Positions 1-64,000 of a stretch of 64,000 bases of DNA are shown in pieces. The position numbers were made by a program, and so were the translations under genes. Under the pieces are notes generated by a model. That model made no database searches. It was not told the origin of the DNA and worked only from the letters and a program-made list of their open reading frames with translations. The DNA is from a virus. Positions within the stretch are counted from its first letter, which is position 1, and every line of letters begins with the position of its first letter. The stretch lies in the IMG/VR virus record IMGVR_UViG_3300037467_000627; one strand, given 5' to 3'.

Positions 1-199
1 CCGGCGGAGTCTGTTCTGGGCCTTCCGGCTTGGGCGAAGAGTTTGCAGATCCCTGTACAGACGAGTCTTTTGGGACCGAGGTCTCTTCAGGCTCCTCCTC
101 GACCGCCTTGGGCCGTGCATCCAGCAGGGGGCCGGACTCCTGAGAGCCAGGCGGGAAGAACGCTACCGGGAAGATCTCCCTTGCGTCATCGAGCGACAT
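1..199 (-). CDS. hypothetical protein, N-terminal part (gene continues beyond the left edge)
   Basis: ATG at 199 with AAGGAG 5 nt upstream. Frame stays open to base 1 (MSLDDAREIFPVAFFPPGSQESGPLL...). Not in the ORF track because its stop lies outside the window. Confidence 0.5.
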   Translation of the reverse strand, partial: MSLDDAREIFPVAFFPPGSQESGPLLDARPKAVEEEPEETSVPKDSSVQGSANSSPKPEGPEQTPP

Positions 200-306
200 A
201 TCTTCTCCTTGGGCTTGCGGGCGGTGCTAGTTCGTGGCAATGGTAGCCCAGGGATCGTGCGGCGTAGTACGCTGTAGGTGCGTGTTCTAATATCGACACA
301 GAGTTC

Positions 307-344
307 CTCGAGCCGCCCATCAGTGAGGTGATGGGCGGCTCGAG
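307..344 (-). terminator. stem-loop, putative intrinsic terminator after the 350..973 gene
   Basis: 16-bp perfect inverted repeat CTCGAGCCGCCCATCA / TGATGGGCGGCTCGAG with a 6-nt loop, a few nt downstream of the stop at 350. Confidence 0.55.
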
Positions 345-349
345 CTTTG

Positions 350-973
350 TTACTCGTCTGCGGCGGGCATCCCCTCGGGAAGGGTCTGACCTTCCGCCAG
401 AAGCAGCCCCACCCAGACGACGAACTTGTCCTTGCCCTGCGCCTCGCACTTGGCTGCGATGTTCTCCCCGTCGCGCACGCCGAAGATGTTCGTCTTGCCC
501 TTGCGCCAGCCGTTGATCTTGGTGACCGTCGCCTGGGCGGAATTGCGCTTCGGGTACTCCATGACAGGGTAGTACAGCCCGTACCACTGGTTCTGGCGTG
601 CGTGATTCAGGAAGTCACGCACCTTGTCGGAGGTGACGGGCCGACCGACCGCCGTGTGCGAGGGAGCGAAGTCGTCCTCCTTGCGAGGAGTTGCCTTCGA
701 CCAGTCGATGAAGGTAGCCGTCGTCGGGCCGACTTTCTTCTTGGGCTTCTCCTCTTCGTCCGGCTCGGTCGCAGGCGGCAGCGCATCGAAGGGGTTCTCG
801 GTCGTTGGGTCGTGCACGTCGTCACTCGACAGAGGCTCGTCGGAGTGGTCCGTACTCCAGTTCTCCTCGTCTGGGATTTCTGGAGTACGCGGGTCGTCGA
901 GGTCATCGAGACCGATCATCGCTGGGGCGCCAGGCGCGGCGGGCGGCTGCGGGATAGAGGGCGGTTGAGTCAT
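350..973 (-). CDS. hypothetical protein (Pro/acidic-rich N-terminal half)
   Basis: 207-aa ORF with ATG preceded by GAGGAG. No motif recognised. Confidence 0.7.
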   Translation of the reverse strand: MTQPPSIPQPPAAPGAPAMIGLDDLDDPRTPEIPDEENWSTDHSDEPLSSDDVHDPTTENPFDALPPATEPDEEEKPKKKVGPTTATFIDWSKATPRKEDDFAPSHTAVGRPVTSDKVRDFLNHARQNQWYGLYYPVMEYPKRNSAQATVTKINGWRKGKTNIFGVRDGENIAAKCEAQGKDKFVVWVGLLLAEGQTLPEGMPAADE

Positions 974-1013
974 TCGATTTCTCCTCGGTTGTACTTGTCG
1001 ATGAAGGCCAGGT

Positions 1014-1346
1014 TCATGTTGTCTCGAAGACCGGGGTACGGTCGCTCTCGTTCAAGGGATACGAGGCGAACCATACCAAATGAGTGTCCCCCTGGCCGTG
1101 CTCGTGGATCTTCAAGATCTCCTCGACTGAAGCCCAGGTTGTTGTAGTCGCGATACCACTCGGGCTGTTCACCCAGCGGGTAACCGCAGATCCATCTGGG
1201 AAGACGTAGCCAGACATCACCCAGCCCGTTCCGGACTTTCCGGAGATGTCCTTCGATCGCCAGATACCAAAAGGCTTTCCGACTACGGTGCGCGGGTCTT
1301 CTGGATCTAGCACCTTCGGATCTGGCGGTTGACTTTCTTCTGGCAT
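1014..1346 (-). CDS. hypothetical protein
   Basis: 110-aa ORF with ATG preceded by AAAGGG. Tiles with its neighbours. Confidence 0.65.
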   Translation of the reverse strand: MPEESQPPDPKVLDPEDPRTVVGKPFGIWRSKDISGKSGTGWVMSGYVFPDGSAVTRWVNSPSGIATTTTWASVEEILKIHEHGQGDTHLVWFASYPLNESDRTPVFETT

Positions 1347-1355
1347 GTTGCCCTT

Positions 1356-1508
1356 TCATTCCGGTACGAGCCCAGCGGAGAAGTAGATTGCATCTGGGTA
1401 CTTGTCGGCCAGCGCGGAGATGTCTGGGTTCCACTCCTCGATCACCTGGTCGATTACTCCACCGTTGACCTCGGTCTCGTAGTACACCCAGATCATTTGC
1501 TCAGCCAT
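1356..1508 (-). CDS. small hypothetical protein (50 aa, below ORF-track cutoff)
   Basis: MAEQMIWVYYETEVNGGVIDQVIEEWNPDISALADKYPDAIYFSAGLVPE. Its ATG overlaps the methylase stop as TGATG and it fills an otherwise empty gap. Confidence 0.4.
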   Translation of the reverse strand: MAEQMIWVYYETEVNGGVIDQVIEEWNPDISALADKYPDAIYFSAGLVPE

Positions 1509-2224
1509 CAGAAGAGTCCGTTGCCTGAGCTGTCGAGCTTGGCCTTCGCCCTCTGCCAGTTATGCTCGTCCAGCTCAATCGAAATACCTGACCGATTGCT
1601 TTCGCGGCAAGCACGAGCAAGGCTACCCGATCCCCCGAAGGGATCAACGACAAGGTCGCCGGGACGGGTCGAGTGGGTGACGAGTTGGTTAAGAAGGTCG
1701 GTAGGTTTCTCATGTGGGTGAGTGAGATCCCCTGGTCTGAGCTGAGCGCAATGTAAGACGTTGTTCCTTCGAGGAGCGGTGCCTCGATAGTTCCCTCGCT
1801 TGTAGTAAAGGACAAACTCACATCCCATCCCCCAGGAGTTAAGGTCGCCCATACCTGGGCCATCTTTCTCCCAGACGAGGATGCCCTTTCGTTTGAATCC
1901 GTAGGGCTCGAAGAGCTGTCGTGTGAAGACAAGCCATTCCTCCAGTACCTGATGGGCGGTAAAGACGTAGATGTCTGACTCGGCAAGCATTCCCGGGATG
2001 AGGTTATACATCACCTCGGTGAACACCTTCATGGCCACTTCGGGCGACTCGTCGTTGGCGATCTTGCGGGCATTCTTCTTGCCCTCCGCTGTGACTGCCA
2101 TGTTGGACTGGTTGTCCACGCCGAAGGGCGGATCGGTGACCACTGATCGAACGAGCGCCTTGGTCCAGAAGCGCTTGCAGAGCTCGATCGAATCACCGTG
2201 CCAGACATCCTGAACGACTCTCAC
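1508..2224 (-). CDS. DNA methyltransferase (N4-C/N6-A, beta-class motif order)
   Basis: TDPPFG (motif IV) near the N-terminus and VVDPFGGSGS (AdoMet motif I) near the C-terminus. GTG start overlaps the upstream stop as GTGA. Confidence 0.85.
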   Translation of the reverse strand: MRVVQDVWHGDSIELCKRFWTKALVRSVVTDPPFGVDNQSNMAVTAEGKKNARKIANDESPEVAMKVFTEVMYNLIPGMLAESDIYVFTAHQVLEEWLVFTRQLFEPYGFKRKGILVWEKDGPGMGDLNSWGMGCEFVLYYKRGNYRGTAPRRNNVLHCAQLRPGDLTHPHEKPTDLLNQLVTHSTRPGDLVVDPFGGSGSLARACRESNRSGISIELDEHNWQRAKAKLDSSGNGLF

Positions 2225-2511
2225 GGGATAGGAACCTCCGCGACCTCGACCTTGCGAAACACGGGCTCCTTGGAGTCGTCGATCTCGCAGGTGTGGATGC
2301 TGTTGTGAGCGCAGTTCGGGCAGCCGACGAGCCAGGTGATCGCACCGTTGAGCAGCTCTGTGATGACCAGGGGCTTCATCTGGATCTCGACGCGAACGCC
2401 TTCTGGGTCCGCTTCGATGACGACCAGTTCGACGCCCTTGACTTCCTTGCCGTCCTGCAGAAGGCGAGGCGTCTGGCCGTGGTCATACCTCAGTTCGAGT
2501 GGCACGATCAA
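2221..2511 (-). CDS. hypothetical protein
   Basis: 96-aa ORF bridging the RusA-like gene and the methylase. Start uncertain (TTG 2511 or GTG 2505). Confidence 0.55.
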   Translation of the reverse strand: MIVPLELRYDHGQTPRLLQDGKEVKGVELVVIEADPEGVRVEIQMKPLVITELLNGAITWLVGCPNCAHNSIHTCEIDDSKEPVFRKVEVAEVPIP

Positions 2512-2986
2512 CCAGCTCCCAGATCTCCTTGGGGATCTCGTTCGGATCGAAGCCGACGTACGGCTCGACCTTGACGACGATCACGGGGTGAGTGATGTCA
2601 ACGTCCTGACTGACCATCGTGGACGTGACTCGTCGGTTGTCCTTGTCGTTGTGGTACAGGTACTTCTGGAACGCGTCCTCGATGGCCTTCAGGGCGTTCG
2701 TGGCATCGATCTCGTGCTTGCGAGCCGTCCTGCCCTGGTGTGTGGTGTACGCAGCGCGCTGCCGCCAGAAGTAGCAGGTGAGCTGCAGCTGGGTTCCCTT
2801 CGGCCACCAGAGGTTACCCTCTTCGGTTCCCAGCTGCTCGCGGATGGCCTCCTGGTACGCCTTCAGCTGCAGGTTTGGCCCGATGGCTGCGGCCATGCGA
2901 CCGCCCCTGCGAACGGGGTACGCCTCACCGACAGCCCACGGCTCGGGGTTGACAGGAAAGACGAACCAGCGCGCGCCGTCAGTCAT
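2483..2986 (-). CDS. rusA: RusA-like Holliday-junction resolvase
   Basis: 167 aa. HEIDATNALKAIEDAFQKYLYHNDKD resembles the RusA acidic catalytic core (D-x-x-N-x3-K-x3-D-A). GAGGAG RBS. Confidence 0.7.
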   Translation of the reverse strand: MTDGARWFVFPVNPEPWAVGEAYPVRRGGRMAAAIGPNLQLKAYQEAIREQLGTEEGNLWWPKGTQLQLTCYFWRQRAAYTTHQGRTARKHEIDATNALKAIEDAFQKYLYHNDKDNRRVTSTMVSQDVDITHPVIVVKVEPYVGFDPNEIPKEIWELVDRATRTEV

Positions 2987-3410
2987 CGTTCGGCTCCTCG
3001 GCAGGGTGCTCGTGGTTCCGCTTGGCCATCTGGACCTGAGACATCAGACGCTGGACCGCGTAGCCCGCCGAGTTGAGCGCCATGTCGGCGTCGTAATACG
3101 GTTTGATCTCATCGGGTACCTCGATCGAGATCTCGATCTGAAGGCCGTTGGGGTCGTAGTACCTCACCTCGACGCGAGGGTGATCGGGTGTGTAGCCGAT
3201 CTTCTCGAGAGTTGGCTCCAACTCTGCACCGAGCATCTCATCAGCAACTGACGCGATGCCCCCCGCACGATCGGCGATCCTGCTCAGAAGTTGATCGGTG
3301 ACCTGCTTCGAACGAGGAAGGGTGACACCCTCGACATCCTTGCATGGCTCACCCCAGTGGTTAGTGTGGTTCTGGGCGCAGCCGTCGTAGTGGACCATTT
3401 CTTGGCTCAT
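2979..3410 (-). CDS. hypothetical protein
   Basis: 143-aa ORF, ATGA-coupled to the clamp gene. Confidence 0.65.
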   Translation of the reverse strand: MSQEMVHYDGCAQNHTNHWGEPCKDVEGVTLPRSKQVTDQLLSRIADRAGGIASVADEMLGAELEPTLEKIGYTPDHPRVEVRYYDPNGLQIEISIEVPDEIKPYYDADMALNSAGYAVQRLMSQVQMAKRNHEHPAEEPNDD

Positions 3411-4534
3411 GCTGTTGCCTCTGCTCTTCCTTCTTCTCGGGGGACTCCAACGGCGATGTAACCTGATCCGCCGTCTACCTTCCAGGGTTTGGAGGTGTCG
3501 TCAGGGTTGTAGTAGATGACGACCTTATCGGACGGGCAGTTACTAATCCCGTCGATGATGTTCTGGGGTGTGAACTTCCAGGTCACGCGAGGGTGCGCGG
3601 CCTGGTTGCCGTTGAGCAGGATGCTGTCGCCGAGGAGGCCCATCTCCTGGTCGGCACCCATGGCGGCGAACTCACCCTTACCGACGATAACCGAGATGGT
3701 CGGCACGTCTCGCTCGTTCTGCGTCATGATGACCGCACGCTGCAAGATGTCGAGGATGCCAGACTTGTTGACCTCGATCATCGCCGGTGGCGTGTACTGA
3801 GCGAAGTTGGAGACGTTCGGAAACTGCACATCGTAGATGACTGTGCGGATCTGTGTCGCCTCGTCAGGCATGAGTAGGAGCGTGTTGTCCACCATGCCCA
3901 TCTGGCAGTCAGCCTCGGGCCGTAGTACCGCGCCCAGGATGCCGGACGGGATCGTCACGGGTGCCGGTAGCTCGACAGCACAGGGGATTAGCGCCATCCT
4001 GTAACGATCGGTGGCCGCTATGGCGTGCCCGTTCAAGTGAACGCCCGTTAGTGGTGGCTCGCCACGCTTGGCAGCTGCCCACTCCACCGCCGCGATCAGC
4101 GCGCCGAACTTCTCCACGTTGGACAGCTCGCCAGGCGGGATGGGGTGCCACTGTGGATAACCCTCCGGGCGCATCATGTTGAGGCGACCACGAGAGCGCT
4201 GCTGCGTCAAGTGGACCTGTGCGCCCTTCTGCTCCATCGTCATCGTCTGACCTGAGCCCAGCGGGTACGAGCCGATGATCGAGGCGAGGATGGAAGATGA
4301 CAGGCGCCACACGACAGACTCGCTGGCTGTGACCTCCAAGGCGGGCACCACCTCCAGGTAGAACACCTCCAGGTTGGTGGCCTTGAGGGTGACCTGGTTT
4401 GGGTAGTGAGGGCTGATCTCGAAGATGATTCCAGCCGAGCTGTCCAGTGCCTTGCCCGCCTTCGTGGGTGCAATCCGGCTTGCCTTCTTGATCGCGGAGG
4501 CCAGTGTGGCTACCTCGAACTTGAGCTTCGTCAT
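3407..4534 (-). CDS. dnaN: DNA polymerase III beta sliding-clamp homologue
   Basis: 375 aa, DnaN-like length and N-terminus (MTKLKFEV...AGIIFEIS...VTLKATNLEVFYLEV). Confidence 0.7.
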   Translation of the reverse strand: MTKLKFEVATLASAIKKASRIAPTKAGKALDSSAGIIFEISPHYPNQVTLKATNLEVFYLEVVPALEVTASESVVWRLSSSILASIIGSYPLGSGQTMTMEQKGAQVHLTQQRSRGRLNMMRPEGYPQWHPIPPGELSNVEKFGALIAAVEWAAAKRGEPPLTGVHLNGHAIAATDRYRMALIPCAVELPAPVTIPSGILGAVLRPEADCQMGMVDNTLLLMPDEATQIRTVIYDVQFPNVSNFAQYTPPAMIEVNKSGILDILQRAVIMTQNERDVPTISVIVGKGEFAAMGADQEMGLLGDSILLNGNQAAHPRVTWKFTPQNIIDGISNCPSDKVVIYYNPDDTSKPWKVDGGSGYIAVGVPREEGRAEATA

Positions 4535-4785
4535 CTCTTGTCTGCCACCTTGATGATCATCATGCCAGGGTTGTCACTGTGCTTGATCTGCAAGATAAAC
4601 CTGCTGACATCACGAGCTAGTTCCTCATCTGTAATCACGAACGAGCCACCTTGAGCATGCACCAGGTGACAGATGATCAGCTTGGCAATCTCGACTTCCT
4701 TGACCAGGTCAGCATGAGGAACGCTAGCTCGCATGTTAGCGAAGCCGATCTGATTAGCGAGACTATTGCTCGTGAATAGGCTCAC
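4531..4785 (-). CDS. hypothetical protein
   Basis: The track ORF 4531..4827 was trimmed to the GTG at 4785, which overlaps the exonuclease stop as GTGA. Confidence 0.55.
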   Translation of the reverse strand: MSLFTSNSLANQIGFANMRASVPHADLVKEVEIAKLIICHLVHAQGGSFVITDEELARDVSRFILQIKHSDNPGMMIIKVADKR

Positions 4786-5357
4786 CAGGCGAGATCCTTG
4801 ATCCTCAGGTAGCCGTCCAGCATCCACCGGTAGCGGCTGACAGTGTCCTCGAGGTCGGGGCGCACGCGGTGCATCTCGCGACTCGGAACGTCGGCGTCCA
4901 TCCTGACGTACAGATCGGGGTTGACGATCTTCATCGTCTCGATGATCGAGGTGATGTCGATGTTCCGGTAGTGGAAGCGCTCAACCAGAGGGTCGGGAGC
5001 GTGCCACTCCATGAAGGAGCGATCGAACTGCACCGAGCTGCCGCACATCGGGTGCTTGCTGATGCCGTTCGTGACGACGAAGTGATCGAGCGCCTCCCAG
5101 GCGTGATGCTCGATGGCACCTTCCTTCTTGTTGATGACCGACTGGAACAGGCCGGAGTTCGCGTGCATCTTCTTGACGAACGGATCAGCGCTGACATCCC
5201 AGTTGTACTGCTTGGGGTCGTACTTGATCAGGGTGTCGAACCAGTCCAGCTCCTGCCCCCACTGGTCGGTCACCATACAGCCAACCTCCATGACGATCTC
5301 GGTCCGTGGGTTCAGGCCGCTGGTCTCCAGGTCGATCCAGAACATCTTGTGCATCAT
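4782..5357 (-). CDS. DEDDh 3'-5' exonuclease, oligoribonuclease (Orn)-like
   Basis: FWIDLETSGL (Exo I), CGSSVQFDRSF (Exo II region), HYRNIDITS and MHRVRPDLED (H-x4-D, Exo III). Co-linear with Orn as I remember it. Confidence 0.8.
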   Translation of the reverse strand: MMHKMFWIDLETSGLNPRTEIVMEVGCMVTDQWGQELDWFDTLIKYDPKQYNWDVSADPFVKKMHANSGLFQSVINKKEGAIEHHAWEALDHFVVTNGISKHPMCGSSVQFDRSFMEWHAPDPLVERFHYRNIDITSIIETMKIVNPDLYVRMDADVPSREMHRVRPDLEDTVSRYRWMLDGYLRIKDLAW

Positions 5358-5551
5358 TTCTTGGCGCTCCCGTATGCGTCGTTGACGAGGCGCTCTGCCT
5401 CGCTGTGAGGGATTCTGTAGTCACCGTTCTCGCCGCCGAACTTAGCGGCGTTAATCTTTCCATCGCGGATCCAGGCGCGGATGGTTTGCTGCTTCATCTT
5501 CAGCAACTTGGCGAGCTCGGCAGTCGTGTAAAACTGTTCGATCCCCGTCAC
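5354..5551 (-). CDS. helix-turn-helix DNA-binding protein (excisionase/MerR-like HTH)
   Basis: 65 aa. YTTAELAKLLKMKQQTIRAWIRDGKINAAKFG is a typical HTH_17-type motif. Confidence 0.7.
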   Translation of the reverse strand: MTGIEQFYTTAELAKLLKMKQQTIRAWIRDGKINAAKFGGENGDYRIPHSEAERLVNDAYGSAKK

Positions 5552-7053
5552 GCAGCATCCTCCTCTTCCTGCAGGGCGGCAATAAGCTTCCGCTTGAAGT
5601 CTCCATCATCCTCGTTGACGATCATCCCGAACAGGTTCGTCTTTGTTCGGAGGATAGCCTCTACGCGAGACTCGATCGTGCCTCGACACTGGTACTCGTG
5701 GATCTGGACAGGCTGCGTCTCGTCAGCGCCGATACGGTGCATACGGTCGATAGCCTGCTGGTTCATGCCTGGGGTGAACAACTTGTCGATGAAGAACCCA
5801 TGTCTGGCTGCCGTCATGTTCAGGCCGACGCCCGCGACCTGGAGCATGCAGACGATGACATTGCCTCGGTAGCTGAGGTTCTGCCCACCCCACGCCTTGA
5901 CGATCGCCTGCCTCTCGGACTTGGGAACGTCGCCGTGAAGCTCCCAGATTCCAGTCTCGGGAGCCTCGGCATCTAGGCGCTGACAGAATTGCTCGAGGAC
6001 ATCCCTAAACTGGGTGAAGACGACGCACTTATCGCCGTTCTCCGAGACCTGCAGAACATCGTTGACGACCTGATCGAGCTTGGCTGATATGTCCTTGCCG
6101 TTGAAGCTGAGCGTAGTTCCGCACACCTGCTTGAGCCGGAGGAACTTCGTGAGGGCATTCTCGATCTCCTCTGGCCGGTCAAGGTCAACTCGATCCACCT
6201 GAAGCTCGGTGCGGATCTGCTCGTAGATCCTGCGCTGCTCGGTATGCAAGTCCACGCCATGCTTGATAATCTGAACCTCGGGGAGATTCAGAACCTCAGA
6301 CTTCATGCGACGCAGCATGTACTTGCCGAGGCGACGTTTGAGCTCGGCTTCGTTCTTGACGCCGGTGATCTGCTTGTTCTTGTATCCGCCGAACACACAG
6401 TACCGGCCGACGAAGGTCCAGTACTTCGGGAACTCGTGCGGCGCCACCGAGTACAGCAGTGACCAGAGCTCATCCGGCCGGTTCAGCATCGGCGTACCTG
6501 TCATCGGGAAGGTGCGGGGTGCCCGAAGCTTGTGCCATGCCTTGGTTCGCTCGGCCTTGGGATTCTTGAGCAGGTGCGCTTCGTCCGCGAACCGGTGGCT
6601 GAAATTCATCTGATTGAAATCGTCGACGTGCTTGACGAGCAGCTCATAGTTGACGACCATGAGCTTCGGTCCCTGGATGTCCATGAACGTTGACAGCTGC
6701 TCGTCGCGCTTGGATGGCGACAGCTTGCGAGCTACGCCCTTCTCGTCGTATTCGATTCCGCACAGCATGATGGGGAACCGCGTGAAGTTGTGCGTCTCGT
6801 CGTACCAGTTACCCAGCAGACCTGCAGGGCAGACGACGATGGCATTGTTGGCCCAGGGCTGCTCGGGCGTGGTACGCATGACATCTGCAGCGTAGACAGT
6901 CAGCGCTTGCAGCGTCTTGCCGAGGCCCATGTCGTCGGCCAGGATAATGGACTGCTGGCGCAGCATCCGACGCACACCCTCAAGCTGGTGAGGGTAGTAC
7001 TCGATCGAGTCAAAGAGCCAAGGCTCAAGACTCTTGCGATGCTGCAGGCTCAC
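5548..7053 (-). CDS. SNF2-family helicase / DNA-dependent ATPase
   Basis: LADDMGLGKT (motif I), DEAHLLKN (II), TGTPMLNRPDELW (III), VVFTQF, VAGVGLNMT, QQAIDRMHRIG (VI). Confidence 0.9.
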   Translation of the reverse strand: MSLQHRKSLEPWLFDSIEYYPHQLEGVRRMLRQQSIILADDMGLGKTLQALTVYAADVMRTTPEQPWANNAIVVCPAGLLGNWYDETHNFTRFPIMLCGIEYDEKGVARKLSPSKRDEQLSTFMDIQGPKLMVVNYELLVKHVDDFNQMNFSHRFADEAHLLKNPKAERTKAWHKLRAPRTFPMTGTPMLNRPDELWSLLYSVAPHEFPKYWTFVGRYCVFGGYKNKQITGVKNEAELKRRLGKYMLRRMKSEVLNLPEVQIIKHGVDLHTEQRRIYEQIRTELQVDRVDLDRPEEIENALTKFLRLKQVCGTTLSFNGKDISAKLDQVVNDVLQVSENGDKCVVFTQFRDVLEQFCQRLDAEAPETGIWELHGDVPKSERQAIVKAWGGQNLSYRGNVIVCMLQVAGVGLNMTAARHGFFIDKLFTPGMNQQAIDRMHRIGADETQPVQIHEYQCRGTIESRVEAILRTKTNLFGMIVNEDDGDFKRKLIAALQEEEDAA

Positions 7054-7472
7054 AGTGCCCTGCCTCCGTGGCGGAACGGCCGCGTCCGGTTGTACTCGAT
7101 CTTCCGGCGAGTTTCGGCCATGAGGTCGATGTCGTGGGCGCGGGAGTAGTGAAGCAGGCGGATGAACAGGTCAGCGAACTCGCTGCCGACGCCTTCGGGC
7201 TTGGCGAGGGGAGCTTCGCAGCTGTGCACGTAGTTGCCCTGGTCGACACAGTCCCTGAAGTGCAACATCTCTCCGGTCGCATCGGCGAAGCCGTGGTCCC
7301 TGAATGCCTCGAGTGCCTCACTGATCTCCGAATGGAGTAGGGCGCACTCGTCGCCGAAGGTTCTCTTCTTGTCGGGCTCCCAGCCCTTAGCGCAGTTGAT
7401 CTCGTAGATCTCATCGGACAGCTGCTTCAGGGCAACCGACAAGGTTCCGTCATTGCAGGTGCGGCACATCAC
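7050..7472 (-). CDS. MazG-like nucleotide pyrophosphohydrolase
   Basis: 140 aa. LLHSEISEALEAFR and EGVGSEFADLFIRLLHYS...IEYNRTRP are typical of the all-alpha NTP-PPase (MazG) fold. Confidence 0.65.
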   Translation of the reverse strand: MMCRTCNDGTLSVALKQLSDEIYEINCAKGWEPDKKRTFGDECALLHSEISEALEAFRDHGFADATGEMLHFRDCVDQGNYVHSCEAPLAKPEGVGSEFADLFIRLLHYSRAHDIDLMAETRRKIEYNRTRPFRHGGRAL

Positions 7473-7738
7473 TGCTCCCTTTCGACGGACTCGCCGTCAC
7501 GCTTCTTCCGGCAGTTCTCGCAGCAAACTCCGGTGTTCATGAAGATCTGCATCCTGATCTCGCCCTTGCATTCCGTGCAGCGCTGACCAGGCAGGGCGGG
7601 CACCAGAACGAAGTCACTCTGGTTCTTCGGAACTGGCATCAGGAATGCTCGCTGTACGTTCTCCCCGATCTGCTGCATCGTCTTTCTGATCGCCGGAAGG
7701 TCGATCTGTGGCGTCGGCGGCTTGACTGGCTCGGACAC
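7469..7738 (-). CDS. hypothetical zinc-ribbon protein
   Basis: GTG start with GGAGG 10 nt upstream and high GC3 throughout. CTEC...CCENC cysteine pairs. Confidence 0.6.
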   Translation of the reverse strand: MSEPVKPPTPQIDLPAIRKTMQQIGENVQRAFLMPVPKNQSDFVLVPALPGQRCTECKGEIRMQIFMNTGVCCENCRKKRDGESVEREQ

Positions 7739-7994
7739 TGTTCTCGACCTCCGCGAGTTGGCTCATGAGGGGAGCGTACTTGTTGATGAAGCCCATGGTG
7801 TTGATGAGCTGCTCCGTGAGGGCGCGGAACTTGCTCACGAGCAACTCGACCTCCTCGGGCAGGAGGATGAGGTTCCGGTTCTTCGGGTGCTTCGCGAGCT
7901 TCTCTACCAGCTTGATCCACTTCGGATCGACGGCTGGCTCCTTCGGATTCGCCTCGTCCAGGATGGCTAACTTCGGAGTCTGTCCGTCCATCAC
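7614..7994 (-). CDS. hypothetical protein (3' end overlaps next gene by 125 nt)
   Basis: 126-aa ORF. The first ~85 aa look protein-like. The last 41 codons lie in an alternative frame of 7469..7738 and have poorer GC3. Confidence 0.55.
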   Translation of the reverse strand: MMDGQTPKLAILDEANPKEPAVDPKWIKLVEKLAKHPKNRNLILLPEEVELLVSKFRALTEQLINTMGFINKYAPLMSQLAEVENSVRASQAADATDRPSGDQKDDAADRGERTASIPDASSEEPE

Positions 7995-8206
7995 ACACCC
8001 TCCAGAGGCAGGGGCTCCTGGCCGATGACCTCGACCTTGGCCTTAACGCCATCGCCGCGCACGCAGGCTCCGTGAGCGTACTTCCCGGTAGTCCTGATAC
8101 GCTCACCGTAGGGCATGGTCTTCTTCACCCAGAGCGTGGTCTCCTCGAAGAAGTCCTTGTCATCCTTCGGGATGATCTTCGAGCACAGCGCGCAAAGCTT
8201 CTGCAT
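7991..8206 (-). CDS. hypothetical protein
   Basis: The track ORF 7991..8344 was trimmed to the ATG at 8206, preceded by GGAGAAAG (MQKLCALCSKIIPKDD...). Confidence 0.55.
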   Translation of the reverse strand: MQKLCALCSKIIPKDDKDFFEETTLWVKKTMPYGERIRTTGKYAHGACVRGDGVKAKVEVIGQEPLPLEGV

Positions 8207-8354
8207 GCTTCTTTCTCCTACAAGTACATGTTGGCTTGGAAAGGCCAGCCCGCGCACGAGGTATGTCGATGCAAAGCTCGCACTTGTCGTTCTGGCAGAA
8301 AGTACAGACCCAGGGCTTGCTGGAGACGTCCTTGCGCTGGTCATGGCGCTTCAC
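8160..8354 (-). CDS. hypothetical Cys-rich protein
   Basis: 64 aa (CTFCQNDKCELC...CTC). ATGA-coupled to the upstream gene and overlaps the next gene by 47 nt. Confidence 0.45.
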   Translation of the reverse strand: MKRHDQRKDVSSKPWVCTFCQNDKCELCIDIPRARAGLSKPTCTCRRKKHAEALRAVLEDHPEG

Positions 8355-8920
8355 TGCTTCTCGGGGTCCGGGAAGCGCTGGCCGGTCTTGGTCATCTGGT
8401 GGCAGCCATCACAGTCATCGACGGACTTCATCATCCGATCTTCGAGGGTGATGTAGCGCATGTTGCAGTTCCTGCAGAAGACCGGGTCGGCCTGGTCGCC
8501 CTGAGGCTTGACGTTGAACTCAGCGCACTTCTCGAGGAACTGCGGGTACGTCATGCCGAGCAGGTTCTTCTGGAGAACTTCGCTGAATGCGTCAGCATCG
8601 CCTACCTTGAAGGGAGAGCCCGGAATCGGAGTCCCTTCCAGCGGTGTCGACTTGATGAGGTTCTCGTGTTCCTTCTCGTGGTTGACGCCACAGACGACAC
8701 AGTAACCGAATCGCCGACGCCGCTCGCCCTGGATGATGCCGAGCATCTGCGCGCCCCAGGCTGGGTAGCTGACGCAGGCGTGAACGATCTTCGACAGATG
8801 ATTGAGTTCATCCTCCGTCAGGCCTTCCACCCATGCGTGAACTTCATGAGACACAGACTCGTTCATGAGCTTGTGGATCTCGTACGGATCAGGCTGGTGC
8901 TGCTCGTCCTCTTCGGACAC
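8351..8920 (-). CDS. hypothetical protein with Cys clusters
   Basis: 189-aa ORF with CVVCG...CRNC...CDGC motifs. No family recognised. Confidence 0.7.
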   Translation of the reverse strand: MSEEDEQHQPDPYEIHKLMNESVSHEVHAWVEGLTEDELNHLSKIVHACVSYPAWGAQMLGIIQGERRRRFGYCVVCGVNHEKEHENLIKSTPLEGTPIPGSPFKVGDADAFSEVLQKNLLGMTYPQFLEKCAEFNVKPQGDQADPVFCRNCNMRYITLEDRMMKSVDDCDGCHQMTKTGQRFPDPEKQ

Positions 8921-8991
8921 TTGCTACTCCTAAGAAATGAGGGGGCCGGGAGGGGCATCTCCCGACCCCCTCGGGGAGGGGTGAGGATGGA

Positions 8992-10203
8992 TCAGAAGGG
9001 CAGGTCGTCGTTGTCGTCACCAGGGGCAGCCGCTGGCGAGGCCGCTGGTACTGCAGGGGACGTGGGCACCTGCGCAGACGCAGTAGGAACCGGAGCCGGT
9101 GCAACCTGCGAGGGTGCAGGCTGCGGAGCCGGAGCTGCCGCCTGAGGTGCCGCCGTAGGGGCGGGCTGTGCGGCGGGCGCTGGGGTCGGTGTCGGCACGG
9201 GCGCTGGGGCCGCCACGGGCGCGGGCGCGGGTGCGACCTGGACCGAGACATCCTGCGCGACGGCAGCTGGAGCCTGCATCGGCTGCTGCGCTGGGAAGGT
9301 CTGACCCGCCCACGGGTCAGCCTGCTGGACGACCTCGGCATCCATCACCTGCGCTTGCGGAGCTGGCTGAGCAACCGGCGCGGCCTGAGGCGCTGGCTGC
9401 TGTACGACCACAGGAGCGGCCTGTGGAGCAGGCGCAGCGACGGAAACCTCTTCCTCGAACTTCATGGGATCGCGTGTCAGGTATTCGCGCATCTCCATGT
9501 ACGCGTCTCCCCACTCGCCCCACCGCGCCGAGTCGGTTGGCTCGACGCGCTGAAACATGATGTTCGAGTAGTCGTTGTCCCCCTTCTTCAGGAGCTGCAG
9601 GCTGATGTTCGTGATCGCCGTGAAGGCAGCCTGGTTCGACGCCTTGAAGCCAGCGAGATACCGCCGGGTCGGCGCGAGGTTGGTCTTCGAGAGCGCCAGG
9701 ACCGAAGGGAGGTACTGTCCGGTCTGGTACGGGTCGATGAGGAGGGCCAGCGACCAGACTTCGTTGCACCACGGCGCCTCGCTGTCCGGACGGCTCCCCC
9801 ACTCCTTGAGGAAGCAGTCGGAGCAGTTGAACATCAGCTGGCCGTCCTGGCGCGGCTGGACATGCTCCTGGGTCAGCTTGGACACCTGCCACGGGAACGG
9901 ATGCTGTGGCTGCTCCAGGTTCGGGAAGCCGTGCTGGAAGTCGTTCGACCGACACATCGGCTTCGCAGGCGTGTCGCCGATCTTGGTCGGCCAGAGAGTG
10001 CGCTGCTTGATGAGGCCGAGGATGACGACATTCAGGCTCTGCATCTCGGTGTTCGAGAGGCTGTCCTTGAAGACCCCCTTCTTGTTCACGATCTGCAGCC
10101 GGGGAATGCTGAGATCGGCCTGGGTCATGTCATCGAGACCCATGGCTCCCATGTCGGTCGGGATGGCGACTTCCGCGCCTGGACCAACTGGCGATACCGT
10201 CAT
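8992..10203 (-). CDS. putative ssDNA-binding / replication-recombination mediator protein with SSB-type acidic C-terminal tip
   Basis: 403 aa: a ~255-aa globular N-terminal domain, a ~140-aa Ala/Pro/Gln linker, and a terminal DDNDDLPF resembling the bacterial SSB tip DDDIPF. Confidence 0.5.
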   Translation of the reverse strand: MTVSPVGPGAEVAIPTDMGAMGLDDMTQADLSIPRLQIVNKKGVFKDSLSNTEMQSLNVVILGLIKQRTLWPTKIGDTPAKPMCRSNDFQHGFPNLEQPQHPFPWQVSKLTQEHVQPRQDGQLMFNCSDCFLKEWGSRPDSEAPWCNEVWSLALLIDPYQTGQYLPSVLALSKTNLAPTRRYLAGFKASNQAAFTAITNISLQLLKKGDNDYSNIMFQRVEPTDSARWGEWGDAYMEMREYLTRDPMKFEEEVSVAAPAPQAAPVVVQQPAPQAAPVAQPAPQAQVMDAEVVQQADPWAGQTFPAQQPMQAPAAVAQDVSVQVAPAPAPVAAPAPVPTPTPAPAAQPAPTAAPQAAAPAPQPAPSQVAPAPVPTASAQVPTSPAVPAASPAAAPGDDNDDLPF

Positions 10204-10217
10204 TCTTTCTCGCTTCC

Positions 10218-10661
10218 CTAGGGAGTGTTCTGTTGGGCGACAGCGTCCTGTTGCCAGACCATCGTGAGGTAGGGAAGATACCCACCCAACTCGATCATCC
10301 GAGCGTTCGCGCTGTTGATGCGGTTCTGCTTCGCCTTGATGTCTTGCTCGAGCTTGTCTTCCTGCTTCTGGGTGTCGAGCAAACCCCGTCGCAGTTCCTG
10401 CATTGTCTGATCGACTCGGCGTTCATGCTTCGCCTTGGCGTCCAGAGCGGTTGCCGACAGCTCGGGATGCTGACCTCGTAGATCACGCCAGATGTCAACC
10501 TCGCGGTCGGCCATCTCCTCGGTCATCCTCCGACGCTGATCCCTGACCTCCACCAACTTAACCTGGAGGTCAATCATCTCGCCGTTGGCATCCTGTGCCG
10601 TCTTGTAGACCTCGTGAACACCGAGCTCTTTCTCGGCGTAATCGCGAGCTTTACTGGCCAT
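10218..10661 (-). CDS. hypothetical coiled-coil protein
   Basis: 147-aa ORF, charged heptad-like sequence. Confidence 0.7.
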   Translation of the reverse strand: MASKARDYAEKELGVHEVYKTAQDANGEMIDLQVKLVEVRDQRRRMTEEMADREVDIWRDLRGQHPELSATALDAKAKHERRVDQTMQELRRGLLDTQKQEDKLEQDIKAKQNRINSANARMIELGGYLPYLTMVWQQDAVAQQNTP

Positions 10662-10706
10662 GACGCAAACCTACCATTTCATACGGTGAACGCCAATCGC
10701 CGCCGA

Positions 10707-10961
10707 CTATCGGCGTGCCGGAGGTAGCTTGCCACGCCACACCGACAATTTCGGTAAGTGCTTGAGTGCTTCGTGGTCCTTCGCGTCGTAAATCTCGACG
10801 CCGCTCGGGAGGAAGATCTCGGCCTGCACTTCCTCCTGGATGGTTACAACCGGGACGGTTTCTGGATAGAAGCTCATCTCCGCGTAACCCTCGCCATGGA
10901 GTGGCACTCGCAGGGTGACGCGCTGGAAGCCGTCCTTGTATGTCTCGATGGTGATTCTCAT
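10707..10961 (-). CDS. hypothetical protein
   Basis: 84-aa ORF, ATGA-coupled to the upstream gene. Confidence 0.65.
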   Translation of the reverse strand: MRITIETYKDGFQRVTLRVPLHGEGYAEMSFYPETVPVVTIQEEVQAEIFLPSGVEIYDAKDHEALKHLPKLSVWRGKLPPARR

Positions 10962-11347
10962 AGCTTCTTTCCTGCTCGGTGTTCGACTATCTCGGTCAGC
11001 GAGAATTCGCCGCGTCGCTTCTGACTCTTGGTGTCTCCCAAGAGTAGATTTGTAAGCTCGTCGAAGCGACCGTATGTGCGCTGCGTGCCCTCCTCGATGG
11101 CCTTATCCAGGGCCTCCTTGAAGGACTCGAGGCCAGTGGCGACCGCATCCGAGACTCGAGTATCGACAGCCTCCTGTGCCGCAGACTCCAGCTCTTCGCG
11201 ATACTGCTTCGCCTCGCGCATGACCTCTCGCAAGCCCTGGATGGCCTCGTTGGCTTTGCGCGTCTCGGACTTAATGGCTTCGAGCTTCTTGTCCAGCTGG
11301 ACAAGAAGGCCGTCTGGGTCAACCCCGCCTGGATTTCTGCGCGTCAC
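10958..11347 (-). CDS. hypothetical coiled-coil protein
   Basis: 129-aa ORF. Confidence 0.7.
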   Translation of the reverse strand: MTRRNPGGVDPDGLLVQLDKKLEAIKSETRKANEAIQGLREVMREAKQYREELESAAQEAVDTRVSDAVATGLESFKEALDKAIEEGTQRTYGRFDELTNLLLGDTKSQKRRGEFSLTEIVEHRAGKKL

Positions 11348-11570
11348 TTTGTCTTCGCCTCCACTCCTCTACCCATTCCGGATGATGATCAGGGCAGAAC
11401 GACTTACCGTTCTTCTGGAAGAACCAGCCTTCACCGCCTGCCTTGATCTTTCCCCAGGCGTGATTCTTGATCGTCTTGTCGCACCCGTCGCCGGAGCACT
11501 TAATGCATGAACCCTCGCTCGTAGTACTTGTATCCCTTGTGTCGGAGGAATCTGATGATTTCTCGTTCAC
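11319..11570 (-). CDS. hypothetical zinc-binding protein
   Basis: CIKCSGDGC...FCPDHH. The track start at 11594 was moved to the GTG at 11570 (GGAG 6 nt upstream). It still overlaps the upstream gene by 71 nt. Confidence 0.45.
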   Translation of the reverse strand: MNEKSSDSSDTRDTSTTSEGSCIKCSGDGCDKTIKNHAWGKIKAGGEGWFFQKNGKSFCPDHHPEWVEEWRRRQSDAQKSRRG

Positions 11571-11802
11571 TACATCTCCACTCGGGAAGCGCACCCTTAG
11601 GTGCTATATTGCGAAAGACGATCCTGTCGGGCGACGGAATGCCGATCGAGCGCCCATCGTAGTGAGCGTACTCAAGGTGCACGTAGCTCTCACTAACAGA
11701 CATGAGCATTGCGACCTGATCGATGGTGTACAGGAAAGGTCGAGTAGGGAGTCCGACAGACTTCCGATCGGTCTCGGACTGCCAGCTCGACTTCTCGTCC
11801 AT
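11500..11802 (-). CDS. putative HTH DNA-binding protein
   Basis: 100 aa. LYTIDQVAMLMSVSESYVHLEY looks like an excisionase-type HTH. Confidence 0.55.
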   Translation of the reverse strand: MDEKSSWQSETDRKSVGLPTRPFLYTIDQVAMLMSVSESYVHLEYAHYDGRSIGIPSPDRIVFRNIAPKGALPEWRCSEREIIRFLRHKGYKYYERGFMH

Positions 11803-12410
11803 CAGCGATATCCCCGCTCTGCCTTCGACTTGTTCAGGCGCCGTTGCTGGTCATACTTGTACTTCATGACCTCGAGCCCCTCCTTGCGACCCTCTTGGGT
11901 GTAGCCCGTGAAGGCCAGAGGATCTGATCCCATGGTCGCGTAGCCGTACTTCGCCCAGCGAAGCAGTACCTCGCGAATCGCGCCGACAGACGGGGGAGCG
12001 TCCGGATGAATCTGATTGGCGATGAAGCTCAGCGGGAGTGCGATAGGACCTGACCCGGTATCGAAGCGGTCGCAGATCCTCTTCACTTCATCCTCGAGCT
12101 GCCCGCGCGCCCGGATACCCGATGGCGTCGGATTGAACCGGCGCTCTGCGGGCCGTGACGCGCCATCTAGGCCCCGTTCGATGTCCGCTGGACTAGGGAG
12201 CCTACCCGTGTCATTCGATGCCCGCAGCGCGGCTAGGAATTCGGCATCCGGCATCCAGAACCCAGAATCCTGGCGGACGTATGCAGACACGTCCACTAGC
12301 ATGCGCTCACGTCCGCCGAGCTCGAACATCTCCGTGAGGTCGACGTGGCACTGGCATTCACAGTCTTCCCAGAACTTACATGTAGGAAGCCCGCGTCCAG
12401 ATGGACTCAT
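11802..12410 (-). CDS. hypothetical protein
   Basis: The track ORF 11802..12692 was trimmed to the ATG at 12410 (MSPSGRGLPTCKFWEDCECQCH...), 47 nt downstream of the integrase stop. Confidence 0.6.
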   Translation of the reverse strand: MSPSGRGLPTCKFWEDCECQCHVDLTEMFELGGRERMLVDVSAYVRQDSGFWMPDAEFLAALRASNDTGRLPSPADIERGLDGASRPAERRFNPTPSGIRARGQLEDEVKRICDRFDTGSGPIALPLSFIANQIHPDAPPSVGAIREVLLRWAKYGYATMGSDPLAFTGYTQEGRKEGLEVMKYKYDQQRRLNKSKAERGYR

Positions 12411-12457
12411 CGGTTTGGTACCCTCACACTGTCCTAGGATACAGAATCCGGTACGCA

Positions 12458-13294
12458 CTAAAACTCTACCGCCTTTCGCATGGCTTCCATAGAGGTCAAC
12501 GGATACGCCTGTGTGGTCGTGACAGACGCATGGCCGAGCAGTTCTTTCAGGACAAGGATGTCCTTGGTCTCCGACTGGATGATCGTCGCGTACGTCGCCC
12601 GCAAGTCGTGGCTTGAGATCTCGCGGGACAGCTTGGCAATCTTGCCGAGGCGCGTGACGAGGGCTCGAGCCACGCGATCCGAGAACGGACACAGCAGCGC
12701 GTCAGTCTCGACACACTCCACGAAGGCCGACATGATGGCCGACCAGCACCTTGTGGATACCGGTACGTAGCGAACCTTGTCACCTTTGCCGTGGACAGTC
12801 AGGATCATTGTCTGGAGGTTCAGGTGAGACGGACGCACCCTCCGCGCTTCGTGCACCCGAAGGCCTGCCATGCCACACAGACCGATGATCGCCTCTTCGT
12901 GACAGGTCCTAGAGACCTGGATCAGGAGGAGTAGGGACTGCAGGAGGCCTGGGATAGGATGGGGCTGGGGTGGTGGTGGTGGCGGGGACTTGTACCCCTC
13001 CAGCACTGCCGGGATCCTCGCCCAGGTTGCCAAACTCCGTAGACTCGTAATACGTCGCCTCGTCGTCCTCGGAGATGCCATCTTTCTCTGGATCCCAAGC
13101 CATTCCCGACTCTTCGAATCCAGTTCCTCCGCTGGGAGCATCACTGCCTCGAACGGGATCCTCTGCTGCTGAGCCACCCACTCCAGAAACATCCGGAGAT
13201 CCGTCTCGTACCCCTTCGCCGTGTTCTCCGACAGGCCTGCGTCTAACAATGAGCTGCGGTACTTGGCGATAATTTCTGGAGTCAATGTCGTCAC
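12458..13294 (-). CDS. tyrosine recombinase (XerC/D-like, no arm-binding domain)
   Basis: N-terminal SAM-like core-binding motif (LSENTAKGYETDLRMFLEWV), GLRVHEARR (Arg I), HDLRATYAT (H-x-x-R), LLGHASVTTTQAY (His/Tyr). Confidence 0.85.
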   Translation of the reverse strand: MTTLTPEIIAKYRSSLLDAGLSENTAKGYETDLRMFLEWVAQQQRIPFEAVMLPAEELDSKSREWLGIQRKMASPRTTRRRITSLRSLATWARIPAVLEGYKSPPPPPPQPHPIPGLLQSLLLLIQVSRTCHEEAIIGLCGMAGLRVHEARRVRPSHLNLQTMILTVHGKGDKVRYVPVSTRCWSAIMSAFVECVETDALLCPFSDRVARALVTRLGKIAKLSREISSHDLRATYATIIQSETKDILVLKELLGHASVTTTQAYPLTSMEAMRKAVEF

Positions 13295-13646
13295 CTGATT
13301 CCATCCTTTCTCGGGCTTCCCTATCCCGGAGTTGTACTACAGGCCTCGCCCACTCGAATGCGAGGTTAATAAGCTCCTGAAGAGTGTCGAGCTCCTTCTC
13401 GTTCAGGTTTGTCAGCATGATCACCGAGGAGTGTCGACTCTTCCTCGGGTTGACGACGAGGTGAACATTGTCGCCTGAGCCGAATTCGAGATAGCCAGTC
13501 TGAGCTACTCCGTCATCATCGAAGAGCAGATCCGGATCCTGGACGTAGATAACGAACTCGCCATCTGCGTTGTCTGTCCACGCGTAACGCTGCTCAAGCC
13601 TTTCGCGCGCAGGAATCCGGGGGCCTGGTTTCCACCTTCTGGGCAA
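12909..13646 (-). CDS. hypothetical protein with acidic tail (3' 386 nt overlap the recombinase gene)
   Basis: TTG at 13646 with AGGAG 7-8 nt upstream. The body (EQRYAWTDNADGEFVIYVQDPD...LINLAFEWARPV) looks protein-like. The first in-frame stop is at 12909. Confidence 0.55.
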   Translation of the reverse strand: MPRRWKPGPRIPARERLEQRYAWTDNADGEFVIYVQDPDLLFDDDGVAQTGYLEFGSGDNVHLVVNPRKSRHSSVIMLTNLNEKELDTLQELINLAFEWARPVVQLRDREARERMESGDDIDSRNYRQVPQLIVRRRPVGEHGEGVRDGSPDVSGVGGSAAEDPVRGSDAPSGGTGFEESGMAWDPEKDGISEDDEATYYESTEFGNLGEDPGSAGGVQVPATTTTPAPSYPRPPAVPTPPDPGL

Positions 13647-13656
13647 CAGTATTCTC

Positions 13657-13866
13657 CTACATCTGATATGCGGGCGCGTCGTGCGCGTCGATGTTCCAGT
13701 CTGCATCCTTTACGAGACAAGAAGGACACAGCCACTCCGTCGTGCGCGACTTGATTACCTTCGGTCCGGTGCCTGGCGTTTTGAAGACGGCGTGCTTGAC
13801 TGTCATCTGCTCGCGAGGGATAACCTCGTTGCAGCCCGTGCACCTATACGCCTTCGTGTACGCCAT
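13657..13866 (-). CDS. hypothetical zinc-ribbon protein
   Basis: 69 aa, CTGC...CPSC. TAATG coupling with the upstream gene. Confidence 0.65.
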   Translation of the reverse strand: MAYTKAYRCTGCNEVIPREQMTVKHAVFKTPGTGPKVIKSRTTEWLCPSCLVKDADWNIDAHDAPAYQM

Positions 13867-14474
13867 TAGAGGCTCCCTAGTCCAGAATCATCCGGCCCCG
13901 GAACTACGACTGGCTTGTGTCGATTCCACATGCAGACGACACAAGCGTTCAACGTGAGCTTGCCGACCTTATCCCAGAACTCAAGCATCGGGTATGCGCC
14001 GACTAAGCCGGTCAGCCAGTTGAGGAGGCCTTGGGTCGACATCCGATGGTCGGGGGATTTGCAGCTCCCGAACCGATCTCCTCCGACATAGAACACCTGA
14101 GAGTTGATGAAGTGCTTCAGTGCCGTATAGATCGAGACGATGGCATCCTCGGGGTTCATCGTCATAAGGAAGATGGGATCGGTTGGCGTCACGATACTTA
14201 CCTTGCGAGTCCCGTAGGCATTGATTGCATCACTGACCTGCACCTTGAAGCTACCTAGCTTCTCGCTAGTCAGCTGATCGTTTGGCGCTGCCGGATCAGG
14301 AAACTCGCCAGCCATTGGGAGCGAGGTGATGCCGCTAGGGATCAGCAGATCCTCAGCTGGCGAGGTCATCATCGCATCGACCGTGTGGACGCAGGCGAAC
14401 AGGTCAGCGCATTCCGGCTGATTGCACTTGAGGTACCATATGCCGTTATCTGGCACCCATCCTGTAGAGATCAC
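13866..14474 (-). CDS. hypothetical protein
   Basis: 202-aa ORF. Confidence 0.7.
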   Translation of the reverse strand: MISTGWVPDNGIWYLKCNQPECADLFACVHTVDAMMTSPAEDLLIPSGITSLPMAGEFPDPAAPNDQLTSEKLGSFKVQVSDAINAYGTRKVSIVTPTDPIFLMTMNPEDAIVSIYTALKHFINSQVFYVGGDRFGSCKSPDHRMSTQGLLNWLTGLVGAYPMLEFWDKVGKLTLNACVVCMWNRHKPVVVPGPDDSGLGSL

Positions 14475-14704
14475 AGGTAGCTACTCCAGTCCTCGGGATT
14501 GAGACCCATCCTCCGAAGGGTCCGTTTGAGCCACTCGATGTCACCTTGCATGCGCCGCATCCGCCAATAGTTCCTCACGATCAGCTGGGCTCGGATGGCC
14601 TGCCGGTCGCGGGGAGTAACTCGCTTCTCCGTTGCCTTGTCGAACGAGACGACGTCTTTTCGTTCCATTCGCCGCCGAGGAGTTGGACCCTTGTTAGCGC
14701 GCAT
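14471..14704 (-). CDS. hypothetical basic protein
   Basis: The track ORF 14471..14779 was trimmed to the ATG at 14704 (MRANKGPTPRRR...), which overlaps the upstream stop by 11 nt. Confidence 0.55.
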   Translation of the reverse strand: MRANKGPTPRRRMERKDVVSFDKATEKRVTPRDRQAIRAQLIVRNYWRMRRMQGDIEWLKRTLRRMGLNPEDWSSYL

Positions 14705-15200
14705 TGCGCTCCCTCCAGGCCCGCAGGCGTTGTCGCAGTGTCTTGTGCATCGGTGGGTTGATGTACTTCTTGGCGTCACGCTCCAAGATGAGACCAGCGT
14801 CGAACAGGATCTGCACCGCCTGCTTCAGGTCGGCCTCGTCGCCCGTCATGACCACCGGCTCGACCTCCACAGGTTCAGTGGCATTGAAGTACACGAAGCC
14901 TTGCGTAGCGAATGGCTTCTCGTCAATTCGCACTTCCCTTACAGGAAGCACGACAGTCGGCCGAGCCGCAGGCGGCGGCGGTGGGGGAGTCTCACGGACT
15001 GGGATCGACGGGAGGGGGAACGATGACTGGGGGAGGGGTGACGACTGCTGAACCGGGAGTACTGCCTTCGGGGATGGGAGGGGTGATGTTCCCGTCTCGG
15101 TCGATGACGTAGTCGGCAACTGGCGGCGGGACTTCGACGGCTTGCATGTGCACTCGTTCGGATGGCAGAACATACAACTGTCTGCTTGCTTCTTCGACAC
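14694..15200 (-). CDS. hypothetical Pro-rich protein
   Basis: 168-aa ORF. GTG start with GGAG..GGAGA upstream. The first 209 nt overlap the 3' end of 14992..15432. Confidence 0.5.
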   Translation of the reverse strand: MSKKQADSCMFCHPNECTCKPSKSRRQLPTTSSTETGTSPLPSPKAVLPVQQSSPLPQSSFPLPSIPVRETPPPPPPAARPTVVLPVREVRIDEKPFATQGFVYFNATEPVEVEPVVMTGDEADLKQAVQILFDAGLILERDAKKYINPPMHKTLRQRLRAWRERNAR

Positions 15201-15432
15201 GATGAATCAGTCTCCACTCCTGCTGTCCGGCGTTACGCTTCTCGATCAGCATGACCTTCGTCTTCGGGTACCACTTCTCGACCATCGAGATGTAGTCGAC
15301 GGCAGCCTCGTCTGTCTGGATGGCGCTGGTCACGTGAAGAATCGTGAAGCCGATACTCGTGTAACGGTAGCCAGCCTGGGCGTTCTCGGGCGCTTCGTAG
15401 AGCCTGTCGAGGTAATCGTTGAGGTAGGTCAT
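14992..15432 (-). CDS. hypothetical protein
   Basis: 146-aa ORF with a Pro-rich C-terminal tail. Confidence 0.65.
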   Translation of the reverse strand: MTYLNDYLDRLYEAPENAQAGYRYTSIGFTILHVTSAIQTDEAAVDYISMVEKWYPKTKVMLIEKRNAGQQEWRLIHRVEEASRQLYVLPSERVHMQAVEVPPPVADYVIDRDGNITPPIPEGSTPGSAVVTPPPVIVPPPVDPSP

Positions 15433-15920
15433 CGGAAACTCTCCACTACCTGCACGCTAACCTTATAGAGATCGGCTAGCTCGCTAGCGGGAAACCCAGC
15501 CTTCAGACCGTTGCGAATCTGCTTCTCGGTCTCAGGTGAGACTGTAGGCAACACTACACGCCGACGAGGCTGTGTAGGTTTACGCGTCGCTGCCTTCAGT
15601 TTGTCAGCTCCCGGCGTGATGATGCCAGTCATACCGTGACAGCCAGGTGTGTCAGGGAGTGCCTGACCTTCCTTCTTCGCGTTATAGCGAGCTTTGGCGT
15701 GACGTGAGATTTCCCTCTCGTCTTGGAAGAGCTCGTATCCCCACCACTGACTGCGGCGATACAGGCCCTTGATGGCGAAGGCGAGACCTTTCATCTCGCC
15801 CTTCGCCTGGTCAACTTCGAAGAGCTCGTATGGCTTGGTTGGATCTTCACTGTAGTACCAAGTGACGAGCTCGTCCATCCTCTCCCAGAGGAGGTCGAAC
15901 ATGTTCTTTCCATCTGGCAT
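15429..15920 (-). CDS. hypothetical protein with C-terminal HTH
   Basis: 163 aa. C-terminal SPETEKQIRNGLKAGFPASELADLYKVSVQVV resembles a resolvase/Sigma70-r4-type HTH. First gene after a 350-nt non-coding gap. Confidence 0.6.
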   Translation of the reverse strand: MPDGKNMFDLLWERMDELVTWYYSEDPTKPYELFEVDQAKGEMKGLAFAIKGLYRRSQWWGYELFQDEREISRHAKARYNAKKEGQALPDTPGCHGMTGIITPGADKLKAATRKPTQPRRRVVLPTVSPETEKQIRNGLKAGFPASELADLYKVSVQVVESFR

Positions 15921-15940
15921 TTCGGAGCGGTACCCTTCCT

Positions 15941-15958
15941 GATGATAGTGCTATCATC
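15941..15958. promoter_or_regulatory. 18-bp palindrome GATGATAGTGCTATCATC, putative operator
   Basis: 8-2-8 inverted repeat 21-38 nt upstream of the ATG at 15920. The core TGATAGT(A/G)CTATC recurs at 40127 and 40593. Confidence 0.5.
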
Positions 15959-16274
15959 GAGTCTAACGAAAGGCCAGCTCAACAACTGGGCCTGTCCACG
16001 GCTGCACCGTGCGCTTCTACTGTCGAGCTGGCCTCTCGGTCAGTTTCGAGACCTCCCGGGGGATCTCGTGGGCCGAACTGACAACCCCACCACTATGAGT
16101 TTAACGAGGGGTTACCTCGCTCCCCAGAGCCTCACCATACTCCAGCACGAAGACTGGTGCGTAAATGAGGGCTAGGGCTGGACTGGTGCAGTGGCCATCA
16201 GTCCATCTTACGGCGCTCACGCTCATCCCTCTTGGGGGGCTCGCAGGGGTGGCGAGGGTGAGGTGAGCGCCTGA

Positions 16275-16676
16275 TCAGGCGGCCTTGGCCTCGGCGTCGG
16301 CCTTCTTCTCATGGTCGTGACCCAGCGGCGCGTGGTCGAGGCTGTTGTGCCACTCGAGAGCCTGCTCGGGGCTGTACTTCTCGATATCAGCCACCGCGTA
16401 GCCGTGGCGGTCCACCAGGTGCTGGCGAACGTTCTCGAGGGAGGCTGGCAGGAGGGACTTGCGCGTGATCTTCTTGACCACGGCCGCCGTCTCGATGCTC
16501 TCGATGTCGGTCGGCTCCACGATCACCGAGCCCTTGCCCTTTGGCTTGAAGGCCACGCCGAACGGGCCAGCGGCCTCGACGCGCCCCTCGCCGGACAGGT
16601 TGGCGTACTCGCCGGTCAGCTTGATGTTGACGTTCTTGCCGGAAAACTGAACCAGGCTGTTCGGGTCGACAGACAT
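16275..16676 (-). CDS. hypothetical protein
   Basis: 133-aa ORF directly downstream of tRNA-Met. Confidence 0.7.
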   Translation of the reverse strand: MSVDPNSLVQFSGKNVNIKLTGEYANLSGEGRVEAAGPFGVAFKPKGKGSVIVEPTDIESIETAAVVKKITRKSLLPASLENVRQHLVDRHGYAVADIEKYSPEQALEWHNSLDHAPLGHDHEKKADAEAKAA

Positions 16677-16708
16677 ATTTCTCCTTGGGAAGGCGACGTA
16701 TTACTTCG

Positions 16709-16782
16709 TAGCGGGAGAGGGCTTCGATCCCTCGACCTCCGGAGTATGAGTCCGGCGTTCTGCCAGGCTGAACTATCCCGCA
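16709..16782 (-). tRNA. tRNA-Met (anticodon CAT; could be Ile2/lysidine type)
   Basis: Cloverleaf: D arm GTTC/GAAC, anticodon arm CCGGA-CTCATAC-TCCGG, T arm GAGGG-ATCGAAG-CCCTC, acceptor GCGGGA/TCCCGC. No encoded CCA. Ends accurate to about 2 nt. Confidence 0.8.
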
Positions 16783-16913
16783 TCAGCTAGCCCATTGGAG
16801 GGCGGCTAGGGTAGCCCGCTCCAAACCACCCCAGGCACCCTCCGGGCTAGGGCATCATCATGCACGACATCTACGGCACCCGTCCAGCGTAGGCGCTCGG
16901 CGGGTGCTATCGG

Positions 16914-19901
16914 TCACGCCATGATTAGGCGACGTTCAAGGTGTTTGATGACCTTACCGACGTCGCCCTTGTGGTTGATTCGGACAGTATCCATACCCCA
17001 CTTAGACGGGGAATCCGTCCCGACTCCAACGCCGAGCATGATGATGCCTGCACGCTTGTAAAGGTCGACCTCACGCTGGAGCGTCTCGAGCTCGTCCTGG
17101 TAGTTCGCGGCTGGCATCTCGCCATCGGTGTAGTAGAGCAGGATCTTCGTGGTCGCCTCGGATGCCATCAAGCGCTTGCGGAGGAACTCGAGATTGTGTC
17201 CGTCCAGGTTGGTGTAGACGGGCCGCATCCAAGCCAGACCCTCGCGCGCCTGGTCGGTCCAGGGCTCTCGCCACTCCTTGACGCGGTACATGTCTTGCGT
17301 CCAGGCGTCGTCGTAGTCGGGGTCAAACCCCTTCGGGAGGAGTGAACCCTGGTACTGGTCGGCCGTGTGGAACCAGACTTCGAAGTCAATCCCAATCCGG
17401 TGACACAGCTCGGCCTGCGCTAGCATTGCCTGCTTCTCTACAACAAGCGGACCGTTGTTAGCGGAGGTAGAGGCGTCCCCAGCCATGATGACAGCGTAGG
17501 AGCGCTTAGCGGGCCGCTCCATCTTCTTGAAGAGGCGAGGGTCGTCGTCCGCTTTCCAGGCTCGGCGACCGAGTGCGCGCCCGTCTAGCTTGCCGCGCTT
17601 GAGGTTGCGGTCATACCGCCCGCGCCGATTGTCCGAGAATACGCGTCGCATCTCGAACAGTGCAGGCTGTAGAACTTCCTCGGGCGTCTGGAGTACGCTC
17701 CACTTCTTGTCGCCAATCCGCAGCGTGAGGTTCTCGTTGGAGTAGTACGGCTCCCAGCCTTCGGAGCGCTTGTCGTCCTTCGGCCAGGTGAACACCCTGA
17801 TGTCGTACACTGTGGCCGATGGCTCATCGAAGTGCGAGGCCTGGACGATCGCCTTATCGACGGCCGCCTCGTTATCCTCGTCCTTCGAACCCAGGAGTGC
17901 GGCAACCTCTTCGTTGTCGTCGTGATTGTGACCGCTGAAGTCCTGGATCAGATCCACAACATCTTCAGGGGAACCGGCGTCAGGAAGATCCTCTGGGAAG
18001 GGCTCGTCAGCTCCTCTATCGAGATCGCCTCCGAGTTCATCATCGTCTCCCTGTGCGACGTCTGATCCATCAGGAGTGGCCAGGTCCCCAGTCTCACCGC
18101 CCTCTCCTTCATCGCCAGTTGCCGATCCAGAGTCGCCAGGTTCTGCAGAGTTATCTTCCCCGGCATCCGACTCCCCTTCGGCTTGATCATCATCAGGAGC
18201 ATCTTCACCTCCTGCTCCGCTTCCTTCAGGATCAGACTCTGGTTCAGCATCACTGTCAGGAGTAGATCCAGGGGCAGATAGTCCGGATGATTCCTCTCCT
18301 GAATCAGAGTCATCATCAGATTCGTCAGGTGCTCCCCCCTGTTCGTCACCCAGTCCTCCCTCTGAAGCATCCCCTGACTGTGAGCTATCCTCCTGGCCTG
18401 CTCCATCATCTCCTCTTGGAGAATCTTCTGCTTCATCTCCAGGGTCATCTTCACCCTCCGGATCTCCCACGGAAGATCCATCAGGTCCCGAATCGCCCTC
18501 TCCCCCTCTATCGTCTGCATCCACTCCAGGAGGCTCGGAGTCGAACTCGTCATCCACTCCTTCTTCGTCGCCGGGTTCCAGGTCCCCAGTGGATTGTTCT
18601 CCATCGGATCCAGAGTCATCATCTGCTCCCAGCTCGGACTCGGAAGGCTCTCCTTGTTCAGGATCGTCACCTTCTTCCCGAGCTCCAGGATCTCCTTGGT
18701 CAGGAGATTCGCCGCCTGATTCATCGTCGCCTGATCCGGAAACGTCAGGTTCTGCAGTTTCTGAACCTGTCCCGTCAGGCGCGTCATCTCCTGATTCAGA
18801 GGAGTCATCTGACCCCTGTGGATCGTCGAGTTCAGGCTCATCTGATTCAGAACCTTCCGAATCCTGCTCAGGTGATTCCTCATCCCGCTGAGACTCGTCG
18901 GCGGAACCGGAATCATCTTCGTCTGACTGTTCCACGGACGGCTCATCATCCGGCTCCTCATCCTGGGGCTGCGGCTGGGGTTGCGGGGGAGGTGGGATCT
19001 CTTCGGGAGGGTCGCAGTAGCCGAGCTCCCAGAGTCGAACGAGGGTCTGGATTGCGACAGTAGCCAGGTCGGTTGCGGTGCGAGTCTGCTCCACCTGGAT
19101 GGCGAGATCCGTCAGAACTGGGTCATCGAGGTCGCGCACGATCTTCTCATGAAGGGCCGAGTAGTCAAACCCTTCCGCCTTGCAGAGGAGGCCGATCATC
19201 ATCTGGGCATTGAGGGGCTTCTCGGCCCACGACTGACGCGATCCATCCAGGCGAGTGAACCCTCGCTCCAGAGCTCGCTTCGACACTGACTGGAACATCT
19301 TGCGTGTGCCCTGGCGCGACCTAAACATCTTCAGGTCGATGCGAGCATCCTCAAGCATCATGAGGAGAGTGCCCAGGAAGGGCGACATCCTCTTCATGAT
19401 GATTAAGATGTCTTCTCCCCACTTCGCACTGGCCATCTGCTCCATCAGGAAAGCGCGCGCGATGGGGTTCTGCGCAGCGTTCACGCCAAGGCGCACAGCA
19501 CGCTGCTGCTCCATGGAGCCAGCCTTTGCGAAGGAGCCACCTACGAGGTGGGCTACCTCGTGAGTGATCTGCCTGAGGGCGAATTCACGCACCGAACAGG
19601 CGGGACAGATCAGGTGCCCGTCCGCGTTGCGTCGGTCGCACTGTCCGCCCGCATGTGGCGACGGATCGCCCAGCGCCAGCGGGGGCCGGTAGTAGATCGT
19701 GCGCCCGTCCGTGTGGGCCGTACCAGACGACATTTGTAGGCGCACGGATGGGTCACCCGTCAGAACGCGCGCATACGCCGTCATCGAGTACTCCATGCCC
19801 TGGAATACCTTGATAGCCCTTCGTGCCCACTCGTCACGCTCAGCAGGGGTGAGGTTGACAGTACGATTCGTGAGGTGGACCTCGGTTAGAGCCTCGGTCA
19901 C
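16914..19901 (-). CDS. large HExxH / poly-acidic / von Willebrand A (CobT-like) protein
   Basis: ITHEVAHLVGG (HExxH) near residue 125. A ~330-aa D/E/S/G/P tract in the middle. C-terminal vWA with MIDAS GDASTS (DxSxS) and LLYYTDGE. Start moved to the GTG at 19901 (GGAGGAG RBS, GTGA overlap). Confidence 0.7.
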   Translation of the reverse strand: MTEALTEVHLTNRTVNLTPAERDEWARRAIKVFQGMEYSMTAYARVLTGDPSVRLQMSSGTAHTDGRTIYYRPPLALGDPSPHAGGQCDRRNADGHLICPACSVREFALRQITHEVAHLVGGSFAKAGSMEQQRAVRLGVNAAQNPIARAFLMEQMASAKWGEDILIIMKRMSPFLGTLLMMLEDARIDLKMFRSRQGTRKMFQSVSKRALERGFTRLDGSRQSWAEKPLNAQMMIGLLCKAEGFDYSALHEKIVRDLDDPVLTDLAIQVEQTRTATDLATVAIQTLVRLWELGYCDPPEEIPPPPQPQPQPQDEEPDDEPSVEQSDEDDSGSADESQRDEESPEQDSEGSESDEPELDDPQGSDDSSESGDDAPDGTGSETAEPDVSGSGDDESGGESPDQGDPGAREEGDDPEQGEPSESELGADDDSGSDGEQSTGDLEPGDEEGVDDEFDSEPPGVDADDRGGEGDSGPDGSSVGDPEGEDDPGDEAEDSPRGDDGAGQEDSSQSGDASEGGLGDEQGGAPDESDDDSDSGEESSGLSAPGSTPDSDAEPESDPEGSGAGGEDAPDDDQAEGESDAGEDNSAEPGDSGSATGDEGEGGETGDLATPDGSDVAQGDDDELGGDLDRGADEPFPEDLPDAGSPEDVVDLIQDFSGHNHDDNEEVAALLGSKDEDNEAAVDKAIVQASHFDEPSATVYDIRVFTWPKDDKRSEGWEPYYSNENLTLRIGDKKWSVLQTPEEVLQPALFEMRRVFSDNRRGRYDRNLKRGKLDGRALGRRAWKADDDPRLFKKMERPAKRSYAVIMAGDASTSANNGPLVVEKQAMLAQAELCHRIGIDFEVWFHTADQYQGSLLPKGFDPDYDDAWTQDMYRVKEWREPWTDQAREGLAWMRPVYTNLDGHNLEFLRKRLMASEATTKILLYYTDGEMPAANYQDELETLQREVDLYKRAGIIMLGVGVGTDSPSKWGMDTVRINHKGDVGKVIKHLERRLIMA

Positions 19902-20188
19902 TTCCGCTCCTCCGGGTCGCCGCAGACGATGCACTCATCGCGCAGGTGGTCTTCGTTGCGATACCAGCAGTAACCGTTCGGTGAATCAGGGCACTGCCAG
20001 AAGCCGCCGCCCATTATCGGAGGCTTGTCGAGTTTGAAGAACTCTTGTGCAGCGAGCTCAGCCTTCTCGCGCGTGAGGCGGATATCCTGATCAAGACGAG
20101 TTGTGATGACGCAGCGAGCAGACTGAAGCTTGGCGATCTCGTCTGTGAGGCGCTGAATCTTCTGCTGGCCTGGCTTACTTGGAGGCAT
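19898..20188 (-). CDS. hypothetical protein
   Basis: ATG at 20188 with GGAGGA about 8 nt upstream. CPD...CIVCG cysteines. Confidence 0.6.
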   Translation of the reverse strand: MPPSKPGQQKIQRLTDEIAKLQSARCVITTRLDQDIRLTREKAELAAQEFFKLDKPPIMGGGFWQCPDSPNGYCWYRNEDHLRDECIVCGDPEERK

Positions 20189-20396
20189 CTCCATCCTCCT
20201 CCAGGGGAATCATCACGAACTCGATCTCGAATACTGGCACGACGTACTGATTGCCCTTCTCGTCGACCAGAAGGACGGTCTGTGGGAGCTCGTCAGCCCA
20301 GCGCTGATCGATTTGCTCTGACCACTCTGCGGGAGTCCAAGGCATGATGACCGGGAAGTTATTTCCCGACTTCATGTGCACGAACGCAAGCGCCAT
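20175..20396 (-). CDS. hypothetical protein
   Basis: 73-aa ORF. Confidence 0.6.
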   Translation of the reverse strand: MALAFVHMKSGNNFPVIMPWTPAEWSEQIDQRWADELPQTVLLVDEKGNQYVVPVFEIEFVMIPLEEDGDASK

Positions 20397-20397
20397 G

Positions 20398-20940
20398 TCA
20401 GTCCTCCTGCTCTACGGTCTCGGCCCCTGGCTTCAAGGGCGGCACCGGCACGATGGGTACCGATATCGACTGTCCTGGCGGAAGATCATCCTCCGGTGGA
20501 GCTGACTTCTCGAGCTCCCTGAGCGCGCGTCGATGCTTCGTGCACAGGCCGTCCTTGCCGTTGGCCTTCGTGTCGCAGCCGTTCGCCGGATCGCCGCCGA
20601 CTCCCCACGAGCACTGCGGGCGCTCGATGGCGGCCGCCTTCTTTGCGGGGTTGCCGGAGCGCGCCGCCTTCTTGGCTGGAATCTGCTTGGCGGTCACCTT
20701 CGGAGCAGTGTTCTTCATCTCGCCGGTCTCTGCGACCTGGTCGAAGTAGCGATCAAACTGCTCTGGGTCCTCGTCCAGCAGGCGCGCCATCTCGGCGAGC
20801 TCCCCCCGCGCAGTGCGGAGCTCATCCTCGAGTGCGGCGGCCTGGTGTGGCGCGTCTGGATGTTTCACCTTGCTCAATGCAGCGGCGTTGAGCTGGTTCG
20901 GTGTGGGAGCTGGCACGGCGTTGATACGCTTGGCTCTCAT
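20398..20940 (-). CDS. hypothetical protein
   Basis: 180-aa ORF. Confidence 0.65.
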   Translation of the reverse strand: MRAKRINAVPAPTPNQLNAAALSKVKHPDAPHQAAALEDELRTARGELAEMARLLDEDPEQFDRYFDQVAETGEMKNTAPKVTAKQIPAKKAARSGNPAKKAAAIERPQCSWGVGGDPANGCDTKANGKDGLCTKHRRALRELEKSAPPEDDLPPGQSISVPIVPVPPLKPGAETVEQED

Positions 20941-20952
20941 GGTCTCGTTCTC

Positions 20953-21459
20953 CTAGAACGGTAGGTCTTCGTGATTACTCGTACGGGGAGTGTCTCGCCA
21001 GAACTTGTGACAGTTGCCACAGTACTGCTCGCGTACATCGTTGGGGTTATAGCTGGTCTTGAAGCACTCGGGACACGTGAATGACTCGTGCGAGACAGAC
21101 TCCCAGGCAAGCGTTGTCATCTTGCGCAGGAACCTGGGGTTGCAGTCTGGATGCACACAGTCGACAGCATCGTGAGTGTGATCACTCGGTGGCAGCATCT
21201 CATGCTCCAAGCGCGCAATACTCCATCGCACCTGCGCCCAGGTCATGTCCGTGTTGTACTCGATCTGAAGGGGTGTCCGACGAGGCTTCCGCTGGGGAGG
21301 CATGAGTATCCAATAAAGGCCGGATTTGATGCCATTGAAGATGTCCTCAAAGATGCCCGTGACCTCTTCGAAGTACATGGCGAAGCCTCGAGCGAGCGCA
21401 GCACCTGTTACCACGACACCCGCGCCAAAGAGGATTGTCAGCCAGTCATTAGCCTGCAT
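20953..21459 (-). CDS. hypothetical membrane-anchored zinc-ribbon protein
   Basis: N-terminal hydrophobic segment WLTILFGAGVVVTGAALARGFAMYF. C-terminal CPEC...CGNC. Confidence 0.65.
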   Translation of the reverse strand: MQANDWLTILFGAGVVVTGAALARGFAMYFEEVTGIFEDIFNGIKSGLYWILMPPQRKPRRTPLQIEYNTDMTWAQVRWSIARLEHEMLPPSDHTHDAVDCVHPDCNPRFLRKMTTLAWESVSHESFTCPECFKTSYNPNDVREQYCGNCHKFWRDTPRTSNHEDLPF

Positions 21460-22993
21460 TCGACCTCACAGTATCCAGGAGGATCTCGCGCGTGGTCGGA
21501 TCCAGGTTGTTCGCAACTGCCTGTCGGTATGCCATGACGGGCGAGAAGTACCGGAGGGCTCGTGCCACCTTGATCTGAGGTCGCAGGCCCCACGAGATCG
21601 ACGCGAGCGGGCCGGTCTCGATCAGCCCGCGAATCTCCTCGGCGGCCTTCTTGATCAGGTGAACCTGTGCATCGTTCAGCTGCCAACCGTCGTGGGCCAG
21701 GTGCTTCTGGATGATGCCGAGCTCGATGTCCTCGTCCGGCAGTGGAATCTCGATGTGCATCAGACGGTTCGTGTCCGCGTCGGCCAGCACCTCAGCGCCC
21801 ACGTTGCGCAGGTCCCAGGCGGGGTTCATGGCGAAGCCGAGGTAGGTGTGATCGTGTGGCTTGATCGTCTCGCCGACGTTGACATCCATGATCAGCTGCT
21901 TGCTGTTGTCAATGAGGGGACGAAAGAACTGCTGCACATCCTTCGGTCCAAGGTTCCACTCGTCAACACACAGCCAGCATGCAGTTTGGTATGCCTGCAC
22001 GAAGCGACCGTACGCAAAGAAGGTTCCACGCTCTGGCGAGAAGTGAGGCTTGCCAGCCAGGTCGTCGAGCTCGGATGAGCCGGTGATCGTAAAGCGCTCG
22101 AACGGCAGGCCGCACATCCAGGCCAGATGCCGGAACAGCTCCGTCTTGCCTACGCCAGGCTCGCCCCACACGGCGGGAGCCATCTTCAGCTTGGTGGTGT
22201 GCACCGCAACCGAGTACACGCCTCCGTAGTAGTCGACGTACTCCTCTGGGTGCTCGCGGTCGCCTGTCCTCGGGATCTTCGCCTGGGCGGCCTCGTCGAA
22301 GATGCTGTCCGTGAAGATGGGAAGGTAGACCTCGTGACCGGGGACCTCGATGAAGTCCGGATCTGGATTCTCGATACGCCGCCAGGCGACGATCCCTTGG
22401 GCGCGATCAAGGTCGGTGAGCTCCTTGTCAGAGTCGTACTCGTTGGGGTCGGCTACTAGTAGCGCACCGACCGCAGCTGTGTCCGATCCAAAGCTGTCCA
22501 CCAACTCCGGGAAGAGCGTGATGCCGTGTGTTGTGCGAGTGGCTGAGCCGACTTGACCCTCGGTGCACTCGGATGCCACATCAACCAGCTCGGCACCCAG
22601 GAGGAGCACGCCCTTCTTCTTGCAGAGGGGTGTTGCCCAGCCCAACTCACCAGCGACGATGTCCTCGGGCACGAAGAACTGGCAGCCAGCGCAGGACGGG
22701 GGCTTGACTGTGACTGGCGGCACCGCGCCAGTTGGCGCGGGTGAACTCAGGTCGCCGATGGCCACCGGGAAGACCGTAGTGCCAGCCCTGGTCTTTCGGC
22801 GGTCGCCGTACTCGTCACACAGGCTCGCGTAGTGCTGGGCTAGCTTGGTGATCTCCCGCTCGGTCGATCCCATCTTGCCGAAGACCTTGCCGTGCATGGC
22901 GCATACGGGAGTTCCGAAGGACTTGCCGAAGTGACTCGATGCCTGGGCGGGGGTCAGGAAGTTCGGGCAGTCTTTGCACGAAAGTGCGGACAC
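21449..22993 (-). CDS. AAA+ ATPase, MoxR/CobS-like
   Basis: Walker A WGEPGVGKTE, Walker B LCVDEWN. Downstream pattern AMNPAWD...ADADTNRLMHIEI as in the CobS/MoxR family. ~270-aa Cys-containing N-terminal extension. Confidence 0.8.
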   Translation of the reverse strand: MSALSCKDCPNFLTPAQASSHFGKSFGTPVCAMHGKVFGKMGSTEREITKLAQHYASLCDEYGDRRKTRAGTTVFPVAIGDLSSPAPTGAVPPVTVKPPSCAGCQFFVPEDIVAGELGWATPLCKKKGVLLLGAELVDVASECTEGQVGSATRTTHGITLFPELVDSFGSDTAAVGALLVADPNEYDSDKELTDLDRAQGIVAWRRIENPDPDFIEVPGHEVYLPIFTDSIFDEAAQAKIPRTGDREHPEEYVDYYGGVYSVAVHTTKLKMAPAVWGEPGVGKTELFRHLAWMCGLPFERFTITGSSELDDLAGKPHFSPERGTFFAYGRFVQAYQTACWLCVDEWNLGPKDVQQFFRPLIDNSKQLIMDVNVGETIKPHDHTYLGFAMNPAWDLRNVGAEVLADADTNRLMHIEIPLPDEDIELGIIQKHLAHDGWQLNDAQVHLIKKAAEEIRGLIETGPLASISWGLRPQIKVARALRYFSPVMAYRQAVANNLDPTTREILLDTVRSNAG

Positions 22994-23028
22994 TTGCTAC
23001 TCTCCATTACCTAATGGGTGGTATTGAC

Positions 23029-23577
23029 TCAGGCGGAAATACGGCGGGCGTACTGATCTCGCCTCTCAGAAGCGAGATGGGTCGGGCAGAAGAAGATCGG
23101 CAGGCCGGTCTTGGTGGTGACCAGAGTGAGGTTGGAGTTATGCTGGCAGCGAGCCTCCATGAGCTCTGACCACCAGCCGCATTGGTTACCCGCGCGCTTC
23201 ACGGGTACGTAGATCACCTCACCTGTGCGTTCGGCGTGAGCCTGATCCAGGCGGATCGACCACTCTTGAACGCGCTGAATCTTCTTGAGCTCGGCGCGGG
23301 CGCGCTTGAGATCCATGAACCAGTCCTGCGGTGGATTGTCGCCGACCCTCAGCTGAACTGCGATGAGGCGCGGCGCGTGGAAGGCTGGCTCGAGGGTGTT
23401 GAATCGTCCGACCAGGCCGTAGAAGCGGAAGAATGGACCGTACTGCAACACATTGAAGTCGCCGAACGAGCGTTCTTTGCCTTCTCGGGGGTCCTCGTCT
23501 ACCGTGACAACGAGGTATGGCCTGGCGCGTGTCCCCCAATCCAAGGGGTCCATCACCTGGAACCGCGTGATCTTCAT
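23029..23577 (-). CDS. hypothetical protein
   Basis: The track ORF was trimmed to the ATG at 23577 with a GAGGAG RBS (MKITRFQVMDPLDW...). Confidence 0.65.
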   Translation of the reverse strand: MKITRFQVMDPLDWGTRARPYLVVTVDEDPREGKERSFGDFNVLQYGPFFRFYGLVGRFNTLEPAFHAPRLIAVQLRVGDNPPQDWFMDLKRARAELKKIQRVQEWSIRLDQAHAERTGEVIYVPVKRAGNQCGWWSELMEARCQHNSNLTLVTTKTGLPIFFCPTHLASERRDQYARRISA

Positions 23578-23635
23578 TTCAGACTCCTCAGTCGAGAGGG
23601 ATTGGGGGACACACATTGTACCAGAACCTGATCGA

Positions 23636-24172
23636 TTACTCGACCATGGACCGGAGTTGAGCTGCACGATTCTCCAGCTCTTCAGCCTTGAGCTTCAGCC
23701 ACTCCTCGTCGCCGGGCTCAGGCTTCTCCAGGCCGTCCAGGATGGACTTCCGGCGAGCGACCTCGTACTGCTCCTCGAGGTTCTCCGGGTAGATGTAGTC
23801 CTGCAGGAAGGGCTCGAGCGCTTCGTAGAACGCGGCGACATCGCGCACGGCGTTCTTGCCGCCGCGCTTGTCCTTGGCCTCGTCCCAGCCCGCGTCGATG
23901 GCCGGGAGCAGGTCGGCACCGATCTCGAAACCAGCAGGCGACGGGATGGAGTCCAGACGCGCACCGTACCGCTGGATGCGGACAGTGGCGATGATCACGG
24001 CGAAGCTGTTCGCGTACGCCTCGTACATGCCCCTGCCATACTGGACTCGCTTGTTGAACGCCTGGCCAGACTCATCAGCGTTCTGAACAGGATGCATCGT
24101 CACCATGTCGGCAGTGTAAACGCCGATCATCATCTTGACGGGATCCTGCTTGTTGCTGTAGGTAACTTGCAT
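23636..24172 (-). CDS. hypothetical protein
   Basis: The track ORF was trimmed to the ATG at 24172 with an AGGAGG RBS (MQVTYSNKQDPVK...). Confidence 0.65.
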   Translation of the reverse strand: MQVTYSNKQDPVKMMIGVYTADMVTMHPVQNADESGQAFNKRVQYGRGMYEAYANSFAVIIATVRIQRYGARLDSIPSPAGFEIGADLLPAIDAGWDEAKDKRGGKNAVRDVAAFYEALEPFLQDYIYPENLEEQYEVARRKSILDGLEKPEPGDEEWLKLKAEELENRAAQLRSMVE

Positions 24173-24182
24173 TATCAGCCTC

Positions 24183-24587
24183 CTAGCTGATCTTGCGGAC
24201 GACCGAGACGCCATCCGACTTCGGCATGCTGAGCACCGCCTCGGTGCCGGAGAAGGTGAGGTGGATCTTGTGAGTAGGCTCCCCACCGAGCTCCTCGAGG
24301 TCAACCTCTTCCGGGGTGACCTTCTCGACATCGCGGCTGTAGACACGTCCCCCGCCGATGCCTGGGATCAGATCGTCGATCTGGACATCCCCAGCTGCCA
24401 GCGTCTTCTCCTCGAGCCCGCACGCCATGAGGGCGATCCTCCGGGCGTCGCTCGAGAAGGTCGTGATCTGACTCTCGTTCGTGAACTTGAACCGCTGGAG
24501 GGGTCCACCCTCCGGCAGTACGTCGAGGTAGTAACCCCCCGGCGCAGGAACCAGATCGACGGTCTTGATCTTCTGTGGCTCAGGCAC
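24183..24587 (-). CDS. hypothetical protein
   Basis: The track ORF was trimmed to the GTG at 24587 with AGGAG 5 nt upstream. Confidence 0.6.
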   Translation of the reverse strand: MPEPQKIKTVDLVPAPGGYYLDVLPEGGPLQRFKFTNESQITTFSSDARRIALMACGLEEKTLAAGDVQIDDLIPGIGGGRVYSRDVEKVTPEEVDLEELGGEPTHKIHLTFSGTEAVLSMPKSDGVSVVRKIS

Positions 24588-24603
24588 TACTACTCCTATT
24601 CGG

Positions 24604-25008
24604 TTATTGCCGCTGCCAGTCAGCGGGCAATGGGGCGGACTTGTTTGTGGACAGTAACATGTCCAGATCGGTGTACGAGTCGGTAGCGTTCTGCGCGTGG
24701 ATGCTGGCCTCGTACATGTTCTCATCGTCCAGCGCATCGAGGAGATCGATGGCACACTGGCGAGCCTGACCCAGGATCTGCTCTGCGGTCCTGACTTCGA
24801 CGTACCCAGGGTTGACCTGCCGATCCCGCAGCGCATTCACCTGTCGGTTGATTGTACCGGACTCGCAGGCCACGATCGCCTCGGCCAGCTCGTCATGTGC
24901 GCCCTGCCAGCCGCCCGGGATGTTCATGTGAACGAACCTGTATAGCTCGCGAGCGTAGGACAGAGGAATCGTCCAGACGACAGTCGGCTCACTCGGCGGC
25001 GCAGGCAT
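24604..25008 (-). CDS. hypothetical protein
   Basis: 134-aa ORF, TGATG-coupled. Confidence 0.65.
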   Translation of the reverse strand: MPAPPSEPTVVWTIPLSYARELYRFVHMNIPGGWQGAHDELAEAIVACESGTINRQVNALRDRQVNPGYVEVRTAEQILGQARQCAIDLLDALDDENMYEASIHAQNATDSYTDLDMLLSTNKSAPLPADWQRQ

Positions 25009-25460
25009 CAGACGCTCCTCGGGTGTCGCCAGGGGCCGTCCTTCTGGTAGTCCACTCGTTCGATCTGTGGTCCGCCCCCCTGCATGATGACCCAGTTGGC
25101 GAAGGTCTCGAGATCGAATCGATCCAGGATCTTCACCAGGTAGTTCTCAGCGCCGCCACCGTAGAGGAAGCTCATCCCGTGCGGATGCGGGTAGACGTGC
25201 TGGAAGAAGTCGCCGTACTGATAGTGCTCCAGGCAGACGCTGATCGGCCGAGGCTCGAACGACAGCACCTCCTGTGTGAGCGTGACGTACTTGAGCTCGC
25301 GGATCTGCTCCCATGCCTTGGCCTGGTCGGGAGTAACCCGCATCGGTCCGCCTTGATGCCGTCGCTCTCCACCAGGCATGACCTGGTCAACGGCAATCCT
25401 GATCTCCACCAACTGATCAGGAGGGAAGTTCTCCCTCGGATCAGTCCACTCCTCGATCAC
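25008..25460 (-). CDS. hypothetical protein
   Basis: 150-aa ORF. Confidence 0.7.
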   Translation of the reverse strand: MIEEWTDPRENFPPDQLVEIRIAVDQVMPGGERRHQGGPMRVTPDQAKAWEQIRELKYVTLTQEVLSFEPRPISVCLEHYQYGDFFQHVYPHPHGMSFLYGGGAENYLVKILDRFDLETFANWVIMQGGGPQIERVDYQKDGPWRHPRSV

Positions 25461-25663
25461 TTACACTCCTCATCTTCGTCGTGCACGATGATGAACAAGC
25501 CGCCAGCCAGGTCGACGGACTCTACGGTACGATGGAGGATGCCTGACTCATCCGTGACGACGACAGGAAGTTCTCCTAGCTCGTCGCCGTATTCGAGCAG
25601 GTGCTCGTTTAGAGCGTTGGACAACCCCCGAAAGGTAGTTGCCTTGCGCTCGTGTTGACTCAC
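25457..25663 (-). CDS. hypothetical protein
   Basis: Start moved to the GTG at 25663 (GTGA overlap, AAGGAG upstream). Confidence 0.55.
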   Translation of the reverse strand: MSQHERKATTFRGLSNALNEHLLEYGDELGELPVVVTDESGILHRTVESVDLAGGLFIIVHDEDEECK

Positions 25664-26148
25664 TTGCTCTCCTTTTCGCACTGCTTCCACTTGGACAGGA
25701 ACTGCGGGTAGATGATGGCGTAGTCTTGCTTCGCCTTCAGGGTCGCTGAGTTGAGCTTGCTGATCTTCTCGGACGCCTGGTTCATCTTGTTCTTGTCGCC
25801 GGTTCCAAGCGCAACGCCGACTGCCTTCATGGCATCGATCATCGGCTCGCCCGCGTCGGCCATGTCGACAGCGTTCTGTGACAGACCAGCAGCGAAGGCG
25901 ATTGCATCCTGACAGGACTGAGGCATCTTGACCTCAACGACCTTGATCGGAGGATGCGGCTGGGGAGTAGCGTACACAGTGTGCACCGGCCCCTGCTCGT
26001 GCTTGACGATCGTCTTGGACGGACCGACAGTGCTCATGCCTGCGCCAAAGCAGACGAGCCCAAAGATCGCGCCGACCAGGATGGCGCGCTTGCTGATTTG
26101 AGGTCGAGTGGGCGGTGTGCCTGTCGCCCTGGTCGCTGGGAGGTTCAT
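25660..26148 (-). CDS. hypothetical membrane-anchored/secreted protein
   Basis: N-terminal basic stretch followed by ILVGAIFGLVCFGAGM. Confidence 0.65.
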   Translation of the reverse strand: MNLPATRATGTPPTRPQISKRAILVGAIFGLVCFGAGMSTVGPSKTIVKHEQGPVHTVYATPQPHPPIKVVEVKMPQSCQDAIAFAAGLSQNAVDMADAGEPMIDAMKAVGVALGTGDKNKMNQASEKISKLNSATLKAKQDYAIIYPQFLSKWKQCEKESK

Positions 26149-26327
26149 CGGTTCGAGTAGACCTTTCCATCAGGGCCGACACACTTGTAGCCGAACGTGA
26201 GTGTGGGCTCGCAGCTGTAACCTGTTGGCCCGTTGAAGGTGACGTAGAACCCAATAAAGAAGGTCGCATAGAACACGAAGACGCCAAACAGGATCCAGGC
26301 CAGCGTCAGTCCTACAACGCGCTTCAC
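26145..26327 (-). CDS. small membrane protein
   Basis: Start moved to the GTG at 26327 (GTGA overlap, AAGAGG RBS). VVGLTLAWILFGVFVFYATFFIGFYVTF is hydrophobic. Confidence 0.55.
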   Translation of the reverse strand: MKRVVGLTLAWILFGVFVFYATFFIGFYVTFNGPTGYSCEPTLTFGYKCVGPDGKVYSNR

Positions 26328-26929
26328 TCGTCGGCCTCTTCCTGGCCGTCCACCCACTCGATGACCTCAGGGAACTTCTTCTCGCACTCCGGGCCGATGC
26401 CGTAGTGGATCGAGCGCGCGTCAGTCAGCGCCTTGCCGCATCGACAGCAGTGCTCGAGCTCCTTGGCGTACGCCATACCTGCCGTCAGTGGATCGACCAT
26501 GGCGAGGATGACGTACTTCTCGTACTGCCGCCGCGAGACGCGGAGCCACTCGTCTGAACCCTCCGGCGAATCCAGCGGGCGGTACATGAGAACCTCGTAC
26601 AGAGTTTCGCTCGCCTGGCGCTGGACCTGGATGCAGCCGATCTTGTTGGAGTGCTTCGGAAACTTGCGCGAGATGCGCAGGAATTGGTACGAGTCGTTAT
26701 CGTCCAGACGGACCGCATAGTATCCGTCCGGCGTCTCCGTCAACATGGCCAATGGCACGGACGTGCGGGGTTGCATGGCGTACGGGACGCGCGCTGGGGG
26801 TGCGTCGGATGGTGGGGTGACCCCCGCATCAGCGGACGCGTCTACGGGCCGTGTAGCGCCCCAGCACTTACGGGATTCCTCGACCGTTTGATGCGTGTGC
26901 TCTGGGCCGTTCTTGCAGAGGATAGCCAT
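26324..26929 (-). CDS. hypothetical protein with C-terminal CxxCG...GIGPxC zinc-ribbon (DUF6011-type motif)
   Basis: CCRCGKALTDARSIHYGIGPECEKKF near the C-terminus. Confidence 0.6.
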   Translation of the reverse strand: MAILCKNGPEHTHQTVEESRKCWGATRPVDASADAGVTPPSDAPPARVPYAMQPRTSVPLAMLTETPDGYYAVRLDDNDSYQFLRISRKFPKHSNKIGCIQVQRQASETLYEVLMYRPLDSPEGSDEWLRVSRRQYEKYVILAMVDPLTAGMAYAKELEHCCRCGKALTDARSIHYGIGPECEKKFPEVIEWVDGQEEADE

Positions 26930-27079
26930 GCTCGTCTCATCCTTCCAGGATGGTGAATGAATAACCTGCTAGGGCAGTATGGATCACACTGGTACTGGCG
27001 GGGGGTGGCCAGCCATACGCAGAGCTCGGGGGAGGGCTCTACTCAGCAATCCATACTGCCTTAGCAAGCGATTCACAAG

Positions 27080-27137
27080 TCACGCCAGGCGGGTGACGCG
27101 TGTCCGGACTCCGCTAGTGCGGTCCGCCTGGCGTGAC
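27080..27137 (-). terminator. long stem-loop, putative terminator after 27148..27516
   Basis: 14-bp perfect inverted repeat GTCACGCCAGGCGG / CCGCCTGGCGTGAC with a 30-nt loop, starting 10 nt past the stop. Confidence 0.5.
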
Positions 27138-27147
27138 GACTGTGGAG

Positions 27148-27516
27148 TTACATCAGGGATGCAGGCTTGTTACGGCGCTTGCGCACGGGTCGCGAGCTCT
27201 TCTGCTTGGCGACGTGATCCTTGAGGGCCTCGACAGCCTCTTCGGACTCGGTGAGCTCCTTGACTGACAGACCAGCGATGCGTGCGCGAATCTTCATGGC
27301 CTCCTTGCAGTGGCCAGCGCCGCGCGCCTCGAGCAGCTTGAGCTGCTCGCCGTCGCTACGGGAGTTGCGGGCTGCGAGGCGGATCCTCGCCTCCTCGTCG
27401 CGCCTGATGGTGGCTTGCGACTTCGAGTGACTCTTCACGGCATTACCCTTTCTCGAGAGCCAGACGGGGTATTTTACCCCATGGATGCGATGAAGCTCAA
27501 AACGGCCAAGATGCAT
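27148..27516 (-). CDS. hypothetical basic protein
   Basis: 122-aa ORF. The ATG at 27516 lacks a clear RBS. An alternative GTG at 27438 has AAAGGG upstream. Confidence 0.5.
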   Translation of the reverse strand: MHLGRFELHRIHGVKYPVWLSRKGNAVKSHSKSQATIRRDEEARIRLAARNSRSDGEQLKLLEARGAGHCKEAMKIRARIAGLSVKELTESEEAVEALKDHVAKQKSSRPVRKRRNKPASLM

Positions 27517-27749
27517 ACCGTTAGGACGATGACGGTGATCTCAACTTTGTGACGACGCCAGCTCACTCTAGATCTTTCCCCAGGTTTTTATTGCAGCGTT
27601 TACATACTGTTCGTCCATCGAACTTCGTGGTCAGCGCGTGGTGGAACACATGACAGAAGGTGATTACTATCAGCAAGTACACGAAGCTGAAGAAAGGAAG
27701 GAATGGCCTATCTGCCAACAGCCTAACCATCTCGGATCGATAACTCATG

Positions 27750-27823
27750 TCTGCTAAGAGGGATTTGAACCCCCGACCTCTGGCACCCAAAGCCAGCGCT
27801 CTACCAAACTGAGCTATTAGCAG
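27750..27823 (-). tRNA. tRNA-Pro (anticodon TGG)
   Basis: CTGCTAA-TA-GCTC-AGTTTGGTA-GAGC-G-CTGGC-TTTGGGT-GCCAG-AGGTC-GGGGG-TTCAAAT-CCCTC-TTAGCAG-A. Has the C1:G72 pair typical of tRNA-Pro. Confidence 0.9.
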
Positions 27824-27827
27824 TTGC

Positions 27828-27865
27828 GGCGCTCGCCTCGGGTAGTTCCGGACGAGGCGAGCGCC
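27828..27865 (-). terminator. stem-loop after the small membrane-protein gene
   Basis: 13-bp perfect inverted repeat GGCGCTCGCCTCG / CGAGGCGAGCGCC with a 12-nt loop, between the stop at 27871 and tRNA-Pro. Confidence 0.55.
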
Positions 27866-27870
27866 TGTCT

Positions 27871-28017
27871 TCAGCAGTCGACGACCTTCAGCTGACACAT
27901 GTTCTTGCCCTGCTGTTCCATCTCCTGGTCGGACTTGTGCTGCTCGTAGTTGATCTTGATGACCAGAGCTACAGCGCCGACCACGAGAACTGTCAGGGCG
28001 ATGATCAGCTTCCGCAT
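27871..28017 (-). CDS. small membrane/secreted peptide (48 aa, below track cutoff)
   Basis: MRKLIIALTVLVVGAVALVIKINYEQHKSDQEMEQQGKNMCQLKVVDC. Its ATG overlaps the upstream stop as TGATG. Confidence 0.5.
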   Translation of the reverse strand: MRKLIIALTVLVVGAVALVIKINYEQHKSDQEMEQQGKNMCQLKVVDC

Positions 28018-28889
28018 CAGGACACGCGGTAGATGCGGATGTCGTACGCCACCTTGAACTGCGGAGTCGCGCCGTTGTCCACGCCGCCGAAGCCGGACTC
28101 GTCCTCGTTGTACCCGAAGCCTCGCACGTGGCAGACGCGCCGGTGGTCGGGGTCGCTCACGCCGACCACGCCAGAGGTGTGGCTCGTCAGCTCGATCTTG
28201 CCCTTCTTGCTGATCGGCACGCCCATCGTGGTAGCAGTCGCGTGCTCACCGGCGTCGCCCCACTCGTTCTCGCAGCGCACGGTGAGCTGCGGGTAGGTGT
28301 CGGTGTCCGGCGTGAGGTAGCCCGCCTCGTTGTAGTTGAGGCGATCGAAGACCGCGTTCACTTCCAGGTTGTAGGTGCCAGTGTCGGCGGGCAGGTTGAA
28401 CGCGGTCAGCTCGGTGGCGCGCGTCGCGTAGCTGCCGCCGATGTGCTCGATGTTCTTGTAGTCGCCTGCGACGGACCAGACCAGCTTGCCGAACACGTCC
28501 GGGGTGTTCGCGTCGGTCGTCAGCATGCGCTGCACGTTCGCGTCCAGGGTGTCGAGGTGCACCGAGCCGTCCGCCGGTCCCTGGTTGACCTTGGCGAGCG
28601 CCGCGTTCGAGGTCGTCGTGGCCTTCGTGATCTGGCTGCGGATGTCGGAGCCGAGCTTCGACCAGGGGATCGTGTTGTCGTGGATGTGACCACCCCAGAC
28701 GGAACCGAGGCCGTAGTCGGCAGCGGTGAGGCTGCGGTACTTGACCTGCTCCGTGCCGACCGTGTTGGGGCCTGGCGTGTAGGTGACAGTCGAGGTGGCG
28801 CGTTCGGGCGCGGTGTACGCCTGGGCACTGACACTGCCGCCGAGAATGCAGGCGACCGCCAGCGCACCAGCAATGATGCGTGACTTCAT
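28017..28889 (-). CDS. secreted protein of unknown function
   Basis: The track ORF was trimmed to the ATG at 28889. MKSRIIAGALAVACILGGSVSAQA-YTAP is a classic signal peptide. Visibly higher G+C than the flanks. Confidence 0.65.
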   Translation of the reverse strand: MKSRIIAGALAVACILGGSVSAQAYTAPERATSTVTYTPGPNTVGTEQVKYRSLTAADYGLGSVWGGHIHDNTIPWSKLGSDIRSQITKATTTSNAALAKVNQGPADGSVHLDTLDANVQRMLTTDANTPDVFGKLVWSVAGDYKNIEHIGGSYATRATELTAFNLPADTGTYNLEVNAVFDRLNYNEAGYLTPDTDTYPQLTVRCENEWGDAGEHATATTMGVPISKKGKIELTSHTSGVVGVSDPDHRRVCHVRGFGYNEDESGFGGVDNGATPQFKVAYDIRIYRVS

Positions 28890-29373
28890 GAGGATCTCAT
28901 CTTTCTTGATGGAGCGGAACGGGAAGGTTTGAGGCGATTGCGTCAGCATGGCTCGCCTCGGGCCTACGATTCTTCCTACTGCCCTGGACATTCAGGAGAT
29001 GCCTCAGGGGGTCGTGCCCTAATAACTGGAGTTATTCAGTTGTTTACGAACCAGCCCTCGAGGTGCGAGCTCGATGCTGGTACCCACAGAACTGCTAGGG
29101 CGATACAAGGTCGGCCCAGCAGCCATGCTCGACGCACCTGACGAGGTAGAGATTGCACATCCGAAGAACGCGTCAGGTGTTCCACCGTCTTGCATGGCCA
29201 CTGGGCCAGTTCATAAGGGTGGTCCGTTTACACTCGATCGTACACCTCGTGATCCATGAAGGTGGACCATTCCCTCACGAGGCATCACTGCAAGTAGTTG
29301 CACATTCCTCACAGCTTAGGATTCCATGCCAGGTCTACCCGAAGGTAACCAGTCAGCGGTGCAAATCCCGTCG

Positions 29374-29447
29374 AGCGGCAGGCTGGACTTGAACCAGCTT
29401 GATCCTACACGGGGTGAAGGCGCTCTTTCCATACGAGCATCTGCCGC
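29374..29447 (-). tRNA. atypical tRNA-like gene (anticodon position reads CCC, Gly)
   Basis: Perfect 7-bp acceptor GCGGCAG/CTGCCGC, D arm GCTC/GAGC, T arm GCTGG-TTCAAGT-CCAGC. The anticodon stem has a T:T mismatch and the loop ACCCCGT has C, not U, at position 33. Confidence 0.5.
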
Positions 29448-29799
29448 GCAACAGGTCAGGGTTGGGGGTGAGGCGCCCCTTGCTGACCTGCGCCTGTCCG
29501 AGGGCTGTGAACGACAAAGTCGACCTCGAACAGATTCGTGATCTACCTACCTGCAGTCGCACCCGCCGATCATCGTGTCGTTCGACCGCAAGTCGCCACC
29601 AGGTGGGGAGGGCGGGGTTGGGCGGTGGAGCCCTTGGAAGCACTCCCCACAACCACCTCGATCACGAAGCTTAGCGGAGTGCAGCCCTTCGTTGCACGGC
29701 CGGTAGCGAGTCCCCTTCTGTGATCCCGCACCGTACCCGCAGGCCAATAGGTGCAGCTGGGGTTCATCGCTAGCTGCTAGACTGCACTCCGCCCCTGCC

Positions 29800-30738
29800 T
29801 CAGGCCGCCTTGCGGGCGCCCTTCGGCTGGCCATCGGCGGCGTCCACTGGCTCGACGCCCTCGAGGGTGCACTTGCCGGACTTCGGGAACAGGCGCGCCG
29901 ACACAGCTCCCGGGCTCGGGTGCTCGTCGCCGTACTCGGCCGAGTTGTGCGAGACGATCTGCGCCACGGTCAGGAAGTCGCCGGGGTTCTTGTCCGCGAA
30001 CGCCTCGAGGATGTGCTTGCCGATGTCGCGCCGCGTACCGGTGAACGGCGTGCGAGTGCCGCCACTGGAGCCCTTGCTGACCTTGCCCTGCGCCAGCTTC
30101 AGCGCGCGCCGCGCCAGGGCCGACACCTGCGGCTCCTCGCCCTCGCCGGTGTACTGGGCGAGCTTCTGCACGTCCTGCATCGTCTCACCGGCGAGCTTCT
30201 GCGCCCGGTCGTTCCAGTCCTCGGCGACACCGTCCGGCACGTTCTGCGTGACGTGGCTGTACGCCAGCTGCAGCGCGACGACCTGCTCCACGAAGTTCGT
30301 GGTCGGGTCGGCCGGGGCCTTCGGCTCCTTGGAGCTGCTGCCCTTGGCCTTGGTGATCTCGCCACGGACCGCGTTCAGGGCACGCGCGAGCGGGACGTTC
30401 GGGGTGTCGCCCTCGAGCGCCTCCTTGACGCCGTTCTCGATCCAGGCACGGGCGGCCGCCTTCGGCTTCGCGCCGTCGAGCGACTGGTACGCGGCCAGCA
30501 CGTTGTGCATCTGCTCGGTCGAGAGCGTGCCCGTGGTCGGGTCCATCTCGGCGATGGCCTTCTGGATCGCCTCGTCGAACGCCTTGGTGTCGACGACCGC
30601 CTCGGTCGCCTCGGTGTTCTGCGCCGGGGCCGAAGTCGTCTCGGCTGGCGCGTCGGTCGCGGTGGCAGTCACCGTGTCCTCCTTGGGTTTCGCTGTGGCC
30701 TTCTTGGCCGCAGTCTTGGTAGCGGGCTGACGCGCCAT
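29800..30738 (-). CDS. hypothetical protein, putative winged-helix C-terminus (paralogue A of 36504..37295)
   Basis: Start moved to the ATG at 30738 (GGAGGT RBS). The C-terminus HILEAFADKNPGDFLTVAQIVSHNSAEYGDEHPSPGAVSARL aligns with the 263-aa protein at 36504..37295. Confidence 0.65.
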   Translation of the reverse strand: MARQPATKTAAKKATAKPKEDTVTATATDAPAETTSAPAQNTEATEAVVDTKAFDEAIQKAIAEMDPTTGTLSTEQMHNVLAAYQSLDGAKPKAAARAWIENGVKEALEGDTPNVPLARALNAVRGEITKAKGSSSKEPKAPADPTTNFVEQVVALQLAYSHVTQNVPDGVAEDWNDRAQKLAGETMQDVQKLAQYTGEGEEPQVSALARRALKLAQGKVSKGSSGGTRTPFTGTRRDIGKHILEAFADKNPGDFLTVAQIVSHNSAEYGDEHPSPGAVSARLFPKSGKCTLEGVEPVDAADGQPKGARKAA

Positions 30739-30876
30739 TGCGGATACCTCCTGCGATATCGGGCGTCGGGTGTTCGATCGTCGTTTGACCATCTGAGCTA
30801 TCAGCGAACCTAGCGCTGACACCGCACATGGTCAAGCCGGGGGTGCGTGCCTAGTGTACGAGCCTGCTATCGGAGA

Positions 30877-30930
30877 CCAGCCCTCGCCTGGAACGTTCGA
30901 TTGACTGGGCGAACGGCCTGCGAGGGCTGG
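30877..30930 (-). terminator. long stem-loop between 31096..31344 and 29800..30738
   Basis: 11-bp inverted repeat CCAGCCCTCGC / GCGAGGGCTGG enclosing a 32-nt loop. Confidence 0.4.
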
Positions 30931-31095
30931 CAGCAGTGGTGGGCTATGACGAGTCGAGTCTCACAGATGAGGGCCTCAACCACTGCACTCCGTATGCACT
31001 TGTAGGGTGTTACGGCCGGTACTTCTTGTGAATCAGCCACCCCATTTGTATCACCTCCAGGTGCACTCGCCAGAAGGCATAGCTCGGCTTACTGA

Positions 31096-31344
31096 CTACA
31101 ATACCGACCTGGGGGGCTGTTGGGAAGCATTCGACGGTATGGACTTTGTGAGAGGCGTAGTGAACTGCTGCCCAGGCTTCCACCCATTGGCAAGCGCCAA
31201 GCTGTGACACTTGTCGATGTGCCATGCCCAGGTTGCGTAGTTGGCGAAGTCTTCTTCGAAGCAGTGCGGACACTGCCCCTTGTTGCGTGCGCAGGTGCAG
31301 AAAGCTGCGGCGTGACCGCTGTAGTGCGTAGGTTCCCCAGTCAT
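31096..31344 (-). CDS. hypothetical Cys/His-rich protein
   Basis: MTGEPTHYSGHAAAFCTCARNKGQCPHCFEED...KCH. ATG at 31344 with GGAAGAG upstream. Confidence 0.5.
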   Translation of the reverse strand: MTGEPTHYSGHAAAFCTCARNKGQCPHCFEEDFANYATWAWHIDKCHSLALANGWKPGQQFTTPLTKSIPSNASQQPPRSVL

Positions 31345-31380
31345 GATTCTCACTCTTCCTGAGTGGTAGTGAAGCTGTTG

Positions 31381-31584
31381 TTACTCGACACGTGCTCTGG
31401 TCTTGTTGACCTTGCGAAGAAGGACCTTCTTCTTTTCGATAGCCTCGACCGTTCGCTGTGGCTGGTTCGAGTTCTTCAGTGGCCGCGTCTTGATGTCCCA
31501 GTAGATGTCCCTCGCGATAGAGGCGACAATGTACAGTAGGAACAAGATTGCAATCACTAGCCAGATGTGGCCTGCGAGTGCCAT
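31381..31584 (-). CDS. small single-pass membrane protein
   Basis: MALAGHIWLVIAILFLLYIVASIA followed by a basic tail. AGGGAG RBS. Confidence 0.6.
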   Translation of the reverse strand: MALAGHIWLVIAILFLLYIVASIARDIYWDIKTRPLKNSNQPQRTVEAIEKKKVLLRKVNKTRARVE

Positions 31585-31607
31585 GATTCTCCCTGACTAC
31601 GAGGGGT

Positions 31608-31805
31608 TTACTTCTGGTTCTTGAGGAGACCTTTGCGGATCTCTTGGTACCACGTCATGCCGTACAGGTGGCCAGGCAGGCCGGTTCGCAGGTACCGCTG
31701 GATGCGCGCCTGCATGTTGGGGCTGTGAGCTCGCTGCTCCCAGCCGTTGACGACGACATTGCGGATCTCGACCGGGTCAGGGTGATCCTTCGAATACCTG
31801 ACCAT
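31608..31805 (-). CDS. hypothetical protein
   Basis: 65-aa ORF, TGATG-coupled. Confidence 0.55.
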   Translation of the reverse strand: MVRYSKDHPDPVEIRNVVVNGWEQRAHSPNMQARIQRYLRTGLPGHLYGMTWYQEIRKGLLKNQK

Positions 31806-32071
31806 CAGCGCACCTCATCTACGAGCTCTTCAGCTTCTTCCTCTTCGAGGCCAAGGCTGATTCCGAGCTCGAACACACGCTCATCCCAGAGCATCTCGAC
31901 ATGCCGCTCGTATGCACTGACCATGCTGCGAGCCGCCGCCTTCTGCTCGTCGGTCCACTCGCGCTTCGGCTCGTCTTCGTCTTCATCTCGAGGCGGCTCC
32001 TCGTGGGTGGCCGCATCCTCCTGGAGTTGTTCACGCAGCGCCTTGTCTCCACTCCAGCCCCAGTCACTCAT
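31805..32071 (-). CDS. hypothetical acidic protein
   Basis: Start moved to the ATG at 32071 behind GAGGAGGAGG. Confidence 0.6.
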   Translation of the reverse strand: MSDWGWSGDKALREQLQEDAATHEEPPRDEDEDEPKREWTDEQKAAARSMVSAYERHVEMLWDERVFELGISLGLEEEEAEELVDEVR

Positions 32072-32190
32072 GACCTCCTCCTCGTAGGACAGGCCGGGTA
32101 CTTGTACCAACTGGCGATGACCTGATCGATGTTCCAGTTAAGTACCGGCCAGAGGAGCAGACCTCGGATCGTGCGGACTCCGTTAGTCAT
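32068..32190 (-). CDS. possible small ORF (40 aa)
   Basis: MTNGVRTIRGLLLWPVLNWNIDQVIASWYKYPACPTRRRS. It bridges two genes with overlaps at both ends (ATGA at the 3' end). Confidence 0.3.
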   Translation of the reverse strand: MTNGVRTIRGLLLWPVLNWNIDQVIASWYKYPACPTRRRS

Positions 32191-32683
32191 ACTGGATCAC
32201 CTTGCCGTTGGACCTGATCTCGGCGATGTCGTTGTCGCGCAGCACCCGCTCCTGGAGGCCAGCCTGGCGGAACACGTACTGGCCATCGTCGCGGTAGATC
32301 AGGCCTGGGTGGGTGTTGTAGGCGGACAGGTAGAACCCCCTGAAGCCGTCGTCTCCGTCCGTGTCGTACGGGCGCAGCCACGAGAGGAACAGAGGAATCT
32401 CGTTGCCGTAGTGCTTGAATGAGGTGTCCACGATCAGCTCGTAGCGCTCGGAGATGGTGTTCCAGGCGAACTCCGTGTGCCCAGTGATGTGGGCCTGTGA
32501 CTCCGGACCGTGGATCAGGAAGTGCTTGTGGCGGTTGTTCTCGTTGAACAGCGCATGGTTCGGCCGGTTGCCAGGGTGCGTCCTGCGCGGCGACTGCGGA
32601 TCCACGAGATACTGGATCCAGGGCACAGCCTCGTTGTCCTCGCGGAACTCGGCGACGAAGTGGAACCAGGTGTAGTCACCCAT
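32183..32683 (-). CDS. hypothetical protein
   Basis: 166-aa ORF. Confidence 0.7.
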   Translation of the reverse strand: MGDYTWFHFVAEFREDNEAVPWIQYLVDPQSPRRTHPGNRPNHALFNENNRHKHFLIHGPESQAHITGHTEFAWNTISERYELIVDTSFKHYGNEIPLFLSWLRPYDTDGDDGFRGFYLSAYNTHPGLIYRDDGQYVFRQAGLQERVLRDNDIAEIRSNGKVIQYD

Positions 32684-33033
32684 CAGGACACCAGCTTCCA
32701 GTCGCGATCGTCGTAGGGGTTGTGCTTGACGTAAGTACCCTCGACGAAGGACTGCGTGACGAGGATGATCTGGAGGGCGATCTCGGTCTCCTTGTGGATC
32801 TTCTCCAGCTTCTCGCAGGCATCCTCGTATGCGTCCTGATCGAAGTCGTCGTCATCCTCGTTGGGGAGGTCCCAGCCCAGGATTTCGGCGATGTCCGACT
32901 CAACGAAGGAGTTGCCGTAAGGACGCTTGGGGTTGATGGCAGGTGCGCCATACTCACAGGCATCCCAGGTGACATACATGCGCTGGATCAGCTTCAGGTG
33001 ATCCTCGGTCAGTGTGAATTCAGTGGTGATCAC
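32683..33033 (-). CDS. hypothetical acidic protein
   Basis: The track ORF was trimmed to the GTG at 33033 with AGGAG 8 nt upstream. Confidence 0.6.
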   Translation of the reverse strand: MITTEFTLTEDHLKLIQRMYVTWDACEYGAPAINPKRPYGNSFVESDIAEILGWDLPNEDDDDFDQDAYEDACEKLEKIHKETEIALQIILVTQSFVEGTYVKHNPYDDRDWKLVS

Positions 33034-33043
33034 TGAGGTACTC

Positions 33044-33292
33044 CTAGGTAAGTGTGATATTCTGCGGGTAGTGCTGGCGGCAACGAAACAGAGTCTTGCG
33101 CAACTCCTTCGTTGCCATGCGACCCTTCTTGCTCGGGTCAGGTACTCGGGCGACGTAGATGAATCGGTGAGATGCGATCTCACCGCACTTGACGAACGTC
33201 CAGGTGCAGGGGTGACCACTGACCATGAGTGCTATGTAGTAACAGCATCTCTTGTTGCTCGGGGCGAAGCCGTCAGTAAGGATCTCGAACAT
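33044..33292 (-). CDS. hypothetical protein
   Basis: 82-aa ORF, TGATG-coupled. Confidence 0.55.
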   Translation of the reverse strand: MFEILTDGFAPSNKRCCYYIALMVSGHPCTWTFVKCGEIASHRFIYVARVPDPSKKGRMATKELRKTLFRCRQHYPQNITLT

Positions 33293-33552
33293 CAGTCCCT
33301 GACCTTGTCCTTCGGGATGTAGAAGCGCTTGCCGTTCTCGTCGGGAGATCCGACATACACGCCCGCCTCGCCATGCAGAATCGGGAAGGAGAACTTCTCG
33401 CCCTCGGGGGTGTAGATCTGCACGCCGCGCGACAGGATCTCGATGGTGGCCACCTTTCCAGCAACGTGCATGAACATACAGACCTCGCTGTGCGGGAGCT
33501 CGACCTTCACCTTGTCGCCGACTTCGTAGCTGTTGTGCGTCTCGCTGGACAT
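33292..33552 (-). CDS. hypothetical protein
   Basis: ATG at 33552 with a GGAAGG RBS. The track start at 33582 lacks an RBS. Confidence 0.6.
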   Translation of the reverse strand: MSSETHNSYEVGDKVKVELPHSEVCMFMHVAGKVATIEILSRGVQIYTPEGEKFSFPILHGEAGVYVGSPDENGKRFYIPKDKVRD

Positions 33553-33628
33553 CTTCTCAACCTTCCTAGTTGGTTTGATCATGCACCGAGCGAGTACAGC
33601 AGGGCGGGCTGCACTCGTCGGAAGAAGA

Positions 33629-34060
33629 TCAAGCCTTGCGCTGGCGCACTATCGGACCTGTGTAGGTCGTGGGCATCGCCGAGAAGATGAGGTTTGTCTC
33701 GCGAGGGTAGTTAGCCTTCACCTCCTCTTGGGTCAACCATCGCGTCTCGCCAGTGTTCTCAGTCTTGTAGACCGAGTCATCCTTCCACTCGATGACCTTC
33801 CGGACCTCGAACAGCATCTCAACCTCGACTTCGGGCTTCTTCGGCTGCTCTCTCCAGGGCCAGTTGCCGTGGCGAGTCCAGGGCCAGTTGCCGTGGCGGA
33901 TGCCGTCCGAGATGTACCCCGCGAGGGTGGCATCGATCTCGCGAGTCGTCAGGCCGTCCTTGAACATCTCGCCGATCAGCTCGCCGCACCTTGCCTGGGC
34001 GGAACCTGTCGGCGCGTAGTCCTGTAGGACTGCGAGCAACTTCTGTGCGTTACTACTCAT
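33629..34060 (-). CDS. hypothetical protein with internal RHGNWPW duplication
   Basis: 143-aa ORF containing a 24-bp tandem duplication at 33853..33900. Confidence 0.65.
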   Translation of the reverse strand: MSSNAQKLLAVLQDYAPTGSAQARCGELIGEMFKDGLTTREIDATLAGYISDGIRHGNWPWTRHGNWPWREQPKKPEVEVEMLFEVRKVIEWKDDSVYKTENTGETRWLTQEEVKANYPRETNLIFSAMPTTYTGPIVRQRKA

Positions 34061-34542
34061 GACCAGTGCCTCTCCATCTGCGGTGTGGTGTAGCCCTCGG
34101 CGGTGCGTTGGGCGTTGTCCATCGGGAACCTGGACGCGCCAGGCCGGTAGCAGTCGCCCTCGAACATGCGGCGCTCGCGTTGCGCGGCCTCATCACGGTG
34201 CTGGCTGGCTGCCTCGTGTACGGTGTGCGGCATGAACGTGTCGTCAGGGGCCTCATAGCGGTCATGGAACGACCATTCATCGTTGACACAGGCGTACACG
34301 TCAGCCACGACCCAGGCTGCGTTGTAGCGCGTCTCACGGGCCAGCCGTGTGGCGTCGTAGCGGTAGTACTTGATGATGACCTGGTAGTCATCGATGACGA
34401 CTGCCGTCACCTTCGAGTGATACGGGAGCTTGAAGGGGATACCCATGTGCATCTTCGCGGCCATCTTCAGATGAAACTCGGTGATCTTATCATCTGCGAT
34501 GTGGTGGCCACGCTCGACGGTGACCAGGGGGTTCTTGGCCAT
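34057..34542 (-). CDS. hypothetical protein
   Basis: 161-aa ORF. Confidence 0.7.
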   Translation of the reverse strand: MAKNPLVTVERGHHIADDKITEFHLKMAAKMHMGIPFKLPYHSKVTAVVIDDYQVIIKYYRYDATRLARETRYNAAWVVADVYACVNDEWSFHDRYEAPDDTFMPHTVHEAASQHRDEAAQRERRMFEGDCYRPGASRFPMDNAQRTAEGYTTPQMERHWS

Positions 34543-34543
34543 G

Positions 34544-34861
34544 TCAGATCAGCTCCACACCGACGATACCGGCGATGTCGCGATACATCTGCTCGGCCCA
34601 GTCGATCATCTGCTGGGCCTGGTAGGCGCCCTGCTGGTTGCCAGCTGCGACTGCCTCGTGGCGGTAGTCCGGCACCGACTCCATGATGTACTCGAGCGCG
34701 TTGAGCAGCATGGTCATGTCCGACAGGTTCCAGCTGGTGTGGTACACAGTGCGCGCCATGTGACTGCCTCCGGCAACCTGGACGGGCACTGTCAGGTACT
34801 TCATCATGGCCTCGTGAACGGCATCAATGCCTTCATCCGAGCCAAAAGTCTTGGTGATCAT
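34544..34861 (-). CDS. hypothetical protein
   Basis: 105-aa ORF. Confidence 0.65.
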   Translation of the reverse strand: MITKTFGSDEGIDAVHEAMMKYLTVPVQVAGGSHMARTVYHTSWNLSDMTMLLNALEYIMESVPDYRHEAVAAGNQQGAYQAQQMIDWAEQMYRDIAGIVGVELI

Positions 34862-34884
34862 CTCGTCCTCCTGGACGGTAGGTG

Positions 34885-35022
34885 TTACAACGGCCTCGTC
34901 AGGTACATGATGACTGCGCGCGCCACAGGGCTACCAAGGATAGCCAGGGCGACGAGCGTGCGAGCTGCGTACCAGCAGATCTGATACAGCACGCCTAGCG
35001 GCAAGATGGTGATCGGCTCCAT
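34885..35022 (-). CDS. small membrane protein (45 aa, below track cutoff)
   Basis: MEPITILPLGVLYQICWYAARTLVALAILGSPVARAVIMYLTRPL. Its ATG overlaps the upstream stop as TGATG. Confidence 0.4.
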   Translation of the reverse strand: MEPITILPLGVLYQICWYAARTLVALAILGSPVARAVIMYLTRPL

Positions 35023-35375
35023 CAGTGCCCTTGCCTCCCGTCAGGTCCCCAAGGACCCCACTGCTGCGCTGCACTCGTCGGGCCGAGATCGAAGTCGCTA
35101 TCCGACTCCTCGGCCTGCTCGAGGGGTGCGTTGGCGACTGACGCGAGGTTGCACATCTCGATGTGCATCCGCACCTTCTCCGAACGCAGGGCTGCGTCCA
35201 TCAGCAAGGACTGCACTGCGTCGCCGATCTCCTCGCCGTTCTCGTCGAGCTCCTGCGGCGACTTGTAGCCAGCGTGATAGAGGAACTCGACACACAGACC
35301 TGATGCTTCATCGATCCGACTCTTTTCCAGCTCGGTGAGCCTCGTCCACTGGGACGGCAACTTCGGTAACTTCAC
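35022..35375 (-). CDS. hypothetical acidic protein
   Basis: GTG at 35375 behind GGAGGGG. Alternative starts at 35414 and 35486. First gene of the leftward train after the divergent gap. Confidence 0.5.
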   Translation of the reverse strand: MKLPKLPSQWTRLTELEKSRIDEASGLCVEFLYHAGYKSPQELDENGEEIGDAVQSLLMDAALRSEKVRMHIEMCNLASVANAPLEQAEESDSDFDLGPTSAAQQWGPWGPDGRQGH

Positions 35376-35519
35376 CCCAACCCCTCCGTATCTCGTTATC
35401 GGCGGCCAGGTCATACGTCTGGCCCACATGCCCATTCTACGCCGCACTGGGTGGGGAGAACTAGCAATTGATAGCACACACTTCACTGTCGGTAATCAGC
35501 CGAACAAAGGTATATGGTC

Positions 35520-35556
35520 GTTGCCCTCGGCAACAATACTGGTTGCCCTAGGCAAC
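35520..35556. promoter_or_regulatory. two copies of the 15-bp palindrome GTTGCC-N3-GGCAAC, putative operators
   Basis: GTTGCCCTCGGCAAC (35520-35534) and GTTGCCCTAGGCAAC (35542-35556), 22 bp apart, in the divergent gap between 35022..35375(-) and 35681..36010(+). Confidence 0.55.
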
Positions 35557-35680
35557 ATTCTCTGGCTCGCTTGGAATCCTCTGCGAAAGTAGTTCACCAA
35601 GATCACCCAGAGTGTCGTGAGTTTGGTACAATGGATGTAGTCGGGATGGCCCCGACTGACGCACTAGGAAGGTGTAGACC

Positions 35681-36010
35681 ATGACTAAACGAGGTGGACT
35701 AGCGTCCGGACTATGGATTCACCCTGATGACCCCTGGGGAAAGGTGCATCACCTATCTGGGTATGCCTACGTGCCTATGCGACTGAATGACGACGAGCTC
35801 GGTTGGGGATTCCAATCGACACCTATCCGCACACCTCGCCGATGCGAACACGGGTACACCTGTTGTATCGAGTGCGTTGATTCGTGGGCGCTGGACTATG
35901 AGGTCAATTGGGGCGCGACGGCTGGCGGTAGAAGGTTGCGCCAGGCAATCATCGATCGATACGCCACGGACCCCAACGCGCCCGATGTGCGAGGCGTGCC
36001 TAGGCCGTGA
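35681..36010 (+). CDS. hypothetical protein (only plus-strand gene in the early arm)
   Basis: 109 aa. ATG with GGAAGG upstream. CEHGYTCCIEC cysteine cluster. Followed by its own hairpin terminator. Confidence 0.55.
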   Translation: MTKRGGLASGLWIHPDDPWGKVHHLSGYAYVPMRLNDDELGWGFQSTPIRTPRRCEHGYTCCIECVDSWALDYEVNWGATAGGRRLRQAIIDRYATDPNAPDVRGVPRP

Positions 36011-36040
36011 CGGCACGCGCTAGCTAGCACAAGGCATGAT

Positions 36041-36072
36041 GCGCCCGGACCCCGGTAGGTGGGTCCGGGCGC
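36041..36072 (+). terminator. stem-loop terminator after 35681..36010
   Basis: 12-bp perfect stem GCGCCCGGACCC / GGGTCCGGGCGC with an 8-nt loop, 30 nt past the stop. Confidence 0.6.
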
Positions 36073-36452
36073 ATTGTCGTAGGTGGGCCTGACTGGGCCG
36101 TAATGGGGCCTAGAACGCGCGTTCAGGCGGTCCGGGTAGGTGGGTGTGGGTGCGGGGGTTCAGGCCGTCAGAACGGCACACACGGCGTGTGGCGCGCGGG
36201 CCGTGGTCGGCGCGGGCCGGTAGCGGGCTAGGACTCGCTACGCGCGGGCCGTAGACGGGCCGTAGGCGGGCGCTGGGCGCGTGATGCGGTGTCGGGTGTA
36301 GGTGGCATCTAGCGGGCCGTTAGAACGGCACACACGGACGCGCCACGAGGTATGTAACACAGGCGGTGTCACATGGCGTGTCGGCACGGGATTGTCGACT
36401 GTATACAGCTGATCGTCGGCGGCATGCCGGATACTGTATACAGCAGGTAGCA

Positions 36453-36494
36453 AAACAAACCACCGACCAGGTTGCCCTGATCGGTGGTTTGTTT
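36453..36494 (-). terminator. intrinsic terminator after 36504..37295
   Basis: 14-bp perfect inverted repeat AAACAAACCACCGA / TCGGTGGTTTGTTT with a 14-nt loop. On the minus strand the stem is followed by TTTTG. Confidence 0.75.
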
Positions 36495-36503
36495 CCTACG
36501 GGG

Positions 36504-37295
36504 TCACGCGGCCAGGCGGAACCCCTTGACCTTGCTGGCGTTCTCGGTCGACTCGATGCCGTCCATCTCGCGACCGTGCGCCGCGCCGATGGCACCGACC
36601 GAGGGGGCCTCGTCCGGGCCGTACGCGTCCGACCGGTGGTTGTGGATCTGCGCGCAGGTCAGGATGGTGCCCTCGGGTGCGGCCTCCAACGCGGAACGGA
36701 TGTGCGCCTCGACGGACCGCTGCGGGCCGGTACGCCGGTTGCCGGACTTGACCGTGGCCAGCTTCGTGGCCAGCGCGTCACGGGCCTCCGTCTCCTGGTC
36801 ATCCAGGCCACCGTTGACCCGTTCCACGAGTGCGGCGTACGCGTCGGCACCGTGCGCCTCCTTGAACGCGTTCAGGGCGATCTCGCGCGCCGACTCCAAC
36901 GCGGCCAGGTGGATGACGTACGCGTCGGCGGGGTCAACCTCGACCGTGGGCCGTGACGTGACCAGCACCGCGTTGACGTCACGAACCAGGGCCAGCTTGC
37001 CCATGTCCAGGTCGTTCAACGCGTCGGACTGGAACTTGGCCCAGGCGGCCCGCATGGCGGCCTTGGTACCCTTGTCCGCGTTGCGGTACGCCGCGCCGAC
37101 CGACTCGACGTAGGCGGCCTGGTCCGTGTCGGCCGACCAGTCCGGGATGACGTACGCGGGGGCCTGGGTGGTCGGCGCGGCCTTGTCGGTGCCCGTGTTG
37201 GTGTCCGTGGCCTGGACGGGCGCGGGGGTCGGCGCGGGCGCGTCGGCGGTCTGGGCGGTCTTGCGGGTGCGGCGGGTGTTGGTGTTCGTGGTCAT
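36504..37295 (-). CDS. hypothetical protein, putative winged-helix C-terminus (paralogue B of 29800..30738)
   Basis: 263 aa, AGGAGG RBS. The C-terminus HIRSALEAAPEGTILTCAQIHNHRSDAYGPDEAPSVGAIGAAH...KGFRLAA aligns with 29800..30738. Confidence 0.65.
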   Translation of the reverse strand: MTTNTNTRRTRKTAQTADAPAPTPAPVQATDTNTGTDKAAPTTQAPAYVIPDWSADTDQAAYVESVGAAYRNADKGTKAAMRAAWAKFQSDALNDLDMGKLALVRDVNAVLVTSRPTVEVDPADAYVIHLAALESAREIALNAFKEAHGADAYAALVERVNGGLDDQETEARDALATKLATVKSGNRRTGPQRSVEAHIRSALEAAPEGTILTCAQIHNHRSDAYGPDEAPSVGAIGAAHGREMDGIESTENASKVKGFRLAA

Positions 37296-37387
37296 GATTC
37301 TCGGCCTCCTAGCCGGGTAGTGCGGCGGGCACGGTGCCCGCCTAGATCCAGAATGGGTGATGGGTAGGTGCGTGTCAATAGGTGGGC

Positions 37388-37422
37388 GGGTAACGATCTC
37401 GGCGAGTCCGGGATCGTTACCC
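37388..37422 (-). terminator. stem-loop after 37435..37830
   Basis: 11-bp inverted repeat GGGTAACGATC / GATCGTTACCC with a 13-nt loop, 12 nt past the stop. Confidence 0.5.
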
Positions 37423-37434
37423 GACTATGGGTGA

Positions 37435-37830
37435 CTACGGGGTCACTCGGTGCCAGTCGTAGGTGCGCCCGTTCCACACGGGTAGGCACGAGTCCTCGGT
37501 GGGGCACTCGGCGGAACGGACGTAGGCGGGGGTCGGCGGGGTGTCGAGGCGGTCCGTGAGGCGTGTAGCCGTGTAGGCCGACGCCATGACCGATACGACG
37601 ATCACGCTGGCCACCAAGGCGGCCCATGCGGACGCGCGGCCCATGATGCGGAAGGCGGCCCGAAGGTGTGTGCGCCGTACGTGGCGACGGTACGCGCGGG
37701 CCGAACGCGCCTCGGCCTCGGCGGTACGCGGGTAGGTGGGCCGGATACGGGTGATACCTGACTGGTCCGTGATGCATACGCGTCCGTTGCGTGTGACGGT
37801 GCGTACGTTCGTGTAGGTGGGTGTGCGCAT
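37435..37830 (-). CDS. hypothetical single-pass membrane protein
   Basis: The track ORF 37435..38097 was trimmed to the ATG at 37830 (GGGAGG RBS). ASAWAALVASVIVVSVMASAY is hydrophobic. Contains PTY/RTY motifs. Confidence 0.55.
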   Translation of the reverse strand: MRTPTYTNVRTVTRNGRVCITDQSGITRIRPTYPRTAEAEARSARAYRRHVRRTHLRAAFRIMGRASAWAALVASVIVVSVMASAYTATRLTDRLDTPPTPAYVRSAECPTEDSCLPVWNGRTYDWHRVTP

Positions 37831-37963
37831 GGTGTCTAGCCTCCCAGGCCGTGTGTAGCGGTGTGTGTGCCCGTGTGCGGGCCGTTCAGGTGTGTGTAGG
37901 TAGGTGGGTGTGGGTGGGCACCTACGAGGCGTGTAGGCGGCATAGGTGCCCGTGTAGCGCGTG

Positions 37964-39586
37964 CTAGCGGATGGCGTAGTGCGCGTCGAGTGTGTCGGCC
38001 CATGCGGTGTAGTGCGCGCGGGACGGTTCGTAGGTGCCGAGCTCCATCTCGCGCACCAACGATGCGTACGCCGCGCCGACCGTGGGGAACGCGACACCCA
38101 CCCACATGGCCCATGTGCGGCGGAACTCGTCCACCATGGCCGCTACGTCGTCGCGTAGCACGGTGCGGTAGGTGTCCCGCTCGAACGGCACGCGCGTGAC
38201 TACGCGGGTGTAGGTGTCGGGCGCTACGGGGCCGTAGGTGCCCGCGTAGCGTGCGTTGGCGCTACCGGTGAACGTGTGCCCGTTGGCGTCACGGTGCGCG
38301 CCCGCGTGACCGATAGGTGCGATGCATGCGCCGTACGCGCCGTGATCGTGTAGGCACGTGGCGACCATGGGCCACGATGCCGACGACACGCGGTCATAGG
38401 TGCCCTCGGCAACTTCCTGCCAATAGGTGCCCTCGGCAACTACGTAGGTGGTGGTGCGACCGGACTCGTCGGTGTACCACATGTGGTTGACGTCCGCGCG
38501 GGTGACCGTGCCATCCGCGTAGGTGCGCGTGGTGACCGTGCCATCGGTGGTAACGGTGTAGTCGGTGCCGTGTCGGGATGTGCCCGTGTAGGTGCGACCG
38601 GGGATCATGCCGACCCACGGCGCGGGGTCTACTACGCCCATGGCGCGCGCTACGTGGGCGCGTACGGGCCGACCGAACACGGACACGTAGGTGTCGGTGT
38701 CGGCGGGGTCCGTGGCGTCTACGGGCGCGCTAGGTGTCGCTACGAACGGCACACCGAACGCGGATACGGCGTCGGTGTCATCGGCGGTAGGTGCGTCGTT
38801 GGTGTCGGTGGCAACGTGCACGATGTAGTCACTACGCGGTGTGGTCCATGACCCGTTGTCCGTGATGATGCGAACAATGGTCCAACCGTCATCGTCGGTG
38901 TCGGCATCGATGGTGTCGTGTTCCACGGTGCCCGCGATGGTGCGGGTGATCGTGCGCCCGGTGCCGTCACCCGTGTGCATGTGCAACGTGACGTAGGTGC
39001 CGGGCGCAACGGTGTCTAGCAACACGCCGTGTTCCCCGCACGCGATGCACACGGGTGCGTCGGTGCCGGTAGGTGCGTAGGTGTCGGTGTCGGCACCGTG
39101 TACGTCTAGGTAGGACATGCCCGTTTCGGGGTCGGTGTCCGCGTCGGTGGTGTCACGGTCGAACCACGGCGTAGCGTCGGTTGCCGGAACCGTAGGTGCG
39201 CCGTAGGTGTTCGTGCCGGTAGACGCGTAGCCCATGCCATCGGCGGTACCCACGTAGCTACGCGCGGGGTCAACGGTGGTGATGGGCACGCCGTAGCGGG
39301 TAGCTAGCACGGTGGGTTCGTCGGTGTAGGTGTGGTCGGTGTGCGGGGGGGTGGGCATGTAGGTGCCGAACACATCCGCACCGGACGACAACGGTGCACA
39401 CCACACGGCGTAGCCATCGGTGTAGGTGTCGGACCCCACGTAGTAGCCCCATCCCGTAGGTGCGGTGTCGCGGTGCGCGTCGAACCACCGGGTAGCGCCC
39501 GCATGGGTGCGGTAGCCACTACGGATGATGTGTGCGGTCATGTCGGTGTGGTCGGTGTGTGCGTGGGTGCGGATGGTGTTCGTCAT
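37964..39586 (-). CDS. orphan 540-aa Thr/Tyr/Asp/His/Gly-rich protein
   Basis: ATG at 39586 with AGGGG upstream. At least 15 (G/D/P)-T-Y tripeptides, encoded by the recurrent CACCTAC heptamer. No domain recognised. Confidence 0.6.
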   Translation of the reverse strand: MTNTIRTHAHTDHTDMTAHIIRSGYRTHAGATRWFDAHRDTAPTGWGYYVGSDTYTDGYAVWCAPLSSGADVFGTYMPTPPHTDHTYTDEPTVLATRYGVPITTVDPARSYVGTADGMGYASTGTNTYGAPTVPATDATPWFDRDTTDADTDPETGMSYLDVHGADTDTYAPTGTDAPVCIACGEHGVLLDTVAPGTYVTLHMHTGDGTGRTITRTIAGTVEHDTIDADTDDDGWTIVRIITDNGSWTTPRSDYIVHVATDTNDAPTADDTDAVSAFGVPFVATPSAPVDATDPADTDTYVSVFGRPVRAHVARAMGVVDPAPWVGMIPGRTYTGTSRHGTDYTVTTDGTVTTRTYADGTVTRADVNHMWYTDESGRTTTYVVAEGTYWQEVAEGTYDRVSSASWPMVATCLHDHGAYGACIAPIGHAGAHRDANGHTFTGSANARYAGTYGPVAPDTYTRVVTRVPFERDTYRTVLRDDVAAMVDEFRRTWAMWVGVAFPTVGAAYASLVREMELGTYEPSRAHYTAWADTLDAHYAIR

Positions 39587-39774
39587 GGTGTGCCCCTAGG
39601 TGTGATCGGTGGGTGGTAGGTGGTGCATGAACAACGTACGTGTAGGCGCATCGTAGGTGTAGGGGTAGGTGTGGGTTTCGGGATCTTGTTACCATACTGC
39701 AATGTACGCACCGTGATAAGGCGTCACAAGGTGTAGTCGTGTGATGTGTGCGTGTAGGTGTGGCATGAGTGGTG

Positions 39775-40046
39775 GTTGCTAAGGGCAACAAAGCGCCGAA
39801 CGAGTGCATGACTTCGTTGCCAAAGGCCCCTATTGAGTCATCGTTGCCTCGTGCAACCTTTGCCATGGGCAACAATACACCTTTGTTGACCTCGGCAACG
39901 ATTACGTTGCCATCGGCAACTGATGCCAAAGGCAACCGATAACGTACATTATCGGTCGGCATATCGATGCCTGACGCAACGAGTTTTGTTGCCAACGGCA
40001 AACACCTTTGATGCCCTCGGCAACTAAACCGATTGCCCTTGGCAAC
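39775..40046. repeat. phased array of 11 copies of the 15-bp palindrome GTTGCC-N3-GGCAAC
   Basis: Sites start at 39775, 39816, 39843, 39859, 39885, 39906 (perfect), 39922, 39966, 39988, 40010 and 40032. The last four are exactly 22 bp apart. No convincing ORF. Confidence 0.85.
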
Positions 40047-40124
40047 AAAGAAAATTCCGACCCCCCCTCGCGTGGCGCGCCTCTGAGCGCTTTTCGTACC
40101 TGACAAATTTTTTGGGTACCTAAG

Positions 40125-40142
40125 GATGATAGTACTATCATT
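40125..40142. promoter_or_regulatory. palindrome GATGATAGTACTATCATT (perfect core TGATAGTACTATCA)
   Basis: Same core as the 15941 operator-like palindrome. Confidence 0.5.
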
Positions 40143-40199
40143 AAGAGCCCTACAAGCTACGCCCTCTGCACCCATGAAGCCGACCATGGACAAGACGAG

Positions 40200-40795
40200 G
40201 ACACCTGACACCCTACAGAGTATATATACTATATATATACTTTAATTACTGTATAATATACACGAGCTATTCACGGGCGGTCCACCTGTAGCGTTTGCCC
40301 ACGTCACGGGCCATCTTTGGGGTTTGTGCGGGTTTCCTGACCCCCATTCCGTCCCCCTCTGTGCGGCATGCCTCACTGACACCGACCGTTTTGTACCATG
40401 TCTCCCCTTGTAGCGTTGTACCATCAGTCTCCCCTTCTCCTCCCTTTTGGGCCTATATAAGGACCCCGTATTAATTAATTCCCCGACGATCGCCAAAGAT
40501 GCCCCGTGACGTGGGAAAACACACCAGGGGATTAGTTTTTCGGCCGCTGGCGTTTATCCCATGGACGGAATTAATCCGAGTGACCTGCCTGGTGATAGTG
40601 CTATCCATTGTCAGACCCTACTCCACAAGTTTTGTACCAAGTCTAGCCTATTCTAGACCGTTTTGAATAAACACGAGCGGTATACTCACCAAAATTATCA
40701 GAAATCCGGATTAATTGCCCTGATATGACAAGTCTAACGCGAAACCGTCCACTTCGGCCACGTTCTGGCGCCTTTTTAGACTGAAAGTAGACACG
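40200..40795. other. AT-rich, ORF-free, repeat-dense segment (candidate origin / regulatory hub / ncRNA locus)
   Basis: TATATATAC x2 (40221-40240). Three copies of TTGTACCAnnGTCT (40388, 40413, 40629). 13-bp long-range inverted repeat CCCACGTCACGGG (40298) / CCCGTGACGTGGG (40503). TGATAGTGCTATC at 40593. ATTAAT-containing motifs. Confidence 0.6.
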
Positions 40796-40839
40796 AAAAA
40801 GCGCCCACTCAGCGCCTGTTTTGCAGGTCTGAGGGGCGC
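40796..40839 (-). terminator. intrinsic terminator ending the replication-gene transcript
   Basis: On the minus strand: GCGCCCCTCAG...CTGAGTGGGCGC stem (one bulge) followed by TTTTTCG, 15 nt past the stop at 40854. Confidence 0.75.
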
Positions 40840-40853
40840 GATTTCGACGCTAG

Positions 40854-41102
40854 TTAGACGACTTTGATCTCGTGGCGTAGGTGTCCGCGCCCGTCGATGA
40901 CCGACTTGTGGCCGATGCAGAGCACGCGATGGAACGAAGCAGCGGACTGAATGAGCCAGATGAAGTCGATTTCCTCTTGAACTCCTAGGCCAGATTCGCC
41001 CAACTTGCGCTCTTTCCCCTCCTCGCGCAGAAATGCGTTGAGTTTGCCATCGATGCGCTCGATGACGATTCTTGCGTCCTCACTTAGCGGTGTAGCAGTC
41101 AT
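40854..41102 (-). CDS. hypothetical protein
   Basis: The track ORF was trimmed to the ATG at 41102 (MTATPLSEDARIVIERIDGKLNAFL...). Confidence 0.55.
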   Translation of the reverse strand: MTATPLSEDARIVIERIDGKLNAFLREEGKERKLGESGLGVQEEIDFIWLIQSAASFHRVLCIGHKSVIDGRGHLRHEIKVV

Positions 41103-41109
41103 CAGCTTG

Positions 41110-41430
41110 TCACTTCCTGGTCCAGTACCCACACTGGCCGGTCGACGAGAACGTCTGGTTTTTGGACCCCGTGCCGAGGATGATCGACGGAGTTTGGTTC
41201 TTTCTGGAGTACTTTTGGCGCCAGATCAGGGTGCCGTTGATGTTCTTCATCGAGTACGTGCAGCCCGGTGAGGCGCTCTTTGCGTACCAGATTCCGTAGT
41301 ACGCGGGGGTGACTTTGCGATTACCTGAGCCCATGGACTCGGCCGACCCGACATCGTCGGGACAGCCAGTCAGGGCCACAGTTGAGGCGGCGACAGCGAG
41401 TACAGCTAGTACTTTTCGTGCAGAATTCAC
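41110..41430 (-). CDS. putative lipoprotein
   Basis: MNSARKVLAVLAVAASTVALTGC: signal peptide ending in the lipobox L-T-G-C. Confidence 0.7.
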   Translation of the reverse strand: MNSARKVLAVLAVAASTVALTGCPDDVGSAESMGSGNRKVTPAYYGIWYAKSASPGCTYSMKNINGTLIWRQKYSRKNQTPSIILGTGSKNQTFSSTGQCGYWTRK

Positions 41431-41876
41431 AGTGATGCAACCTTGTCAGCGAAGTGGACATGACCGATGATCTCGTTGGGAAGAATGCGGGACTCGGCTT
41501 CGGTGATGAGCTCGTCTAGAACCTCGTATCGTGCGTTGGCGGACTTGGCTTGCTGGCTGCGGACGGCCAGCCGATGGGCGCGGCGGCACAGCAGGCCACG
41601 ACAGCCTTGCATGTACCCTGCGCGCCTACCGTGCTGGCCGGAGAACTGAGGCTGGGCTACCTCGGCCATGAAGTGAGCGATGAGCTTGGTGATCAGCTCG
41701 GTCCGCGTGCCGTCTAGCACCGCGCCGAGGTCGCGCACTGGGCAGGGAGTGCCCGCGACGTCGGCAACGTGCATCTTCAGCTGGGCGTCCCAGTAGACCG
41801 GGCCGTGCTCCATGTACTCCAGGCACTGCTTCGTGAGATTGGTCGCTTCTTCGCCGACCGGGTAGGGGTTAACCAT
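41427..41876 (-). CDS. hypothetical protein
   Basis: The track ORF was trimmed to the ATG at 41876, which overlaps the primase-helicase stop by 8 nt. Confidence 0.6.
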   Translation of the reverse strand: MVNPYPVGEEATNLTKQCLEYMEHGPVYWDAQLKMHVADVAGTPCPVRDLGAVLDGTRTELITKLIAHFMAEVAQPQFSGQHGRRAGYMQGCRGLLCRRAHRLAVRSQQAKSANARYEVLDELITEAESRILPNEIIGHVHFADKVASL

Positions 41877-43974
41877 GCTGGACACTCCTGAGACGGACGG
41901 GGGGACGACCAGCCTTACCGGTCTGAACCTTGACTTCCTCGATGAATCCAGCCTTGATGAGCTCATTGATGGCCTCGTTGACCTGCTTGGTTCCGATGTT
42001 CTTGGTCTTCATCGCGTCATACAGCATCGAGCGGTTCGGGCCGAGTCCGTTGCCGAATTCAGCCTCCTTGCGCTTGATGTAGTTCAGCACACGATCGATG
42101 AACTCCTGCTGCTGCGACTTGCCGATCTGAGCGCCGACGAGCCTGAGATTCGCGAGGATGTAGGGGTGGAGCTTCTCGATGAACGCTACGTCGAGCTCGC
42201 TGACTTCGGTCGCGCGGCGGTTGATTGCGTGACACAGCATGAGCTTCTTGTAGTGGATCTCGAGGCGGGCGATCATGTCATCGTCGGACCGCTTGATCAT
42301 CAGATCGACCGGAGCGAAGAACTCCTTGAACGCCTGGCGACCCTCGGGGGTTACCTCGAGGATGACCGGGGCGTCTGTGGGGTTCTTCCTCTGCGAGGCA
42401 ATCGCGATCCCGCTGAGCGTATTGAGTGCCTGCTGCAGATTGATCGCCACTCCACCGAAGTAGTCGTCGCGCTGCTTGGTCGGCCCGGATACATACAGCC
42501 AGCGGTTGAGGTAGCCCGACGCCTGATCCTGGCTGTCGAGGAGCTTGCGGAGCGCCCTCGGCTGGCTGGAAGTGCTGAACGTGGCGAACGCATCGCGGGC
42601 AGCCTTGCGTCCGTGCGTCTGAGAGGAGTTGGTGATGATGTGACGCCCGTCGATGAAGTCCATGATCTTGGTCTTCAGCGTAGACCCTTGGATGGATGAC
42701 TTCGCCAGGATGGTCGACAGCTCCGAGAACTCGACGTAACCCTTGATTGGCCTGGGTGCGGCTACACCCTTGAGGGTTCCCTCGAACTCTCCGATCAGCG
42801 CTTCGCCGGACGCTACCTCGCCGACGTAGCGAGCTCCCTCAACCATCACGCCGATGTCATTCTCAGGCATCGCGTAGCCGATGGCCTTTGCGATGTAGTT
42901 CTGTGCGGTCGACTTACCCGAGCCCGTCTTGCCGAGGTAGCAGATCGGCAAGTTCGCCATGACCGGTCGGTCGCCACCCATCAACACATCCCTGCCCGCC
43001 GCCAGGCCAAGCAGGAGAAGCCCGCTAAACAGGTGATACTCCTCCGGACTGTAGTCGTGGCTCGTTGCGTCGCACCACTGATACAGGAAGGTGTCCTGGT
43101 AGTCCTTCAGAGCTTCCCGCCACGGAAAACTTGGAATGTTTGCGTCTGAGTCAAGTTCCGGGTCGTAGGCGTCGACTTCCGGATCGATGGAGATAACCTC
43201 CGCGAGAGGCTCATCAGGCTCCGGAGGTATGCCCGTTGCAAGCGGAACAAAGCCGAGCTGTGTGGGCGGCGGCACAAGATGCAGTGCTGGGGGTGTGGCC
43301 CCATCCTCCACCGGCTGCACGCCTGGAGAATCAGGCGCAACTGGCTGTACCGCACTGGGTCGCGGCGCGGGTTGCAAAACCGGAGGGGGTGGAACAGGTG
43401 TAGATACAACGACCGGCGGTACGAGGTCATACCCGCCTCCTACTTTCTCGTTGAACGAATAGCCCAGATCTTCGCCCATGGCGCGCCTGAGCTTGTGGAA
43501 CATGGCACCCTCTTTATATCCGGGCACCGGGAATCCGTGGTGGTATGCAGCGATGTCGTAACCATCGCCGCCCTCCTGGCAGCCTCCGCAGAACCAAGTA
43601 TTCTTCTCGGTATTCAGCCAGGCGGAAGGGTTAGCGTCCTTATGACTGGGCTTCGGACAGGACACCATGATCGACTCGGTGCGGCCGGACGAAACCTTTG
43701 GCTTCATCTTTCCGCACCACTTCGCGTACGCCTCGAGGATGCCGATTCCGTCGAGGATCCTGTCCAGCTCGATGTCCTCGTCTGTACGCGTGTGAGACGA
43801 GTCTGAGTCAGTGTCCGGAATGAGTGCAGGGTCAAACTGAGGTGTAGGCGGCGACGCCGGAGCTACAGCTTCTTGTTCAGCTGCGCGCTTGGCGTTCGCC
43901 GCCGCCTGAAGCTGACGAGCCCTCTCCAGAAGCGAGAGAGGCTGGTCAGTCACGGAATGGGTCTCCCATCTCAA
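41869..43974 (-). CDS. DNA primase zinc-finger / P-loop helicase fusion protein
   Basis: CPKPSHKDANPSAWL...WFCGGCQEGGD (CHC2-type zinc finger of DnaG-like primases). Walker A LGKTGSGKST about 330 aa downstream. 701 aa. Confidence 0.7.
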   Translation of the reverse strand: MRWETHSVTDQPLSLLERARQLQAAANAKRAAEQEAVAPASPPTPQFDPALIPDTDSDSSHTRTDEDIELDRILDGIGILEAYAKWCGKMKPKVSSGRTESIMVSCPKPSHKDANPSAWLNTEKNTWFCGGCQEGGDGYDIAAYHHGFPVPGYKEGAMFHKLRRAMGEDLGYSFNEKVGGGYDLVPPVVVSTPVPPPPVLQPAPRPSAVQPVAPDSPGVQPVEDGATPPALHLVPPPTQLGFVPLATGIPPEPDEPLAEVISIDPEVDAYDPELDSDANIPSFPWREALKDYQDTFLYQWCDATSHDYSPEEYHLFSGLLLLGLAAGRDVLMGGDRPVMANLPICYLGKTGSGKSTAQNYIAKAIGYAMPENDIGVMVEGARYVGEVASGEALIGEFEGTLKGVAAPRPIKGYVEFSELSTILAKSSIQGSTLKTKIMDFIDGRHIITNSSQTHGRKAARDAFATFSTSSQPRALRKLLDSQDQASGYLNRWLYVSGPTKQRDDYFGGVAINLQQALNTLSGIAIASQRKNPTDAPVILEVTPEGRQAFKEFFAPVDLMIKRSDDDMIARLEIHYKKLMLCHAINRRATEVSELDVAFIEKLHPYILANLRLVGAQIGKSQQQEFIDRVLNYIKRKEAEFGNGLGPNRSMLYDAMKTKNIGTKQVNEAINELIKAGFIEEVKVQTGKAGRPPVRLRSVQHG

Positions 43975-44773
43975 GAACCCGAGCCTGGTCGGCGTGAGGC
44001 CGAAGGTCGACAGGACGTCCCCCCATGTCGAGGAAGAAGGTCGGGTCTGTGGTCTTACGATTGCGGCCTAGCGGTAGACGCATGAGATTCCCCAGATCTT
44101 TCCCGTCGAGCGTGTCCTGCTTAGGGAACACCTCGATCTGGAAGTTCTTGTAGCCTGTAGTTGGCTCTTCGCTGACGTGCCTGTAGAAGTTGTCTCCGCG
44201 ACTCGGCGTGAATTCCCCGGTCGCCTGTAGTGCGATCTTTGCTACCTCTCTGACCTCGGCGGCGGGCATCTCGCCAGTGAAGCCGTAGACATGGATGCCC
44301 TTGCCGCCGGTGTAAGCCACGGCGCAGGGCAGCTGAAGGTCTCGCGTGATGACCTTGGCAAGCTTCGAGCCAAGCATCTTCATCTGGTACTTATACCAAT
44401 CCCGCGACGGATGACGCCGATCGCGCCACTCCTCGCGGGGATTACCCTTGTAGATCTGGAAGTTCTCGCCATGCTGGAACGAGATCCAGGTGCCTTCCTT
44501 CTCGAGATCGATATCGAAGGCGAACAACTTGCAAGTGCCCTCAGGGCTCAGCATGTAGTGGCCATAGGTCTTGTCTCCGGACAGGTGATCACGGAGGTGG
44601 GTCATCTTGAAACCCACTGGACCGTAGGGGGCGAGGCGATTCGTGCCTTTTTCTGCATCGATCTCTGCAAGGCGAGTGTCTGGGCAGTAGCTGCCGTCGT
44701 CGAACTGGATCGCCTTGACATCTCGCCGAACGATGAATTTCTTGGCGAGCTGAACAGCGAGATCTTCTGCCAT
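43946..44773 (-). CDS. archaeo-eukaryotic-type primase-polymerase (AEP / prim-pol)
   Basis: Start at the ATG at 44773 (AGGAG RBS). FAFDIDLE (DxD), YTGGKGIHVYGF (GxGxH), later MRLPLGRN, all typical of AEP catalytic motifs. Confidence 0.7.
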   Translation of the reverse strand: MAEDLAVQLAKKFIVRRDVKAIQFDDGSYCPDTRLAEIDAEKGTNRLAPYGPVGFKMTHLRDHLSGDKTYGHYMLSPEGTCKLFAFDIDLEKEGTWISFQHGENFQIYKGNPREEWRDRRHPSRDWYKYQMKMLGSKLAKVITRDLQLPCAVAYTGGKGIHVYGFTGEMPAAEVREVAKIALQATGEFTPSRGDNFYRHVSEEPTTGYKNFQIEVFPKQDTLDGKDLGNLMRLPLGRNRKTTDPTFFLDMGGRPVDLRPHADQARVLEMGDPFRD

Positions 44774-45076
44774 CTGTACTCCTGGGAAGAGGCGACCGAT
44801 ATTACATACAGCTGTTACAGTGGAAACATTAGCCGCACGGGCGTCTACGGTCAATCATAGGTGTTATCCTATGCTTGACTATCGGCGAGCTGGCTCGCTA
44901 CTCTGTGTGCACCTCCTTGTATCTGCGATCGGGCGACGGCAGATGAGGGCAGTAGGCGACGACCTGGCACCTGGTCTGGGAAGAACCGGTGTCGGGTCGT
45001 CGCTGCTTCTCCACGCGCGCCCGCGTCGTGTACCGTAGCTGCACGCCCGTAGCTACGAGAGATATCGGATACTTTC

Positions 45077-46414
45077 ATGGAGCGAGTCTGGTTTCGCGAA
45101 CCCGGCCGTATCGCCGGTGAGATTGGCGAGGTAGGTCATCTTTATGTGACCTGGGATCGTACTGATCTCAACAGGACGAAGACCGACCCTAAGGCGTTCG
45201 GCAACCTCCACTGGGGGCAGAGCTCCAAGTGGCAGGGCCTGGTTATCGGAGCTGGTAACGCTATCCACGTGGACGGCGAGCACGGCCTCGATGAACCTCG
45301 CGCCGTGTACCCGGTCTGGGAGTTCGGTGACAACTGGGAGATCCTCGAGGAGCTTGCCTCGAGTCCGATCGGGCAGGATGAGGAAGTCTGCTCTGATCCA
45401 GTGATTGATCAGGCTTATCGGCCTGTCTACGGCCAAGAGCACGTGATCGTCATCACCGGACTTCCCTCGTTTGGAACTGGCGTCGGCAAGTCGATCGTCC
45501 GTCGACTGGTCGAGTTCCAGAACGACTATCCCGAGTGCTGCGTCTTCATGGACGGGATGACCTCGTATAATGCACTGTTTGGGATGAACTTCCAGGCGTG
45601 CAACATCGACCCGCTGAATCTCGCCAAGAATGACGCCGTGATGCTCCCCTCCGGCCGACAGGCGAAGACACATTCTTTTCCGCAGCACTCGCAGTGGATT
45701 CACCTGCTCGGGTTCTCGCTGCCGGACCTGCGCGAGCAGGGTAAGCGCGTCAGATTCAACATTAAGTCAGCGCTCTGGGCTGCCGAGAACTATCAGAAGG
45801 ACATCGCCTTCAAGACGCGGCAGCCATCCCAGCCTGTCGATCCTAACGCCTTGGTTCACGTCCCGGAGCAGACGATACTGAGCGTTGGCGTCGGCCAGGA
45901 GGGCGACAAGGTTAACTGCGACACCTGCTCCCTGCAGCTCAGCTGCAAGGTATACAGGGAGGGTTCCGTGTGTAATCTCCCGAAGAGCGAGGGCAAGAAC
46001 CTCGCCAAGATGTTCGGCACTCGTGACGCAGATACGATCGTGGACGCCCTCGGCGTCCTGGTTGGCAAGCAGGCGGATCGAGTGCAGCGTGGAATGGCCC
46101 AGGAGGAGATCCTCGGGGAACTGGACCCGGAGGTCGGCAAGCAGCTGAACTCCACGATTGATAACGGGATCAAACTTGCGAAACTCATCGACCCATCGCG
46201 GGCCGGGGGCGCCAAGGTTCAGGTCAACGTCGGGCAAGGGTCGGCGGCGGAAATCAAGCTGGCTAACCCGCAAGTTGTCATGGGTCAAGTCATTCGTGAG
46301 ATCCAGCAGCAGACAGGAATCCCGGCATCGCAGATCACGCCAGACATGATCGCTAACCAGCTGCGGATGATGGCTGGCGGGCAGGACGTCGTGGCGGGAG
46401 AGATCATGCCATGA
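45077..46414 (+). CDS. hypothetical protein immediately upstream of the large terminase (possible small-terminase/packaging role)
   Basis: 445-aa ORF with good GC3. ATGA-coupled to the terminase gene. Near-Walker-A VITGLPSFGTGVGKS. No family recognised. Confidence 0.55.
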   Translation: MERVWFREPGRIAGEIGEVGHLYVTWDRTDLNRTKTDPKAFGNLHWGQSSKWQGLVIGAGNAIHVDGEHGLDEPRAVYPVWEFGDNWEILEELASSPIGQDEEVCSDPVIDQAYRPVYGQEHVIVITGLPSFGTGVGKSIVRRLVEFQNDYPECCVFMDGMTSYNALFGMNFQACNIDPLNLAKNDAVMLPSGRQAKTHSFPQHSQWIHLLGFSLPDLREQGKRVRFNIKSALWAAENYQKDIAFKTRQPSQPVDPNALVHVPEQTILSVGVGQEGDKVNCDTCSLQLSCKVYREGSVCNLPKSEGKNLAKMFGTRDADTIVDALGVLVGKQADRVQRGMAQEEILGELDPEVGKQLNSTIDNGIKLAKLIDPSRAGGAKVQVNVGQGSAAEIKLANPQVVMGQVIREIQQQTGIPASQITPDMIANQLRMMAGGQDVVAGEIMP

Positions 46415-48264
46415 GTAACCCGATGTTCAGTTACGACGACATCAAGAGGAACCTGGAGTTTATCCAGAAGTACCCTTGGTTCGCCGAGCGGCCCGCCAGT
46501 ATCATGGAGTTTCTCGGCCCTCAGTATCTGAACATCGAAAAGGGTGTGCGACCTGGCATCAAGGAAGAGCTACTGACGATCTTCGGCACCGAGCCGAACC
46601 CTAAGCGTGTCGCGCTGTTCGAAGAGGCGATGTTTACTGGTGCTATCGGCATCGGCAAGACGACCATGGCCTCGATCGTCATCCCTTACATGGTGCATCA
46701 CACCTTGTGCTTGGAAGATCCCCAAGACTTTTACGAGCTCCTGCCTGGGTCGCGTATCGCCTTTATGCAGATGTCCACGTCGGACTCGCAGGCCAAAGAG
46801 ACGCTCTTTGGTGACATCAAGGCCCGCATTCAGTACTCGCCGTGGTTCATGCAAGGCTGGATGTACGACAAGGATTACAAGAACCAGCTGCGATTCCCCA
46901 AGGAAGTCTGGGTCTTGCCTGGTAACAGTCAAGAAACGACTTTCGAGGGTTACAACATCCTCGGCGGCATCCTCGACGAGGCTGACTCGCACAAGGTGAC
47001 CGAGGAGAAGGATTACGCCGACCAGGGCTTTACGACGATCGACTCTCGTATTCGATCTCGCTTCCAGGATCGCGGCTTCCTGATGGTCGTCGGGCAGATG
47101 AAGAAGTCTGACGGCTTCGCTGCTCGCAAGTACAAGGACATGCAGAAGAAGGCGAAGGCCCACACCGTCAGGATGACGATCTGGGAGTCGCTGGGTTGGC
47201 AGAAGTTCACGCTGCCTGACGGTACTCGGGACAGCTTCTTCTACGACACGCACCGGAAGGTCGTCGTCCCGAGGGAGGCTGTGCCTCTTCTCAAGAACAC
47301 CGAATACTTGATCGAGATCCCTCGTGTCTATCAGGATCCATTTGAGAACGCGCCCGAGAAGGCACTCCGGGACCTGGCTGGCATTCCGCCTGCGATCGAT
47401 GATCCGTTCATCTCGCTCGTGGACCGCATCACTGCCGCTCAAGATAAGTGGGTTGAGATCTTTGGACAAGAGACGCCGGTTGACCGTGGACTTTACCGTC
47501 CTCAGTTCCATGACTGGTTCACCGCAAAAGACGGCCTTAAGCGCGCGCTTGCCATCGATACAGCTGTCTCCGATACTGGGGACGCCTTGGGTATGGCAAT
47601 GGGCCACGTTCGGGAAGTCGTTGACATCGATGGAGAGCTCAAGCCCTTCATCGTCTACGACTTTCTCATGCGGATTAAAGCCGCCCCCGGCACTGAGATC
47701 ATTCTCGCTGATGTCCGGCAGATCGTCTACCACCTCATCGATGACCTCAATTTCAAGATCAAGACGGTCACGATGGACGGCTTCCAGTCGACCGACACGC
47801 TCCAGCAGTTCCGCAAGAGGCGCATCAATGCCGACTACCTCTCGGTCGATCGCCAGAAGCTTCCGTACGAAGATCTCCGCGAGGCGATCTACGAGTTCCG
47901 TTGCGCCTTCCCGCGCTACATGGTGAACCTTATCAAGGGCGACAATGACGCAACCAACATTGCCTTCAAGGAGCTTTCCGAACTCCAGGATACTGGCAAA
48001 AAGATCGACCACCCGCCTTCGGGTAGTAAAGACGTTGCAGATGCGATGGCGGCTGTTGCGTACATGCTAATGGGTGACAGGAGCTTCCGGAAGGGAGTAA
48101 CGTCCATATCGTTCGCGCAACCAGACGAACAATCTCAACCAGTTGGCGCAGCTGGTCCGGGCGGTAACCTTCTGCATCCAGCCCTCGGCGGCTTCGGTAG
48201 CTTGACAGCTCCCGTCCCTCCATCGGCAGAGCTTGTCGGTTTCTTCCCTCTCCCGAAGCGCTAA
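46411..48264 (+). CDS. terminase large subunit
   Basis: Walker A FTGAIGIGKTT, Walker B ILGGILDEADS, C-terminal nuclease-like part (VTMDGFQSTD...DHPPSGSKDVADA). 617 aa, followed by the portal gene. Confidence 0.85.
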   Translation: MSNPMFSYDDIKRNLEFIQKYPWFAERPASIMEFLGPQYLNIEKGVRPGIKEELLTIFGTEPNPKRVALFEEAMFTGAIGIGKTTMASIVIPYMVHHTLCLEDPQDFYELLPGSRIAFMQMSTSDSQAKETLFGDIKARIQYSPWFMQGWMYDKDYKNQLRFPKEVWVLPGNSQETTFEGYNILGGILDEADSHKVTEEKDYADQGFTTIDSRIRSRFQDRGFLMVVGQMKKSDGFAARKYKDMQKKAKAHTVRMTIWESLGWQKFTLPDGTRDSFFYDTHRKVVVPREAVPLLKNTEYLIEIPRVYQDPFENAPEKALRDLAGIPPAIDDPFISLVDRITAAQDKWVEIFGQETPVDRGLYRPQFHDWFTAKDGLKRALAIDTAVSDTGDALGMAMGHVREVVDIDGELKPFIVYDFLMRIKAAPGTEIILADVRQIVYHLIDDLNFKIKTVTMDGFQSTDTLQQFRKRRINADYLSVDRQKLPYEDLREAIYEFRCAFPRYMVNLIKGDNDATNIAFKELSELQDTGKKIDHPPSGSKDVADAMAAVAYMLMGDRSFRKGVTSISFAQPDEQSQPVGAAGPGGNLLHPALGGFGSLTAPVPPSAELVGFFPLPKR

Positions 48265-48277
48265 GAAGGGAACAGAG

Positions 48278-49960
48278 GTGGGTATCGAGGTTTTCGGTAA
48301 GAATAACCAGCCTCTCGGGAACAGCGACAACCTGTTCAGGAAGGCTAAGCCGCCCACCATGGGCGAGAAGTACGGCAACTGGTCAGGCGACAATCACCTG
48401 ATCACGAACTTCCCCGGAGGCGGCGCTCTCGTTTTCAACCTGGATCGTCTGACGCTCCAGGACTTCCGGTCGATGCGCGATCACTACCAGATCAACGCGT
48501 CGCTGTCGGTACTCACGTTCATGCTGCACCAGCTGGACTGGCACCTCGAGTCCGAAGAGAAGAAGATCGCTTCGACTTGCGAGGACATCCTCCGTGACGT
48601 CTGGACGCGGCTGGTTCGCGCCAAGTCGCAGGCGTTCTGGGCGGGGCGCTCGCCCAACGTTCTCCAGTGGGAGAACAACGCGATCAAGGGGCGCGTTGAC
48701 CTCACGAAGATCAAGGACCTTTATCCAGAGGACTGCACGGTCAACTGGAAGAAAGTCGAGGGTGCGAAGAGCTCTGGAGGTGCAACTCAATGGATCAAGA
48801 TCTACGACGGGATTCGCCAGGTCGGCTGGACGGACCCGATCCCTGTCAAGGCGACGTACTGGTACCCGCTCCTGATGGAGAACGGGAACTACTACGGGAA
48901 GAAGATCCTTCGGAGTGCGTTCGTTCCATGGTTTTTTTCGAACCTGATGCATCTCTACTCGAACAGGTACTACGAGAGGTTCGGGGAGCCCCTCCCGGTG
49001 GGTCGAGCTCCATTCGACGAAGAGGTTGACATCGACGGCAAGAAGGTTCGCGGCAACATCATGATGGGGAACATTCTCCAGCAGATCCGCAACCGTGCCG
49101 CCGTCGTTCTCCCGAACCAGAAGACGCAGGTCGGCCTCAACGACTCGAACCCTGACTTCGACTACCAACTCGAGTATCTCGAGTCTCAGATGCGTGGCGT
49201 CGACTTTGACCGCTACATCACGCGTCTGGATGAGGAGATCACGCTTGGCCTGTTCACGCCGCTCCTGGTGACTCGCACCGCTGACGTTGGATCTTATAAT
49301 CTCGGCGTCGGGCACATGCAGACTTACCAGTGGATGCTGAACGCGATCGCCATGGACTGGACGGAGTACATCAACAAGTACATCCTCGGCCCGATGGTCG
49401 ACTTCAACTTTAGCGAGAAGGCTCCGCGCGCCAAGATCGTCTTCCGCAAGCTCGGCGCAGAGTCTGCTGACACTATTCGGGCGATCGTCACGGCACTGAT
49501 CGGCAACGGTTCGATCAAGCCTGACATCACCGAGCTCGGCGAGATGGCGGGCTTGACCCTCAAGGAGGTCCAGCAAGTAACCGAAGATCCGGCCGACCCT
49601 GCTGATTCCGGCCAGGATCCGGCCGACCGACGACGCAGCGGCCCGCGTGGCACCGACGAACCGCGCGCTACTGCCAAGGATGTGACCGCACGTGTCAGGA
49701 AGCAGGCTGAAAAGGCTTTCAAGGCCGGGACGTTCGGGCCTGGCCTCACGCTTAAGTTCGGCTACGAGCGCCAGCTTGAGCAGAGTCTCAGCGCTGTTGG
49801 CGTTGACGATGCAGCGAGCACCGTCCGAAAGCTGTATGACCGAGTCGGTGCGTGGTCTGCTGAGGTAGCTGAAGCCAGGATCTACAACTCGGCTGATGAC
49901 TTCATGAACGGCTTCGAGAAGGTATTGGATTACCAGCTCGAGGAACTGGCGGCGGCGTGA
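48278..49960 (+). CDS. portal protein
   Basis: 560 aa from the GTG at 48278 (GAAGGGA RBS, just past the terminase stop). Call rests on position and size between the terminase and the protease/scaffold. Confidence 0.7.
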   Translation: MGIEVFGKNNQPLGNSDNLFRKAKPPTMGEKYGNWSGDNHLITNFPGGGALVFNLDRLTLQDFRSMRDHYQINASLSVLTFMLHQLDWHLESEEKKIASTCEDILRDVWTRLVRAKSQAFWAGRSPNVLQWENNAIKGRVDLTKIKDLYPEDCTVNWKKVEGAKSSGGATQWIKIYDGIRQVGWTDPIPVKATYWYPLLMENGNYYGKKILRSAFVPWFFSNLMHLYSNRYYERFGEPLPVGRAPFDEEVDIDGKKVRGNIMMGNILQQIRNRAAVVLPNQKTQVGLNDSNPDFDYQLEYLESQMRGVDFDRYITRLDEEITLGLFTPLLVTRTADVGSYNLGVGHMQTYQWMLNAIAMDWTEYINKYILGPMVDFNFSEKAPRAKIVFRKLGAESADTIRAIVTALIGNGSIKPDITELGEMAGLTLKEVQQVTEDPADPADSGQDPADRRRSGPRGTDEPRATAKDVTARVRKQAEKAFKAGTFGPGLTLKFGYERQLEQSLSAVGVDDAASTVRKLYDRVGAWSAEVAEARIYNSADDFMNGFEKVLDYQLEELAAA

Positions 49961-50274
49961 CTGGCCTTCGAGCGGTAGGCAGACGAGCAGGTAAGAAGAC
50001 AACGCATGATCTGCGTTGTACTTGCCGCCGTCGCCCACTGCTCGCAGTGTACGGGGTGGACGGCAAAGGTCACCGCTACATCGAGGTGAAGGTCTACAAG
50101 CAGCGCTCTGTCTATGGCCACATTGTGGTTAACCTTCGAGACGGAGATGTCAAGTTGTTCTGTCGCGAGTGTCACCGATGGTACGTCGTCATGGTGCGAC
50201 CTGACGACATTGCTGTCCTGCAGGAAGTGGTGAGTCCGGTCCCAGAAGAGGCATCGGATAGCGAAAATCCGTAA
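49957..50274 (+). CDS. hypothetical zinc-ribbon protein
   Basis: 105 aa, CTC...CRECHRW. ATGA/GTGA-type overlap with the portal gene. Confidence 0.45.
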   Translation: MTGLRAVGRRAGKKTTHDLRCTCRRRPLLAVYGVDGKGHRYIEVKVYKQRSVYGHIVVNLRDGDVKLFCRECHRWYVVMVRPDDIAVLQEVVSPVPEEASDSENP

Positions 50275-50317
50275 TGCTTGCCGGGGATACAACCTACCGA
50301 GTAAGGTATGCGATGAG

Positions 50318-51553
50318 ATGAGTACTGCAACCCTGAGCCGAAACGACCGGATGAACGTAGCCCTGTTCTCCGGGCCTTCTTTCGCGCCTGCCTCCGTGGG
50401 CATGGAGTGCTTCAAGAAGGATAACGGCGTCGTCGTCGTCAAGCGGAAGCCAGTCTTCCGGTCGGGCACCTTCCGTGACAGCATGGGCATTCAGTCGACG
50501 TGGGAAGCTCTCCACATCGACATGATGAAGAACCACTTCGACATGCTGCGAAACCGCAACATCCTGACGGACGTGCCAGTTCGCGACGGCCACCCCGGCT
50601 GGCTGATCCATGGCCTTCCGGGAACCGGTCAGGTGATCGGTTGGCACACAGACGTGACCTCGGAAGAGATCGAGATCGAGCAGGGGAAGTTCCAGTTCCT
50701 GCTCGCGGACTACGAGATCACCGACGAGGACGCGAAGGTCAAGGAGCAGAACGGGACCTACCGCAACAGGTCTTCCGAGATCGGTGAGTATCACACCAAC
50801 GACGAGGCGATGTTCTGGCCTGTCTACATGGGAGTCGCGATGGTCGACTTCTCTGCAGTCGAAGGTCTGAACTTCTCCAAGTTCGGTGCGAATCTCCAGA
50901 GCCCGGAAGGCAGAGTTTTTCATGTGTTCATGGACGAGAAGGAGGCACCAGCAGTGAGCGGCGCCCAGACCCCCCCGAACCAGGCGACGCCTCCTGCGGC
51001 GCCTGCTGTTCCAGCAGTTCCGGCGGTACCGGCTCCACCGGCCGCCGACCAGCAGCACGCGCAGGCTCCTCAGCAGCCTTCGTTCCAGTTTTCGATCAAC
51101 GGCCAGCTGACCACCGACTTCGCGGCGGTCCAGACTCACATCACCGCGCTCGAGGGCTTCCGTCGCGAGACGGAGGAGTCGGCGGTTGAGAACTTCGTTC
51201 GCAGCCTGGCGACGCCTGCGGGTGGCAACAAGATCCTGGCCTCTCAGATCGACGACACCCTCGTCTGGGCCAAGACCCAGACGCCGGAGCAGTTCGCCGC
51301 CTGGAAGAAGCTCCAGGAAGGTGCCCCGGCGCACCCGATCGTCGGCCAGTCGTTCGGCCAGACGCCGACCGAGGGTCAGACGCCGACCGGCAGCCAGGCG
51401 ACCAACGTGCTCGACGAGTACAACATCGCCAAGGAGCAGGTCGCGATGCACACTCGGGCCGGTGTCAAGCCGGAGCAGCTCGAGAAGATGGCCTCCTACC
51501 AGAAGATGAAGGCCCTCGAGCCCCAGGTCCAGGCCGCGCAGGCCCAGAGCTAG
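50318..51553 (+). CDS. Mu gpI-like prohead protease / scaffolding protein
   Basis: VPVRDGHPGW...GQVIGWHTDV...LLADYEITDEDAKVKEQNGTYRNRSSEI follows the Mu-I pattern (vPvd..H....GW....L.a.v.wT.....G.YryrS.e). Ala/Pro-rich linker and helical C-terminus. Confidence 0.55.
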   Translation: MSTATLSRNDRMNVALFSGPSFAPASVGMECFKKDNGVVVVKRKPVFRSGTFRDSMGIQSTWEALHIDMMKNHFDMLRNRNILTDVPVRDGHPGWLIHGLPGTGQVIGWHTDVTSEEIEIEQGKFQFLLADYEITDEDAKVKEQNGTYRNRSSEIGEYHTNDEAMFWPVYMGVAMVDFSAVEGLNFSKFGANLQSPEGRVFHVFMDEKEAPAVSGAQTPPNQATPPAAPAVPAVPAVPAPPAADQQHAQAPQQPSFQFSINGQLTTDFAAVQTHITALEGFRRETEESAVENFVRSLATPAGGNKILASQIDDTLVWAKTQTPEQFAAWKKLQEGAPAHPIVGQSFGQTPTEGQTPTGSQATNVLDEYNIAKEQVAMHTRAGVKPEQLEKMASYQKMKALEPQVQAAQAQS

Positions 51554-51565
51554 GAGATCTGATCC

Positions 51566-52051
51566 ATGCCAGGATTCACTAAGCAGGACGTGGCTGACCG
51601 GTCCCCGTTCGGCATCAACGAGTACCTTCGCAGCACGAAGGGAATCCGGTTCGAGCACTACACCCTGTCGGCGGCGACGATCCTCAGCCAGACGATCGAC
51701 GGCGTTTCGGGGCTCAAGATCGTCAAGCGCGGTCTGGTGCTCGCCAAGATCACGTCGGGCGCGGAGTCCGGCAAGATCGGTCCATTCGTCGCCGGTGCGA
51801 CTGACGTCGTGGACGGTCGGCAGACGACCTCCAACATCGTCGGCCTCAACGACACCTTCCTGCCGTGGCAGACGATGGACCGTGACGTCGAGGTCGCCGT
51901 CGCGTACGACGCGGCTGCGGTTCAGGCCTGGTGCTTCGAGTACAACGGCAACGCGGCGACTCCGTCGCAGGTCACCCTGTCCAACGGCACGGCCACTGCC
52001 ATGCAGCCCGGTGGGGCAGCTGGCAAGGGCGTCGCCATCCTGTGGAAGTAA
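51566..52051 (+). CDS. head protein, possibly decoration protein
   Basis: 161 aa with an AGGAG RBS. Sits between the scaffold and the major capsid gene, like lambda D before E. Confidence 0.45.
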   Translation: MPGFTKQDVADRSPFGINEYLRSTKGIRFEHYTLSAATILSQTIDGVSGLKIVKRGLVLAKITSGAESGKIGPFVAGATDVVDGRQTTSNIVGLNDTFLPWQTMDRDVEVAVAYDAAAVQAWCFEYNGNAATPSQVTLSNGTATAMQPGGAAGKGVAILWK

Positions 52052-52066
52052 GGAGGTAGCCGAAGC

Positions 52067-53344
52067 ATGAGCGGCACCACTCTCAACCCCAACGCCTTCC
52101 AGGCGGCCCTGGCTGCCTTCTCGGCGGCTGGCGGCGATGTGAACCAGCTGCAGCACTTCGCGCCGAGCCTGATCGGCCAGGATCGTCTGGTTCGCAAGGA
52201 GGTGGCTCTCGGTGTCATCCGCGAGATCCTGCCTCCCGACGAGCACATCGGCCTGAGCCTCGTCCCGTGGCTGTCGGTCGCGTCTGACGACGTGATCTTC
52301 GCGTACGCCAAGGGTCTCACGGATGGTCTGGCCCCGGCTCGCGCCGAGGACAGCGAGTCCGAGCTCGCGATGAAGGACGACATCTTCCCTGGACAGGGTC
52401 GGGCGTCCATCATCGACTGGGCGCACAAGACTCGGTACTCGGCGTCCGACGTCACGCGCTACCGCGAGATGAACCGCATTCTCGAGCAGATGCGGGACAC
52501 CAACTCGCTGCCACTGACCATCGGCTCGATGACGGAGGACTGGGCGTCGAAGGTCGCTCGGGACACCGCGCTGCGTCGTCGGAAGCTCGACAACCGGATC
52601 GAGTGGATGATCATGACCTCCTTCGGGACCGGTCAGCTCGCCTACAACGACGGCAAGATCAAGTTCACTGTCCCGTGGGGTCGTCCGGCTGCCCAGGAAG
52701 CTGGCAACGCCGCCAACGACATCGCAGGCTTCGTCGTGGACGGTGCGGTCGACTGGTCCACCACGACCTTCGACCCGATCGGCTTCATCCTGGCCGTTCA
52801 GGAGATGATGTACGACCTCTACTCGGTCCACATCACTCGGGCGATCACCTCGCGGCGTGTTCTCAACCGGATCGTCGCGAGCGACAAGTTCGCTCAGCGT
52901 TCCGGTCTGATCGTGCCAGGCGCTACGGCGGGCAGCATCGCGGCAGCTGACCCCAACTACGTCATGGACGGCTGGGGACCTCGGGCGGCGATGCAGGTCG
53001 TGGAGAACGCGACCAACCTGAAGTTCATCGAGTACGACTCGGTGTACCGCACCCGCGCGGTCGGCTCCACCTCGGTGGTCACGACTCGGTTCCTCCCGCA
53101 GAACGAGATCATCTTCCTGCCGGACGAGTCGGAGATCGCGCAGTTCGACGACACCGAGATCGGCTTCGGCAAGATGCTCACTTCGCCGCACCCGGAGGGC
53201 CAGTGGCAGTCCGGGTTCTACGAGTGGGAGCAGGAGCGGATGGACCCCTGGGGTTACGACGTCGGAACTGGCGTCAAGGCCTTCCCGGTCCTTCCGCACA
53301 TGGACAAGACCTACGCGGTCAACGTCACCGGCGTTGCCCCGTAA
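52067..53344 (+). CDS. major capsid protein (gpE-like family)
   Basis: 425 aa with a strong AAGGAGG RBS. Position after the protease/scaffold and decoration-like genes. Overall resemblance to E-type capsid proteins. Confidence 0.7.
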   Translation: MSGTTLNPNAFQAALAAFSAAGGDVNQLQHFAPSLIGQDRLVRKEVALGVIREILPPDEHIGLSLVPWLSVASDDVIFAYAKGLTDGLAPARAEDSESELAMKDDIFPGQGRASIIDWAHKTRYSASDVTRYREMNRILEQMRDTNSLPLTIGSMTEDWASKVARDTALRRRKLDNRIEWMIMTSFGTGQLAYNDGKIKFTVPWGRPAAQEAGNAANDIAGFVVDGAVDWSTTTFDPIGFILAVQEMMYDLYSVHITRAITSRRVLNRIVASDKFAQRSGLIVPGATAGSIAAADPNYVMDGWGPRAAMQVVENATNLKFIEYDSVYRTRAVGSTSVVTTRFLPQNEIIFLPDESEIAQFDDTEIGFGKMLTSPHPEGQWQSGFYEWEQERMDPWGYDVGTGVKAFPVLPHMDKTYAVNVTGVAP

Positions 53345-53358
53345 GATCGGAGTCTGAC

Positions 53359-53544
53359 ATGGCACGCAACAAGGCTACGAGTCGCGGCGGAGGCGTTGTC
53401 ATCCGTCGCACCCAGGGCCGCCCGGACGGTACTCGCACCTCTCTCGGGAAGAACGCGACGGCGAAGGCCATCGGCGGTCCGACCTCGAGCAAGGCGAGCA
53501 TCCCGAAGAAGACGACCGTGGTGCCGCGTCGCATCGCGGACTGA
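53359..53544 (+). CDS. small basic protein
   Basis: MARNKATSRGGGVVIRRTQGRPDG... 61 aa from the ATG at 53359 (GGAG upstream). The track start at 53203 would overlap the capsid gene. Confidence 0.45.
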   Translation: MARNKATSRGGGVVIRRTQGRPDGTRTSLGKNATAKAIGGPTSSKASIPKKTTVVPRRIAD

Positions 53545-53552
53545 CACGACGA

Positions 53553-53588
53553 AAGGGGGAGGCTGGAGATGTCTCCAGTCTCCCCCTT
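53553..53588 (+). terminator. stem-loop after the capsid block
   Basis: AAGGGGGAGGCTGGAGA / TCTCCAGTCTCCCCCTT (one mismatch) with a 3-nt loop. Confidence 0.55.
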
Positions 53589-53612
53589 CGCTTCGAGAAA
53601 CGAGAGAGGCAA

Positions 53613-54110
53613 ATGGCACGAGGTCAGAGGCAGCAGAAGGCTACCGAGGCGGACGAGACTCCGGCCGTGGAGGAAGAGACGCAGGATGTCTCGGCCTACA
53701 TCGGAGTCGACCCTGTCTACATGAACTACTCGGACGAGCGCAACAAGCCCTACAAGGCCGAGCTCGAAGAGGACGAGGACGGCAACGACAACTCGCACGT
53801 CGTGGAGGCCGAGGAGACGGCGTACGCCCATCAGGCGGCGATCCGAGAGAGCTCCGGCCAGGACCCCGAGACCGGCGAGGCGATCGCCGCGAGCCCGGAC
53901 GAGGAGTACGAGACGAAGCGTGGCGCGTACACGCACGAGGCTCAGTGGTCCCCGAACCAGGCCACCTCGAACAACACTGGCGTGGGCGTGGCGACCATGG
54001 ATCAGGGCACCGGCAGCACCGAGACCGTGAACCAGGACGGCACCACAGGCGACAAGTCGGACGACGGCACTCCGTCGAACCCAACTCCCCCGGCCCCTCC
54101 GGCCAGCTGA
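53613..54110 (+). CDS. hypothetical acidic protein
   Basis: 165-aa ORF with a GAGAGG RBS. Confidence 0.6.
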   Translation: MARGQRQQKATEADETPAVEEETQDVSAYIGVDPVYMNYSDERNKPYKAELEEDEDGNDNSHVVEAEETAYAHQAAIRESSGQDPETGEAIAASPDEEYETKRGAYTHEAQWSPNQATSNNTGVGVATMDQGTGSTETVNQDGTTGDKSDDGTPSNPTPPAPPAS

Positions 54111-54123
54111 CAAGGAGCTAGGG

Positions 54124-54627
54124 ATGGCCTACTGCACTGCAGCAGATCTCCTTAAGGGAGACATTCCCCTCGCCGCACAGTACGGCGATGGTACGGGGTT
54201 CGTGAACACTGCTGCGGACGAGATGGACGTGGTACTCGGTCAGCTGTACGTGACGCCGATCGAGCTTCTCGACACGCCCGAAAACAGGCCATCCCTGCTC
54301 TGGCTGAAGACGTGCAACAAGTTCATTGCTAGTGGCCGTCTCATTCTGGACATCGCCATAGCCGCCGAGGATGACAACCTGAACGCATACGGGCTTAGTC
54401 TGTTGAATCAGGGTCTCGACATGCTGAAGGCGATCCAGAGCGGGGCAGCTTCTATCACTGGAGCAACTCCACTGGATCCAACCGCCGGTACTCACGCAAC
54501 CGGCCCGATGATCTACAACGAGGACTCGGTGAGCCTAGTTCAGGCTGGCTACGAGTTCTTGCTTGATCCGCTAGCCCTTCCTGGCTGGCCGCCGATCGTC
54601 GGCTCTGAAGTAAGGCCGTACAACTGA
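54124..54627 (+). CDS. head-tail connector protein (DUF1320 / Mu gp36-like)
   Basis: MAYCTAADLLKGDIP... N-terminus and size typical of this adaptor family. AAGGAG RBS. Confidence 0.5.
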   Translation: MAYCTAADLLKGDIPLAAQYGDGTGFVNTAADEMDVVLGQLYVTPIELLDTPENRPSLLWLKTCNKFIASGRLILDIAIAAEDDNLNAYGLSLLNQGLDMLKAIQSGAASITGATPLDPTAGTHATGPMIYNEDSVSLVQAGYEFLLDPLALPGWPPIVGSEVRPYN

Positions 54628-55154
54628 TGGCGGGCGGAGCCAAGGGCTACATCGACATCGAGCTTACTGGCGATGCCGATTATGTCGAGAAGTTGCTTGA
54701 CCATCTGGATCAGAAGTTGGGTCCACAGGGCTTGACAACCTTCTTGTCGATGACGGTTTACCCTTACCTTCTGAGGCGCGCGAAGGAGCGGTTCCAGAAT
54801 GAAGGCGATGACGTGGTTGGCAAGTGGGCTCCTCTGGCGCCTGCTACGGAGGTCATCCGCCAGACGATGGGCTACGGGGGGGCGCATCCCATCAACGTCA
54901 GGACAGGGGAGCTCGAGCGCTATATTACTCAGGGAAGTATCACCTCTTCCGTGCAGGCCACTCCTGTCGGAGCTTTCCTGCAGCACCCCTCCAAGGCGCC
55001 AACAGGGAAGTTGAAGAAAAAGCTGAAGGGCGCCCAGCAGGGTGATCCGACTTCAGGGTTTCGCGGAGCGCCACCTCGTCCGGTCCTCGGCATGGATGAG
55101 GTTGACCTCGGCTTCGTCATGGCTCAGCTAGCTTTCTTTGTGGGGACGCCATGA
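54627..55154 (+). CDS. virion morphogenesis / head-tail joining protein (Mu gpG-like)
   Basis: FQNEGDDVVGKWAPLAPATEVIRQ...INVRTGELERYI resembles the virion-morphogenesis family motif. TGATG coupling. Confidence 0.45.
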   Translation: MAGGAKGYIDIELTGDADYVEKLLDHLDQKLGPQGLTTFLSMTVYPYLLRRAKERFQNEGDDVVGKWAPLAPATEVIRQTMGYGGAHPINVRTGELERYITQGSITSSVQATPVGAFLQHPSKAPTGKLKKKLKGAQQGDPTSGFRGAPPRPVLGMDEVDLGFVMAQLAFFVGTP

Positions 55155-55642
55155 TTACAGCGGATCCGACTGTTTTTCCGAACAACATTGTCCAGATGAT
55201 CGTAACAAGAGTTCCAGTTGCGGTTGATGTGGACCTTACGATTCTGCGTCGTGCACTTCGTCCGACTGACCCAAATCAGTCGATAGGAGTCTACCCAAAC
55301 GTCTGGGGTCCAGAATCCCTGTCGTTCGAGATGGCTCCGAACATGAAGAACATCCCGACGATGCAAGACTATCGAGTCTTCGTTCAGTCGTTCGTGAAGC
55401 ATCAGGACGAGGAAGAGGCGATCAATACTCATGCTGTCCTCGCTCAGCGTATTCGCTCAATGCTTTACGCCGACGAACTTCTCCAGCTAGCATTCGCAGA
55501 TCTGGTCTATACGAGTAACGGGAAGACTGAGAGAGCAATGCGCTGGGGGCCTCAAGCCCAACGCTTCATGTCGAATGAGGTTCAGGGCTCGTTCCTACAG
55601 AGTTCGATTACCGAATTCTGGCTGCAGACCGTTACTCAGTGA
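55151..55642 (+). CDS. hypothetical structural protein
   Basis: 163-aa ORF, ATGA-coupled. Confidence 0.6.
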   Translation: MITADPTVFPNNIVQMIVTRVPVAVDVDLTILRRALRPTDPNQSIGVYPNVWGPESLSFEMAPNMKNIPTMQDYRVFVQSFVKHQDEEEAINTHAVLAQRIRSMLYADELLQLAFADLVYTSNGKTERAMRWGPQAQRFMSNEVQGSFLQSSITEFWLQTVTQ

Positions 55643-55654
55643 GAAGGAGATGAG

Positions 55655-56074
55655 ATGCCAACCAGCGAGCAAGACCTCGAAGCCCTGCACGAAGGGAACG
55701 AGGAACTTCGCACCCAGATCGCCGAGGCGCGGGCTGCCCGAGAGCAGGTCACGAACCAGGCCGAGAACGATGCGCGCGCCGCCGCACTGAAGGAAGAGCA
55801 GGCTCGACTGCAGGCCGAGCTCGAGGCCGAGCTCGCGGCTGCAACAGAGGGCCAGGCTGCCGCCGACGAGCTCGCGGCGAAGGCCGACGAGCCGGTCGAG
55901 ACTCCGTACCAGCGCATGATGCGCGAGGCGGAGGAGGCGAACGCTGCCGCCCAGGCTGCTGCGGACGAGGCGGCGGGCGTCAAGAAGAAGTCGAACGGCA
56001 GCGGCAACGGTGGCCAGACGCCTCCGACGACGCCGACGCCAACCTCGGCTCCAACCGGGAACGGAGGACAGTAA
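55655..56074 (+). CDS. hypothetical coiled-coil protein
   Basis: 139 aa, Ala/Glu-rich, GAAGGAG RBS. Confidence 0.6.
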   Translation: MPTSEQDLEALHEGNEELRTQIAEARAAREQVTNQAENDARAAALKEEQARLQAELEAELAAATEGQAAADELAAKADEPVETPYQRMMREAEEANAAAQAAADEAAGVKKKSNGSGNGGQTPPTTPTPTSAPTGNGGQ

Positions 56075-56077
56075 GTC

Positions 56078-57088
56078 ATGGGGTACTCATCGCAGGCAGG
56101 TAGCGTTGCCTTCATGACGCAGGGCACGCCCGACACCTTCCCGGCGGCGTTCGACACTACGTCCCTGGCAATGAAGCTTCGGTCGGGGCAGCTGTCCCCG
56201 AACCGCGAGCTTCTCACCACCGACCCTGAGATCGGCGGCGGGCGCGACACTGTCGACGCCTACCTCGGTGCGGTCTCGTTCTCGGGTGAGTACGAGGCGT
56301 ACGTTCGCCTGAACACGCTGTGCACGCTCCTCAAGGCTGGCTTCGGCTCGGCCGTGACCGCCACCGTGACTGGTGTGACGACTCACACTTTCACGCCGCT
56401 CGACTCCGCGACCCTGCCCTTCGTGGCTGTCCAGGAGAACATCGGCGGCGGCCTGGAGAAGTTCAACTACACTGACGGTGTGGTGAACACCCTGCACTTC
56501 GAGTGCGACGCCAACGGCTACATGATGTGCACCGTGGGCATGATCGCTCGCAAGCAGGTCGCGGGCGTGACTGTCGACCCCACTCCCACGTGGGACGACA
56601 CCTTCATGATCGTCGGCACCAACATCAGCATCACCTACGGAGGCGTGACGCTTCCGGCGAAGTCGTTCTCGTTCGACATGACGAACAACTTCGAGGACGA
56701 CGACTTCCGGCTGGGCTCGTTCTACATCGGCGACCTGACGGCGAAGTCGCGGGAGTTCAGCGGCTCGATCAACATCCGCCCACAGGACTCCAGCCTCTGG
56801 CGGAAGGCTGTGTACGGTGCGGCTGCTGCGACCGCCCCTGGTGGACTCACCAACAAGGAGCAGCTGGTCATCACCGCGACGACCTACGAGGACATCCCGG
56901 CCAGCAGCCCGCTGACCAAGGAGTCCATCACGTTCACCCTGCCCAAGGTCGCGTTCGAGCCGTACGCCCTGGAGCAGTCCGGTGACGACGTCATCGAGAA
57001 CGACATCAACTGGCGCGGTCTCCGGCCGGTCTTCGCGACGCCCGCCTGCACGGCGGTCGTCAAGAACGGCCTCGCCGCCATCGCGTAA
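56078..57088 (+). CDS. major tail protein
   Basis: 336 aa with a GGAGGA RBS. Directly precedes a strong hairpin and the G/GT chaperone pair and tape measure gene. Confidence 0.65.
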   Translation: MGYSSQAGSVAFMTQGTPDTFPAAFDTTSLAMKLRSGQLSPNRELLTTDPEIGGGRDTVDAYLGAVSFSGEYEAYVRLNTLCTLLKAGFGSAVTATVTGVTTHTFTPLDSATLPFVAVQENIGGGLEKFNYTDGVVNTLHFECDANGYMMCTVGMIARKQVAGVTVDPTPTWDDTFMIVGTNISITYGGVTLPAKSFSFDMTNNFEDDDFRLGSFYIGDLTAKSREFSGSINIRPQDSSLWRKAVYGAAAATAPGGLTNKEQLVITATTYEDIPASSPLTKESITFTLPKVAFEPYALEQSGDDVIENDINWRGLRPVFATPACTAVVKNGLAAIA

Positions 57089-57092
57089 GACC

Positions 57093-57145
57093 GATAGCAC
57101 ACCGGCCCAGGGTCCGCCATCGCCCTGGGCCGGTGTTGTGCTATC
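57093..57145 (+). terminator. long stem-loop after the major tail gene
   Basis: GATAGCAC-ACCGGCCCAGGG / CCCTGGGCCGGT-GTtGTGCTATC: 13-bp core stem plus an 8-bp extension, 10-nt loop. Confidence 0.6.
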
Positions 57146-57186
57146 ATCCGCAGTCAAGATCCATACGCCTTAGAAGGGGCACCAGG

Positions 57187-57753
57187 ATGCCAAGCAACGA
57201 TTACGACCCGACCTATCCCAACGAAGAGCAGCCGACTCAGCTCGATCACAGCGGGCACACGGTGGTGAGTCAGGGTACCGATGTCGACGAGGTCATCATC
57301 GAGGACTACTGGGGTACGAGCGAGACCACGAAGTACTTCATGCCGGACGGCGTGCAGTGGTTCGAGATCAAGAAGATGAACGAGGGCGACCGGTCTCGCT
57401 ACCAGTACGAAGCTCAGCTCAAGATGACCACGAAACGCAAGACCGGCGACACCGAGATCGACCTGGACCAGGCGAAGGATCGCCGCGCCCTGATCATGAA
57501 CTCGGTCGTCAACTGGCACATGCGCAAGGAAGGCGTCTGGCTGCCGTTCAATCGGCAGGCCCTCGGCGCGTGGATCGTCGCGACCAACCCGAACTACGTG
57601 GACAACCTGATCTCCAAGATCCGGAAGTTCAACCCCTTCCTCCAGGAAGACCTGTCGTCGGCCGACATCCGCGAGCAGATCAAGGACCTCGAGGAGATGC
57701 TCGTGGTCGCCGAGAAGCGCGAGGCCGAGGCGGATTTTTCACCCGCCAAGTAG
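57187..57753 (+). CDS. tail assembly chaperone (gpG-like)
   Basis: ATG at 57187 (GAAGGGG RBS). Located between the major tail and tape measure genes, with a -1 frame ORF overlapping its 3' end. Confidence 0.7.
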   Translation: MPSNDYDPTYPNEEQPTQLDHSGHTVVSQGTDVDEVIIEDYWGTSETTKYFMPDGVQWFEIKKMNEGDRSRYQYEAQLKMTTKRKTGDTEIDLDQAKDRRALIMNSVVNWHMRKEGVWLPFNRQALGAWIVATNPNYVDNLISKIRKFNPFLQEDLSSADIREQIKDLEEMLVVAEKREAEADFSPAK

Positions 57754-57992
57754 AGCTGTTCGTTGACGACAAGCCCATCCCTGGGCAGTGGCACGGCGCT
57801 CTCGAGCTGATCAACTGGATGATCCTGTCCCAGTTCACAGTTTGGCCTGAAGCCGGAGGTCTCCTCGATCAGGATCCACTCTTCCTGCGTCGACTGGGGC
57901 AGTACACAGTCCTCAAGTCACGGGCGGACGAGAGGAAGAAGGCGCAGGAGAAGAACAAGAGCCCCAACGTGAGGCGTAGGGGCAGGCGATAG
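57187..57992 (+). CDS. tail assembly chaperone, -1 frameshift product (gpGT-like)
   Basis: ORF 57357..57992 is in the -1 frame relative to 57187..57753. A T5 run (57735-57739, G GAT TTT TCA) lies 4 codons before the G stop. Confidence 0.6.
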
Positions 57993-57994
57993 AT

Positions 57995-58130
57995 GTGCCC
58001 AGTCGTTTAGCGGCCTAGGACGCTCCGGGGAAGTCGAAACCGACTGAGTAGGACCACCGGTTAGTGCGGTAGGACTCGGAGAGGTCGGCCAGCCGGAGAA
58101 ACACTGGTTCAAATCCAGTCGGGCACGCCA
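57995..58130 (+). ncRNA. 136-nt tRNA-like gene with encoded CCA and a ~64-nt insertion in place of the anticodon loop
   Basis: Acceptor GTGCCC(A)/CGGGCAC, discriminator G plus CCA. D arm CGTT-TAGCGGCCTAG-GACG. Stem TCCGG (58024)...CCGGA (58093). 5-nt variable GAAAC. T arm ACTGG-TTCAAAT-CCAGT. Confidence 0.55.
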
Positions 58131-58163
58131 TCCCCCATTGCTTGACGAAGCGATGGGGGATGG
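58128..58163 (+). terminator. stem-loop following the tRNA-like gene
   Basis: 11-bp perfect inverted repeat CCATCCCCCAT / ATGGGGGATGG with a 14-nt loop, followed by CTTATCTTAT. Confidence 0.5.
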
Positions 58164-58236
58164 CTTATCTTATGCCTGCACTCGGGCACAGTGGAGGCCC
58201 ATGACTGGACCTTAAGGTCAGCGAGGGAGATTCACT

Positions 58237-61200
58237 GTGCAAGGCTACATGAACATTACTGTTCGTGTTGCGGCAGCTCGAGCTCAGCAGCAGATCAAGC
58301 AGCTGCAGAGTCAGGTTGCAATGCTGGAGCGTGAGTTGGGCCGCGCCAGCGCTGCCGGTGGTTCTTTCATCGGAGACAAGCACATCTCCGCGATGGCCAA
58401 GTGGGGTAATCAGGTCCAATGGACCGGCAGACAGATTACCTATAACTTCACTCTGCCCTTGGCGATCGCTGCCGGTGCGGCTACGAAGTGGCAGCTAGCG
58501 AACGAGAAGGCCTTCACGCAGGTTCAGAAGGTCTACGGTGACACTCAGGCGGCGGCCGCCTTCTACATGAAGACCCAGAAGGGTCTCACGCAGGAGATGG
58601 CTAACCAGAAGGCCACCGAGACGTTCAATCATGAACTTGAGGCTCTCCAAAAGAACTTCAAGGCGCTGAGTAACTACTACGGCGTACAGCAAGACGAGGT
58701 CATCAACGTCGCCGCAGCCTGGGCTGCCGCTGGAGCATCCGGCAAGGATCTCGCGGTCGCGACAGATGCCACGATGAAGGCCATCATCCTGGGCGATATG
58801 AACGCTGCCGATGCTACGCAGGCGCTCATCTCGATCCAGTCGCAGTATCAGCTGAACAGCGAAGAGTTGATGAAGACTCTGGCGCAGCTGAACGCAGTTG
58901 AAAACCAGACCGGCATCTCGATGCAGGGTCTGATTGAAGGCTTTGAAAGAGCCGCTGGGACGGCGCGCACCGCTGGAGTCTCTACTCGCGAGCTCGCCGC
59001 CATGCTGGCCGCACTCACACCTGCCACTGGTTCCGCCGCGAACGCTGGTAACGCCCTCAAGACCATTCTGTCTCGCCTCATGGCTCCGACCAAGCAGGCT
59101 GCAGACGTCATGGCCGAGATGGGCATCAACGTCACCGACATGAGCTGGAAGTCGGCCAACGGCGCTGAACGCCTCAAGATTATGGAGCAGCGCTTCGATA
59201 AGCTGTCTGACTCCGGCAAGGCGTTTGTCAGTTCGATTATCGCCTCGCGCTGGCAGGTGAACAAGTTCGACGTCCTGATGCGAGAACTCGGTAGCTCGAC
59301 TGGGTTCTATCAGAAGGCTCTCGATGCCACATCGTCGGACACCAAGGTCTTCCAGATTGCTAACCAGGAGCTCCAGAAGGTTCTTGACAGCAATCCGCGC
59401 AAGCTACAGATCATCTGGGCCACACTTCAGAACGGCGCGGCAGATGTAATCCAGCCGCTCATCCCGTACATCATCTATCTGGCCGGTGTCATCAAGGATG
59501 CCGTCCTGGCCTTCCAGGACTTGCCGCCCGTCGTACAGAAGGCTGCTCTGGCGCTGGCGATCATGGTCGCCCTGTTCGGACCACTTCTGAAGTACTTCGG
59601 TTCGACTGCAACACTTATTGGGCAGCTAGGACTGTTCTTCGGTAAGTTCCTGGTGCTCCCGGTACGGGCCGCTTCATTGGCGCTCGGGGGATTGGGGTTC
59701 GTCCTATCCAGCGTCGGTACGTTGTGGGGTGCAACGGTCGGCATCCTAGTCCGTGGCGGCGCGGCCGTAGCTACCGGCATCGGAGCAATGGCTGCTGGCG
59801 TAGTCAGGTCGTTCGGTGCCGTCGTCGTAGGCGCTCGCGTTCTCGCGGGCATCCCTGCGGCAGTCTTTGCTACCTGGCGCGGAGCCATGGCGGCGATGAT
59901 GGGAGCCTGGGTCGCCTTCGGTGCGGCAGTCCGTGCGGCATGGCTTGGCGTGCAGCTCGGAATGATCGCTGCGACGAGGATGGGAGCTATTGCTCAGGCT
60001 GGCCTCCAGGCCACCATGATGCGCTCCTGGATGATCTTCCTCGGTGCGTGGCGTACGACTGGCATGGTGATGTTCGGCGCAGCTGGCATCGGCATGCGCA
60101 CCGCCCTACTGGCCGCCCTCAGTCCAGCGAAGTTGTTCGCAGCGATCGGCGCAGGTCTTTCGCGCCTCGGTCCGCTCCTTCTTCGGTTCATCACTGGTCC
60201 GGTCGGCCTAGTCGTCACGGCAGTTATCACCCTGCTCCTTCTGTGCCGCAAGCAGATCGAGCAGATCTGGACAAACATCTCTGACTGGTGGAACAGCAGT
60301 AACAACAACCTAGTCGAGAACATCATCAAGGCTTGGTACGCCCTCCCAGAGGGTGTGCGCAACGCGCTAGTCGCGGTCGCTAAGATCGTCGAGACTGTCG
60401 CGATGAAGATCTACGAACTCTTCAGCTACATCAACCCCTTCGCGCATCACTCGCCATCTCTGGTCGAGAACGTCACGCGAGGCATGGCGGTCATTAAGAA
60501 GGAGTTCGCAGGTCTTGGCTCTATTGAAGGCGACATCAAGGGCGCCTACCGAGCTATCAAGGCTTTTGGTGGAGCAGCTGCCGCCCTCGGTCTGGATGAC
60601 TTCAGCCGTGACCTAGCGCAGATGAAGGAGTTTGCTCCTTCGCTCGTTCCAGGCTTCATGGCTCTCCATGGCGTGCTCGGAGTCCTGAACAAGGATCTCG
60701 CCGTCATGGAGCAGCGCATCGCTGCCCAGAAGGCTGTTGTAGACAGGTGGTCTGCTGCGCTGGACGCAGCCAACGCTCGCCTCGACGCGGCGCAGGACAA
60801 GCTCGACGCGCTCCAGAAGATTTCGCAGAATTACTCGGATCTTCTTGACGCCGCGAAGAGCAGGCTTCAGGACTGGGCTGACACGCCCATTCAGGGCATG
60901 CAGGCGATGTCCGACAAGATCTTTGCCAACGAGATGGCGCAGAAGAAGCTCCGTCTCGAGATGATGAAGATGGAGGACGTAGTCGGTCCTCTGGATGACA
61001 TCAAGGGCAAGATTGACGCGATCAACGGCTCGCAAGAGTTGCTGCGCGGACAGCAGGCTGACCTCCGATCTGCCGGTGCCGGTTCCGAGATCCTCAAGGT
61101 CTACGACCAGGAGATCGGCAAGCTTGAAGAGCAGAAGAACACGTACGGCGACGCGTCTGAAGCACTGCAGAAGATGCAGGATCAGCTCGACGCATTGCAG

Positions 61201-64000
61201 CGCGCAGGTGAGCGTCTCGACCTTGAGAACTCCCTGAAGTTCGACCCACTGACTCGTCAGATCCAGCAGGCGTCCAACGCTATGCAGGAGATGCCCTTCG
61301 ATGTCATCATGGCGGGCATCAAGGGGTCGAAGGCTGATGTCGACAAGTACACCAATGCACTCAACACTGCCAACGCGGCAGTCGACAAGCAGAAGCAGGT
61401 CGTAGATCAGCTGACGGCTGCCCGCGACGCGACAAGTAAGCAGCTTGACGTAGAGAAGGCGAAGCTTGACAAGCTGAACGACGCTTACTCGGCACTCAAG
61501 GATGCGATCAACGACGTCGAGTCTGCGATGCGCGACATGTCAGCTGCCGCCCAGGCTGCTGAGTCTGCACAGAAGGCGAAGAAGGCAAAGGAGGGTGGTC
61601 CCCTCACTCTAGCCGACATGCAGGGTGGAGACTTCGCCGATGTCGGCGGTACTGGTGTCCAGCTTCGCAAGGACTGGAATGACCAGTCTGCTTTGATCGA
61701 TCAGCTCACGAAGGATTTGCAGACTAAGGCTGCGAACGCCTTCAAGGGTATCGACATGTTCGGTCCGATCAAGCAGAAGTGGAACGAGTTTAAGGGCTGG
61801 TGGACCGCCAATATCAGCCCAATCTTTGCGACGATCGGCGATTTCCTCAGTCACATCTTTGACAATGTAGACTGGGGTGGAATCTTTGAACCGTTCCAGA
61901 AGGCGGCAGGCTTCATCGCGAAGGTCGGCAAGGCCTTGTGGGCTCTGTTCAGTCCAGCGTTCAAGGAGATTGTCGACGGAGTCAAGAAGGGTATCAAGCA
62001 GTTCTGGGAAGAGGTCGGCCCTGCACTGTCTGGCCTGAAGGACATCGTTGAGCCAACCAGGAAGGCTTGGGCTACGCTTTGGCCAGCCCTCAAGGGTTTG
62101 TTCGGTCTCATCATCGGCGCAGTCCTCCTCGTCCTGACTACCGTCTTTAACATCCTCGGCAACATCATCGGACCTGTCCTTCAGACGATCGGTGCTGTTC
62201 TTAACGGCATCATCGACATCATCAAGGGCGTTATCATGGTCGTCGCTGGAATCATCAGCGGCGACTGGAAGACGGTACTTGATGGCCTCTGGCAGATCCT
62301 CAAGGGCGTTGTTCAGATTATCTGGGGTATCCTCAAGGGTGCCGCAAAGGTAATCTGGGGAATTGTTAAGGGCATCGTCGAAGGTATCGTAGACTTCTTT
62401 ACCTGGCTCTGGGACGTCCTGGTCGGACACTCGATCATCCCAGACATGGTGAACGCCATCATCGCAGTCTTCAAGTGGCTTAACTCGATTCCGAAGTGGA
62501 TCTGGGACAATGTACTGAAGCCGATTGCCAACTTCTTCAAGTCCATCTGGGACAACTTCCTGAAGCCTGGCGTAACAAACATCGCCAAGGGTACGATTGC
62601 GATCTGGCAGGGCATCAAGGCGATTGTTCAGTGGATCTGGCTTAATGTACTTCTTCCGATTGCAAATTACTTCAAGGGAGTATGGACCGGTTATCTGTCG
62701 CCAGCGATCAATACGATCAAGGACGGCATCATCACAGGGTTCCAGAAGATCGGAGCTCTGATCAAGTGGGTCAACGACAAGTTCATCACTCCACTGAAGA
62801 CCGCGTTCTCGCTGTTCACTGACGCCGTTGGCAAGATCTTCGACAAGATCAAGGACAAGATCTCCGGGCCGATTGACAAGATCAAGGGCTGGATCAACAA
62901 CAACCTGATCGACCCACTCAACAAGGTCGTGAAGTTGTTTGGCATCACTATCCCGAAGTTCAGCACGGGTGGTGGGATCAGTACCGAGGGTCACGGGCAG
63001 AATTCTGCGGGTCGTCTGGCTACCGGTGGACCGGTGCGTGGGTTCTCGTCGTCATACAAGGCGGACAACATCCCAGCCTGGCTTACGGCTAACGAGTACG
63101 TGCAGCCGGTGTCAGCTGTTAGACACTACGGCGTCGGTTTTATGGACGCGATCCGCCGTAAGCAGATTCCGAAGGATGCGTTCAGCACTGATGGATTCTT
63201 CCTCGGCGGTCTGATTGACAAGGGCATGAAGACGGTTGACTCCTGGATGGAGAAGGGTCCGGAGTTTGCTGTCAACAAGATTCTCAACCCAGCTATCGGA
63301 ATGCTTAACCGTGGCTTCCCGACGCCAGAGTTTGTGAACAAGATTGCAACCGGAGTTCCAACCTCACTGCGCGACTCCATCATCAAGTGGAGTAAGGGCA
63401 AGTTCACTGCCGATGGTCCAGCTGGTCCTCCCGGAAACGTTGTCAATTATCGAGGTGTGCGACTTAACGAGCGCACCATTCAGATGCTCCTGGCGGCCGA
63501 GAGGATTCTTGGTAAGCAGTTCCACATCACCCAGGGGTCGTACTCCACCAGTGTTGCCGCGTCGGGTTCCACTCACGCAGGCGGCGGCGCGATGGACACC
63601 AACGATGCTGGAGCAGGCTGGGAGCGCGCGCAGAACGCTTTGCGTCAGGTTGGCTTTGCGGCCTGGTGGCGTCACCCGTGGCAGGGTCCATGGAATGATC
63701 ACATTCACTCGATCGCACTTGGCGACCCGACCGCCTCGCAGGCAGCCAAGAACCAGATGGCGGCTTACAAGCGTGGTGGAGATGGACTGGGGCACGGCAT
63801 GTTCGGCGGTGGACTTGTTCCTACCAAGAACGGCGTGATCTCCAGCCTGCGCGGCCTCCAGAGCGGTGCGATCATCAAGGGTGGCCAGGGTGGCACTCAG
63901 GTCGTGATTGGCGAGGGTACGCGAGACGAATTGGTACAGCCGCTGCCGAAGAACTGGAAGAACAACACGGATAGCGGTTCGGGCAAGACCGAGATCCATA
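58237..64000 (+). CDS. tail tape measure protein (5' 1921 codons; continues beyond the right edge)
   Basis: GTG at 58237 behind GAGGGAG (ATG at 58249 in frame). Frame open to the window end, so absent from the ORF track. TP901-type TMP core (TPATGSAANAGNALKTILSRL), hydrophobic Gly/Ala-rich block, W/F-periodic repeats, C-terminal peptidase-like motif. Confidence 0.85.
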   Translation, partial: MQGYMNITVRVAAARAQQQIKQLQSQVAMLERELGRASAAGGSFIGDKHISAMAKWGNQVQWTGRQITYNFTLPLAIAAGAATKWQLANEKAFTQVQKVYGDTQAAAAFYMKTQKGLTQEMANQKATETFNHELEALQKNFKALSNYYGVQQDEVINVAAAWAAAGASGKDLAVATDATMKAIILGDMNAADATQALISIQSQYQLNSEELMKTLAQLNAVENQTGISMQGLIEGFERAAGTARTAGVSTRELAAMLAALTPATGSAANAGNALKTILSRLMAPTKQAADVMAEMGINVTDMSWKSANGAERLKIMEQRFDKLSDSGKAFVSSIIASRWQVNKFDVLMRELGSSTGFYQKALDATSSDTKVFQIANQELQKVLDSNPRKLQIIWATLQNGAADVIQPLIPYIIYLAGVIKDAVLAFQDLPPVVQKAALALAIMVALFGPLLKYFGSTATLIGQLGLFFGKFLVLPVRAASLALGGLGFVLSSVGTLWGATVGILVRGGAAVATGIGAMAAGVVRSFGAVVVGARVLAGIPAAVFATWRGAMAAMMGAWVAFGAAVRAAWLGVQLGMIAATRMGAIAQAGLQATMMRSWMIFLGAWRTTGMVMFGAAGIGMRTALLAALSPAKLFAAIGAGLSRLGPLLLRFITGPVGLVVTAVITLLLLCRKQIEQIWTNISDWWNSSNNNLVENIIKAWYALPEGVRNALVAVAKIVETVAMKIYELFSYINPFAHHSPSLVENVTRGMAVIKKEFAGLGSIEGDIKGAYRAIKAFGGAAAALGLDDFSRDLAQMKEFAPSLVPGFMALHGVLGVLNKDLAVMEQRIAAQKAVVDRWSAALDAANARLDAAQDKLDALQKISQNYSDLLDAAKSRLQDWADTPIQGMQAMSDKIFANEMAQKKLRLEMMKMEDVVGPLDDIKGKIDAINGSQELLRGQQADLRSAGAGSEILKVYDQEIGKLEEQKNTYGDASEALQKMQDQLDALQRAGERLDLENSLKFDPLTRQIQQASNAMQEMPFDVIMAGIKGSKADVDKYTNALNTANAAVDKQKQVVDQLTAARDATSKQLDVEKAKLDKLNDAYSALKDAINDVESAMRDMSAAAQAAESAQKAKKAKEGGPLTLADMQGGDFADVGGTGVQLRKDWNDQSALIDQLTKDLQTKAANAFKGIDMFGPIKQKWNEFKGWWTANISPIFATIGDFLSHIFDNVDWGGIFEPFQKAAGFIAKVGKALWALFSPAFKEIVDGVKKGIKQFWEEVGPALSGLKDIVEPTRKAWATLWPALKGLFGLIIGAVLLVLTTVFNILGNIIGPVLQTIGAVLNGIIDIIKGVIMVVAGIISGDWKTVLDGLWQILKGVVQIIWGILKGAAKVIWGIVKGIVEGIVDFFTWLWDVLVGHSIIPDMVNAIIAVFKWLNSIPKWIWDNVLKPIANFFKSIWDNFLKPGVTNIAKGTIAIWQGIKAIVQWIWLNVLLPIANYFKGVWTGYLSPAINTIKDGIITGFQKIGALIKWVNDKFITPLKTAFSLFTDAVGKIFDKIKDKISGPIDKIKGWINNNLIDPLNKVVKLFGITIPKFSTGGGISTEGHGQNSAGRLATGGPVRGFSSSYKADNIPAWLTANEYVQPVSAVRHYGVGFMDAIRRKQIPKDAFSTDGFFLGGLIDKGMKTVDSWMEKGPEFAVNKILNPAIGMLNRGFPTPEFVNKIATGVPTSLRDSIIKWSKGKFTADGPAGPPGNVVNYRGVRLNERTIQMLLAAERILGKQFHITQGSYSTSVAASGSTHAGGGAMDTNDAGAGWERAQNALRQVGFAAWWRHPWQGPWNDHIHSIALGDPTASQAAKNQMAAYKRGGDGLGHGMFGGGLVPTKNGVISSLRGLQSGAIIKGGQGGTQVVIGEGTRDELVQPLPKNWKNNTDSGSGKTEIH

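Follow-up and report, generated by a model that had tools for sequence, protein, structure and literature searches.

Among the closest described counterparts of the locus presented here are site-specific recombination systems. The cer site of ColE1 and the psi site of pSC101 each consist of a dif-like core and about 180 bp of accessory sequence, which is bound by ArgR and PepA or by ArcA and PepA, respectively, and the accessory protein imposes intramolecular resolution. The lox site of phage P1 is located in the terminal redundancy, where Cre cyclises the injected DNA and resolves dimers. The core of the lambda attP intasome, like that of the Tn3 and gamma-delta res sites, lies amid about 250 bp of phased accessory sites on both flanks, and these sites build a wrapped nucleoprotein complex. 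It is important to compare these systems with a locus in a 64-kb stretch of viral DNA (64,000 nucleotides, the whole of the sequence analysed, referred to below as the window). The window belongs to a lytic actinophage that is distantly related to ReqiDocB7 and to the Gordonia cluster CS phages. A megablast comparison of the region with 50,697 phage records gave no match, and the relatives were reached at the protein level only.

Eleven dyads of the form GTTGCC-N3-GGCAAC are located at positions 39775-40046, with start-to-start spacings of 41, 27, 16, 26, 21, 16, 44, 22, 22 and 22 bp. The coordinates, sequences and spacings given in a preliminary description of this DNA all agree with this result. 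The consensus read from the sequences is y-n-GTTGCC-nnn-GGCAAC-n-A, with TTGC/GCAA at its core. The 22-bp spacing corresponds to two helical turns, and other spacings are about 16 and 27 bp. The promoter-proximal half of the array (39966..40046) consists of four dyads at 39966, 39988, 40010 and 40032, exactly 22 bp apart, while the gene-proximal half (39775..39936) contains seven, at 39775, 39816, 39843, 39859, 39885, 39906 and 39922; no strand is assigned to these or the other dyads. When up to two mismatches are allowed, 25 dyad matches are found in the window, as compared with 2.58 ± 1.6 expected from 100 dinucleotide shuffles of the window (maximum 8), and 20 of the 25 fall at 34.6-40.05 kb. 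The remaining five (2793, 7233, 22632, 22751 and 24152) are weak two-mismatch matches at about chance level.

Two further pairs of sites, both reported earlier, were confirmed. Two perfect dyads, 22 bp apart at 35520 and 35542 (35520..35556), occupy the divergent region between an inverted 109-aa gene and the next leftward operon, and this pair is kept in L012, L013, L017, L018 and L149. Two one-mismatch dyads at 38399 and 38426 (38399..38440) are located within the 540-aa gene that follows the array, where they encode a repeated VAEGT peptide; they have the same sequence in L017 and L018, and their conservation could be explained by coding constraint.

The 44-bp gap of the array is filled by the sequence ACCGATAA-TGTACG-TTATCGGT (39935..39956, minus strand), in which perfect inverted arms of 8 bp surround the asymmetric 6-bp centre TGTACG. 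The preliminary description had remarked on a palindrome in this gap, and CCGATAA-N6-TTATCGG is indeed present at 39936-39955, its sole occurrence in the window, but the remark missed both its rank as the most conserved element and its dif/lox architecture. The core is 99% identical across seven phages, versus 71% for the dyad half-sites. Its inner ATAA/TTAT bases are the inner arm bases of dif, and its two inverted arms with a 6-bp centre agree with the 6-8 bp needed in a Xer or Cre core. Four dyads lie on one side of the core and seven on the other, in the position of accessory sites to which protein presumably binds; the dyad at 39922 shares 2 bp with the core arm. This layout of dyads around the core is conserved in the seven phages and in L146.

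The same core arms with other central hexamers are found once per syntenic gap in ReqiDocB7 (TCGCGG), Perlina (TCATTG), GordTnk2 (CAGACG, with extra half-sites), L146 (TGCACA, with the arms changed symmetrically to CCGATAG/CTATCGG) and L151. Seven different central hexamers occur among the cores found, which form a small sample, and a relaxed form of the core pattern has a background rate of 2 per 892 kb. Trogglehumper, a phage with mapped ends, carries TCGCATAA-CGATGG-TTATGCGT, with the variant arms CGCATAA, within its 330-bp terminal repeat; the core is therefore present at both ends of this genome in direct orientation. The terminal repeat of Reynauld contains no clean core.

The window also encodes a Xer-like tyrosine recombinase of 278 aa (12458..13294, minus strand; PF00589 at 1.2e-18, and PF02899), the proposed partner of the core, from which its gene is 27 kb distant. 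The best PDB matches of this protein are XerA and XerD, its catalytic Arg, His-x-x-Arg and Tyr motifs align with them, and its N-domain is SAM-like only. Orthologues are present in Perlina, ReqiDocB7, GordTnk2 and Trogglehumper. The recombinase and the core occur together in the window and in all four of these phages (in Trogglehumper with the variant arms), while a search of Monty outside 8-44 kb yielded neither the recombinase nor a canonical core. This correlation covers six lineages, with the partial contigs kept outside the recombinase comparison. The co-occurrence of the CCGATAA palindrome with a Xer-like recombinase had not been seen in the preliminary description, and the role of the recombinases in these phages has been stated as unknown (PMC13313380).

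Several features are common to cer, psi and the present locus: a recombinase of the Xer family, arms ending in ATAA/TTAT around a centre of 6-8 bp, and adjacent sites of regulator type. The differences are that here the putative accessory sites, densely packed copies of a single dyad motif, flank the core on either side, that a single recombinase is encoded by the phage itself, that the arms are symmetric and thus nearer to those of XerA, XerH and Cre, and that the putative accessory protein belongs to an uncharacterised family. The simple tyrosine recombinase and the symmetric-arm site at or in the terminal redundancy, as in the 330-bp repeat of Trogglehumper, resemble Cre and loxP. However, loxP needs no accessory sites, and P1 is temperate and circularly permuted, whereas the present phages are lytic with exact terminal repeats. 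The placement of the core amid phased sites on both flanks is shared with attP and res, but the lambda arm sites are bound by the N-terminal domain of the integrase and by IHF, Xis and Fis, as opposed to the SAM-like N-domain found here, and the enzyme of res is a serine recombinase.

Six other related metagenomic phages have 9-11 dyads each, in the same place and with the same 22-22-22-44-16-21 spacing, and the array, the motif and the spacing lattice are also kept in the far more distant L146. The 22-22-22 block is present in six of the seven related phages; L015 has three of the four sites, with spacings of 22-22. The 16, 21 and 26-27 bp spacings of the gene-proximal half are seen again in relatives. 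Identity across the seven phages is 0.71 for the half-sites, 0.44 for the N3 spacers and 0.57 for the linkers; as judged from these alignments, selection is on the half-sites and not on the spacers or linkers. Formation of RNA or DNA hairpins by the dyads was rejected: of the stem positions that deviate, 107 in all, none is compensatory, 16 give G-U pairs and 91 are broken. The DNA had been described as free of open reading frames. An ORF of 230 aa (39519-40211, minus strand) does in fact span the array, but it is not conserved, since a stop-free frame runs through the array in just three of the seven phages and gene callers made no call in the relatives; a coding role for this ORF was rejected on the same grounds. 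Because the half-sites are more conserved than the spacers, the ORF is unconserved and the deviations break the pairing, the dyads are best regarded as DNA sites for protein binding. The conserved motif, the lattice and the selection on half-sites thus favour what was proposed from the start, that the array serves as a platform on which a dimeric DNA-binding protein assembles cooperatively.

The array is located within a non-coding gap of 1.3-1.5 kb, which contains the genome termini in the relatives with mapped ends; in Monty the termini are found in the syntenic gap. Terminal repeats of 184-1182 bp have been reported for cluster CS phages (PMC5559632), and the relatives are described as lytic phages with terminal repeats (PMC13313380). 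Contig ends, used as a proxy for physical ends, gave inconsistent positions, 40326 versus 41322. No tandem duplication was found in the gap, where apparent 240-bp repeats are weak.

Taken together, these features lead us to read the dyads, tentatively, as accessory sites that surround a recombinase core and also occupy the leader of the operon that probably encodes their binder. The eleven dyads would be bound by a dimeric protein. The winged-helix protein of 263 aa that the phage itself encodes is the best candidate; its gene is the third in an operon whose start lies 190 bp downstream of the array. The core would be the target of the Xer-family recombinase encoded at 12458-13294, and the array would serve as the scaffold of accessory sites in a site-specific recombination locus, comparable to the cer and psi accessory sequences, the lambda attP arms and the res subsites. 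The bound dimers may wrap or bridge the flanks and in this way control the timing and topology of recombinase action. The location in a gap that holds the termini of relatives with direct terminal repeats makes it likely that the reaction is intramolecular and either cyclises the infecting DNA or resolves replication multimers. The scaffold also stands between an AT-rich, promoter-like element and the operon of the presumed binder, and the same complex would therefore probably limit transcription of that operon. The smaller clusters, such as the pair at 35520 and 35542 and the second arrays of some relatives, have no core and would act elsewhere, which implies a further role, unconnected with recombination, for the protein that binds the dyads. 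Both of these outputs, as well as recombination at the core and the identity of the binder, are what we infer from the arrangement of the elements.

The proposed binder (36504..37295, minus strand) begins with a disordered segment, continues with a helical domain and ends in a winged helix; the AF2 model shows this C-terminal winged helix, and there are weak matches to winged-helix folds. Searches of this family against Pfam, PDB sequence profiles, BFVD and PDB folds returned a generic winged helix only. The 263-aa proteins of the seven array-bearing phages are 57-80% identical. Among the relatives of this phage the dyad motif is found only where a 263-type paralogue exists, and it is absent from the Gordonia or Rhodococcus relatives that lack the gene. 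This pattern of presence and absence makes the 263-aa protein, which had been suggested before, the best candidate. The suggestion meets one counter-example, L151, in which a 263-type homologue and the core are present and the GTTGCC site is absent; in this lineage either the specificity has diverged or the binder is another protein. A metagenome scan for more 263-type genes yielded two more loci only, and a profile search for distant homologues added only P0020 and P0021.

Three other proteins were considered as readers of the dyads. The first is the phrog_6708 paralogue of the 263-aa protein, an ORF of 340 aa (called as 312 aa; 29800..30822, minus strand) that is orthologous to Monty gp99 and ReqiDocB7 gp081; its putative recognition segment, PSxGA[VI]SARLFP, does not vary even among phages without the motif, and it was therefore rejected. 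The second is the Cys-rich protein of 109 aa (35681..36010, plus strand), whose gene is inverted relative to all its neighbours and has homologues in L013, L017, L018, L146 and the Gordonia CS phages. This candidate is unlikely, since Demosthenes has a homologue and no motif in its 8-kb right end. The third, the C-terminal wHTH of the helicase, was rejected because it differs between the family of the window and L146 while the motif is common to both.

The lytic phage group infecting Gordonia, Rhodococcus and Tsukamurella encodes a tyrosine recombinase with no lysogeny to serve. The locus offers a specific candidate target for this enzyme, with the core in the terminal gap and, in one mapped phage, inside the terminal repeat, and it also offers a candidate accessory system. 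On a broader and more speculative view, to which we would give rather less weight than to its local counterpart, the ReqiDocB7/Perlina/GordTnk2/Trogglehumper group and the present family would share an unrecognised terminus system of the Cre/lox or Xer/dif kind. Lineage-specific accessory arrays would gate this system and couple it to early transcription, and here they would be read by winged-helix proteins related to phrog_6708. Confirmation of the proposed recombination locus would explain how genomes with exact terminal repeats are circularised or resolved in such phages, and would give a function to the phrog_6708 relatives, a winged-helix family so far uncharacterised. It might also provide new orthogonal pairs of recombinase and site that vary naturally in the central region and could be used in Actinobacteria. 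Should the locus be only an operator array, it is still a clean and deeply conserved example of phased cooperative binding, of ordinary interest.

The arrangement of the transcription unit has to be considered in this connection. Its elements follow in the order terminator-like site (40799-40817, a weak fold with z = -0.8), AT-rich element, array, three genes and strong terminator. The AT-rich element (40214..40260, minus strand) has a conserved TATATAC(T)..AGT that resembles a -10 sequence and reads toward the array. Its sequence TATATATAC occurs once in the window, and the element is conserved in the relatives and in L146. As predicted from sequence features, it is a candidate promoter of the operon or, alternatively, an unwinding element. 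The conserved GTATGGTAAC (39688..39697, minus strand), with the -10-like TATGGT, is located between the array and the 540-aa gene and shows a consensus resemblance only. The first gene after the array (37964..39586, minus strand) encodes the 540-aa protein, which is of low complexity, rich in Thr, Asp, Gly and Tyr and without a family match, and whose homologues range in length from 264 to 696 aa in relatives. It is followed by the gene of a 131-aa membrane protein with a C-terminal CPTEDSC motif (37435..37830, minus strand) and by the 263-aa gene. The operon ends at a strong intrinsic terminator (36450..36497, minus strand; -38.8 kcal/mol, z = -9.8), which is followed by a U-run.

This anatomy also suits a purely transcriptional multi-operator, the rival that survives best, although we consider it somewhat unlikely. 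The binder would coat the leader and repress the 540/131/263 operon by roadblock or silencing in a negative feedback, the pair at 35520 and 35542 would act on the promoters from which the 109-aa gene and the next operon are divergently transcribed, and the CCGATAA palindrome, unrelated to the recombinase, would be a promoter element or serve a second regulator as its operator. The array does lie between the first gene and the conserved AT-rich element with its -10-like motif, the operon bounded by the terminator includes the gene of the presumed binder, and the conserved pair is found in a divergent intergenic region. A perfect dyad is located just upstream of the 263-type gene in some relatives (L015 at 9868, L016 at 9870 and L149 at 2153), and the core itself contains TAATGT and TAACGT, which fit the actinobacterial TANNNT -10. 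However, eleven sites over 270 bp far exceed the needs of repression, and the secondary arrays of L146 (8690-8962) and L013 (10946-10985) are situated between convergent gene ends, where no promoter is expected. Such a multi-operator also leaves unexplained the constant arms, the changing central hexamer and the tracking of the core with the recombinase, and its promoters are consensus matches only. The earlier proposal that a multi-operator silences the promoter of the island agrees with the order of AT-rich element, array, three genes and terminator, in which the promoter is predicted and the binder presumed.

The possibility that the array is a replication origin appears improbable. An initiator would bind the dyads as iteron-like sites, in the manner of the lambda O-some, the AT-rich element would be the unwinding region, and the smaller clusters would act like P1 incA in handcuffing control. 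The resemblance to lambda ori, P1 oriR/incA, R6K and RK2 consists in the phasing of about 22 bp, a nearby AT-rich tract and, in some relatives, a second cluster beyond the binder gene; in its dyad symmetry the array is lambda-like and unlike plasmid iterons. The P1 oriR and incA iterons are found on either side of repA, and the arrays of L146 and L013 flank the gene of the candidate binder in a similar manner. The array is also directly downstream of a primase/helicase module, and the AT-rich tract, 170 bp from the nearest dyad, is unique. This distance means, however, that the tract is not adjacent to the sites, as it is in iteron origins. There are no DnaA boxes in the gap, matches to them across the window are at chance level, and the GC skew shows no origin signal at the array. 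The 263-type protein has no similarity to Rep or other initiators, relatives that have the same replication genes lack it, and the C-terminal wHTH of the helicase differs between the two lineages that have the same motif. The earlier idea of origin iterons has the 22-bp phasing in its favour, but no initiator was recognised, DnaA boxes are absent and no unwinding element adjoins the sites.

The same extended motif with the same 16/21/22 spacing is present in unrelated high-GC viral contigs (L005/L007/L010, L008, L006 and L004), which have no 263-type protein and no core in their available parts. This observation points to a host factor or to a mobile binder. One explanation might be a platform for a host DNA-binding protein; phages that infect one host group but are unrelated would have arrived at the same site independently, for instance in order to recruit the host factor or to titrate it. 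This is slightly less probable than an origin. The pattern T-[CG]-GTTGCC-NNN-GGCAAC with these spacings occurs in at least four unrelated IMG/VR lineages, where about one or fewer would be expected by a rough estimate from pattern specificity and collection size. No phage protein shared by these lineages was detected, and L151 carries the 263-type protein without the motif. On the other hand, a scan of 185,579 genomes revealed, among the matches listed, coding tandem repeats (periods 27-39) and unrelated loci, with no relatives and no host regulon, a result that tests the idea only weakly, and the motif is missing in the Gordonia and Rhodococcus relatives without a 263-type gene.

A packaging signal is very unlikely. 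The dyads would then be sites for the terminase small subunit beside the terminal repeat, like the cosB R sites that flank a bend site, and in fact the gap contains the termini in relatives and the motif clusters of L008 and L010 are just upstream of terminase genes. However, the motif-bearing lineages have unrelated terminases, a pac site would not be expected to come with conserved clusters 4 kb away or with clusters on either side of the 263-type gene, and the TerS-like gene is 5 kb distant. Least credible of all are a partition centromere of plasmid type, RNA hairpins and a protein-coding repeat: the array upstream of an operon with the putative binder last does recall parC-parMR, each dyad is able to form a 6-bp hairpin and an ORF spans the array. 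The centromere-like site suggested earlier is nevertheless unlikely in phages that are lytic and have direct terminal repeats; no ParA- or ParM-type NTPase gene was recognised in the neighbouring and larger ORFs (Pfam, PHROGs), and the 540-aa protein is of low complexity and variable length. The other two are largely refuted by the lack of compensatory changes and the unconserved frame.

Arrays of repeated sites are known from other phages as well. The stoperators of Cluster A/CA phages are, like the present dyads, short sites in multiple copies for a phage-encoded DNA-binding protein, and Cluster O actinobacteriophages have 17-bp palindromes as repeated regulatory sites. Stoperators are asymmetric sites of 13-14 bp, dispersed genome-wide in one orientation on which their action depends, and they serve the immunity repressor of temperate phages (PMC13313380). 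The present sites differ in being symmetric dyads, confined to a 5-kb region with one clustered array in a lytic phage, and no repressor or lysogeny module was found. Protein p6 of phi29 binds periodically (every 24 bp) over a few hundred base pairs at the termini and couples repression of an early promoter to a DNA transaction. This is an analogy only, as p6 reads bendability and not a motif, and phi29 has terminal proteins and no recombinase.

A search of the literature for GTTGCC-N3-GGCAAC returned primer sequences only, and neither Rfam nor tRNA-type explanations gave anything in the 35-42 kb region. The eukaryotic RFX X-box, GTTGCC-N(0-3)-GGCAAC, has the same half-sites in the same arrangement, and a winged-helix reader is proposed here too. 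A link to RFX was rejected, since neither sequence nor fold comparison matched the RFX domain and the PDB fold matches are to forkhead, Fur and LOTUS at E values of 0.2-1; the resemblance is treated as a coincidence. A hairpin telomere at the AT-rich element was likewise rejected, the palindrome there being imperfect and variable in length among relatives, and no protelomerase gene was found among the window ORFs scanned, which are a part of all ORFs. Two further elements of the gap are conserved. The junction GGGGGGGTCGGAATTTTCTTTG (40046..40067, minus strand) is located directly before the first dyad, and its GGTCGGAATTTTCTTTG is nearly invariant in alignment A2 (one A/G position), with related forms in L146 and L151. 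Between this junction and the AT-rich element, a perfect 16-bp palindrome ATGATAGTACTATCAT (40126..40141, no strand assigned) is conserved in most relatives.

The array at 39775-40046 (272 bp) consists of eleven GTTGCC-N3-GGCAAC dyads. The preliminary description listed these dyads and proposed a binding platform for a dimeric protein; reading of 39400-40400 together with a motif scan reproduced every coordinate, sequence and spacing. When the whole window was scanned with up to two mismatches, 25 matches were found, against 2.58 +/- 1.6 (largest 8) in dinucleotide-preserving shuffles. Beyond the array they include two perfect dyads at 35520 and 35542, 22 bp apart, two one-mismatch dyads at 38399 and 38426, and five additional weak matches in 34.6-39.0 kb; the few in the rest of the window are at chance level. 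The palindrome CCGATAA-N6-TTATCGG in the 44-bp gap of the array was located at 39936-39955 and is indeed present in a single copy. The array was also said to be free of ORFs, which holds in part: a 230-aa ORF spans it, but the frame is free of stops in only three of seven related phages, and gene callers leave it uncalled in the relatives. Since the motif is confined and the ORF is not conserved, neither a comparable dyad density throughout nor a conserved overlapping coding frame, two patterns that would speak against a binding platform, is found.

No close DNA match to the window was found among 50,697 phage records. Its proteins are 25-44% identical to those of Rhodococcus phages ReqiDocB7 and Perlina, Gordonia cluster CS phages (e.g. 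Monty) and Tsukamurella phages TIN2-4, and by sequence comparison it is a distant relative of these phages. The array lies in a non-coding gap of ~1.3-1.5 kb. On one side are genes for an AEP primase (43946-44854, minus strand) and a DUF3987-type primase/helicase (41869-43974, minus), followed by two small genes. On the other side are genes for a 540-aa Thr-rich protein (37964-39586, minus), a 131-aa membrane protein (37435-37830, minus) and a 263-aa protein (36504-37295, minus), and behind the last of these lies a very strong intrinsic terminator (-38.8 kcal/mol, z = -9.8). On the plus strand, a TerS-like gene and that of the large terminase begin at 45077, and the remaining leftward arm encodes a sliding clamp, an SNF2-type helicase, CobT/CobS-like proteins and a methylase. 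This gene content fits a lytic phage.

A search with the 263-aa protein gave 19 relatives with 51-100% identity. In each of seven distinct phages (the window and contigs L013-L018, here called the window family) the same gap contains 9-11 dyads in a shared layout: four sites at 22 bp, the 44-bp gap, and then spacings of 16, 21-22 and ~27 bp. The dyad pair near 35520 is kept in L012, L013, L017, L018 and L149. When the seven gaps are aligned, the half-sites show an identity of 0.71 to the window, the N3 spacers 0.44, the linkers 0.57 and the CCGATAA palindrome 0.99. A matrix of 69 sites reads y-n-GTTGCC-nnn-GGCAAC-n-A, with TTGC and GCA almost invariant. Among 107 deviating stem positions none is compensatory, 16 give G-U pairs and 91 break the pair; this lack of compensatory change indicates that the half-site sequence, rather than a hairpin, is under selection, as for a dyad that binds protein. 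The same motif and layout occur in L146, a far more distant member of the supergroup (helicase 28% identical, GC 64%), with ten dyads upstream and six downstream of a 156-aa/272-aa gene pair.

No part of the entire region is as well conserved as the palindrome in the 44-bp gap. On the minus strand it reads ACCGATAA-TGTACG-TTATCGGT, with inverted 8-bp arms, ATAA/TTAT ends and an asymmetric 6-bp centre. Simple core sites of tyrosine recombinases, dif and lox among them, share this architecture. Such an enzyme, of 278 aa, is encoded in the window (12458-13294, minus); it matches PF00589 (1.2e-18) and, as its Xer-type SAM-like N-domain, PF02899. Its best PDB matches are XerA and XerD, and the catalytic motifs align. 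The enzyme is found here in a phage without sign of lysogeny. A 2026 survey describes ReqiDocB7, Mbo2, Reynauld, Trogglehumper and related Gordonia clusters as lytic, all with a tyrosine recombinase of unknown purpose (PMC13313380). Orthologues of the window enzyme occur in Perlina, ReqiDocB7, GMA3, GordTnk2 and Trogglehumper.

The distribution of the core was then compared with that of the recombinase. The seven members of the window family, of which the window was the one checked for the recombinase, carry CCGATAA-TGTACG-TTATCGG, with the centre TGTGCG in L014. Within the syntenic non-coding gap the core is ACCGATAA-TCGCGG-TTATCGG in ReqiDocB7 (L001 12028-12055; recombinase 33% identical to that of the window), ACCGATAA-TCATTG-TTATCGGT in Perlina (L152 6958-6985; 36.7%) and GCCGATAA-CAGACG-TTATCGGC in GordTnk2 (L156 15514-15543; 31.8%), where additional half-sites lie ~25 bp off on either side. 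In the same gap, two partial contigs have CCGATAG-TGCACA-CTATCGG (L146, arms altered symmetrically) and CCGATAG-GGTGCA-TTATCGG (L151). In Trogglehumper (recombinase 30.7%) the dif-like palindrome TCGCATAA-CGATGG-TTATGCGT occupies 253-274 of the 330-bp terminal repeat, and it is therefore present at both genome ends in direct orientation (L153 253-274 and L154 5016-5037). In the Monty sequence outside 8-44 kb, neither a recombinase nor a canonical core was detected. Each core-bearing phage or contig has one core per locus, and a relaxed core pattern turns up just twice when 892 kb of unrelated bacterial DNA are scanned. What flanks the core depends on the lineage: GTTGCC dyads in the window family, and TTTCGATTAGAAA palindromes and AATG-N8-CATT repeats in ReqiDocB7 and Perlina; in Trogglehumper, four GCCCTCGATC repeats and a TGACCTGCG element come before it in the terminal repeat. 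Arms that are conserved, centres that differ by lineage and occurrence together with the enzyme form the pattern that a recombinase target should show, and the arm/centre geometry, cognate enzyme and co-occurrence are those of an Xer/Cre-type core at sequence level.

The reading with the most support, though a tentative one, is that of a composite nucleoprotein site in which an accessory dyad array surrounds a recombinase core. Its anatomy is that of an accessory-sequence recombination site, with the core placed relative to a terminal repeat in Trogglehumper only. The dyads, four of them phased on one side of the core and seven on the opposite side, would be bound by dimers of a sequence-specific protein, the 263-aa winged helix being the probable one; the dyad closest to the core overlaps one of its arms by 2 bp. 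As in cer/psi, attP and res, to which the array is likened, the accessory array would wrap DNA and limit the reaction to one topology. In a phage with terminal repeats the reaction would take place between direct repeats within one molecule, either to cyclise the genome on entry or to resolve multimers formed in replication. The same complex would lie in the leader, between a unique -10-like AT-rich element and the operon ending with the gene of the presumed binder, so transcriptional feedback on the 540/131/263 operon is likely. Dyad clusters without a core, namely the 35520/35542 pair and, in L146 and L013, arrays situated where gene ends converge, indicate that the dyad-binding protein would act away from the core too. 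Observed directly are the sequence anatomy and its conservation, whereas binding, recombination and regulation are inferences. The array by itself would be a well-conserved, conventional binding platform; together with a candidate target of the orphan recombinase in lytic actinophages, it makes an acknowledged open question directly testable. Neither the array nor the core nor the 263-aa family is described in the literature searched.

A pure operator array is possible but somewhat unlikely. The promoter-array-operon anatomy fits it; however, the behaviour of the core and the clusters at convergent gene ends are left unexplained. Origin iterons are an unlikely reading; the locus agrees in part with how an iteron origin is defined. 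The 22-bp phasing, a nearby AT-rich tract and the adjoining replication genes agree with it, but no DnaA boxes were found in the gap, the AT tract is 170 bp off, an initiator is not recognisable, and relatives with the same replication module are without the 263-type gene.

The candidate reader of the dyads is the 263-aa protein. Its AlphaFold2 model (pLDDT 77.6) starts with a disordered stretch, continues with a helical domain (59-179) and closes with a winged helix (195-261); Foldseek gave just weak matches to winged-helix folds (forkhead, Fur, LOTUS; E 0.2-1). Neither Pfam nor PDB sequence searches place the protein in a family. The PHROGs family phrog_6708, of unknown function, covers only its C-terminal ~75 residues, as opposed to the whole length of its 340-aa paralogue (29800-30822). 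The motif occurs where the 263-type occurs, in the window family and L146, and is missing from Monty, ReqiDocB7 and Demosthenes, which carry only the 340-type; this pattern favours the 263-aa protein as the probable binder. Two other candidates were rejected: the 340-type, whose putative recognition segment is invariant even in phages without the motif, and the C-terminal wHTH of the helicase, which differs between the window family and L146. The 109-aa protein is an unlikely reader, as Demosthenes has a homologue and no motif was found in the 8-kb right end examined.

However, two observations weaken this assignment. L151 has a 263-type homologue (30% identity, closest to that of L146), and no GTTGCC site was found in its 10-kb contig. 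An IMG/VR scan for two adjacent sites also revealed clusters of T-[CG]-GTTGCC-NNN-GGCAAC, with the window's spacings of 16/21/22 bp, in unrelated high-GC viral contigs (L005/L007/L010 (L148), L008, L006 and L004), in L008 and L010 just upstream of terminase genes. No protein common to these contigs or shared with the window was detectable, and no recombinase-type core was found in them. The reader may thus be a host factor or a mobile binder. As an account of the locus, a host-factor platform is quite improbable, the same motif in unrelated phages being the point in its favour; a scan of bacterial genomes gave only noise among the matches listed. A packaging signal, which fits in location and in nothing else, is very unlikely. 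A partition centromere, whose defining features, like those of stoperators, the locus fails, RNA hairpins and a coding repeat are together hardly credible, being largely excluded by the unconserved ORF, the absence of compensatory changes and the lytic group.

The gap itself contains other elements. The physical ends of Monty fall in the gap syntenic to that of the array. Direct terminal repeats measure 184-1182 bp in cluster CS phages (PMC5559632) and a few hundred bp in Reynauld and Trogglehumper (PMC13313380). The syntenic gap of ReqiDocB7 is 2.5 kb of repeat-rich non-coding DNA, with CCTAAAT heptamer arrays at L001 12430-12790 (~70430-70790 of the record). In T7, short repeat arrays of similar appearance border the terminal repeat, which suggests that the true ends of ReqiDocB7 lie within this gap, not where the deposited record begins and stops. 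In the window, the AT-rich tract at 40214-40260 (TATATATAC, a single occurrence; the (TA)n length varies among relatives) ends in a conserved -10-like TATATAC(T)..AGT oriented toward the array. L146 has this motif too, and Perlina, GordTnk2 and Trogglehumper have similar forms of it. Throughout the supergroup, the terminal or non-coding gap contains a (CCC)TGACCTGCG element: in the window as CCCGTGACGTGGG inside a 48-nt inverted repeat (40285-40332/40481-40528), and at L002 398 and 593, L001 11660 and 11833, L146 6052 and L153 ~235. Downstream of the dyad pair, at 35460-35500 (minus) and in relatives, alignment shows that the inverted repeat CCGATAG-N11-CTATCG, with a -10-like TAAAGT inside it, is conserved; this repeat has half-sites in common with the recombinase-type core, but its spacer is too long for such a core.

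The 540-aa, 131-aa and 263-aa genes are spanned by a high-GC island at 36000-39600 (0.67-0.69, compared with ~0.59 elsewhere) with strongly positive GC skew. The 540-aa protein, encoded downstream of the array, is rich in Thr, Asp, Gly and Tyr, has no family match and is very variable in length (264-696 aa in the seven phages). The 131-aa protein ends in a CPTEDSC...W.G..YDW.PV.P motif, and proteins with a similar TM segment and CP(x)EDSC adjoin the motif clusters in the unrelated contigs L008 (13322-13633) and L006 (2266-2910). The 109-aa gene (35681-36010, plus) encodes a Cys-rich, possibly zinc-binding protein (C..H...C..C) and is opposite in strand to all its neighbours in the window, L013, L017 and L018; homologues in Gordonia phages Sombrero, Demosthenes and ASerpRocky share the strand of their neighbours, and L146 carries the gene twice. 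The palindrome CTGTATACAG occurs twice ~40 bp apart (36400-36445, minus) just past the operon terminator, in the convergent stretch opposite the 109-aa gene. A segment of ~230 bp (40874-41102) with a 92-aa ORF (40854-41132, minus) is present in the window and L020 and missing from the otherwise 98-99% identical contigs L011, L019, L021 and L023.

Follow-up and report, generated by a model that had tools for sequence, protein, structure and literature searches.

A conserved non-coding DNA hub with the layout of a candidate replication origin in an uncultured relative of phage ReqiDocB7

The segment at 40200-40795 of the window, the 64,000-nt stretch of viral DNA analysed here, forms the core of a 1.27-kb gene-free gap (39587-40853). 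Our tentative preference is to read it as central to a conserved DNA hub that is non-coding, works in cis and operates by way of bound proteins, probably a replication origin with operator-gated promoters. An earlier note on this DNA had proposed an origin, a promoter hub or a structured RNA. The origin is the best supported of these readings, since an origin-like layout is conserved in 15 relatives and in distant phages. What carries forward from the origin proposal is this layout: palindrome array, A/T tract, boxes, and primase and helicase genes as neighbours, retained in all 15 relatives and in distant isolates. The case is made from anatomy and position, on which an origin may be proposed.

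Results

Composition and layout of the gap

The G+C content is 0.435-0.55 across 40100-40800, as compared to ~0.60 on the right and 0.65-0.73 on the left, which is the abrupt drop described in the earlier note. Every motif listed there was found in the sequence at its assigned position, the ATTAAT motifs included. The interval 39500-41000 holds multiple inverted repeats, with 33 inverted pairs and 48-nt arms among them, and GC skew gave no usable signal. At least five repeat families occur in the segment (Table 1): operator palindromes; inverted CAGGTCA/CACGTCA boxes; lineage-specific 10-13-mers; TTGTACCA boxes; and CCATGR repeats.

The gap as a whole is a non-coding module, to which the palindrome array also belongs even though it lies outside 40200-40795. 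GTTGCC-N3-GGCAAC has 25 matches in the window against 2.6 expected, and 11 of these make up the array. In Gordonia phage Monty, the homologous GTTGC..GCAAC array sits within the direct terminal repeat (DTR). Putative hairpin/T-run elements, read from the window and its relatives and not called by the terminator scan, separate array and segment. The relatives have GACCC-GGG-GGGTC, then minus-strand AATTTTCTTT, then plus-strand GCGC..GCGC-TTTTC; the first separator hairpin of the window is degenerate.

Table 1. Features of the gene-free gap, in window coordinates
Feature	Position	Strand	Remarks
11 GTTGCC-N3-GGCAAC palindromes	39775..40046	.	Array present in relatives
Two back-to-back hairpin/T-run elements (putative)	40047..40096	.	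Separate array from segment
Sigma-70-like promoter P(O1), rightward (candidate)	40105..40141	+	-35 TTGGGT 40112-40117, 18-nt spacer, -10 TATCAT 40136-40141
Operator O1 (putative), perfect palindrome ATGATAGTACTATCAT	40126..40141	.	Fills spacer and -10 of P(O1)
Two direct CCATGRA repeats	40171..40191	+	Read from relatives' alignment
A/T tract	40221..40262	.	Candidate DNA-unwinding element and/or promoter -10 region
M box copy a1, lineage-specific repeat AATATACACGAGC	40255..40267	+	
5' arm, long inverted repeat	40285..40332	+	Core box CCCACGTCACGGG at 40298-40310; relatives: GTTTCCGCAGGTCACGGGCC
Fast-evolving interior	40333..40480	.	47% identity among relatives
TTGTACCA copies	40391, 40416, 40632		Direct repeats of the earlier note
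3' arm, long inverted repeat	40481..40528	-	Core box CCCGTGACGTGGG at 40503-40515; relatives: CCCAAAGATGCCCCGTGACCTGCGAAGATGTCC
M box copy b1, GCTGGCGTTTATC	40546..40558	-	Inverted relative to a1 and a2
Operator O2 (putative), TGATAGTGCTATC	40593..40605	.	Relatives: CCTGnCTGAC just before
TTTGTACCAAGTCT box	40631..40644	+	Right of O2 in 11/15 sequences compared (window included)
M box copy a2, AATAAACACGAGC	40666..40678	+	
Intrinsic terminator, leftward helicase operon	40796..40839	-	From terminator scan

Conservation among relatives

The window phage, a soil phage, is a distant relative of Rhodococcus phage ReqiDocB7 and the Gordonia cluster CS phages. Its helicase is 25-34% identical to those of the isolated phages ReqiDocB7, Perlina, Monty and Reynauld, and a DNA similarity search against 50,697 phage records, in near and distant modes, gave no match. 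All 15 metagenomic relatives have a gene-free gap of 1.2-1.4 kb with an identical order of parts; gene calls run on 11 of them leave gaps in this range. The shared order is: palindrome array; O1 in a promoter-like site; A/T tract; inverted CGCAGGTCA-type boxes; O2; and terminator. ReqiDocB7, Perlina, Monty and Reynauld also have boxes of this type beside an A/T tract, in numbers and orientations that vary among these isolates, as binding sites do; this counts in favour of a DNA hub.

Not every phage with a helicase of this family carries the element: L004, whose helicase is 30% identical, has neither the gap nor the A/T tract. When IMG/VR was scanned with the 3'-box pattern, three relatives already known came back, along with three chance matches inside coding DNA. 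The helicase profile found just one new short contig in metagenomes and had no match in genome contigs, giving no host or prophage link.

Neighbouring genes

The segment lies 1-1.7 kb downstream of genes for an AEP primase (PF22548, phrog_5362) and an MCM-like helicase. In the predicted model of the helicase, the top 50 PDB fold matches are all MCM proteins and a C-terminal winged helix closes the chain; the modelled similarity to the MCM fold is partial (TM 0.26-0.35). A confident model of the 149-aa protein that follows the helicase matched no fold in PDB, and no Orc1/Cdc6 homologue was found. A retron was considered and dropped: the downstream 540-aa protein has no family match, and no reverse transcriptase was identified there.

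The A/T tract

The tract is composed of TATATATAC / TATATATATAC at 40221-40240 and TGTATAAT at 40250-40257, in agreement with the AT-rich tandem and TATAAT-type site noted earlier. As a property of sequence, the 40-mer from 40221 (36/40 A/T) is the maximum of the 64-kb window; the best 40-mer beyond the gap reaches 26/40, and five of the eight AT-richest 40-mers of the window fall in 40105-40731. An A/T-rich element of the kind expected to melt easily at an origin is present at 40221. A possible -35 (CTGACA, 40205-40210) precedes TGTATAAT, and between O1 and the tract most relatives carry TCCATGR twice. The (TA)n tract occurs in 15/15 relatives and again in ReqiDocB7, Perlina and Reynauld. Classic layouts have the A/T-rich DNA between the boxes; here the main tract is external to the inverted pair, a placement that was counted against an origin.

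Operators, promoter-like sites and terminator

The operator-like palindrome of the earlier note proved to be repeated. TGATAGTGCTATC occurs three times in the window (40593, 40127 and 15943) against 0.26 expected, with the third copy 22 nt upstream of a gene start. O1 lies between the -35 and -10 of the candidate promoter P(O1), and O1 and O2 co-vary across lineages: variants TGGTAG..TACC (L012) and TGCTA..TAGCA (L021 and L022) stand at the operator positions of those genomes. A repeated palindrome, overlap with -35/-10 and co-variation are together what a repressor/operator-controlled promoter would show; the binding protein is putative. Beside the third operator, ORF 15429-15920 encodes a 163-aa protein for which Pfam and PDB gave no sequence match and IMG/VR no close relative. 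Looping between the operators was rejected, as the O1-O2 distance ranges over 439-487 bp and helical phase is not conserved.

P(O1), which has an A/T-rich stretch upstream (40105-40113), is proposed from a table of 13 relatives under a relaxed reading, together with two sites: CTGACA-18-TATCAT, called by the scan at the same place in L020 (10/12); and TTGACA-17/18-TATAGC around the GTGGTACCAC palindrome just inside the DTR of Kvothe. The window's own P(O1) falls under the promoter-scan threshold, and a strict scan over the alignment gave no site common to at least six sequences. At the other end, the strong minus-strand terminator expected at 40796-40839 was found by the terminator scan. Its hairpin has a left A-run in all relatives and a clear right T-run in six, making it potentially bidirectional.

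Inverted boxes and interior

The 13-bp inverted repeat (40298 / 40503) that the earlier note had picked out is real, and grows to 48-nt arms with 79% complementarity; CACGTCA is the window phage's variant of the CAGGTCA box. Pairwise identity among relatives is 82% (the mean for the 5' arm) and 74% at the boxes, as compared to 67% in the helicase gene, 48% at its third codon positions and 47% in the interior. As judged by these identities, selection is shown to keep the boxes while the intervening sequence drifts at the third-codon-position rate (47-48%). The interior contains the window's longest purine or pyrimidine run (21-nt homopyrimidine, 40428-40448) and its longest pure A/T run (12 nt, 40469-40480), and replacement indels are found even against a 96%-identical relative (L001). 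An inverton was rejected, as the interior has one orientation in all 16 sequences.

Lineage-specific repeats

A sign of protein recognition comes from two close relatives, L021 and L022 (88-96% identity in helicase, primase, terS and terL). At homologous positions, and in both orientations, there are five copies of TTACGGCTGT in L021 and six of TTACCGAAGT in L022. Neither has the other's motif within the element; one 1-mismatch match to the L022 motif lies elsewhere in the L021 locus. That lineage-specific 10-mers present in five or six copies should all change together from one close relative to the next argues for protein-binding sites, and concerted change is the behaviour that would be expected of iterons with a specificity protein. 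Repeats that are uniform within a genome and differ between relatives are present; none of the candidate proteins screened emerged as their binder or as an initiator, which was counted against an origin. The helicase winged helix was rejected as their reader, since it does not vary with the repeats: L021 and L022 differ there by three substitutions in the last 120 residues. This near-identity despite differing repeats was also counted against an origin. In L014-type relatives, a2 and a fourth copy form a palindrome that coincides with a leftward promoter-like site.

The TTGTACCA copies and the GTACC cores (40096, 40116) of the earlier note are present; by count alone the 14-mer is at chance level (3 matches, 1.8 expected). 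Repeats of the TTGTACCA/GGTACAA type are shared with Monty and with Kvothe, where they lie at the inner DTR edge.

Discussion

A working model for the hub

If the segment is an origin, initiation may involve: binding of the lineage-specific repeats and conserved boxes by a phage-encoded sequence-specific protein; melting of the A/T tract, possibly helped by transcription from operator-gated, rightward P(O1), as at the T7 primary origin; and loading of the neighbouring MCM-like helicase and AEP primase. The palindromic operator protein would then shut P(O1) off later in infection.

Alternative explanations

Promoter-like and terminator-like sites on both strands, including the candidate plus-strand promoter at O1, the plus-side T-run and minus-strand candidates, mean that the region could be transcribed, a point counted against an origin. 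One possibility, which we regard as rather doubtful, would be an early non-coding transcription unit running rightward from O1 or the A/T tract, with an RNA of ~650 nt ending at the 40796-40839 hairpin. The product would be the RNA itself, serving as regulator, decoy or primer, with a stem closed by the long inverted repeat. Conservation of the rightward O1 promoter (L020, Kvothe and the table of relatives) and the clear plus-side T-run in six relatives are consistent with this proposal. Folding is as well: the long helix appears in the minimum-free-energy fold of 15/15 sequences (window included), the window fold has z = -2.8, 81.7% of cells pair as against 30-46% in slid controls, and the outer repeats a1/b1 remain complementary while their sequence changes across lineages. 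However, a covariation test, a kind of check that the earlier note had suggested, gave neither the covariation score on the long inverted repeat (0.134, as compared to 0.114 in shuffles, 39/500 of which reach it) nor its paired cells (81.7%, as compared to 80.1% in shuffles, 23/500) significant. Two compensatory pairs both come from a single lineage, with L016 half-changed, and the wobble (G.U) pairs, 45 plus-strand against 38 minus-strand, show no strand bias and are too close in number to assign a strand. RNAalifold recovers the closing helix alone, with no conserved interior fold, and the interior evolves neutrally. The 'complementary' repeats are 3-6 copies in both orientations, and the second strong box of Perlina is direct rather than inverted. 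Rfam, searched over 38000-43000 with E up to 1, gave no family, and neither a tRNA nor a tmRNA is found here. A structured RNA is weakened by these results: the inverted repeat is conserved, but covariation is not significant, wobble pairs favour neither strand, no interior fold or Rfam family emerged, and Perlina and Monty have boxes in other numbers and orientations.

The boxes and repeats might instead be terminase recognition sites at which concatemers are cut and the direct terminal repeat regenerated, a role in packaging and terminus formation that we think unlikely. If Monty, Kvothe and Reynauld are a guide, the virion DNA of the window phage would have this region immediately inward of its left direct terminal repeat. 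In these three phages, with DTRs of 191 bp, 1,172 bp and 330 bp respectively, the homologous non-coding region begins at the inner edge of the left repeat (PMC4982279, PMC5559632, PMC13313380). A place beside the terminal repeat suits packaging signals equally well, and was counted against an origin. At that inner edge Reynauld has a GTTTGCGCAGGTCAAGCC box and Kvothe its TTGTACCA repeats, and the window phage encodes an unusually large small terminase subunit (445 aa). Against this, L021 and L022, despite their different repeats, have TerS and TerL with 95-96% identity; the terminase genes lie 4.5 kb away, past the replication genes; the window's own region is placed by termini only through those three phages; and packaging needs neither a unique A/T tract nor operator-gated promoters. 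A promoter/operator hub driving the G+C-rich island genes (37964-39586 and beyond) leftward, as the earlier note had also entertained, appears very unlikely. The A/T tract does contain minus-strand -10-like hexamers, palindromic O1 gives TATCAT on both strands, and TTGAAT-18-TATCAT was called leftward in L014, but the relatives place a hairpin and then minus-strand AATTTTCTTT between O1 and the array, the leader would be ~500 nt long with the 270-nt palindrome array included, and the clearest and best-conserved promoter, at O1, faces the opposite way. Least credible, to the point of being barely worth entertaining, is that a small protein gene was overlooked or that the DNA is a spacer without function. 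Both strands do contain ORFs of 55-84 aa, among them one of 84 aa with a TTG start (40242..40496), GGGGAGAC-ATGGTACAA resembles a minus-strand ribosome-binding site and start codon, and the interior is hypervariable. Yet no frame, start or length is kept in the 15 relatives, and indels are not multiples of three, so that no conserved small gene explains the region. The 84-aa ORF has no family match in PHROGs, the one library scanned; small ORFs starting through GGGGAGAC-ATGGTACAA or at the ATG in the 3' box (MPRD...) were likewise rejected for lack of frame conservation. As for spacer DNA, boxes and layout are conserved far past neutral expectation, across helicases 25-34% identical.

Comparison with known systems

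A long non-coding region has been noted, without explanation, in relatives of the window phage: ~1,800 bp in GordTnk2, Gmala1 and GordDuk1; 1,185 bp in GTE7; and 2,484 bp in ReqiDocB7 (Liu et al. 2015, Sci Rep 5:13754; PMC4563357). The published papers give neither its anatomy nor its function. The ReqiDocB7 gap is at 68370-70852. Like this DocB7-like/CS region, which lies downstream of the helicase and a few small genes and is inverted-repeat-rich, 39587-40853 is gene-free over at least 1 kb downstream of the helicase module. The two share sequence elements, namely the boxes and the A/T tract, and have no BLAST-alignable DNA. In ReqiDocB7, Perlina and Reynauld an A/T tract is followed by a GCAGGTCA-type box and, ~105-190 nt further on, by another, which is inverted in ReqiDocB7 and Reynauld and direct in Perlina; Monty has CGCAGGTC boxes and the palindrome array. 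In contrast, the window's helicase is only distantly related to theirs, its gap is shorter (1.27 kb), its box reads CACGTCA, and its operators and lineage-specific repeats are its own.

Likenesses to three better-known arrangements are looser. In T7, phiOL and phiOR are gene-less promoters near the terminal repeats. At the T7 primary origin, an A/T-rich cluster follows promoters 1.1A/1.1B (Saito et al. 1980, as cited in PMC12839067). The window resembles T7 in having a promoter-like site that would fire into gene-free, A/T-rich DNA, a probable place near a direct terminal repeat, and a lytic phage's own primase and helicase. It differs in that its promoter is host-type (sigma-70-like), whereas that of T7 is a phage RNA polymerase promoter, and in that the T7 origin is without operators, inverted boxes or iteron-like repeats; there is no protein homology. 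Among iteron-type origins that use an AEP-type primase, the oriV of RSF1010 combines iterons, an A/T-rich tract and inverted ssiA/ssiB primed by RepB', and P4 has ori/crr with the alpha primase-helicase. With origins of this type the segment shares a repeat array, an A/T tract and inverted conserved sites beside primase and helicase genes, as well as repeats uniform in one genome and different between relatives. The likeness drawn here is one of layout rather than of sequence or protein homology, and the window's arms are ~190 nt apart and form no local hairpins. Archaeal oriC has inverted origin-recognition boxes around an A/T-rich unwinding element and loads MCM. An MCM-like helicase, inverted conserved boxes and A/T-rich DNA are common to both; the differences are the lack of any Orc1/Cdc6 homologue found, a main A/T tract beside the box pair, and a fold likeness to MCM that is partial.

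Implications

ReqiDocB7, the Gordonia cluster CS phages and the Reynauld group devote 1.2-2.5 kb of a tightly packed genome to non-coding DNA. We know of no explanation for it by anyone. The analysis now supplies an anatomy, consisting of: an A/T tract and a pair of CAGGTCA boxes in common; promoter-like sites gated by operators; and repeats whose sequence changes together from one near-identical phage to another. A new, uncultured lineage is also added to those known to have the region.

A more speculative idea, and quite an improbable one, is that the operator-gated promoter, sited at the end of the DNA that is injected first, drives transcription of the region, possibly with convergent transcription from the other side, into one or more long non-coding RNAs, and that the lineage-specific 10-13-mers of such RNA act as a recognition code that licenses the phage's own replication or packaging and excludes close co-infecting phages. 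If true, lytic actinophages would possess a 'self' marker that is RNA-based or RNA-assisted.

In practical terms, Gordonia/Rhodococcus phage engineering gains a delimited fragment on which to assay origin, promoter and packaging functions. If the tentatively preferred reading is correct and the hub is an origin, it would be the first mapped for phages replicating with an AEP primase and an MCM-like helicase, and its switching repeats would provide a natural system for the evolution of origin specificity.

Genomic setting and composition of the segment

The window is a phage genome. Rightward-running genes for the small and large terminase subunits adjoin a leftward set comprising an AEP primase (PF22548, phrog_5362), a helicase and two to three small genes, beyond which lie a terminator, the gene-free gap and G+C-rich genes without assigned function. 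The helicase (DUF3987, phrog_5311) has an N-terminal CHC2 zinc finger; its AlphaFold model (pLDDT 81) has an MCM-like AAA+ fold with a C-terminal winged helix, and its top 50 PDB fold matches are MCM only (E 3e-8 to 5e-6, TM 0.26-0.35). The isolated phages with the closest helicases (25-34% identity) are Perlina, ReqiDocB7 and Reynauld of Rhodococcus and those of Gordonia cluster CS. A DNA similarity search of the phage collection returned no match to the window, and an Rfam search none. Genes for tRNA-Met (CAT) and tRNA-Pro (TGG) lie amid leftward genes.

Inspection of 40200-40795 recovered every motif listed in the earlier note, which confirms that observation. G+C is 0.435-0.55 across 40100-40800, against ~0.60 on the right side and 0.65-0.73 in the left-hand island. 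The most AT-rich 40-mer of the 64-kb window lies here (36/40 A/T; the best beyond the gap reaches 26/40), as do its longest homopyrimidine run (21 nt) and longest pure A/T run (12 nt). The 13-bp inverted repeat widens to 48-nt arms with 79% complementarity. The motif GTTGCC-N3-GGCAAC has 25 matches in the window against 2.6 expected. Copies away from the array, two perfect ones directly upstream of a minus-strand ORF and two with one mismatch within the 540-aa ORF, are outposts of this motif and could perhaps mark the gene of the array's binding protein.

The island itself (65-73% G+C against ~59% elsewhere) encodes Thr/Asp/His/Gly-rich proteins without family match, such as the 540-aa ORF. 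Several relatives (L002, L012, L018, L022 and L023) have contigs broken at the 5' end of the latter ORF, a pattern suggestive of hypervariability among strains. On the other flank, adjoining the terminator on its right, a clean 236-bp segment covering most of a 92-aa ORF is missing from the 96%-identical relative L001, by insertion or deletion.

Features of the window, with the order of parts shared by the relatives
Feature	Order	Coordinates	Strand	Remark
Gene-free gap		39587-40853
Palindrome array	1	39775-40046		GTTGCC-N3-GGCAAC, 11 copies
Two hairpin/T-run elements	2
A/T-rich stretch, -35-like hexamer, palindrome O1	3	40126-40141 (O1)
Two CCATGR repeats	4
~45-nt tract, almost pure A/T	5
Near-invariant box CGTTTCCGCAGGTCACGGGCC	6	40285-40332 (arm)
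~150 variable nt	7			homopyrimidine run always included
Inverted box CCCAAAGATGCCCCGTGACCTGCGAAGATGTCC	8	40481-40528 (arm)
Palindrome O2	9	40593-40605
TTGTACCAAGT box	10			11/15 sequences compared
One further repeat	11
Terminator hairpin	12
Intrinsic terminator		40796-40839	minus	terminator scan
Most AT-rich 40-mer		40221
Longest homopyrimidine run		40428
Longest pure A/T run		40469
Palindrome TGATAGTRCTATCA		15943, 40127, 40593
Lineage repeat AATA[AT]ACACGAGC		40255, 40666; 40546 (inverted)
Hairpin GTCTAGCCTATTCTAGAC		40641-40658	plus	then CGTTTTG
Third operator copy ATGATAGTGCTATCAT		15941-15956
163-aa ORF		15429-15920	minus	phrog_5406 (unknown function)
tRNA-Met (CAT)		16708-16782	minus
tRNA-Pro (TGG)		27749-27823	minus
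ORF next to array-motif copies		35022-35486	minus
Perfect array-motif copies		35520-35556		2 copies
One-mismatch array-motif copies		38399-38440		2 copies
G+C-rich island		36000-39600
540-aa ORF		37964-39586	minus
92-aa ORF		40854-41132	minus
Segment missing from L001		40867-41102
149-aa protein gene		41427-41873	minus
Helicase, 701 aa		41869-43974	minus
Primase and following genes		from 44854	minus	leftward
Terminase subunit genes		from 45077	plus	rightward

Conservation of the layout

Fifteen related contigs were found through the helicase (52-100% identity) in IMG/VR, JGI, ENA, NCBI and Logan. All 15 have a gap of 1.2-1.4 kb without called genes at the same position, and alignment places its parts in identical order in all of them. 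The 5' and 3' boxes (the cores of the arms) average 82% and 74% pairwise identity, respectively, as compared with 67% for the helicase gene, 48% for its third codon positions and 47% for the segment interior. These values indicate that the boxes are under selection and the interior, its composition excepted, is not; already in L001 the interior departs from the window by replacement indels. The hairpin GTCTAGCCTATTCTAGAC, placed after the TTGTACCAAGT box and ahead of the following repeat, is a lineage-specific insertion confined to the window and L001.

A missed small gene, or mere junk, is a most improbable explanation. Stop-to-stop frames of at least 40 codons occur on both strands in every relative, but no frame, start or length is conserved among them and indel lengths are not divisible by three, so a protein gene is rejected. 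The seemingly conserved peptides FPQVTGHF, WPVTCGN and KDAP* are mere translations of the conserved boxes, and the 84-aa ORF has no PHROG match.

Candidate promoters and operators, and lineage-specific repeats

The 16-bp palindrome O1 provides TATCAT as a -10 element. The -35 hexamer, 18 nt upstream and preceded by AAATTTTT, is TTGGGT in the window and CTGACA, TTGGCT or CTGGCA in relatives. A promoter scan calls this promoter, P(O1), in L020 (10/12); the window's own version falls under the scan threshold. As one of its options, the earlier note had the segment driving the island genes leftward. This is unsupported and, as a promoter hub of that kind, highly unlikely: P(O1) points rightward, away from the island, and O1 is separated from the array in relatives by a hairpin with AATTTTCTTT after it on the minus strand. 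A leftward TTGAAT-18-TATCAT does occur in L014, within the repeat palindrome on the right of O2. An A-run adjoins the terminator hairpin on the left in all relatives, and in six of them the right side bears a clear T-run. With hairpin/T-run elements flanking it, the segment looks insulated on both sides; these signals suggest that it may be transcribed from either end or both.

The operator-like palindrome proposed earlier holds up well: the window has three copies against 0.26 expected, and O1 and O2 switch as a pair from lineage to lineage (most have TGATAG..CTATCA, L012 has TGGTAG..TACC, and L021/L022 have TGCTA..TAGCA). The 163-aa ORF has its ATG 22 nt downstream of the third copy. Its product, without a Pfam match or a PDB sequence match, is a candidate autoregulated operator-binding protein.

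A lineage-specific 10-13-mer, in either orientation, is also repeated at homologous positions. In the corresponding places of the non-coding region, L021 (7697-8173) has five copies of TTACGGCTGT and L022 (7718-8197) six of TTACCGAAGT. Each element lacks the other phage's 10-mer, and outside its element the L021 locus has a single 1-mismatch match to the L022 motif. Between the two phages, identity is 88-96% for the helicase, the primase and the terminase subunits. By analogy, such concerted replacement of five to six sites is the behaviour expected of iterons when the binding protein changes specificity. Of five neighbouring proteins, only a 168-aa protein directly after the helicase diverges strongly between these two phages, at residues ~44-75. 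This is the variable part of an otherwise conserved protein (149 aa in the window) with the invariant motif HG.R..Y..GCRGLLCRRA. The AlphaFold model of the 149-aa protein is confident (pLDDT 85), and a PDB fold search with it gave no match (best E 1.5). The 168-aa protein is only a candidate reader of the repeats.

DNA element or structured RNA

An early non-coding RNA of ~650 nt appears unlikely. The long inverted repeat is present in the minimum-free-energy fold of 15/15 sequences, window included; the window sequence is more stably folded than its shuffled versions on either strand (z = -2.8 and -2.6), and in an arms-only alignment 81.7% of cells pair, as compared with 30-46% after sliding the partner by 1-3 columns. 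However, 80.1% still pair when partners are shuffled among sequences, 23/500 shuffles match the observed pairing, and 39/500 reach the observed covariation score. Double-sided changes number only two (pairs 21/56 and 24/53), both from the lineage of the window and L001, and L016 has this change on one arm alone. Wobble pairs (45 plus strand, 38 minus strand) favour neither strand, and RNAalifold recovers the closing helix only, on either strand. With pairing and covariation near shuffled values, conservation of the inverted repeat is at the level of sequence; on the available sequences, a test for selected pairing between its arms was negative. The earlier suggestion of a structured RNA is weakened accordingly, and the concerted swap of five to six repeat sites is hard to square with a single RNA helix.

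Comparable regions in isolated phages

A lytic lifestyle and direct terminal repeats of 184-1,182 bp are reported for the distant isolated phages (PMC5559632, PMC13313380). ReqiDocB7 has an unannotated 2,484-bp gap after its helicase module; the helicase-proximal end holds TATATAT-GCAGGTCAGAG and, after ~190 nt, TCTGACCTGCGAAGATGGCC, with two more direct CGCAGGTCAGGG copies upstream. In Perlina CTACAGGTCAGAC comes after an A/T tract; the second strong box has direct, not inverted, orientation, and additional direct copies occur. In Reynauld, GTTTGCGCAGGTCAAGCC marks the inner edge of the 330-bp terminal repeat; CGCAGGTAG falls within an A/T tract, and CTGACCTGGGCGG follows ~105 nt past the tract. 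In Monty, two TGACCTGCGG boxes and a single GTTTCCGCAGGTC box lie at most 700 bp from the left end, and the 191-bp direct terminal repeat holds a GTTGC..GCAAC palindrome array like the window's. At the inner edge of the 1,172-bp repeat of Kvothe, TTGTACCA occurs twice; there follow TTGACA-17/18-TATAGC with the palindrome GTGGTACCAC in the spacer, an A/T-rich stretch and a hairpin with an A-run on one side and a T-run on the other, after which come leftward genes up to the helicase.

The segment therefore joins the kind of long non-coding region reported by Liu et al. (2015), a kind without explanation. By analogy, it would sit just inside a left terminal repeat; signals for packaging or terminal-repeat formation are a rather improbable reading.

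Interpretation

Taken together, the segment has a conserved layout, boxes under selection, a unique A/T tract and repeats evolving in concert; it shows neither coding signal nor RNA covariation, and it adjoins a primase and an MCM-like helicase. Our best, still tentative reading is a cis-acting DNA hub, plausibly a replication origin gated by operator-controlled promoters. An origin is the best supported of the three functions the earlier note had offered: layout, A/T tract and boxes prove conserved, while binding of an initiator by the repeats and melting of the tract are steps we infer. Transcription from P(O1) would then assist the origin, in the manner of the T7 primary origin with its promoters ahead of an A/T-rich cluster (Saito et al. 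1980, as cited in PMC12839067), and the operator protein would turn this promoter off. The origin and RNA readings can hold together, since a transcription-activated origin would satisfy both. A new category of element is not demonstrated. For origin mapping, the segment offers a well-defined target, and its switching repeats are a curious, testable detail.
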